A stretch of 64,000 bases of DNA from Podarcis muralis (taxonomy: Eukaryota): positions 16,988,001 to 17,052,000 of the forward strand of contig NC_135667.1 of assembly GCF_964188315.1 (NCBI RefSeq). Direction: 5' to 3'. Within the stretch, counting starts at the first letter, position 1; the number at the start of each line of letters is the position of its first letter. A program made the position numbers and the translations under genes. This document shows positions 1-64,000 of this stretch, piece by piece. The notes under the pieces are model-generated. The model saw nothing but the letters and a program-made list of their open reading frames with translations. It was not told the DNA's origin and did no database searches.

Positions 1-24163: not shown

Positions 24164-25492
24164 AGGCTATTTCTTTTGTGATTGGTGTGATATGCCAATG
24201 GAAAATCAAAGGGGGAAGGGGAGCTGGGATTGGCAGGTTTTGGTTTATGGGGCACACAAGGGATGAAACAGCAGACGGACCTAAGTTCAGGACTGTGAGC
24301 GGCCTGTGGAAGGCTTAGCAGGGAGAAGTAAGAAAGACACACATTGGGCCTCTGCTGGCATTAGATAAAGGCTCCTTTAATACTTTTGCAGACCTCAGGT
24401 TATAAATACAGCCCGCCCACCCCCTATTTACAGCTGGATCCCTGCCCCATGGAATGGGCGTTCCTAGGAGGGAAGAGGGAAGGGGTTGGTGTGCCGAACA
24501 GAGGAGGAGGTGGAGGCAAGAGGCTTGGTTATTGCTAGGTGGAGGGAGGGAGGGGTGCATGTTAGGAAGCACACCTCTTGGAACCTTCCCAGTGCAAGGG
24601 GATACATTTTATACAGCATTTGGGGGTTTTCTGGGCAGGTGGCATCACAGTAATACTGAAGATCACTTGCAATTTAGCAGCATCCAAAAATTCCAGGGTG
24701 TTTCACTATCAGCTACCCTACAACAATTCCTAATTCTGCTGATAGAACCCCTAACAATACAGTGTGAGGAAATCCAGACTATTTCCCTGCCCCTTTTAAT
24801 AATAGCTGTGATACTGTGACTCTATGGATAATAGTATAGAAAAGCCCCCGTTGTCTCTCTTCCCTACCTCCCCATCCCCATTACTAGCATCTCTCTCTGT
24901 TCCCAAGAAACAGCACCACCCCACCCAAATAGTTAACTGAGTTGTCTCCTTGCCTAGTATGGGCTCAGGTAGTCCTGGGGTGCTCGCAGCATGGTGTGGA
25001 AATAAATAGCACATATATTATTTGGGGGGGGGGTGATTTGCGAGAGCCCCTAACACACTAGAGATGCCTTGTTCTTATCTTGCAGCCTCAAATAAACTTC
25101 GTCCATGTACCCTGTTCTCAGCCCTCCTATATAACCACTGGCCTGAAAGTCCCTCTGTAAAAGAAACATCATATATATATATATCCCTTTGGTTTAGGAC
25201 TCTACCCCCATCCCTGCCCCCGAGGAGTTTCAAAATACTGAGTGTTGCAATATTAGAGGGCTGCCTTTAGCAAAGGAACCCCACACTGCACCAAAGGACT
25301 ATTGTCTTTGTCCCTTCCAAATACTTCACTGGAACCCCCCGCCCCCCGCAACGCCTTTCCAGGCCTCCCCAAATCCCCTTTGGCCTAGGAGCCCACTCCC
25401 CCAATCCATCCATTCCCTCCCATACCCCAATAAATAAATAAGTTAGAGGAAATGTGGTCTGTCCGTCTGTGGCTGAGGAGGGAGAGGTATCA

Positions 25493-30143
<4,651 letters not shown>

Positions 30144-30896
30144 CTCGCTCAGGCTGCAGGGTTGAGGGGGGAGGAGGAGGAGGAGAAGGAAGAGGAGGAG
30201 GAGGAGGGGGCCACACAAATGGGGAGGGTCAGCGGGGCTAGGATCCCTCCAGGCGCTCCCCTCGAGGAAGACTCATGGTATCCAAGGGGGCGAGGGGGGG
30301 ATGGAGAGGGAAGGGGGGGATGGCGGTGGTGGTGTGCGGGTTGGTCCCAAGCAGAGCTGCTGTGACAGACAGAGAGACAGAGCCAGGGGAGGGAGGGGGA
30401 GCAGGGAGCAGCTGTCAGCACAGTGCGGGAGGGAACTTAAAGAGACAGTGGCCTGTGGTGTGTGGAGGGACTGGCGGAGGAGAGGAGCGGGCGGAAGGAG
30501 GATGCTGCGAGGATCAGCGCAGCCAGGAGCTCAGGGTGAAGCAGGGGCAGCAGAGCCCGGGGACTGGAGACAGGGGCTGCACCGCCGGAGGAGGAGGAGG
30601 AAAGGGAAGAAGCGGGTGCTGATAGGAGGGAGGCAGGGAGAGGATGCGGGTTGGGGCTGCTGGACTCTATAGGTGGATCCGAAGCGGGGAGAGGTTTGGG
30701 ATGGTGACTCAGAGCGGGAGGCTTGGGACAGGGAAGAGTGGCGGAAGGAGGGAGAGGAATCTGCCCATTCATCTCCTTAAAACCCTCACCGCAGCAGGGA
30801 GTCCCCTGGGTTTAGCTTCTGCCTCTTTTAAACTGGGAGAAGCTGGCTAAGAAGATTGGGGGTGGGGGGAGGAGGAGGCATTCCCCCCATTTGCGG

Positions 30897-31160
30897 CTAA
30901 TCAGGCAGCAGAATTAACCCCCTGAGTGCCAGATCATCCTTTCCCCTATCTCTCCCTCCCTCCCTCCCTTGCTTAGCAGGAAGTCGTGCTCACAGGATGA
31001 TTTAGGCTAATCCTATAATCCCAGCCTGGTTTGTGAGGAAGGATCAGGTCTCTGATGTGGGAAGTGGGAGGGTGTGGGGGGGGGGAAGAGAGCGAGGTAA
31101 AATGAAGGGGGTGGGGGGGCAATTAACCCTTTCCGCTCCCAAAGCATTAGGGACTAATCC
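30897..31160. promoter_or_regulatory. Cluster of K50-homeodomain (CRX/OTX-type) sites upstream of TLCD3B exon 1
   Basis: CTAATCA 30897, CTAATCC 31007, TAATCC 31016, CTAATCC 31154. Confidence 0.5.
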
Positions 31161-31579
31161 TCCAATAAAGCTCCACCTGCTGAGCAGGTGACCCTGATGT
31201 GACCTTTGATAGGTGGGTGGAAAGAGCCTGGCAAGTGCCTGTGGAACTAACTAAAGCAATACTGACACCTTGTGCTGGACTATAGGAACTGCAGCAGGCG
31301 GGTTTCCCAAAGAACAGAGGTGACCTGGTTTTATGAATTGCTTTAACCCATTTCTAAGGTGGGCCAAAGATATTATGTAGTCTTGAAGTGTGTGGGAGAA
31401 GATTATGTGCTCACCTACAGGAGCTGACTGGACTGGCAGCTGAATCTTGCTTTGAATTTCAGCATAGGACTGCCTCTCCACTATATCTGAAGGCAAGAGC
31501 ACACAGGGCTCCTTCCTTCAACACCTCATCATTGCTCCATCCTTCCCACCTTTCACCCCCATCTGATGAATGGTAGGGC

Positions 31580-31582
<3 letters not shown>

Positions 31583-31662
<80 letters not shown>
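31583..31662. repeat. Compound (CT)n(CA)n microsatellite
   Basis: Read directly. Confidence 0.95.
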
Positions 31663-31665
<3 letters not shown>

Positions 31666-31695
31666 GAGAATCTGGGTGTCCAGGTAGTCTCTCAC

Positions 31696-31820
31696 TTGGC
31701 AGATACATAGACTGCATTGAGCTCCTCCATTTGCCCAAAGCGACGCAGAAACCGATACACTGTGTAGAAGAAGCTAGGATAGGCGGCCAAACCCAGGAGA
31801 AAGAAATAGGGAAATTCTAT
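31696..31820 (-). CDS. TLCD3B: Alternative N-terminal coding exon of TLCD3B
   Basis: 125-nt exon with polypyrimidine tract and TTTTTGCAG acceptor, and AA|GTGAGA phase-2 donor compatible with exon 2. It encodes IEFPYFFLLGLAAYPSFFYTVYRFLRRFGQMEELNAVYVSAK, paralogous to exon 1 (…WEEADAVIVSAR). Probable start mini-exon at 32817-32803 (ATG GCA TGG GAA CAG|GTGAGT). Confidence 0.75.
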
Positions 31821-33360
31821 CTGCAAAAACTGGGAGTGGGAGAGAATGTCAGAAATTAGATTAGTTTCCTAACTAACAGAAGATTCTCCTCCAATAAAAA
31901 GTCAGCACATCACTCTGGTCAGCAAAGTACAACTATTCCGCTGGTTATTTTGGTCACCCCCCCCCCCTTACATATAAATTATTGGAGGAAAGTATTGCAG
32001 TGGCTGGTAGCCATGACAGCTAAGGCACGGTGCAACAAGGCAAGCTTAGGCTATGGAGTCCATGGTCTCCAAGGAACCAGCTTCATTTGGAAATGTGCAT
32101 TACTTCATTTGCCAACAATGCTGTGTTTAGTGGCCCTTCTACTTATTCTGCTGAGAGGGTCCCCCTAAAGCCCCACCCTGTTGGCATCAGTTGTAATGCG
32201 GACGTGGTTGCTCCACGGACAGAAGCAAGACACCTCTGCTAGCAGATGCCAAGAACAAAGGACAAGAGGGTCTCCCTGCTACACTCTGCTTGTGAACTTA
32301 TTGGGCTGGATACAGGATGAAGGCTTGACAAGACCTTTGGCTCCCTACAGGAAGGCAGTTCTTATTGTGCTCTCAGCCAGCCAGTTCATTGTGAGCAAAG
32401 TATACTTTCTGTTAAAATGAAGGAAGATTTTCACACTGCAACCCTATAAACATGACTGCCTAAGAAAGTAAGTCCCATGTACTTCGATGTGGCTTGCTCC
32501 CTGGTTACAGGATTGCAGCCTAAATAGACTTAATCAAAAGCAAGACTGGAGCATAGTAAGAACTGCCTTGCTGGATTGGACCACAAAGTCCATCGATAAC
32601 TCTTACATTCCAGAGCTTTTCAATTAATTGTGCCATTATTTCCTGGGTCGTCCTGTCCTTCCCCTTCTCCCCGCCCCACTCTCCACCATCTGCTGCTGGA
32701 GAAAACTGAAATTTCCTTTGCTTCTGAAAGAGAGGAGCCTCTTCACTGGTACAGAAATCAATGAGGGACAAATGTGCACATATTTGACCTCAACCAACTC
32801 ACCTGTTCCCATGCCATCCTAGCAAAGACAGCAGTGGTCACAAATGACATCCCAACCATCCGCTGTCCTTCACATCTATGGAGGGTATTTCATGTTGACA
32901 AGAGATCTTTCCCTAAGGGACTAATGAAGATGTAATTGAAATCTCACAGCTGAAAAGGATTCTACTTAAAACCACATATTATTTCTTGAATATATTATTG
33001 ATTTAATTTGTATACCACCTTGCCTACCCAAGGTAAAGATATGTTTTCACATTCCTTCTGAAAGTTAATAAAAATGGAAACTGGCACAGCTCACTAGGGA
33101 TGGCATTCCACAACCCAAGTGATCAAATCGTACTGGAACCAACAACTGAGGCAACAAAGGAAAGCATTTCCTAACAACCCATCCATGACCTAGTGGCTAG
33201 AGCAGTGGTCCTCAAAAGGGTGTGGCGTGTCACACGGGTTGGGCAGGAGAGGATGTCAAGTGTGGCAGGAAGATTCAAGGACAATCAATATTGTATCTGG
33301 GAGATGATTTGTGTTCTTATGCATTGTTTTATACATTCTGGATGTCCCATGATCATACTA

Positions 33361-33704
33361 TAAAGGTAAAGGGACCCCTGACCATTAGGTCCAGTCGTGG
33401 CCAACTCTGGGGTTGCGGCGCTCATCTCGCTTTATTGGCCGAAGGAGCCAGCGTACAGCTTCCGGGTCATGTGGCCAGCACAACTAAGCCGCTTCTGGCG
33501 AACCAGAGCAGCGCACAGAAACGTCGTTTACCTTCCTGCTGGAGCGGTATCTACTTGCACTTTGACGTGCATTCAAACTGCTAGGTTGGCAGGAGCTGGG
33601 ACCAAGCAACGGGAGCTCACCCCATCGTGGGGATTCGAACCGCCGACCTTCTGATCGGCAAGTCCTAGGCTCTGTGGTTTAACCCACAGCGCTACCTGTG
33701 TCCC
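33361..33704 (-). mobile_element. Sauria SINE
   Basis: Colinear with the 889-1238 copy over its full length. Confidence 0.92.
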
Positions 33705-35171
33705 TTATATTATAAAGTAGGTGTGTTCTATGATATAAATCAAGCACTTCTATTTTTTGTTTTGTTTTCCAATGTGTTTCTTATCAATAAAAATCCAGTG
33801 TGGTGCAAGCAAATTATTATTATTATTATTATTAACTGAATTTATATACCTCCCTTTACTCAGAGGTCTCAGGGCAGTTCATACTTTATTCTGAAAGTGT
33901 TTCCCAGAGAAAAAGTTTGAGAACCACTGGGCTGGATTGTTAGACTCACACCATTCCCATTCCTTGATGAGGATCACTTAGGCTGGTCACTATCTCTCAG
34001 CAACAACCTCACAGGGTTGTTGTAATGATGAAATGAAGGGAGGTTATGCCTGCCACCTTGAGCTCCTTGAATAAAGGTTTGGATGGAAATGTAATAAATA
34101 AAACATATATTCACTCCTGTGGGATAAACGCCACAAGACAAACATACGAAAAAAAGAAAGCAGCAGGTTTTATGCAAACACAGACACAATCCAAAGCTGT
34201 GCACTTTCCAATGCCATTGATCTCAACAGTGCAACCCTGTGTGAAATAGCCACACTTTAGGTTTTCAAAAAGGCCTGGAAAACCCACTTGGTGTATGTGG
34301 CACTTTCGTATTACTCCATCCAGTTATTGTACTCCTTTTGGCTGACAGGTTTGTTAAGGTTGTGGCTACATTCAATAAAGTAGAGGGAAGTTTCATATAG
34401 TATTTTATCTTTGTGCTATGATGAAGTGCACCTCTAGCATATCTGAGGTATTCACCAGTATATTTTTAGTGGCATACCTGGTGTTGCATCATTGCAGCAA
34501 GGGTTCTGCCCTCTAACCCAGTGGTTCCCAAACTCTCCCTCCCCCTGCCACTACGCGCCACGTGGGCCACATGAAAATTGGCAGACCGCTCGGCCTTTTG
34601 TAGCAATTTCAATGTATTGCACTAGATGCTGTATGATTTTTAATTGTAAAGTTCGTCTGGAAACCACCGTTTGGGAACTTCTATAGGCCCCCAGCCAGCA
34701 TAACTGAAGCACATAATTCTTGGGGGGGGGGGGGGAGTCTGATATTTGAAGATTTGGGCTGCAGTCCAACTCTTGAGTGGGTAAAGAATGGGCTGAGGAG
34801 GTTCTGCCACTGCTGAAATTCCTGCTGTCCTCAGTAGCTAGGACAAGACACCCCAAATGGAGCATTGGGGGCACAGGGACAGGCAGAGCAAGGACAGCCG
34901 ATGAACTGCTGGATATGGGATGGATTTGGTTCCCGCTGCTGTGCCAGCCACTCCAGGGTCCCTGGGGCCACATGGCCCGAGGTTAGGATTGCTCAGCTAG
35001 TACTTCTGAGTAAAAAAACGCATAGTAAATTTCAAAACATTGGGGTATCTAAATGTTGTTGTTTTTTCTGATTAGCAACCACTTAGTAACAATGAGTAAG
35101 TAGATCAGCGTGAAAACCTTTGGATAGGAACCAAAAAGGGAAGCTGTTAATACGCTGAAGTTTCAGCATTA

Positions 35172-35397
35172 CACTGGTACCTCGGGTTACATACGCTTCA
35201 GGTTAAAGACTCCGCTAACCCAGAAATAGTACCTCGGGTTAAGAACTTTGTTTCAGGATGAGAACAGAAATTGTGCTCCAGCGGCGCGGCAGCAGTGGGA
35301 GGCCCCATTAGCTAAAGTGGTGCTTCAGGTTAAGAACAGTTTCAGGTTACGAACAGACCTCTGGAGCAAATTAAGTACTTAACCCGAGGTACCACTG
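35172..35397. mobile_element. Tc1/mariner MITE (same family as 1448)
   Basis: TA|CACTGGTACCTCGGG...CCCGAGGTACCACTG|TA. Confidence 0.87.
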
Positions 35398-36567
35398 TAT
35401 ATCTAGGGGGGGGGGGGGAATGACATATTTTCTACTACATAAATGAACCATAGGTGTCAATTTCATAGAATGGCAAGAGACCAACGAAGGTCATCTAATC
35501 GAACCGCCTGCAATGCAGAATAGCCCTGAGATGAAGAGTCTGCTGCTCTACCAAATGAGCCATCCAGTGCGAAGAGTGAAAATCCATTTTTTTACGATAA
35601 CGAGGCACTTAAATAACTAGCTTACCCACCTTCAGGAATATTAATGCAGCGACCTAAATATTTTCTTATGAAGGCAGATCTGCGTATATATTTAAATGAC
35701 TCTTTCAGTTATTACATATGCACCGCCATCCACCTGGGCGCATCTGGGTAACTCTGCATGTCTGCTCTCCTTCCCGCCTAGTCCTGGGGCTAATTAACGA
35801 GGGATGATTAATACATTTAAATTATTGCAGCAAATGTCTGCGCAAACTCAAATCGCGGCCTGCCCTCCTCTCTCCTGCCCTCTCTGCGCATCTATAACGT
35901 ATTGCACGCAGCCCGCCCCACCCCGGGCCTAACTGCCCCTTCAGATAGTTTGTGGTTTCCGTGGCAACAACGAACCGCCAACAATAGTAGGGGCACGGGG
36001 GGGTGGAGTGGAGTGGAGCAGGAGAGGCGCTTTGCGCATGTGCACAGAGCTGCAACCCGTCTTCGAGACAGATGCAGGAAAAGTGAAGAGGGGGCAACGC
36101 GGTTTTTCCGAAGACGGGACTTCTTGGGTTCCTTTCTATCTTTTTCTCTCCCTCCCACACCCCACCACCACGGGGGGGGGGGGAGGAGCGCTGCCCATAG
36201 CAAACAAAGAAGATCGCAGCTCCGTAGCCGAGGCTGTACGTGGGATCGGAGCCTCCACCCCCATTTCTCACCTCTGATTGCCGCCCCCCCCGCCCGATAC
36301 AAAAGAAGAATTGTCATTTAGTGCGGAAAATGCGCTTAAAAAGGAAAACCCTGGCATTAATCATTCTCATTCTTGCGGGCTGCGGTAGGGAAAGAAAGAG
36401 CGCTTTGCAACAGCCCTGCAGTGCCGCCGCCCCGTGAAATATTGTTGCGTTGGTAACAATAATTTGTATTGATTTGGGACTTTGCTATTGTATATAGGGT
36501 TTCTATTTCTTTCCTAAGCTGCTATGGGTATTCACTTGGAAGAGCAGAGTAGAAATATCCTAATACA

Positions 36568-36568
<1 letters not shown>

Positions 36569-36628
<60 letters not shown>
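36569..36628. repeat. (TAA)n microsatellite
   Basis: About 20 units, read directly. Confidence 0.95.
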
Positions 36629-36630
<2 letters not shown>

Positions 36631-36953
36631 CGGGGAAGCTGTTCTGCAGCATCTCTGGTTTCTAGTTCCAAACCCTCACGTAAAATACCCTTCAGACTGC
36701 AGGAAAGCCGAATCTGCTTAAATTGTACCCCGAGGCGAGGCCAAATCCAGTGCTCAGGTGCACGCAAAATCGTGGGGCTCCGTCGAATCGCATGAATGCA
36801 TGCAGATGGGTGGGTGTGCTGCACTTTGAAATGCTTAATTAAAAAAAAAACCACAGAAGGACTCCCGAATAATAGTACGATCTCCTATTTTTGCTGCTGT
36901 TTATGGGGCTTGGACACTCCACTTCTCTGTCGCACCTAACACTAAAATCCTGC

Positions 36954-37351
36954 TACAGATGGGTAGCCGTGTTGGTCTGCCATAGTCAAAACAAAAAAAA
37001 TTCCTTCCAGTAGCACCTTAAAGACCAACTAAGTTAGTTCTTGGTATGAGCTTTCGTGTGCATGCACACTTCTTCAGATACACTGAAACAGAAGTTGCCA
37101 GATCCTTCTATATAGTGAGAAGGTGGGGAGGGGTATTACTCAGAGGAGGGTGGGGATGGATATCTGCCAATCACCCATCCCCACCCTCCTCTGAGTAATA
37201 CCCCTCCCCACCTTCTCACTATATAGAAGGATCTGGCAACTTCTGTTTCAGTGTATCTGAAGAAGTGTGCATGCACACGAAAGCTCATACCAAGAACTAA
37301 CTTAGTTGGTCTTTAAGGTGCTACTGGAAGGAATTTTTTTTGTTTTGACTA
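36954..37351. mobile_element. Penelope-like retroelement end arranged as a perfect inverted repeat
   Basis: GTAGCCGTGTTGGTCTG...GCACCTTAAAGACCAAC...AGCTTTCGTG...CACTTCTTCAGATAC resembles lizard Penelope termini (recalled). Arms 36983-37159 and 37175-37351 are exact reverse complements. ACTAAAATCCTGC is duplicated at 36941 and 37348. Smaller related palindromes at ~42290-42460 and ~52835-52950. Confidence 0.8.
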
Positions 37352-37399
37352 AAATCCTGCATTAATTTCCCCCGTCATTTTCTATCAGCAGCAGCCTCT

Positions 37400-38122
37400 T
37401 TCCGTCCCGGAGGAGACCGAATATGACGCCCGAAGTAAACCCGGTGGCAGCCTCCGCGTACGAGTCTTTTGCTTGTAAGTCTATAATCTTCCTATTGCGC
37501 GCATGCGCTGCGCCGCGGAAAACGGCGAAGAAAACCGAGCGAATCATCCGCGCATGCGCCGCTCGTGGAGTAACGACAGTCATGAACTTTTGAATATGAT
37601 GCGCTTTCCGTTTTACCCCCCCACCCGGCCCCGCCCCGCCTCCTTCCCTCCAGCTTTCGGGGCCTGATTGGTCGCTACAACGGGCCAATGCCGCGCTACA
37701 GAACACTCCCGTTACTGGGTAGATTTCCTTCAATAGGTAGGACGAGTCTGTCTGGCGACGTTTCTGTGAGGACCGAGAGGAGAGTGGAGGAAAAGGCTGA
37801 CGGTTTGGCGGGTTGCTGTTAGGAATGAACTGGGATGACGTTTACTTGAATGCAGGAAATAAGGGAAATTCCCGACCACGAGATTAGATGAAGGGCTTTG
37901 ACTATTGTATCTCGAGCTGTTCTCTCCCCCCCCCCGCACCAAAATGGAAGAGGCCCACTCGCTTCCCCTCTCGCTGACGTCACTTCTGGCGCAGGCGCCG
38001 CATTTCCGTTGACGCCACTTTTTTCATTCTTGTCCGAACTCTCGCCTCACTTCCGCGGAGGAGCGCAGCGGCATTAAGAGAGTTTGGTCGCAGTGGGAGC
38101 CCGTAGCGGGCCGCGCGCGCAG
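37400..38122 (+). promoter_or_regulatory. CpG-island promoter and probable first non-coding exon of the Cys-rich TM gene
   Basis: NRF1 GCGCATGCGC at 37499 and 37550, GC box ~37627-37640, CCAAT boxes ~37666 and ~37684, full CRE TGACGTCA 37975-37982, ETS CACTTCCG 38048, donor CAG|GTGCGG at 38122/38123. Confidence 0.7.
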
Positions 38123-38973
38123 GTGCGGTTTCCAGGGCGACCGAGGGACGCCTTGGTATATTTACATACTGCATGGCTCCCAAGTTGCCCAGAGCAGCGT
38201 CTCCCCCTCTCCCGTTTTATCCTCACAACAGCCCCGTGAGGTAGGTTAGGCTGAGAGACAACGGCTTCAGAGCCCAGTTTATTCTCGGCCATTCGCTCCA
38301 CAATGCAGGAAGCCCGGAAAGCGTATGAACGTGATACGAATAAAGCTGCACAGTGAATGATAAACTGTATTCATAAGGGAGTGGACATTAATGAGAAGGG
38401 ACTGGAGGTTCATCAACATTGGAAGGAGGAGGAGGAAGGCCTGTTTCGTTTCCATTTGGTTATGGAAAAAGGCAATTTTGAGGAAGGGAGGGATGCTATG
38501 AACAGGGAGAGGGGAAGTAGGCTTGTCTGAGGGGGTTGTGGGGTCAACTGTCAAAACAGAAGACAAATATTCGAGCTTCATTTCCAAAATAAAAATTTAT
38601 CCCAGTGACACTGAAACTTTAATCAATACCATTCTACATACAGGTATGTGTGTGTGTGTTATAACAGCAACATAAGAGCTTTGGAGCCTGTTTGATCAGT
38701 CTCAATATGGTTTAGACCTCTTTGAAATCAGTAGTGTTCAGAGTTAATATATATGAATGAAAGCTTCATGAAGAAAGTGAGTTTTAACTCTTTTGTTCGG
38801 TAAATTCTGACCCTCTCTTTTGATCTAGCAGACTATAGATGTTGTGCTCAAGGAACAAGTGGAAGCATGGACTGTGGACTGTAATAGCTTCAAGTTATTT
38901 GTCTCTTCCTCGGGGCTCTGAGCTATCCATGGAGCCTCCAGAGGTTGATGCCTAGTCCTTCCCCAACTGAGGA

Positions 38974-41254
38974 ATGGCAGTAAGTAGAGCATTCTTACTC
39001 TCTATTCACACTGCCCCTCACTTAACTTCTCAAAGCGCCCCATCTCTCCTCTCCCAGTTTGACATGTGACTGAACTGAATTTAATAAATCTACTTATGAA
39101 TCAGTGAAGACTTGATTTGAAAGCCATGTGTTAAAATTCAAACATTTTGAGTTTGGAATATTGATTATTGTGGGATACTCTCCATATAAGTTTTAGTATG
39201 TGATCCTCTGTGCCTCACAGATATTTGAAGGTTAGAAACTCACTAAACAGTACTATCTCTGCAGTTGCTGCTGCCACCACTAAATTAAGATGAATCACCT
39301 AACTTCCAAACATGTACTAACCTATGTCAGAGAAGCTATACACTTGGTGTATATGCTTCTGGTCAGAGGTTAAACATTCCCTCTGCCAATTTTCTGATAT
39401 TAAGAACCTTCCAATTTCCCAGAAGGTATTTCATGTTAAATCAAAAGCTGTATTTCAGTGTTCAGCCATGTAATTCCTTTAATTGCTCTTCTTCCTCCTC
39501 ACCACTCCATACTGTAAATGTCCCTTCTCCTTTGGCTTTCCTCCCCTTACAGACTCCATCGCTGAACCCTCCACCAGACCTCCCTTTTGCCACAACCTTA
39601 TTCCTGCCTCTCCCTGCCATCGTTTTCTTGGTCGTTGGATCCTACTTAATACTCCTGGCCGTGGTCCTTGTCCTCCGACAGTGCCTGATGGTAACTTGGG
39701 GAAGGGATGGCAATAGTTGAAAGGGCAAACACATTTGGGGATTTTTATAGGTGTAGTAATGAGAATAGATCTATCTTTTCCATAGTGCATTACAGCATAC
39801 CATATGACAGTGCATTATGGGAGCAGTAGTCCTTTGGAGAGCAAGTAGAAAGGGGAACAAATTCACATTGTTAATATTGTGTGGTTGGTGTTCTGACAAT
39901 TTTGAATTAAAAGGTAAAGGTAAAGGTACCCCTGCCCGTACGGGCCAGTCTTGACAGACTCTAGGGTTGTGCGCCCATCTCACTCTATAGGCCGGGGGCC
40001 AGCGCTGTCCGAAGACACTTCCGGGTCACGTGGCCAGCGTGACATCGCTGGTCTGTCGAGCCAGAGCCGCACACGGAAACGCCGTTTACCTTCCCGCTAG
40101 TAAGCGGTCCCTATTTATCTACTTGCACCCAAGGGTGCTTTCGAACTGCTAGGTTGGCAGGCGCTGGGACCGAGCAACGGGAGCGCACCCCGCCACGGGG
40201 ATTCGAACCGCCGACCTTTCGATCAGCAAGTCCTAGGCACTGAGGCTTTAACCCACAGAGCCACCCGTGTCCCAATTTTGAATTACTAACAATTTTGAAT
40301 TACTTGCAATCAATTCCGTAACAAATCATAGGAGCTCTAGCCTATGAGAGATAAAAGGAATTGCTTCTTAACTCAAGTTGTTTGGTGAACCAACCTGGTT
40401 TTCCTTCTCTTACCTCTTTGCAGGCCCGGGGTCTTTGTGCCAACTGCTGTTCCTGTGAAAAGCGGCCTTGGCCAAACATGTGCGAATGCTGTTTGACCTG
40501 TGCAGAATCATGTGACTGTGCCCTTCCTTCCCCAACCCGCTGTATGGATCGCTACTGCACCTGTACTAATGTGAGTTTTCCCTCCACATAATTGATCGGC
40601 TTTTTGGAAATATCTGAGACTAGTTCCCCCTGGGGTCATTTGAATACAGTGGTACCTCTGGTTACAAACTTAATTCATTCGTTTTTTACTAAAGCCCATA
40701 CTTAAAATCATATGCTAATCAAAACAGTATATATAATTTGAAAGGAGGAGAGGGACAGGCAAGAGGGATCCGTGTGGGAGGAAGAAAGATGAACAGGGTA
40801 GACAGACACTTACACTTTCTTTAGAGCTTGTCAGAGCTTCTCCAGGGAGGCTGTGGCCTGCATGTTGAGAAACATTGAACTTACAGGTGTTCAGAGTGGG
40901 AAAACGTCAAGGGAACTTACCATGATAATCAGACCTATCCTTTGCTGGTATCTTATCTTCAGACAATGCCTATTTATTAATTTAAAATATTTTCCCCTTC
41001 CTTGCAACAGTCTTGTGGTAATCATTATTCAGTATTTCCCTGAGTCTCAAGTTTAGTGAAGGATGCTGTAACATCTTGATGCAGGTATTTCCATAGGTTA
41101 ACAGTGTACAATTTCTGTCTCTTACCAGCAGGGCTGGGAACCAGGGGCTTGTTCCTTTCCTCGCTTGTGTCCACTCTGCGATTGTGCCTGCACATACCAG
41201 CCCCCAGACTGCCAGAACATCAATTGCATTTGCTTTGAGATCAAACTGCGATAA
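38974..41254 (+). CDS. Uncharacterised ~138-aa single-pass membrane protein with cysteine-rich tail (likely orthologue of the human uncharacterised ORF upstream of ALDOA)
   Basis: Exons 38974-38979 (ATG GCA|GTAAGT), 39553-39690 (TPSLNPPPDLPFATTLFLPLPAIVFLVVGSYLILLAVVLVLRQCLM), 40424-40570 (ARGLCANCCSCEKRPWPNMCECCLTCAESCDCALPSPTRCMDRYCTCTN), 41129-41254 (QGWEPGACSFPRLCPLCDCACTYQPPDCQNINCICFEIKLR*). All phase 0 and GT-AG. AATAAA at 41505. Confidence 0.85.
39910..40273 (-). mobile_element. Sauria SINE, distinct subfamily, in an intron of the Cys-rich gene
   Basis: Same head and tail architecture. 12-bp TSD AATTTTGAATTA at 39898-39909 and 40274-40285. Confidence 0.9.
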
Positions 41255-41504
41255 AGAACTCAAGATAACAAAAAGATTATGTCTGTGATTTGGGAGTGTG
41301 GGATGATTTGGAAGTCTTCATACCAGTGGTGGATCCTACAAGCAAAATGGGGAGTTAGTTGCTCAGCCTGACATAATTAACTTGTCCTGATGCAAGAAGT
41401 TTTGAAACTGAGCTTTTTCTTTTTCATGTTGATTTTTCAAGTGCTTTTGTACTTTGTATTGCATGTTTGATATTAATGTTTTTATATTAATTGCTGCATT
41501 TTAT

Positions 41505-41510
41505 AATAAA
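41505..41510 (+). terminator. Polyadenylation signal of the Cys-rich TM gene
   Basis: AATAAA ~250 nt after the stop codon, followed by GT-rich sequence. Confidence 0.6.
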
Positions 41511-44029
41511 GCAGGTTGAATATCACTTGTGTCTCTCTTTAATGAGAATGCAAATGGAGTCCATTTAATAGACATTTGCTGCATGGAGAAGTTTGATGGC
41601 TAAGTTTATGAAAAAGTTTAGGTATTTTTTCTTGTTCACCGAAGTATGCAGTTGAATGTTGGAAGCCGGAAGAAATGCAATGAGGAGATCATTGTCAGAA
41701 GATCTGTGTGAAATAAAAAAAATAATATAGTATCTTCCAGTAGGGGGAAAAAAGCTTTCCTCCCCGATTACATTTAAAGCAGTATCATGCCACTTTAGAT
41801 AGTCATGACATTCCCCAAATAATCCTGGGAAATGCAGTTTGTTAAGGGTGCTGAGAGTTGCTAGGAGCCTCCCTATTCCCTTCACAGAGCTACAGAGTTT
41901 CTTGGGAAGAGGGATTGACTGTTAAATCACTTTGTGTGGAGGGGAATAGATGTCTCCTAATAACTCACAGCTCCCTTAACATACTGCAGTTCCCAGGATT
42001 TTTTTGGGGGGAAGCCATGCTTAAAGTGGTAGCATAGTGCTTTAAATGGATAGTGCAGATAGGCCTCAGTGATAGCCTCAAATGACCTCCAAGCCACATA
42101 AAAGCATCTACAATGTGACAAACACCCTTGCCCCCTCTTAAGTGCACAAACACATGATGAGGGACAGGCGTTTAATTACCATTACAATTATCTGCATTCT
42201 GCCTTTCAGGATACAGATCAAGCTAGCTCACAAGAAGCACTGAACTTTAATCACATTTAAAAAAGCAATAACATTTCAATAAGCATAATAAATAAGTTGA
42301 AAGATGAAAAAAAAATCTTTTTAATAATTCCAGTGGCACCTTGTAAGATCAACTAAATATAAGCTTTCAAGGTATGAGCTTTCGTGTGTAATATTTAGTT
42401 GATCTTAAACGTGCCACTGGAATTATTTAAAAAGATTTTTTCATCTTTCATCTTGTTATTTATTATGGCTATGACAGATCAGCATGGCTATCCACCTCAA
42501 TGTAATTTCAATGAACAATATCAATATTTTAAAAAGTAATCAGCACAGCTGGAGAAGGCTCTGAGGTGGCCTTCATCACATGCCTGCTTCTTATCTCCAG
42601 GAACCATTCCCACAGGACCAGTAATGGTAGATGTCCTGGAGAGGAAAAAGCACCCAAATAGCTCTAGGCAGCTAGGTGTAAAAACACAAACATTGGGATA
42701 TGGCATAGATTCTGGATGTGTCCTAAATTCAGGAGGTGCTGGGAAGAGATAAGAACAGAAATTGAAGAAATAATGGGCTATATTTTACCCAAGGGTCCTC
42801 TAATTTTCCCATTTGGGTATGCTCAAGAAGCTCTTTTAACAGAGGACAGGGAATGAAGACAACATCTCTTGATGGCTGCCAGAATTATTATTTGTCAAAA
42901 CTGGGGGAAACAGAGCATCTATGAGGGGAAAAATAATTAAAATATGGGACACAATATGCATGGCTAAGCTCACACATGTGGTTAGAACCAGAGAGGGTAG
43001 ACAGCAAGATAACAGATTTATGGAGAAATGGAGTCTTTGTCATGTACTGGAGCCATAAGGTCAGAATAACGCAGTTATTTAGAACCTTGATCTGTTATAC
43101 TTATTTTCATATGGAAATTGGTTCTGCTATGTTCAGTTCTAGATACCCCTTATAGTTTTATTGTCAGCATTTGTTATATTTTGTTGTGTTCCACAAACAC
43201 ACACTAACAGCTCTAGGCAAACATGGAGGGGAATGAGCAAAGGAAAGTGTAAAAGGATCACCAAGAGATTGGGGGATAGGGTTGTACCGGAAAGTCTGTG
43301 CCTAGCCCTGAAGGTGTTCCTGGGAAGCTGAGGTGCCTTGGCTGTCTGAAGAAACTAGCGTGTGCTACCTTTTAGTTCTGCAGACCTAGGGCCATCAAGG
43401 ATAACATATGGTTTCTCATAGAATCATAGAGTTGGAGGGGCCACAACAGTCATCTAGTCCAACCCCCTACAAAGCAGGAATCTTTTGCTCAGTGTGGCGC
43501 TTGAACCCACAATCCTGAGATTAAGAGACTCATGCTCTACTGTCTGACCTATCCCAGCTAACAGGGAAACTGTCCCTCAAAAATAAAAGCCAACTTCCCA
43601 TTGGGGGTGCGTGGATCTTCTTAGTTCACAAAGTCTCTTTACAAGGGTTACAATGGGATCCTATGCATGCCTTACTCAAAATCCCATCACTTACTCCCAA
43701 GTAAACATGCATAAGATTGTTGCTCCAGTAGTTTGATATATTTGCATATGCAGATGAGGGATGTAAAATTTGAATGGAACGGAAGAGCACTAGTAATTGA
43801 TACCCTGGATATCCCAGCAAAATACTTTTAATCCACTATATTCAACAATTGCTAAACAGCCGGTCCTCTCGTCCTTCTTTACTGAAGCATTATCACAACA
43901 GGGGGCAAAAAAGTGGGAAGCCCACAGTTAAACCTCCCATCACAAAAGCAGTAGCTTGTCTCTGGATGGAGAGGCGACTCCATCTTGGAATTGGGGCTCG
44001 TTCCCACAGCCAAGATGACTCTTTCCCCT

Positions 44030-44320
44030 TCCCGGCTGCTTCACGGCCAGCTTGCCCGGCTTTAAGATGGCCGCCCCTCCCCGGTTTAAAGGGGGAGCGG
44101 GGGTGCGTCACTTTCCCATCAACCCTTCTGTAGCTGCAATCAGGGTCGCTTGCAGCGATTTGAGGGAGGGGAGGCTGCTGGCCGGAGCGCTGGGGCTCTG
44201 AATGGGTTAGAGCCGGGAGCCAGGATGCCTGGGTCCTCTGGGGAGGAGGGAGCGGGGCTGCAATAGGTCGTGGCCGGGAGCTGTGGGGTTCCCCGGGAGG
44301 AGGCGAGGTGTGCGAGGGAA
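44030..44320 (+). promoter_or_regulatory. CpG-rich promoter/5' non-coding exon candidate for the CRK-family gene
   Basis: YY1 AAGATGGCCGCC at ~44064-44075, GC-rich, candidate donor GAG|GTGTGC near 44308. The coding ATG at 45813 sits just after a polypyrimidine/AG acceptor (45809-45810). Confidence 0.45.
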
Positions 44321-45761
44321 GCCATGTGCAGACAAGGGAGAGAGGGCTTCATTGTGGCGCTGCTGCAGAGGGGCACGCTGAAGAGCGCTTGGAGGGTGCA
44401 CAGCTGATCTTTTTTTTCCTTTTTGGAGGGGGAGGCTTTTCAAGATTGCTTTTGATCCGTTAAAGGGCTGCAATGCAGCATCGGGGTGTTGCTTCCAGGG
44501 AATGCTGGAGAGTAGTAGAGTGGATGCATGGACATCGGAGGGGAGAGAGGAGTTGCATTATTGTTTGTCCAGAGCTGGTGGGGTGGTAGGCAGATAGGTT
44601 TCGGGAGGCTGCGTGCAATATTTGTGGATGCTGGAAATTTTGGGAGGCAGGCTACTTCTGGGGGTGTGTTTTATTATTGTTGTGATGCACTGAGGCTAGT
44701 TGGGGGGTGGGGTGGAGAACGCTGGCCAATTTGTGATCTCCCGAGGTGGTTGGGGAATGGTCTCCATTAGGGGACGCAGTTTGGGGTGCTGTACCTTTCT
44801 CCAGAGGATAACCAGTGAATTGGGGACAGGGGCTGATAACAGGAGTGGATCTGTGAAAAGTCCCCATTAACCTTTTGGTGGGTTAAATCCAACGCTGGGG
44901 TAGGAATGCTTTCATATGGGAGTGTTGCAATTCTCTGGAAGTTATTCTGTTCACTTGGTGGGTATATATCTTCATCTGAGAAAGATTAGGTTTTGAAAAG
45001 GTTGACTTCCTCCAAACCTTGACTTTTTTTTTAAAAAAAAACAACAACCAACAGTATCCTGCTTCATTGATGAGGTGCTGGAGGAATTCTGGAGGAATTT
45101 TTAGAGGGTGCAATCATATCACACTTTTTTTTTGGGGGGGGAGGGTTGTGTGAACTACTTAATTCACCAAGTGTGACCTCTTAATTTTCTAGGGATGTTC
45201 TAATACAAGGACGTAAATATACTGTATGTGTTCCCCGCAGATATACCACTGGTTTCGTTGTATTATATGAAGATGGTTATTCAGTAGAGCCTGTATTTGA
45301 GTAGGTATTTAACAGTTAATAGGGTAGGTTGGTCAGGGAAGTGCCCCTTCCCCATTATATTAGAACTTGGGAGGGATGTCTAGAAGTGACCTAACTTTTC
45401 ATGACATCCCATTAATTTCCAGGATTTGATTGCAAATTGTAGAAGTGTTGTCTGCATTTCTGAGTCGTTTCTTTCCTTTCTGGAAGTCTACTATTGTCCG
45501 AGAAGAGGGGTGTGGATGCTGTCAAGGGATATCGAAGTTAGATTATCTCAGTATAAGAGAACTTGGGGTGGAGCGACATAACGAAGAACAATATTCCTTT
45601 GGTGGGGGGGGAGGGTGTTATGTGCATCTGGATTATTTGGAGGTCACACTGAACTGGAAGGAAACCGGAACAGCTACATGAGGTCACTGTTCAACAGGTT
45701 AATTTCCTCTTGACAAAGTGCTCTCAAACTCCGGGGCAACTTAGATATCAGTTTTCTCTGA

Positions 45762-47377
<1,616 letters not shown>

Positions 47378-48441
47378 ACATTTGATGATGTAACCCATGG
47401 AACGCTGACTTTCCCTGCAGTGGGGCACGACCCTTGAACTCTGACCCACACTTGTGAGCTTCTGACCGTCTCAAACATTGTACTTCCTTGAATTTTGACC
47501 TACCCGGTGGATGTTATTGATCATCCGGTTCATTGATGCTCAAGCTCCTTGGATGTGGACCTCTTCTACCACTTTGGACTCCTCAACCCATGAACCCTGT
47601 TCCTTGACTCGCTGTTCTTAAAATGCTGTGGTAGTTGAACCCTATAAACTTTTGACTCTTTACGGGGACCCGTTCATATTTCCTCCCTAGAAACATTGAT
47701 CCATTTTGGCCTTGTGATTTTTTCAACTCTGATTATGTGCCCTTGAATCTTGCAACTCCCCATCCTGTGCCCTGTGAACCCAGAAACTCTTGAGCTTTGA
47801 TTATTGATCCTCTTATTCTTGTGATTTTTTCCCCATTTGATCCTGTCCACTTTGGGTGGGGAAACAGGGCGGGGGGGGGGGGAGAGTGCTTGGCTTTGGC
47901 CAGATGGCTGACAGGAAATCCTCCCCACTCCTTATAGAGGCCCCGCTTCACTTGTTGTCTGTTCCAAACTGCCTTGTTAATTAAAGTTTCCTGCTGATTA
48001 TCCCTTGCTGGAAATTTACTCCTTCTGGGGTGGGTCTAGAGGGTTAATATGGGAAAAGAGTAGCACAGTTGTTATGGTAACGAGCATCACAACCCAGGCC
48101 TCAAATGTTGCCATGGTGAAGTGGAGCACAGCCTATTGCTGTAGGCAGGAGGAGGCAGGAGCAGCAGGCCACAAATGCTGCGTAGAGCATCTTGGTTGCG
48201 TGAGGATCACTATTAAGTCTCTCTCCATGCCTGCCAATGGTTCCTGATTAATAGGTACAGTATTTCCCCCGCACCCCAAGTTTATATACCTATTTACTGG
48301 AGCCGGTTGCCCTGCTTGTACCTCTTCTTGATACAGTCCCAGTGGCTTCCTTCTTTTAACAACATCATTGGCATATTCAGCATTTCAAAATTCAGTATGT
48401 TATAGAATTTAGAGCAGGCTTCCCCAACCTGGTGTCCTCCA

Positions 48442-48687
48442 TGTTAAGTTGTGGGTGAACATATCAGACGACACAGCGATTCTTCAAACAGCTCTTGTTT
48501 ATTCACAGGCCAGAACTGAACTGAACTGAAGGGTTCAGTCAGCCTGCTTATATAGAGCTCCAGTACAACGTAACTGTAACCATTTTCTAAAACTATCCAA
48601 TCACTGAATGTCACTTTCGATCCCTTATTTGCATAGCTATCTACAGTATCCCCTGCTGGCCCAGGGTGAGAACTTCAGTACATAACA
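48442..48687 (-). mobile_element. Solo LTR
   Basis: TGTTA...TAACA termini and 5-bp TSD CTCCA (48437-48441, 48688-48692). In minus-strand order: octamer (48627-48634), CCAAT (48596), TATA (48547-48555), AATAAA (48498-48503). Confidence 0.85.
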
Positions 48688-48994
48688 CTCCAGACCCCTT
48701 AAAACACCAAATAGTATCTGATATCGGAAGCTAAGCAGTCTCTGTCCTAGGGAGTACTTGGAGAGAGCCAGTGCGGTGAAGTGGGTACAGTGTCAGACTA
48801 GGACTTAGGAGGCCAGGGTTCAAATGCCCATTTGGCTCAGGAAGCTCACTGGGTGAGCTTGGCCCAGTCACTGCCTTTCTGCCTAACCTACCTCACAAGG
48901 GGAGAGCCACATACACCCCCTTGGGCTCCTAGGATAAAAAAGTGGCTTGTAAATGCAATAAAGAAGAACTCCCGTCAGTCCCAGGCAGCTTGAT

Positions 48995-49240
48995 GAGCCA
49001 GTATGGTGTAGTGGTTAAGAGCGATAGACTCCTAATCTGGGGAACCGGGTTCGCGTCTCCGCTCCTCCACATGCAGCTGCTGGGTGACCTTGGGCCAGTC
49101 ACACTTCTTTGAAGTCTCTCAGCCCCACTCACCTCACAGAGTGTTTGTTGTGGGGGAGGAAGGGAAAGGAGAATGTTAGCCGCTTTGAGACTCCTGAAGG
49201 GGAGTGAAAGGCGGGATATCAAATCCAAACTCTTCTTCTT
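48995..49240 (+). mobile_element. MIR/Ther1-derived squamate SINE (Squam3-like)
   Basis: tRNA head GGTGTAGTGGTT...GGGTTCG, CORE-like GTGACCTTGGGCCAGTCAC, (CTT)n tail. Older copies at ~48770-48960, ~38155-38280 (-), ~33850-34090. Confidence 0.8.
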
Positions 49241-50985
49241 GATGGAGCTGTAGTCCAAACCATCTAGGTGGCACCAAGGCAGGGAAAGACTGATTTAGAG
49301 GCACAATTTGTGTGGCACACCATACACAAATTACATCTGTACATACACAACCCCTTGATATAAGGTGAAAAGTCATCTTGCTGATTTGTAGTCCTGCTTT
49401 TGTCATTACTTTCCCCCAAATCCCTCTGTGATCCACGGACATCTTAACCCATGTTTATCTCTAGATGGAAATTATTCTTTCTAGGTGGCAGGGAAATGTT
49501 AGAATCATAGTACCATCATCACTGTTGGTCCTTTAGTTCAAGAGCAGGATCTTGCTCAGGACGCAATCTGCAAATGCAGGATACCACCTCAGCATCCTTG
49601 ACATTTGGATGTCCAGCCTCAGCTTCCAAAACTCCCCAGTCCATTCCACTATCAAACAGCTCCTACCATTAAGGAAACTTCCCCTGATGTTTTAGCTGCA
49701 ATCTGCTACTTGTACCCATTGGTTTGAGCCCTGCCCTAGGCAACTATTGTGTCTCCCTGTAAAAAGGTCTGGCCTGGGTATTCTCTCTGCTAAACAGGCC
49801 AGGGCAATGTCAACTCTTCCTTGCAGGATTTGGCTGAAGTTCCAAAAGTCCTGTAGCGGCCAAATTCACCCGCCCATGAGGAAGCATCTAGTTGTGTTGA
49901 CACTTGCTCTGCACCTCACCCTGAGGCACTGCTTATATAATGTAAAATGAGACAGCCTTCCCCCGCCCCCTTCATCATCTGATGAATTTGGGAAGATGTA
50001 ACTTCTGTCCACTTCATAGTAGTGAGACATCGGCTAGAAAAACAGAGGGGCTGGTGTAGCCACTGCCTCCTCTTCCAGTAATAATTTGAGGTGGGGTTTG
50101 TGTGAGAATTCCCAGTTCTAATTGGTTGCGTAGCTCTGACTGTAGACTTGAAGAGCCTGACATGTCCCTTAAATAATCTTAAGGCCTGTTTCCTCCCCAG
50201 GCCCTAAATATCAGGAATCCACTTCCTTTAGCTGAGTTGGTCCACCACACTCATTGCTTTTAAAAAGATTTCACAATCCTAGAATCATACTGTGGAAAGG
50301 GACCCTAGAGGTCAACAATAGCACCCTACACAACTCAGTGCAGGGTGTGTTAATGCAGGATGGCACCCCCAACTGATGGCTGCAAGCCCCACTCTTAAAA
50401 TATTTCCAGCAAACAAGAGTCTGCCATCTCCTCAGGTCCTGCTCTGAAATGGATCGTGCCATCTTTCTGCAACCTAAACAGCGAGTTGCATATACCTCTC
50501 GTTTTTTTTTAAAAAAGAAAAACAAACCCCTTTTGGTATCGAGTTGTTGTTCCTGCAGGGGGGCAGCAGATGGCGCTGGGAGACTTAAGGTCCTGGGGTA
50601 GGGGCAGAAATGGGAAACCCAACAGAAGCTTTAAAATGCAAGCCAGTAGCAGGAGAAAATTGGGGGGGGGGGATCACCCAAGATGGAGGGTGGAAGTTGC
50701 CTCCTTTAGCCTTCTCCTCGGGAAAGGGAGGAGGAGGCTGGATACAGCTCACGGGTTGAGGCAGATGGCCAAAATATATTCTGAATCCTAGGGGTTGCTT
50801 GCAGTCTGCACCACCGCCAGTGCAGGGAAGTGGGTCAAAACCGGGCTTTCCGGCAGCGAGAAGGACAGCATGCATGTGTGAGGATGGTTGGTTGGTTGGG
50901 ACTGAGCCACACTGGGGGAGGGGGCATCGCACAGGTCTCTCAGCCCCGGGCCCCGTGACACCCTTGCTGTTCCTTGCTCTGCAGG

Positions 50986-51200
50986 GAATGTCAGAGGCCT
51001 CGTGTTTCACATTCCCAGACCCCAAGGCCTATATTTAGGCTGCCCTGCGAAAGGCCAGGGGTCGGGGAGAAGGTTAGCGCGGCCCCTCCCTCCCGCTCCG
51101 GCTCCCTTCTTATACAGCCCGGCACCCGGTTTTGCCTCCGCCAGTCACCCAGCACCCAACGGAGCCATCACGTCTTGCCAGAACCCCCGCTACACCCACG
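50986..51200 (+). promoter_or_regulatory. Candidate muscle-specific ALDOA promoter (pM-like) and non-coding exon
   Basis: MCAT/TEAD sites (GGAATG ~50985, CATTCC ~51010), MEF3-like TCGTGTTTC ~51000, MEF2 CTATATTTAG 51029-51038, TATA-like TTATAC 51110, donor ACG|GTATCT at 51200/51201. Confidence 0.55.
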
Positions 51201-51249
51201 GTATCTGGGAGATGGGAGGGAAAGGAGGGGGCTGTGGAGGGGTGGGCGG

Positions 51250-51429
51250 CAGTGGCGTAGCGTGGGGGGTGCAGGGGGGCCCGGCCGCACCGGGCGCAAC
51301 ATCTGGGGTTAGGGCAAATCCACAGGTTAGTGGGCGCAAATCCACAGGTTAGGGGGTGCAAATCCACGGGTTAGGGGGCGCAAATTACTTGCCTTGCCCC
51401 GGGTGCTGACAACCCACGCTACGCCACTG
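51250..51429. mobile_element. hAT-type MITE with internal GGTTAGGG-like tandem repeats
   Basis: TIRs CAGTGGCGTAGCGTGGG / CCCACGCTACGCCACTG. Perfect 8-bp TSD GTGGGCGG (51242-51249, 51430-51437). Confidence 0.9.
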
Positions 51430-54400
51430 GTGGGCGGGAGAAGGGGCTGTTGAGAAGAGGCAAATCTGGATGGTCGCGCTGCTAGGAAAGGGCCCCAGGT
51501 GCTGCCTGCATGAGGTTGTGGGAAGATTTCAAGGGAGAAAGGATGTGGGGCTCAGTAGGGGTGCAGTGAGCGGCCTTAGCAGGAAACAACATCTATAGCT
51601 CAGTTAGTTGCAGTGTGGTGCTGATAACGCCAAGGTTGCATGTTTGATCCCTAAATGGGACAAGTGCATATTTCTGCACTGCAGAGGGTTGGACTAGATG
51701 ATCCTCAGGCTCCCTTCCAACTCTGCAATTCTATTATTCCATCTCTGTGAATGACAAGGCATGCTATTGGTGGATGTTGTCTCAAGGGCGTATCCTTTTG
51801 TTTAAAACAGACAAAACCCTCTGCTTGTTCTGAGTTTACGAACAGTAGACTTCTCCTTTAAAAGGGGGGGGGGGAGCAACAACGAGCCTGTCTGTGTCTG
51901 ATCTTCCCTCCTTTTAAATCCTGTCTCTGTTCTCTTCCCATCACCCCCTTTATCATTTATTTATTGCATAATTGATGGGGCCTCCCTAAACCTTGAATCT
52001 TGTTTTCATACATCCAGTTACTCCATGTAAGACCAAAGGGACTCCAGCTATATTATCTAACACGGCTGTTTCCTTTGAATGCTGCAATGACTTGCAAAAG
52101 TCTTGCACAGTTGCTGATTGTTTGAGGAAGTAACGCTCACATAATCCCATGGTATCTGGGACACAGGAACAGAAAGTATGTGTGTGTGTATGTCTGTCTC
52201 AATCCTTCTGTCCCTGGTGCTTGCCCAATCCACCGCTCCAGGGTTTGGGTGTGTGTGTGTTGTACCTTCCAGTATTTGTCTTGTAAGCAAGCCTGTGGCC
52301 TCACTTTGCCTGCACCTCCATTGCTCCTTGGCTTATTCTTTGCTCCTCCTTAACCAGCTTCCACCTCTGTCTTATCTAAGGCAGCTTTCTTTTCTTTTCT
52401 TCCAAATGATGCTTTCAATCAGGTCCTGCAATCCCTGCATCTGTAACTCAGATGTAAAGCCTACATTGAATGGAATGTGTACTTTGATTTAAAAGTCCCG
52501 CCTGCTGCTTTCTATCCTGCATGAAAAGGATACCCTTGTCCACACTGCGGTTATTCTGAACATTACTTGTGAAAACCCTCTTCCACATAAGGTGGTCTGG
52601 ACAGGGTGCGTATGGTAGATCACTGTGGGTGCTAAATGGGTTACTGTTTGTCAACTAGCAATCCAGCAACATTAAAAAAATAGGGGTTGCAGGCCTTTCG
52701 TGGAAGGATCTGCTTTTGAAGGGCCTGGGGGCATGCCGTCAAGCTCCTTCCATTGTTGCTCTCCTCCCCTCTACAGCCACCTCTTTGGGTAGCTGGGTTA
52801 ATCAATGTGTTGCAGAAAAAAAACAATTAATAGTCTTATGGCACCTCGAAGACTTAACAAATTTATTGTAGCATAAGCTTTTGTGGACGAGAGTCCACAC
52901 CATCCTTCAGAGGAAATGGATTTAAGTCCACGAAAGCTGCCACAATAAATCTGCAATGAGGCTCTTTGATATTTGAGATGGGGAAGGCAGAACTATAATG
53001 CCCTTAACAGTTGCTGGCGGAGCAGAAATTTTAGTAGGTTAAACTTTCTTCAGCATGAAGATGAAGAGGGGGAAAGCTTCACCCCCTACACTTCTGCACT
53101 GGAAGTGCGGTGGCAGTATTGATTATTATTCAAAAGGCTTCTGTACTGAGTCGTCTCTCAAAGCGGTTACCATCCATACCGTTCATTAAAACAGCCAACA
53201 ACGAACATCTATTGCCATTCAGCAATCGTTTCAAAGAGACAGGGAGCCTTCGCCACCTTCTTCCTGGAGCCTAGACTCCTCCTCCTATACCCCCCTTGCT
53301 AGCATTTCGGGACTTGGTCATTTTGGCGTTGTGGATGAGCAGCTGTTCGACTGCATTGTCGTTTAAAGGCTGGCTGATCCAAGACTCTGCAGAAACTTTA
53401 TAGGGGTCGAGTGGCTATGATAGTTGTGGTGAGAAGGGGTTGGTCTTACTGGCCCTGCAGAGGTGGAGCAAACAGTATTAACTGCTGCGGGTAGGCCTCC
53501 CTCCCCCTCTGCCACCTCCTCTCTCTGTTGTGCCCTTTAAGGCAGTGCATGAGGTGGAGAAATCCGGGAAACGCTTCACCTGTTGAATGGGTGCCTGACC
53601 TGCTATTTAATTAAAAAGGCCGGGCAGCTTCCGGTGTAAATCACTTTGTTGATTAACTTGCTCGGTATGACTGTGCGTTTTGGAAACGTAAAAAAAGAGT
53701 AATGGAAATATATTCTTTAAAAAGAGACAGGGACGTTCTCCTCAGGGAGGGGGAAGAGGTCAGGAGGCAACCTTACTGGAAAAGTGTGGGGATCGGGTGG
53801 GGATCGAGAAATCGGCGCAGGAGGAAGAGGGATCTGAACGGATGGTGACCTTTCTGCCGTTCAAGCCGCGCGTACGTTCAGTCCTGGCAGGGAAGCTCCC
53901 AATCAGCCAACCCTGTTTATAGTCGCCAGTCAGGTCAGAATGGGGGGAGGGGAGGGGCGCCTCTCTCGTACCCCCTGCCGCCTGCTACGTGCTTTCCTGC
54001 ACAGAGACCAGTGACTCAGCTATTACCGTAATCACCCCAAGAGAAGCCCTGTTTGGATTCTGACCAGGGCTAAGAAGAAGGTTCTGGACTTCGGATTGGG
54101 GAGCCAAGGCAAAGGGTGGGGGTGGGGTGGGGAGTTTGCAGCATTCCCATGTTACACTGACCCCACAGGTGCCTGGCCTTTTCGCTCCTCTCATCAATCA
54201 AACAGCAGCTGCCTCTCACTTCCCAGCCGCTGGGGTGTTATATAACTGCTCCCACTTCCTTGCTCAGTGCAAAAAAACCGACAACAGCCCAGTTTTCCAC
54301 CCCAGCCCACATCTTGGATGTGCATAAAAGCCCAGCTTTTTTCCTCTGGGTTATTGAATCTCTCCTGGTTCATTACAAGTGCAATAATTGCACGGGGAAA

Positions 54401-55899
54401 TCTTCCTTACAACTGAAACAAGCCGAAATGCACTGTTCTCCTTAAAACATGGATCAGTGGCACTTTAAATTGCAATTAGCATATTTTATTAAATTTATTC
54501 CTCCCCTTTTTACAAGAAAAGAGGTCTCAAAGCAACTGATAGCAAGTTTAAAATGCAAAGATGACATAAAATAGCCCAAAGCTACACGGTACTAAAAGTT
54601 TACATCCACCAGCAATCAGTAACAGAAAAACAACACCTGCCCATCCCAAAATGTGGACACCATGAACAGGCCAAAAATCAAGCCACAGCAAGACCCAAAT
54701 GCTTGGGAAAACTGGAATGTACCTGCCTGGTGCCTAAAATCTTACAAGACAGATGCCAAAGGAACCTCCTTATCTGGCTCTCTAAATTGCAATGATGTTG
54801 GCGCCAGAGAATGTCAGATGGGACGAATGTTTGGCTCCTAACACCAGAAAGGTTGAGGCTCATCCCAGTGTAGTCTTGAGCAAAAGGCATTCTGCGCTTC
54901 CTCTGATGCACCCCTATTTATGAGTTTACAGGACTAAGAAGAGTGAAACCAGGTTCTGGGAAGGTGCCCTGAATTGGGTTAAGCTCTGGGCAGAATTCAA
55001 AGTGGTTCAGATAATTTTGGGTTTGTATGTTTTGCTTTCTAAAAAAAACTATTGGACAGCTGGACTGTTTCGGTGGCCAGGTTTTGAGTCAGTATTACAA
55101 TTCTTCCTCCCTGCCTCCAATCTCAGTTAGCCACCTATGACATCTTTACCCCAATGCACAGCTTGTAGGCCAATAAAGCACTGACAGGATCACAACTCCA
55201 GAACCCAGATGCTTGGTCTTGTCAAAGAAATCTCTGTTGCCCCTATACTGATAAAGCCACCAGTTTTGACCCTGGAGCTTTTATGGGGAGTTCAGAATCT
55301 TCGCCATCAGCTGTTGTTGCTTCTGATCTTTTAGTACTGTAATCCTTTATCCTGGATTTAAAGGCAACGTTTTGCAGTGGCCTGTGGCTACGGGCAGCAA
55401 ATATCTGTCCTTTCAAACGGGTCCTACTCCCTTGCAAATGTGCTTAGGCTTGCAGGCTTTCCCCGTTATAGAAGCTGCCCTTTCGCTTGTGAAAATTCCT
55501 TTCTGCGGTGCCACCGGTTCCATCTTATCGCTCCCACTCCGATTCTCTCTCTTGCACAATCAGTCCCATGCCCAGGCCTCTCTCTCTTTTCCGCAGCTCA
55601 AGCCCAGCACTCATGGGGGTGAGGGGATCCAGAAATAGCAGCGTGTCCTTCAGAAAAGGACAGAGGAGCTGGAGGAGCGGGGATCAGGTGTCCCCTTGAA
55701 AGGTCATCGCTGAAACTAGAGTCTGGGAGAGGATGCAAAGGGGGGAAAGACCTATGGAGCCCGATTTGGCTTCCCTTCCCATCTCCCAGGAAGATGGGGA
55801 AACGCCCTCAGTCCTCAATAACATTTTATCCCTTCGTGCTCTTTAAACAAGCAGGTTAAAAAGTGCATGTGCCCTTTTAGGGTATGCAGTGAATGCGCC

Positions 55900-56620
55900 T
55901 AGCGTATGGAGGTTTCTAATCCAATCGCAAATATGAAAACGTGATTTTGCTCCTAAGCACACGCTGGGATTCTGCAGCACGGTCGGCCACGGGAATGAAA
56001 TCTCTCATTTCCACGCGTAGGACTCAGTCGAGTGGAGCAGAGTTCGTCCACGCTTATCTCCGTTTCCTTATATTTAAATAAATACCTTCGCTGCTATTAG
56101 GGGGTGGGAGAGCTTGGGCCCTTTAAGTCTCCTCCCTCCCCCCTCCTCAATGAGTCAATTTCACACCCTTTTCCGCCTTGCCCTGTTACATGACGTTCGA
56201 TCCTGGAACGCGGAGCTTCTTTTGAGCATTCGATTCGAACGCTTCACTTTGCTCGCGCCCATCCCGGCTCCTGTTTGCTGCTGCTAAGGAAGAAGGCAGG
56301 TTTGACCCCCCCCCCCCATTTTCTTACGCACGCATTCTTCCAAGAAGAACCCTTCCTCTTTACAGATTAGGATTTCGAGGGGCGGGGGGAGTAAAGAAAA
56401 AAATAAGGAATGGTCGCAGGAGCACTTGCGGATATTCTCTCCCTGCCGCCGCCGCCGCGGTTTATATAATATGGGGATCGGACTTGGAGATAGATAAGAT
56501 GGAGACGGTAAAACGTGGGGTGGAGTGGGGGAAGGGAGGAGGAAGTCCCGGTGGGGGAAGAAACGCAGCATTTGAAATCACGTGGTGAAGCTTAATGTAC
56601 AACTGTTGCAGAGGGGAAAA
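55900..56620 (+). promoter_or_regulatory. CpG-rich proximal (housekeeping-type) ALDOA promoter region
   Basis: RCGTG HIF-type cores (~55940, ~56513), CACGTG ~56579, AP-1 TGAGTCA ~56151, (GCC)n followed by TTTATATAA 56461. TSS not determinable. Confidence 0.45.
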
Positions 56621-57146
56621 GAAAACAGGACCCCCCCCCCCAAGAAAAACTAAAGTAAGCGTAAATATTCCTCACTCCTTCGCTCACACTTTCCAGTCCC
56701 GTCCCCCCGCAATTGGACTCGCATTGCAAAGGTGCTGCAGCTGATGAGGTAGCTAATATCAGGGGGGGAAGCTCAGAGCATGGTGAGGATTCGGAAAAAC
56801 TGGGGGGGGGTGAGAAATGGGGTTCTCTTGAGGAACAGGGTAAACGGCTATTTCCTCTGTCCTTGAAATGTCCTTGGTATCTGCTAGCCATCACCTGCTG
56901 GAGCCTTTCCTTCTTCTTTCAAATATGGCTTTAATCTGGGCATCCCCTTTGACCTTAGTGGGAATCCTCCGATTACCATAGCAACAGGGAGGAGCAGAAT
57001 TCTCTCCCGCCCTCCTGGCCAGTCTCTGTACAGACACGAAGGTCCTTGTTGTGGGTGTCTCCTTCAGATACAGGACTGAGCAGGCAGAAAAGAGGAGACC
57101 GCGTTGCCAGGCTTGTATTAACGCTTCTTTGCCTTCTCCAGTTTAG

Positions 57147-61833
<4,687 letters not shown>

Positions 61834-62158
61834 AATCAGAGGCCTGGCTGCGCTCTTTTGTTGTTAACGTTGTGCCTGTGGTGTCTCTTGTTCTGTTTCT
61901 TGCCCTGCCCTGCTTCCTCTCTGCCAGCTTCTATAGCAGGGAAAGGTGGACATCTTTGCCTTGCCTTGAAAGAACCCAGAAGCCTTGGCTTCTTCCTTCT
62001 CCTTCCTTCTCCACCTCCCCACCGCCACCTCTGTATGCCTTGTGTGTGTGTGTGATGTCCCGCTTTTCCTTCTGGTGACCGACGACACTCCTGGTCCGTG
62101 GCCATAACACCGAAATGTCTCCGGAGCTGGGACGACGCCTGACTCGCGGACTTCTAGA

Positions 62159-62164
62159 AATAAA
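62159..62164 (+). terminator. ALDOA polyadenylation signal
   Basis: AATAAA ~325 nt after the stop codon, followed by a T-rich downstream element. Confidence 0.75.
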
Positions 62165-64000
62165 AGAGAATCTATTTAAACATTGCCAGGGTCTCTGTTG
62201 TTCTTTCTTTCCCCCGCAGAGTTCTAGATGGAAAGTTTCATGCACACCATACCGAAAGATGTACAAGGAGCTGCATTGGGCTTATGTCCTGTTTTGCTCA
62301 TTGTTGTTTACTCCAGGGATAGCCAATGAATGCAGTGCCTTCAATAGGTTGTGGACTGCCCCTCCTGTCGTAAGGACATAAGAAGCTGGTTCAGGCCAGG
62401 GGCCCATCTGATCCAACATCCTGTTCTCAGTGGCCACCCAGATACCTGTGGGAAACCAGGCAGCAGGACCCCAGAGCACAAGAGCACTCTTCCCTCCTGT
62501 GGTTTCCAGCAAGTGGTATTTAGAAGCATTTTCTGCCTCCAACCATTGAGGCAGATTATAGTTCGTTAGTAGCCATTGATAGCCCTCCCCTCCCTGACCA
62601 CTGACCATGCTGGCCAGGGTTGATGGAGAGTATTTGTCCAAAACATCTGGAGAGCACCATGTTGAGTGGCAGATTGTGTCCCCCCCCCCACCTTGCCCTT
62701 CTTTTTGAGAGTCTTAGAAGCCAGGGGCTTGAATCTCTTCTATATAGCTGTTCAGCTATGCTTCTTCCACTTAAATGACCTAGCTATCAAAGTGTGTGTC
62801 TCCATTTCCCCCAGAAAAGCGTTGAGCAAAATAGTGGTGAAGACTGTAGATCATGGGAAGTAGCATCAAGGACTTTGCTGGTTAGCTTTTCTTAGAAGAA
62901 GCCACATCAGTTTTTATTCACTGTACTGTACAGAAAATTGTTTCTGATCATGGATAGTTTGAGGAATTAATATGGGACGTAGAGGTGGAATTATTTGAAT
63001 ACTATTTAGATTACTGCTAATAATTCCTGTAATCTTTGGGAAGTGTGGATTATAGAAGATATTTTGCTTTGAGAAATACCAAGCATATTAACCTGGTAAT
63101 TCCATTGCAGCAGATTGGCTAGAGGCCTATAGAATAGGAGTATCGCATGCAAAAGGAACTTGAAAATATGGGTATACAGTACTGCAATGCTTTTAGTTGT
63201 ACTACATAGAACACAGCCCAATTTGCAATCAAATGGAGGGGGAAATGGATAGGATAGTCTTTAAGTGAAACAGGATTGATAAGATGTCTTATCTTTTTTA
63301 GTGGCTTGACCATAAACTCAGTTGGGTGTGCTAACAACCCCCAACCCTGTATCTCTAGGTTTTGAAAAGTGTTGGATATAGAACAAAGGGAGAGTCATCA
63401 GCTTGGACCATCCTCAGTAAATGCACAAATCAGGCTTTCGTGTGGTCTTGTAGTATATCACAGATCAAACTTAGCATAATGAGGGAAGCTATCATTTCCC
63501 AAGTCTGGGAAATGGCTATTTTGGTATCATGGACTACATCCTTTGACAGGGTGGTGGTGTCTTATTTCCCATTCAGCTAGGAAAATGCTCAATTGTCTCA
63601 AAGCACAAGTGCTAAGGGATGGAAGCTGCTGACAAATCTCTGGATTCAGCCAGAATAACAATTAACTTCTGCACAAGTGGATTTGATTTTCTCCAAATAT
63701 ATATGCTGGTCCAGTGTTTGGCTGGATTAGGACAGTACACGAGGGACACAGAAAATATAGAGCAGAAAAATAATTATGCGCATTTCGGGGGTCGTACATA
63801 TATCAAAGCTCGAGGACTAAGCAGCCCCCTTAAAGCCATAGCTCCGCCCCTTCGGCTGAAACCCTCTGGATCCACGGAACGCAGCGCTGCCTGCCCTGTT
63901 TAGACTCTGCTAACTCACACCCCAGGGGCTTCAGACGGAGCTCTTTCCTGCAACATAACAGCATTGATGGCCGGTAGGGTTGCAAATCATTCCGCTTTGG

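What the first reader, a model, noticed from the sequence alone, without database searches (positions are those of the whole stretch)
38974..41254. Conserved uncharacterised single-TM microprotein with 22 cysteines
Seen: four phase-0 exons give ~138 aa. The protein has a short Pro-rich N-terminus, one hydrophobic helix followed by R (suggesting N-out/C-in topology), then a tail with 22 Cys in CC/CxC/CxxC clusters ending CPLCDCAC…DCQNINCICFEIKLR. It has a CpG promoter with a full CRE, its own AATAAA, and a NAGNAG acceptor (41126-41131) giving ±Gln. From memory it closely matches the human uncharacterised ORF annotated upstream of ALDOA (LOC112694756: LPIPAIVF…CPLCDCACTCQLPDCQSLNCLCFEIKLR), implying amniote-wide constraint with no known function. 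Inference: a polypalmitoylated or metal-binding (metallothionein-like) membrane adaptor.
Basis: partly seen in the sequence, partly recalled or inferred. Interest (0 to 1): 0.85.

Follow-up and report, generated by a model that had tools for sequence, protein, structure and literature searches.

The report
Conserved cysteine-rich single-pass membrane protein gene
This is a real, transcribed lizard gene for a 137/138-residue membrane protein with one membrane helix and a 22-cysteine tail; it is the counterpart of the unstudied human gene LOC112694756 in the 16p11.2 interval, and its family runs across bilaterian animals with no known function.

Summary
Four phase-0 coding pieces (38974-38979, 39553-39690, 40424-40570, 41129/41132-41254) give 138 or 137 aa with 22 Cys. 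All three coding introns are joined in RNA from four runs. Corrections:
- The gene has five exons. Alternative non-coding first exons lie in a CpG island about 1 kb upstream, beside a CRE that is conserved in snake and gecko.
- Only the distal acceptor (no extra Gln) was seen in the RNA.
- The family is far older than amniotes. It occurs in mammals, turtles, squamates, amphibians, coelacanth, ray, teleosts and lamprey, and also in a hemichordate, annelids, molluscs, chelicerates, a priapulid and Seison. Two intron positions are shared with hemichordate and horseshoe crab.

The protein is 135/138 identical to Zootoca "LOC112694756 homolog". Synteny is TLCD3B, this gene, a CRK-like gene, then ALDOA. 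dN/dS is 0.10-0.22 among squamates. No Pfam family, solved structure or paper describes it, and several orthologues are misnamed "keratin-associated protein".

Flank charges and N-terminal glycosylation sequons point to N-out/C-in, so the Cys-rich tail is probably cytosolic. AlphaFold models only the membrane helix with confidence. My best guess, which is inferred, is a small lipidated (S-acylated) and possibly metal-binding partner subunit. The gene is annotated but functionally unknown.

The parts
37251..38250 (.). CpG island holding the promoter(s)
   Evidence: CpG observed/expected 0.87-1.17 at GC 0.52-0.57 in 500-nt windows. The transcript 5' ends lie inside it.
37975..37982 (+). Full CRE (TGACGTCA), 7 nt upstream of the start of the longest 5' contig (37989)
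   Evidence: 2 sites in 64 kb, 0.25 expected. The 12-nt block TGACGTCACTTC is identical at the aligned promoter position in snake and gecko.
37662..37736 (+). Alternative non-coding first exon 1a
   Evidence: The joint 37734(+2)>38830(+2) is GT..AG, seen in an X8 contig and in 4 raw reads of X23.
37989..38240 (+). Alternative non-coding first exon 1b (donors at 38122 or 38240)
   Evidence: Joints 38238(+2)>38827/38830(+2) and 38118(+4)>38828 in X1, X2 and X23. Donor sequences checked.
38829..38979 (+). Exon 2: 5'UTR with several upstream ATGs, then start codon ATG GCA (38974-38979). The acceptor is TAGCAG, used at 38829 or 38832.
   Evidence: The start context is gaggaATGG. 'MA' followed by an intron is shared with snake and gecko.
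39553..39690 (+). Exon 3: Ser/Thr/Pro-rich N-terminal segment, the membrane helix and the RQCLM juxtamembrane motif
   Evidence: AlphaFold helix 22-49 has pLDDT above 90.
39910..40275 (-). tRNA-derived SINE inside intron 3 (not part of the mRNA)
   Evidence: Word depth is 30,000-65,000 and hundreds of loose ends fall at 39909-39916. A tRNA-like head is readable on the minus strand.
40424..40570 (+). Exon 4: first conserved Cys block (consensus C.CC..CAE.CDC..PS...CLD..C)
41126..41131 (+). NAGNAG (CAGCAG) acceptor; only the distal AG was seen in use
   Evidence: One search gives the sequence. One search shows the joint 40570>41132 in all four runs and no 41129 joint above threshold. The motif is absent in snake and gecko.
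41132..41525 (+). Exon 5: second conserved Cys block ending ...NCICFEIKLR, stop TAA at 41252-41254, 3'UTR, and AATAAA at 41505-41510

Best explanation
**Identity (well supported, about 0.97).** This is a five-exon, transcribed, protein-coding gene. It is the squamate orthologue of human LOC112694756 and zebrafish si:ch211-198p11.6. It belongs to an undescribed protein family found across bilaterian animals.

**Architecture.**
- A 17-20-residue N-terminus rich in Ser/Thr/Pro and free of basic residues.
- One strongly conserved membrane helix: LPxPAI...G.Y, with an invariant Tyr.
- A basic juxtamembrane stretch, R-Q-C-L-x-A-R-G-x-C.
- A tail of about 90 residues carrying some 20 conserved Cys positions in two blocks.

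**Mechanism (inferred, about 0.4).** The protein inserts N-out/C-in, as a type III membrane protein. The Cys-rich tail therefore sits in the reducing cytosol against the inner leaflet. There the juxtamembrane cysteines, and many of the tail cysteines, are S-acylated. This pins acidic, partly helical Cys stripes to the membrane. The conserved membrane helix plus the lipidated tail would then act as a small auxiliary or adaptor subunit of another membrane protein. That is how the Cys-rich MDFI/MDFIC/MDFIC2 proteins act on PIEZO channels and how FXYD-type single-pass subunits act on pumps. Some of the thiols may also chelate Zn or Cu.

**Shown versus inferred.** Shown: the gene model, transcription, purifying selection, orthology, and the lack of membership in any curated family. 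Inferred: the topology (from charge and sequon statistics), the lipidation, and the existence of a partner.
For: **Gene model and RNA.**

**Orthology.**
- 135/138 identical to Zootoca XP_034990619.1 (E=4.6e-88).
- Full-length hits to proteins named 'LOC112694756 homolog' or 'si:ch211-198p11.6' in turtles, a caecilian, coelacanth, a ray, lamprey and a rodent.
- Synteny TLCD3B / gene / CRK-like / ALDOA in the window and in gecko, matching the human order in PMC11354020.

**Selection.** dN/dS is 0.10-0.22 against snake and gecko. Coding exon sizes are 6/138/147 in all three species and 120-123 nt for the last.

**Deep homology.** There are hits in a hemichordate, annelids, molluscs, chelicerates, a priapulid and Seison. 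The phase-0 intron right after the RQCLL motif, and the next intron, sit at the same place in Ptychodera and Limulus.

**Topology.**
- In 36 sequences the N-flank has almost no K/R and is net acidic, while the 15 residues after the helix are net basic in most of them.
- N-x-S/T sequons are three times denser in the N-terminal segment than in the tail. They recur in spiders, horseshoe crabs, bivalves and an annelid.
- The tail Cys count varies from 14 to 29 and is often odd among close orthologues. This argues against a fixed disulfide knot.

**Partner docking.** Y33 is invariant and P21/A24/I25/A29 are at 75-92% inside or at the edge of the helix.

**Tail fold.** AlphaFold gives pLDDT 37-58 for the tail with 36- and 64-sequence alignments, with short helices at 67-77 and 85-92. 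This fits a segment that needs lipid, metal or a partner.

**Precedent.** Palmitoylated Cys in the C-terminal helix of the Cys-rich I-mfa proteins is required for PIEZO modulation (PMC12626003).
Against: - No experiment or prediction tool here tests acylation.
- The precise Cys spacing and the conserved neighbours (PS...CLD, Q.PDC, NC.CFE) could equally mark a metal-dependent fold.
- There is no sequence similarity to MDFI/I-mfa, Sprouty, CYSTM or FXYD families. A profile search of PDB sequences found nothing below E=0.6.
- The topology rests on statistics, not on an assay.
- N-terminal sequons this close to the N-terminus and to the membrane may not be used.
- The alignments are shallow (36-64 sequences), so the low AlphaFold confidence is weak evidence.
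Confidence: 0.4

Rival explanations
1. Membrane-tethered metal-thiolate domain. The cytosolic tail folds around several Zn(II) or Cu(I) ions, as Cys4 sites or metallothionein-like clusters. It would act as a metal buffer, sensor or hand-over point at a membrane, with lipidation limited to the one or two juxtamembrane Cys.
For: - About 20 Cys columns are at least 60% conserved, with fixed spacing in two blocks: CxCCxxCxxxCxC and CxCxC...C....CxC.
- The tail is probably cytosolic and therefore reduced.
- AlphaFold cannot model metals. By general knowledge, metallothioneins also come out with low confidence, as this tail does.
- An expandable Cys-rich middle region in invertebrates resembles metallothionein-like plasticity.
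Against: - No member matches a metallothionein or zinc-finger Pfam family at E<=1.
- No His is conserved.
- The tail is net acidic, with conserved aromatic and aliphatic residues (F133, L89, I131). Classical metallothioneins are Lys-rich and lack aromatics (established knowledge).
- The Cys count varies from 14 to 29.
Confidence: 0.3
2. Reverse topology (N-in/C-out). The Cys-rich region would then be an extracellular or luminal disulfide-knotted domain acting as a ligand or receptor module.
For: - High Cys density with conserved spacing is typical of extracellular knots.
- The lizard protein has an even number of Cys, 22.
- One fragment is auto-named 'Agouti signaling protein' in UniRef.
- The weak chance-level PDB hits are to extracellular Cys-rich modules.
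Against: - There is no signal peptide, and the N-flank lacks basic residues while the C-flank is basic in most sequences. By the positive-inside rule this gives N-out.
- Cys counts are frequently odd and differ between close orthologues: 19-23 in vertebrates, 14-29 overall.
- Glycosylation sequons are enriched on the N-terminal side, not in the tail.
- AlphaFold finds no compact fold.
Confidence: 0.1
3. Annotation artefact or non-coding transcript. On this view the Cys-rich frame is a compositional accident, as the 'keratin-associated protein' labels would suggest.
For: The 5'UTR carries 4-5 upstream ATGs, including an overlapping uORF. The human locus ID appears in expression tables with ALDOA-like behaviour, which suggests read-through confusion.
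Against: - dN/dS is 0.10-0.22.
- Coding exon sizes and phases are conserved (6/138/147 nt identical; last exon 120-123 nt).
- Spliced RNA is present in four runs.
- Homologues with shared intron positions exist in hemichordate and horseshoe crab.
- E-values reach 1e-88.
Confidence: 0.02

Closest known systems
LOC112694756 (human 16p11.2) / si:ch211-198p11.6 (zebrafish) orthologue group, annotated but uncharacterised
   Same: Full-length sequence similarity, the same architecture, the same neighbours (TLCD3B upstream, ALDOA downstream) and the same coding exon plan in squamates.
   Different: Nothing essential; this is the lizard orthologue. A CRK-like gene lies between it and ALDOA in squamates. 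A lacertid-specific NAGNAG can add one Gln, but that form was not seen in the RNA here.
MDFI / MDFIC / MDFIC2 (I-mfa domain proteins, PIEZO auxiliary subunits)
   Same: An acidic, very Cys-rich cytosolic region. In the I-mfa proteins, Cys palmitoylation in a C-terminal helix is required for channel modulation (PMC12626003). One scallop orthologue of the present family is auto-named 'myoD family inhibitor domain-containing protein-like'.
   Different: There is no detectable sequence relationship: PF15316 is not hit in 44 members scanned, and a PDB sequence search is empty. The present family has a genuine N-terminal membrane helix. Its C-terminal block is not predicted helical.
Metallothioneins
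   Same: A high density of CC, CxC and CxxC motifs, no conserved His, and a low-confidence apo structure.
   Different: No Pfam metallothionein match. The tail is 23% Cys rather than about 30%. It is membrane-anchored, has conserved aromatic and aliphatic residues, and is acidic rather than Lys-rich.
Small type III single-pass regulatory subunits and adaptors (FXYD, SMIM5, TMIE, LAT-type adaptors)
   Same: A short N-out segment, one conserved helix, and basic plus Cys juxtamembrane residues. The language-model neighbours are of this class but weak, at 0.63-0.75.
   Different: No sequence membership. None of these carries a 20-Cys tail. LAT-type adaptors rely on multiple Tyr motifs, which are absent here.
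Keratin-associated proteins (the name given to several orthologues by automatic annotation)
   Same: Only the Cys-rich composition.
   Different: No keratin-associated Pfam match. It has a membrane helix and occurs in invertebrates that have no hair keratins. The name is a compositional mislabel.

Membership tests
LOC112694756 / si:ch211-198p11.6 orthologue group | Full-length sequence similarity to named members | tested here: met
   E=4.6e-88 to the Zootoca 'LOC112694756 homolog' and 1.5e-32 to the Latimeria 'si:ch211-198p11.6' protein. Hits also include lamprey (5.2e-12) and rodent (1.3e-25) 'LOC112694756 homolog' proteins.
LOC112694756 / si:ch211-198p11.6 orthologue group | Conserved position between TLCD3B and ALDOA | tested here: met
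   ALDOA exons lie at 57351-57617 and 60103-60357. TLCD3B was noted upstream. In gecko a TRAM_LAG1_CLN8 gene lies upstream and an SH2/SH3 gene downstream. The human order TLCD3B, LOC112694756, ALDOA is given in PMC11354020.
LOC112694756 / si:ch211-198p11.6 orthologue group | Shared exon-intron plan | tested here: met
   Coding exons are 6/138/147/120-123 nt in lizard, snake and gecko. The introns after RQCLL and after the first Cys block are shared with Ptychodera and Limulus.
Metallothionein (Pfam PF00131 and related) | Sequence match to a metallothionein profile | tested here: not met
   No metallothionein family at E<=1 in 36 members or at E<=10 in P0001.
Metallothionein (Pfam PF00131 and related) | Stoichiometric Zn/Cu/Cd binding by thiolate clusters | not testable with these tools
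   Needs ICP-MS or native mass spectrometry on the purified tail.
I-mfa domain (MDFI/MDFIC, PF15316) | Sequence match to the I-mfa domain | tested here: not met
   No PF15316 hit in 44 members scanned. Profile and single-sequence searches of PDB chains found nothing below E=0.6. The Atlas feature score is only 0.47.
I-mfa domain (MDFI/MDFIC, PF15316) | Multiple S-palmitoylated Cys needed for function | not testable with these tools
   Needs acyl-PEG exchange or acyl-RAC.
Keratin-associated proteins | Match to keratin-associated protein profiles; soluble hair-matrix protein without a membrane helix | tested here: not met
   No such Pfam hit. A confident membrane helix spans residues 22-49.
CYSTM (PF12734) | C-terminal Cys-rich membrane module | tested here: not met
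   No Pfam hit. Here the helix is N-terminal and contains no Cys. The Atlas score is 0.53.
Type III (N-out/C-in) single-pass membrane proteins (a topological class, not a homology family) | No signal peptide, short uncharged or acidic N-flank, basic C-flank | tested here: met
   Charge counts in 36 sequences and sequon enrichment on the N side. The topology itself was not assayed.

The most novel reading that the evidence does not exclude
The family is an ancient bilaterian auxiliary subunit. It has so far been missed because insects, nematodes and possibly birds lack it. Its conserved Tyr-bearing membrane helix and multiply S-acylated (or metal-loaded) Cys-rich tail would regulate a specific channel, transporter or receptor. 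On this reading its dosage contributes to the human 16p11.2 deletion/duplication phenotypes.
Probability: 0.15. Interest if true: 0.85.

Novelty: new member of a known kind. Interest (0 to 1): 0.6.

Why it matters
The lizard gene itself is an orthologue of a catalogued locus, so it is not a discovery of a new gene. The catalogued family, however, has no Pfam entry, no solved or confidently predicted structure and no paper. This work shows that the family predates the protostome-deuterostome split, keeps its intron positions, and is under purifying selection.

In humans the gene sits inside the recurrent 16p11.2 BP4-BP5 copy-number interval linked to autism, schizophrenia and obesity. There it is only ever listed by its LOC number. 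In expression tables it seems to be confounded with ALDOA.

A 20-Cys cytosolic tail on a conserved single helix is a tractable biochemical question: is it acylated, metal-loaded, or both? Zebrafish, Xenopus and mouse orthologues are available for knockout.

Tried and rejected
1. **Pfam scans.** P0001, all 36 members of A2 and 8 further members gave only chance-level hits in the membrane helix.
2. **PDB sequence searches.** Profile and single-sequence queries found nothing below E=0.6.
3. **AlphaFold2.** Runs with 36- and 64-sequence alignments left the tail at pLDDT 37-58. I therefore ran no fold searches, because a low-confidence model gives meaningless matches.
4. **ESM Atlas.**
   - The whole protein finds its own unnamed clusters (0.92-0.97). 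It then finds only weak type III or viroporin-like neighbours (0.63-0.75).
   - The tail alone scores at most 0.53.
5. **Internal duplication of the two Cys blocks.** hhalign gave probability 0.2%, so this was rejected.
6. **Profile word-index search to deepen the family.** It added only one new protein.
7. **Literature.**
   - LOC112694756 and AC093512.2 appear only in gene lists or expression tables.
   - No paper contains the C-terminal peptide.
   - No paper mentions the zebrafish clone name.
8. **The +Gln NAGNAG isoform.** It was not seen in RNA.
9. **Coelacanth locus look-up.** It failed, as the protein is not on record.
10. **Earlier scan notes.** None covered paralogues in this genome.
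Full report
**1. What is in the sequence**

The pieces are 38974-38979, 39553-39690, 40424-40570 and 41129-41254. Using the AG three bases downstream (41132) gives 137 aa. Every boundary is GT..AG and phase 0 (my first attempt was off by one base at exon 3).

The protein begins MATPSLNPPPDLPF. A hydrophobic stretch follows, LPLPAIVFLVVGSYLILLAVVLVL, then RQCLMARGLC. After that comes a tail with CC, CxC and CxxC groups that ends CPLCDCACTYQPPDCQNINCICFEIKLR.

**2. Transcript evidence**

I laid three sets of assembled RNA contigs (three studies) and one raw stranded RNA-seq run on 37400-41700.

- The three coding introns are joined exactly as predicted in all four runs. The joints are 38979>39553, 39689/90>40423/4 and 40570>41132. 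Raw-read support is 22, 6 and 13 reads from many start positions.
- First mates lie on the minus strand only, as expected for a + strand RNA in a standard stranded library.
- The last acceptor used is 41132 in every run. No 41129 joint passed the reporting threshold, so the 137-aa form is the main product here.
- The +Gln form exists as Zootoca isoform X1. The CAGCAG motif is absent in snake and gecko.
- Upstream, the ATG-bearing exon starts at 38829 or 38832 (a TAGCAG acceptor). It is fed by alternative non-coding first exons at 37662-37736 or 37989-38122/38240.
- These first exons lie in a CpG island. The CRE TGACGTCA at 37975-37982 sits 7 nt before the 5' end of the longest contig.
- The block TGACGTCACTTC is identical at the aligned promoter position in Candoia and Eublepharis. 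The element is therefore conserved across squamates.
- Contigs end at 41525, 15 nt after the end of the only AATAAA in the 3' flank, at 41505-41510.

**3. Identity**

A word-index search seeded with the exon-3 ORF returned squamate proteins of 137-151 aa. These are named "uncharaterized LOC112694756 homolog" or "uncharacterized protein".

- The Zootoca protein (P0001) differs from the window's product at three conservative positions in the membrane helix, which is 135/138 identity.
- With P0001 as query, full-length relatives appear in turtles, a caecilian, axolotl, frogs, coelacanth and a ray. The last two are named si:ch211-198p11.6.
- An exhaustive phmmer search gave 52 cluster representatives at E<=1e-3.
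- Cluster look-ups place these in the following groups:
  - Vertebrates: mammals (afrotherians, xenarthran, rodent, bat), teleosts and lamprey.
  - Other deuterostomes: the hemichordate Ptychodera.
  - Lophotrochozoans: annelids (Capitella, Paralvinella) and molluscs (chiton, scallops, pearl oyster).
  - Ecdysozoans and others: spiders, horseshoe crabs, Priapulus and Seison.
- No bird, crocodilian, insect or nematode was among the named hits. That is an observation, not proof of loss.
- Several orthologues carry compositional misnomers: keratin-associated protein 10-11, 5-2, 5-9 and 4-1-like; Agouti signaling protein; and MyoD family inhibitor domain-containing protein-like.

**4. Orthology beyond similarity**

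- The window holds aldolase A exons at 57351-57617 and 60103-60357, and an SH2/SH3 (CRK-like) gene at about 45.8-47.4 kb. Earlier notes of this scan place TLCD3B and C16orf92 upstream.
- The gecko locus has the same order: a TRAM_LAG1_CLN8 gene on the opposite strand, this gene, then an SH2-SH3 gene. The snake locus also has the SH2-SH3 gene downstream.
- The human order TLCD3B, LOC112694756, ALDOA is given in the gene lists of 16p11.2 BP4-BP5 deletions (PMC11354020).
- Coding exons are 6, 138 and 147 nt in lizard, snake and gecko, and 120-123 nt for the last.
- In Ptychodera and Limulus an intron follows the first few codons. Another phase-0 intron falls exactly after the RQCLL/RQRLL motif, and another after the first Cys block. 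The invertebrates have one extra intron inside the second block.

**5. Selection**

Pairwise NG86 dN/dS between the window, Candoia and Eublepharis coding sequences is 0.10, 0.13 and 0.22. The tail is at least as constrained as the helix, at 0.08-0.18.

**6. Family features**

In a 36-sequence alignment from mammals to Seison, analysed:

- 20 columns are at least 60% Cys. C130 and C132 are invariant. C53, C78, C93, C111 and C125 are at least 92%.
- Non-Cys positions are conserved too. Y33 is invariant inside the helix, and P21, G51, P83, D90, P94, P112, P123, N129, F133 and E134 are also conserved.
- The middle of the tail varies in length. Total tail Cys runs from 14 to 29, with odd and even counts among close relatives.
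- The two Cys blocks are not detectably duplicates of each other (hhalign).

**7. Topology (inferred)**

- The N-terminal segment is rich in Ser, Pro, Ala and Thr. It has essentially no Lys or Arg and is net acidic. The 15 residues after the helix are net basic in most sequences. By the positive-inside rule this predicts N-out/C-in.
- N-x-S/T sequons occur at 1.15 per 100 residues in the N-terminal segments against 0.38 in the tails. They recur in spiders, horseshoe crabs, two bivalve lineages and an annelid. One unnamed member has four sequons before the helix.
- This fits a luminal or extracellular N-terminus and a cytosolic tail.

**8. Structure and known families**

- No Pfam family is matched by any of 44 members beyond chance hits in the helix.
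- No PDB chain matches by sequence.
- AlphaFold2 with 36 or 64 aligned sequences models helix 22-49 at pLDDT above 90. It leaves the tail at 37-58, with tentative short helices at 67-77 and 85-92. I did not run fold searches on such a model.
- The ESM Atlas finds only the protein's own unnamed clusters. Below them are weak neighbours that are type III or viroporin-like small membrane proteins. For the tail alone, the neighbours are Cys-rich or palmitoylated proteins at non-significant scores.

**9. How it probably works**

A cytosolic tail with more than 20 reduced thiols next to the membrane has two established fates, S-acylation and metal coordination.

I favour S-acylation as the dominant state (about 0.4), for these reasons:
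- The first conserved Cys lie 3 and 10 residues after the helix, a classical acylation position.
- The tail is acidic, with conserved aliphatic and aromatic residues. It is not Lys-rich and aromatic-free like metallothioneins.
- Its Cys number drifts between orthologues.
- C71, C74 and C78 form an i, i+3, i+7 stripe in the tentative helix.

There is now a documented precedent. In the Cys-rich I-mfa proteins MDFI, MDFIC and MDFIC2, palmitoylated Cys in a C-terminal helix are required to modulate PIEZO channels (PMC12626003). The unusually conserved membrane helix, with an invariant Tyr, suggests docking to a partner in the bilayer, as in other single-pass auxiliary subunits.

The metal-cluster model (about 0.3) remains fully open. 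An extracellular disulfide knot (about 0.1) is disfavoured by the charge, sequon and Cys-parity data. None of these was assayed.

**10. Literature**

- LOC112694756 occurs in nine papers, only in CNV gene lists or expression tables.
- AC093512.2 appears in 16p11.2 gene lists. It was also a dosage-sensitive transcript in iPSC-derived dopaminergic neurons (PMC8131375).
- In two tables the LOC ID behaves like ALDOA: ribosomal-protein-level expression, and Reactome "neutrophil degranulation" membership. This suggests read-through or ID confusion in human data.
- No paper contains the C-terminal peptide or the zebrafish clone name.

**11. Verdict**

The gene is a new (lizard) member of an annotated yet entirely uncharacterised family. 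This analysis extends that family from "amniote" to bilaterian.

Noticed in passing
window 38829-38979: The 5'UTR exon carries four upstream ATGs. One is an out-of-frame uORF starting at 38948 that overlaps the main start codon. The uATG in the context ATGGAGCCTCC (38930) is also present about 40 nt upstream of the start codon in snake and gecko. This suggests translational control.
   Followed up: partly
window 38826-38831: A second NAGNAG (TAGCAG) lies at the acceptor of the ATG-bearing exon. Both AGs are used in different runs. The effect is on the UTR only.
   Followed up: yes
window 39910-40275 (minus strand) and 40640-40680: A tRNA-derived squamate SINE sits in intron 3, with RNA word depth of 30,000-65,000. 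A second short repeat fragment has depth of about 1,000. Both reflect genome-wide repeat expression, not this gene.
   Followed up: partly
window 39619 and 39661: The RNA runs carry two conservative coding differences from the reference in the membrane helix: I25V (seen in X23) and V39L (seen in X2 and X23). There is also a synonymous change at 39561 (seen in X1 and X23). V39L matches the Zootoca residue.
   Followed up: partly
window 45798-47377; L002 12222-13917; L001 14582-14932: A 251-aa SH2-SH3-SH3 (CRK-like) gene lies between this gene and ALDOA in the lizard, gecko and snake. It is not in the human gene lists for this interval.
   Followed up: partly
window 57351-57617 and 60103-60357: Aldolase A exons are readable as ORFs on the + strand, which fixes the synteny.
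   Followed up: partly
window 13042-13049 and CpG island 13001-14250: The only other full CRE in the window lies at the edge of another, stronger CpG island.
   Followed up: no
P0003 (Phrynosoma), P0002 (Sceloporus), P0006 (Lerista): Annotated variants in other squamates. One is an in-frame skip of the first Cys-block exon, giving 88 aa. Another is a 10-14-aa extension after RQCLL from an alternative donor. In the window, reading through that donor hits a stop after 9 codons.
   Followed up: partly
Human LOC112694756 in PMC8848773 and PMC11296473: The LOC ID shows ribosomal-protein-level expression and is placed in 'neutrophil degranulation'. This looks like ALDOA signal assigned through read-through models. 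Human expression data for this gene should be treated with care.
   Followed up: no
P0025 (1057 aa, ENA): A long protein has 18 short matches to the C-terminal Cys block of the query in phmmer. The family HMM did not retrieve it, so it is probably a compositional repeat protein.
   Followed up: no
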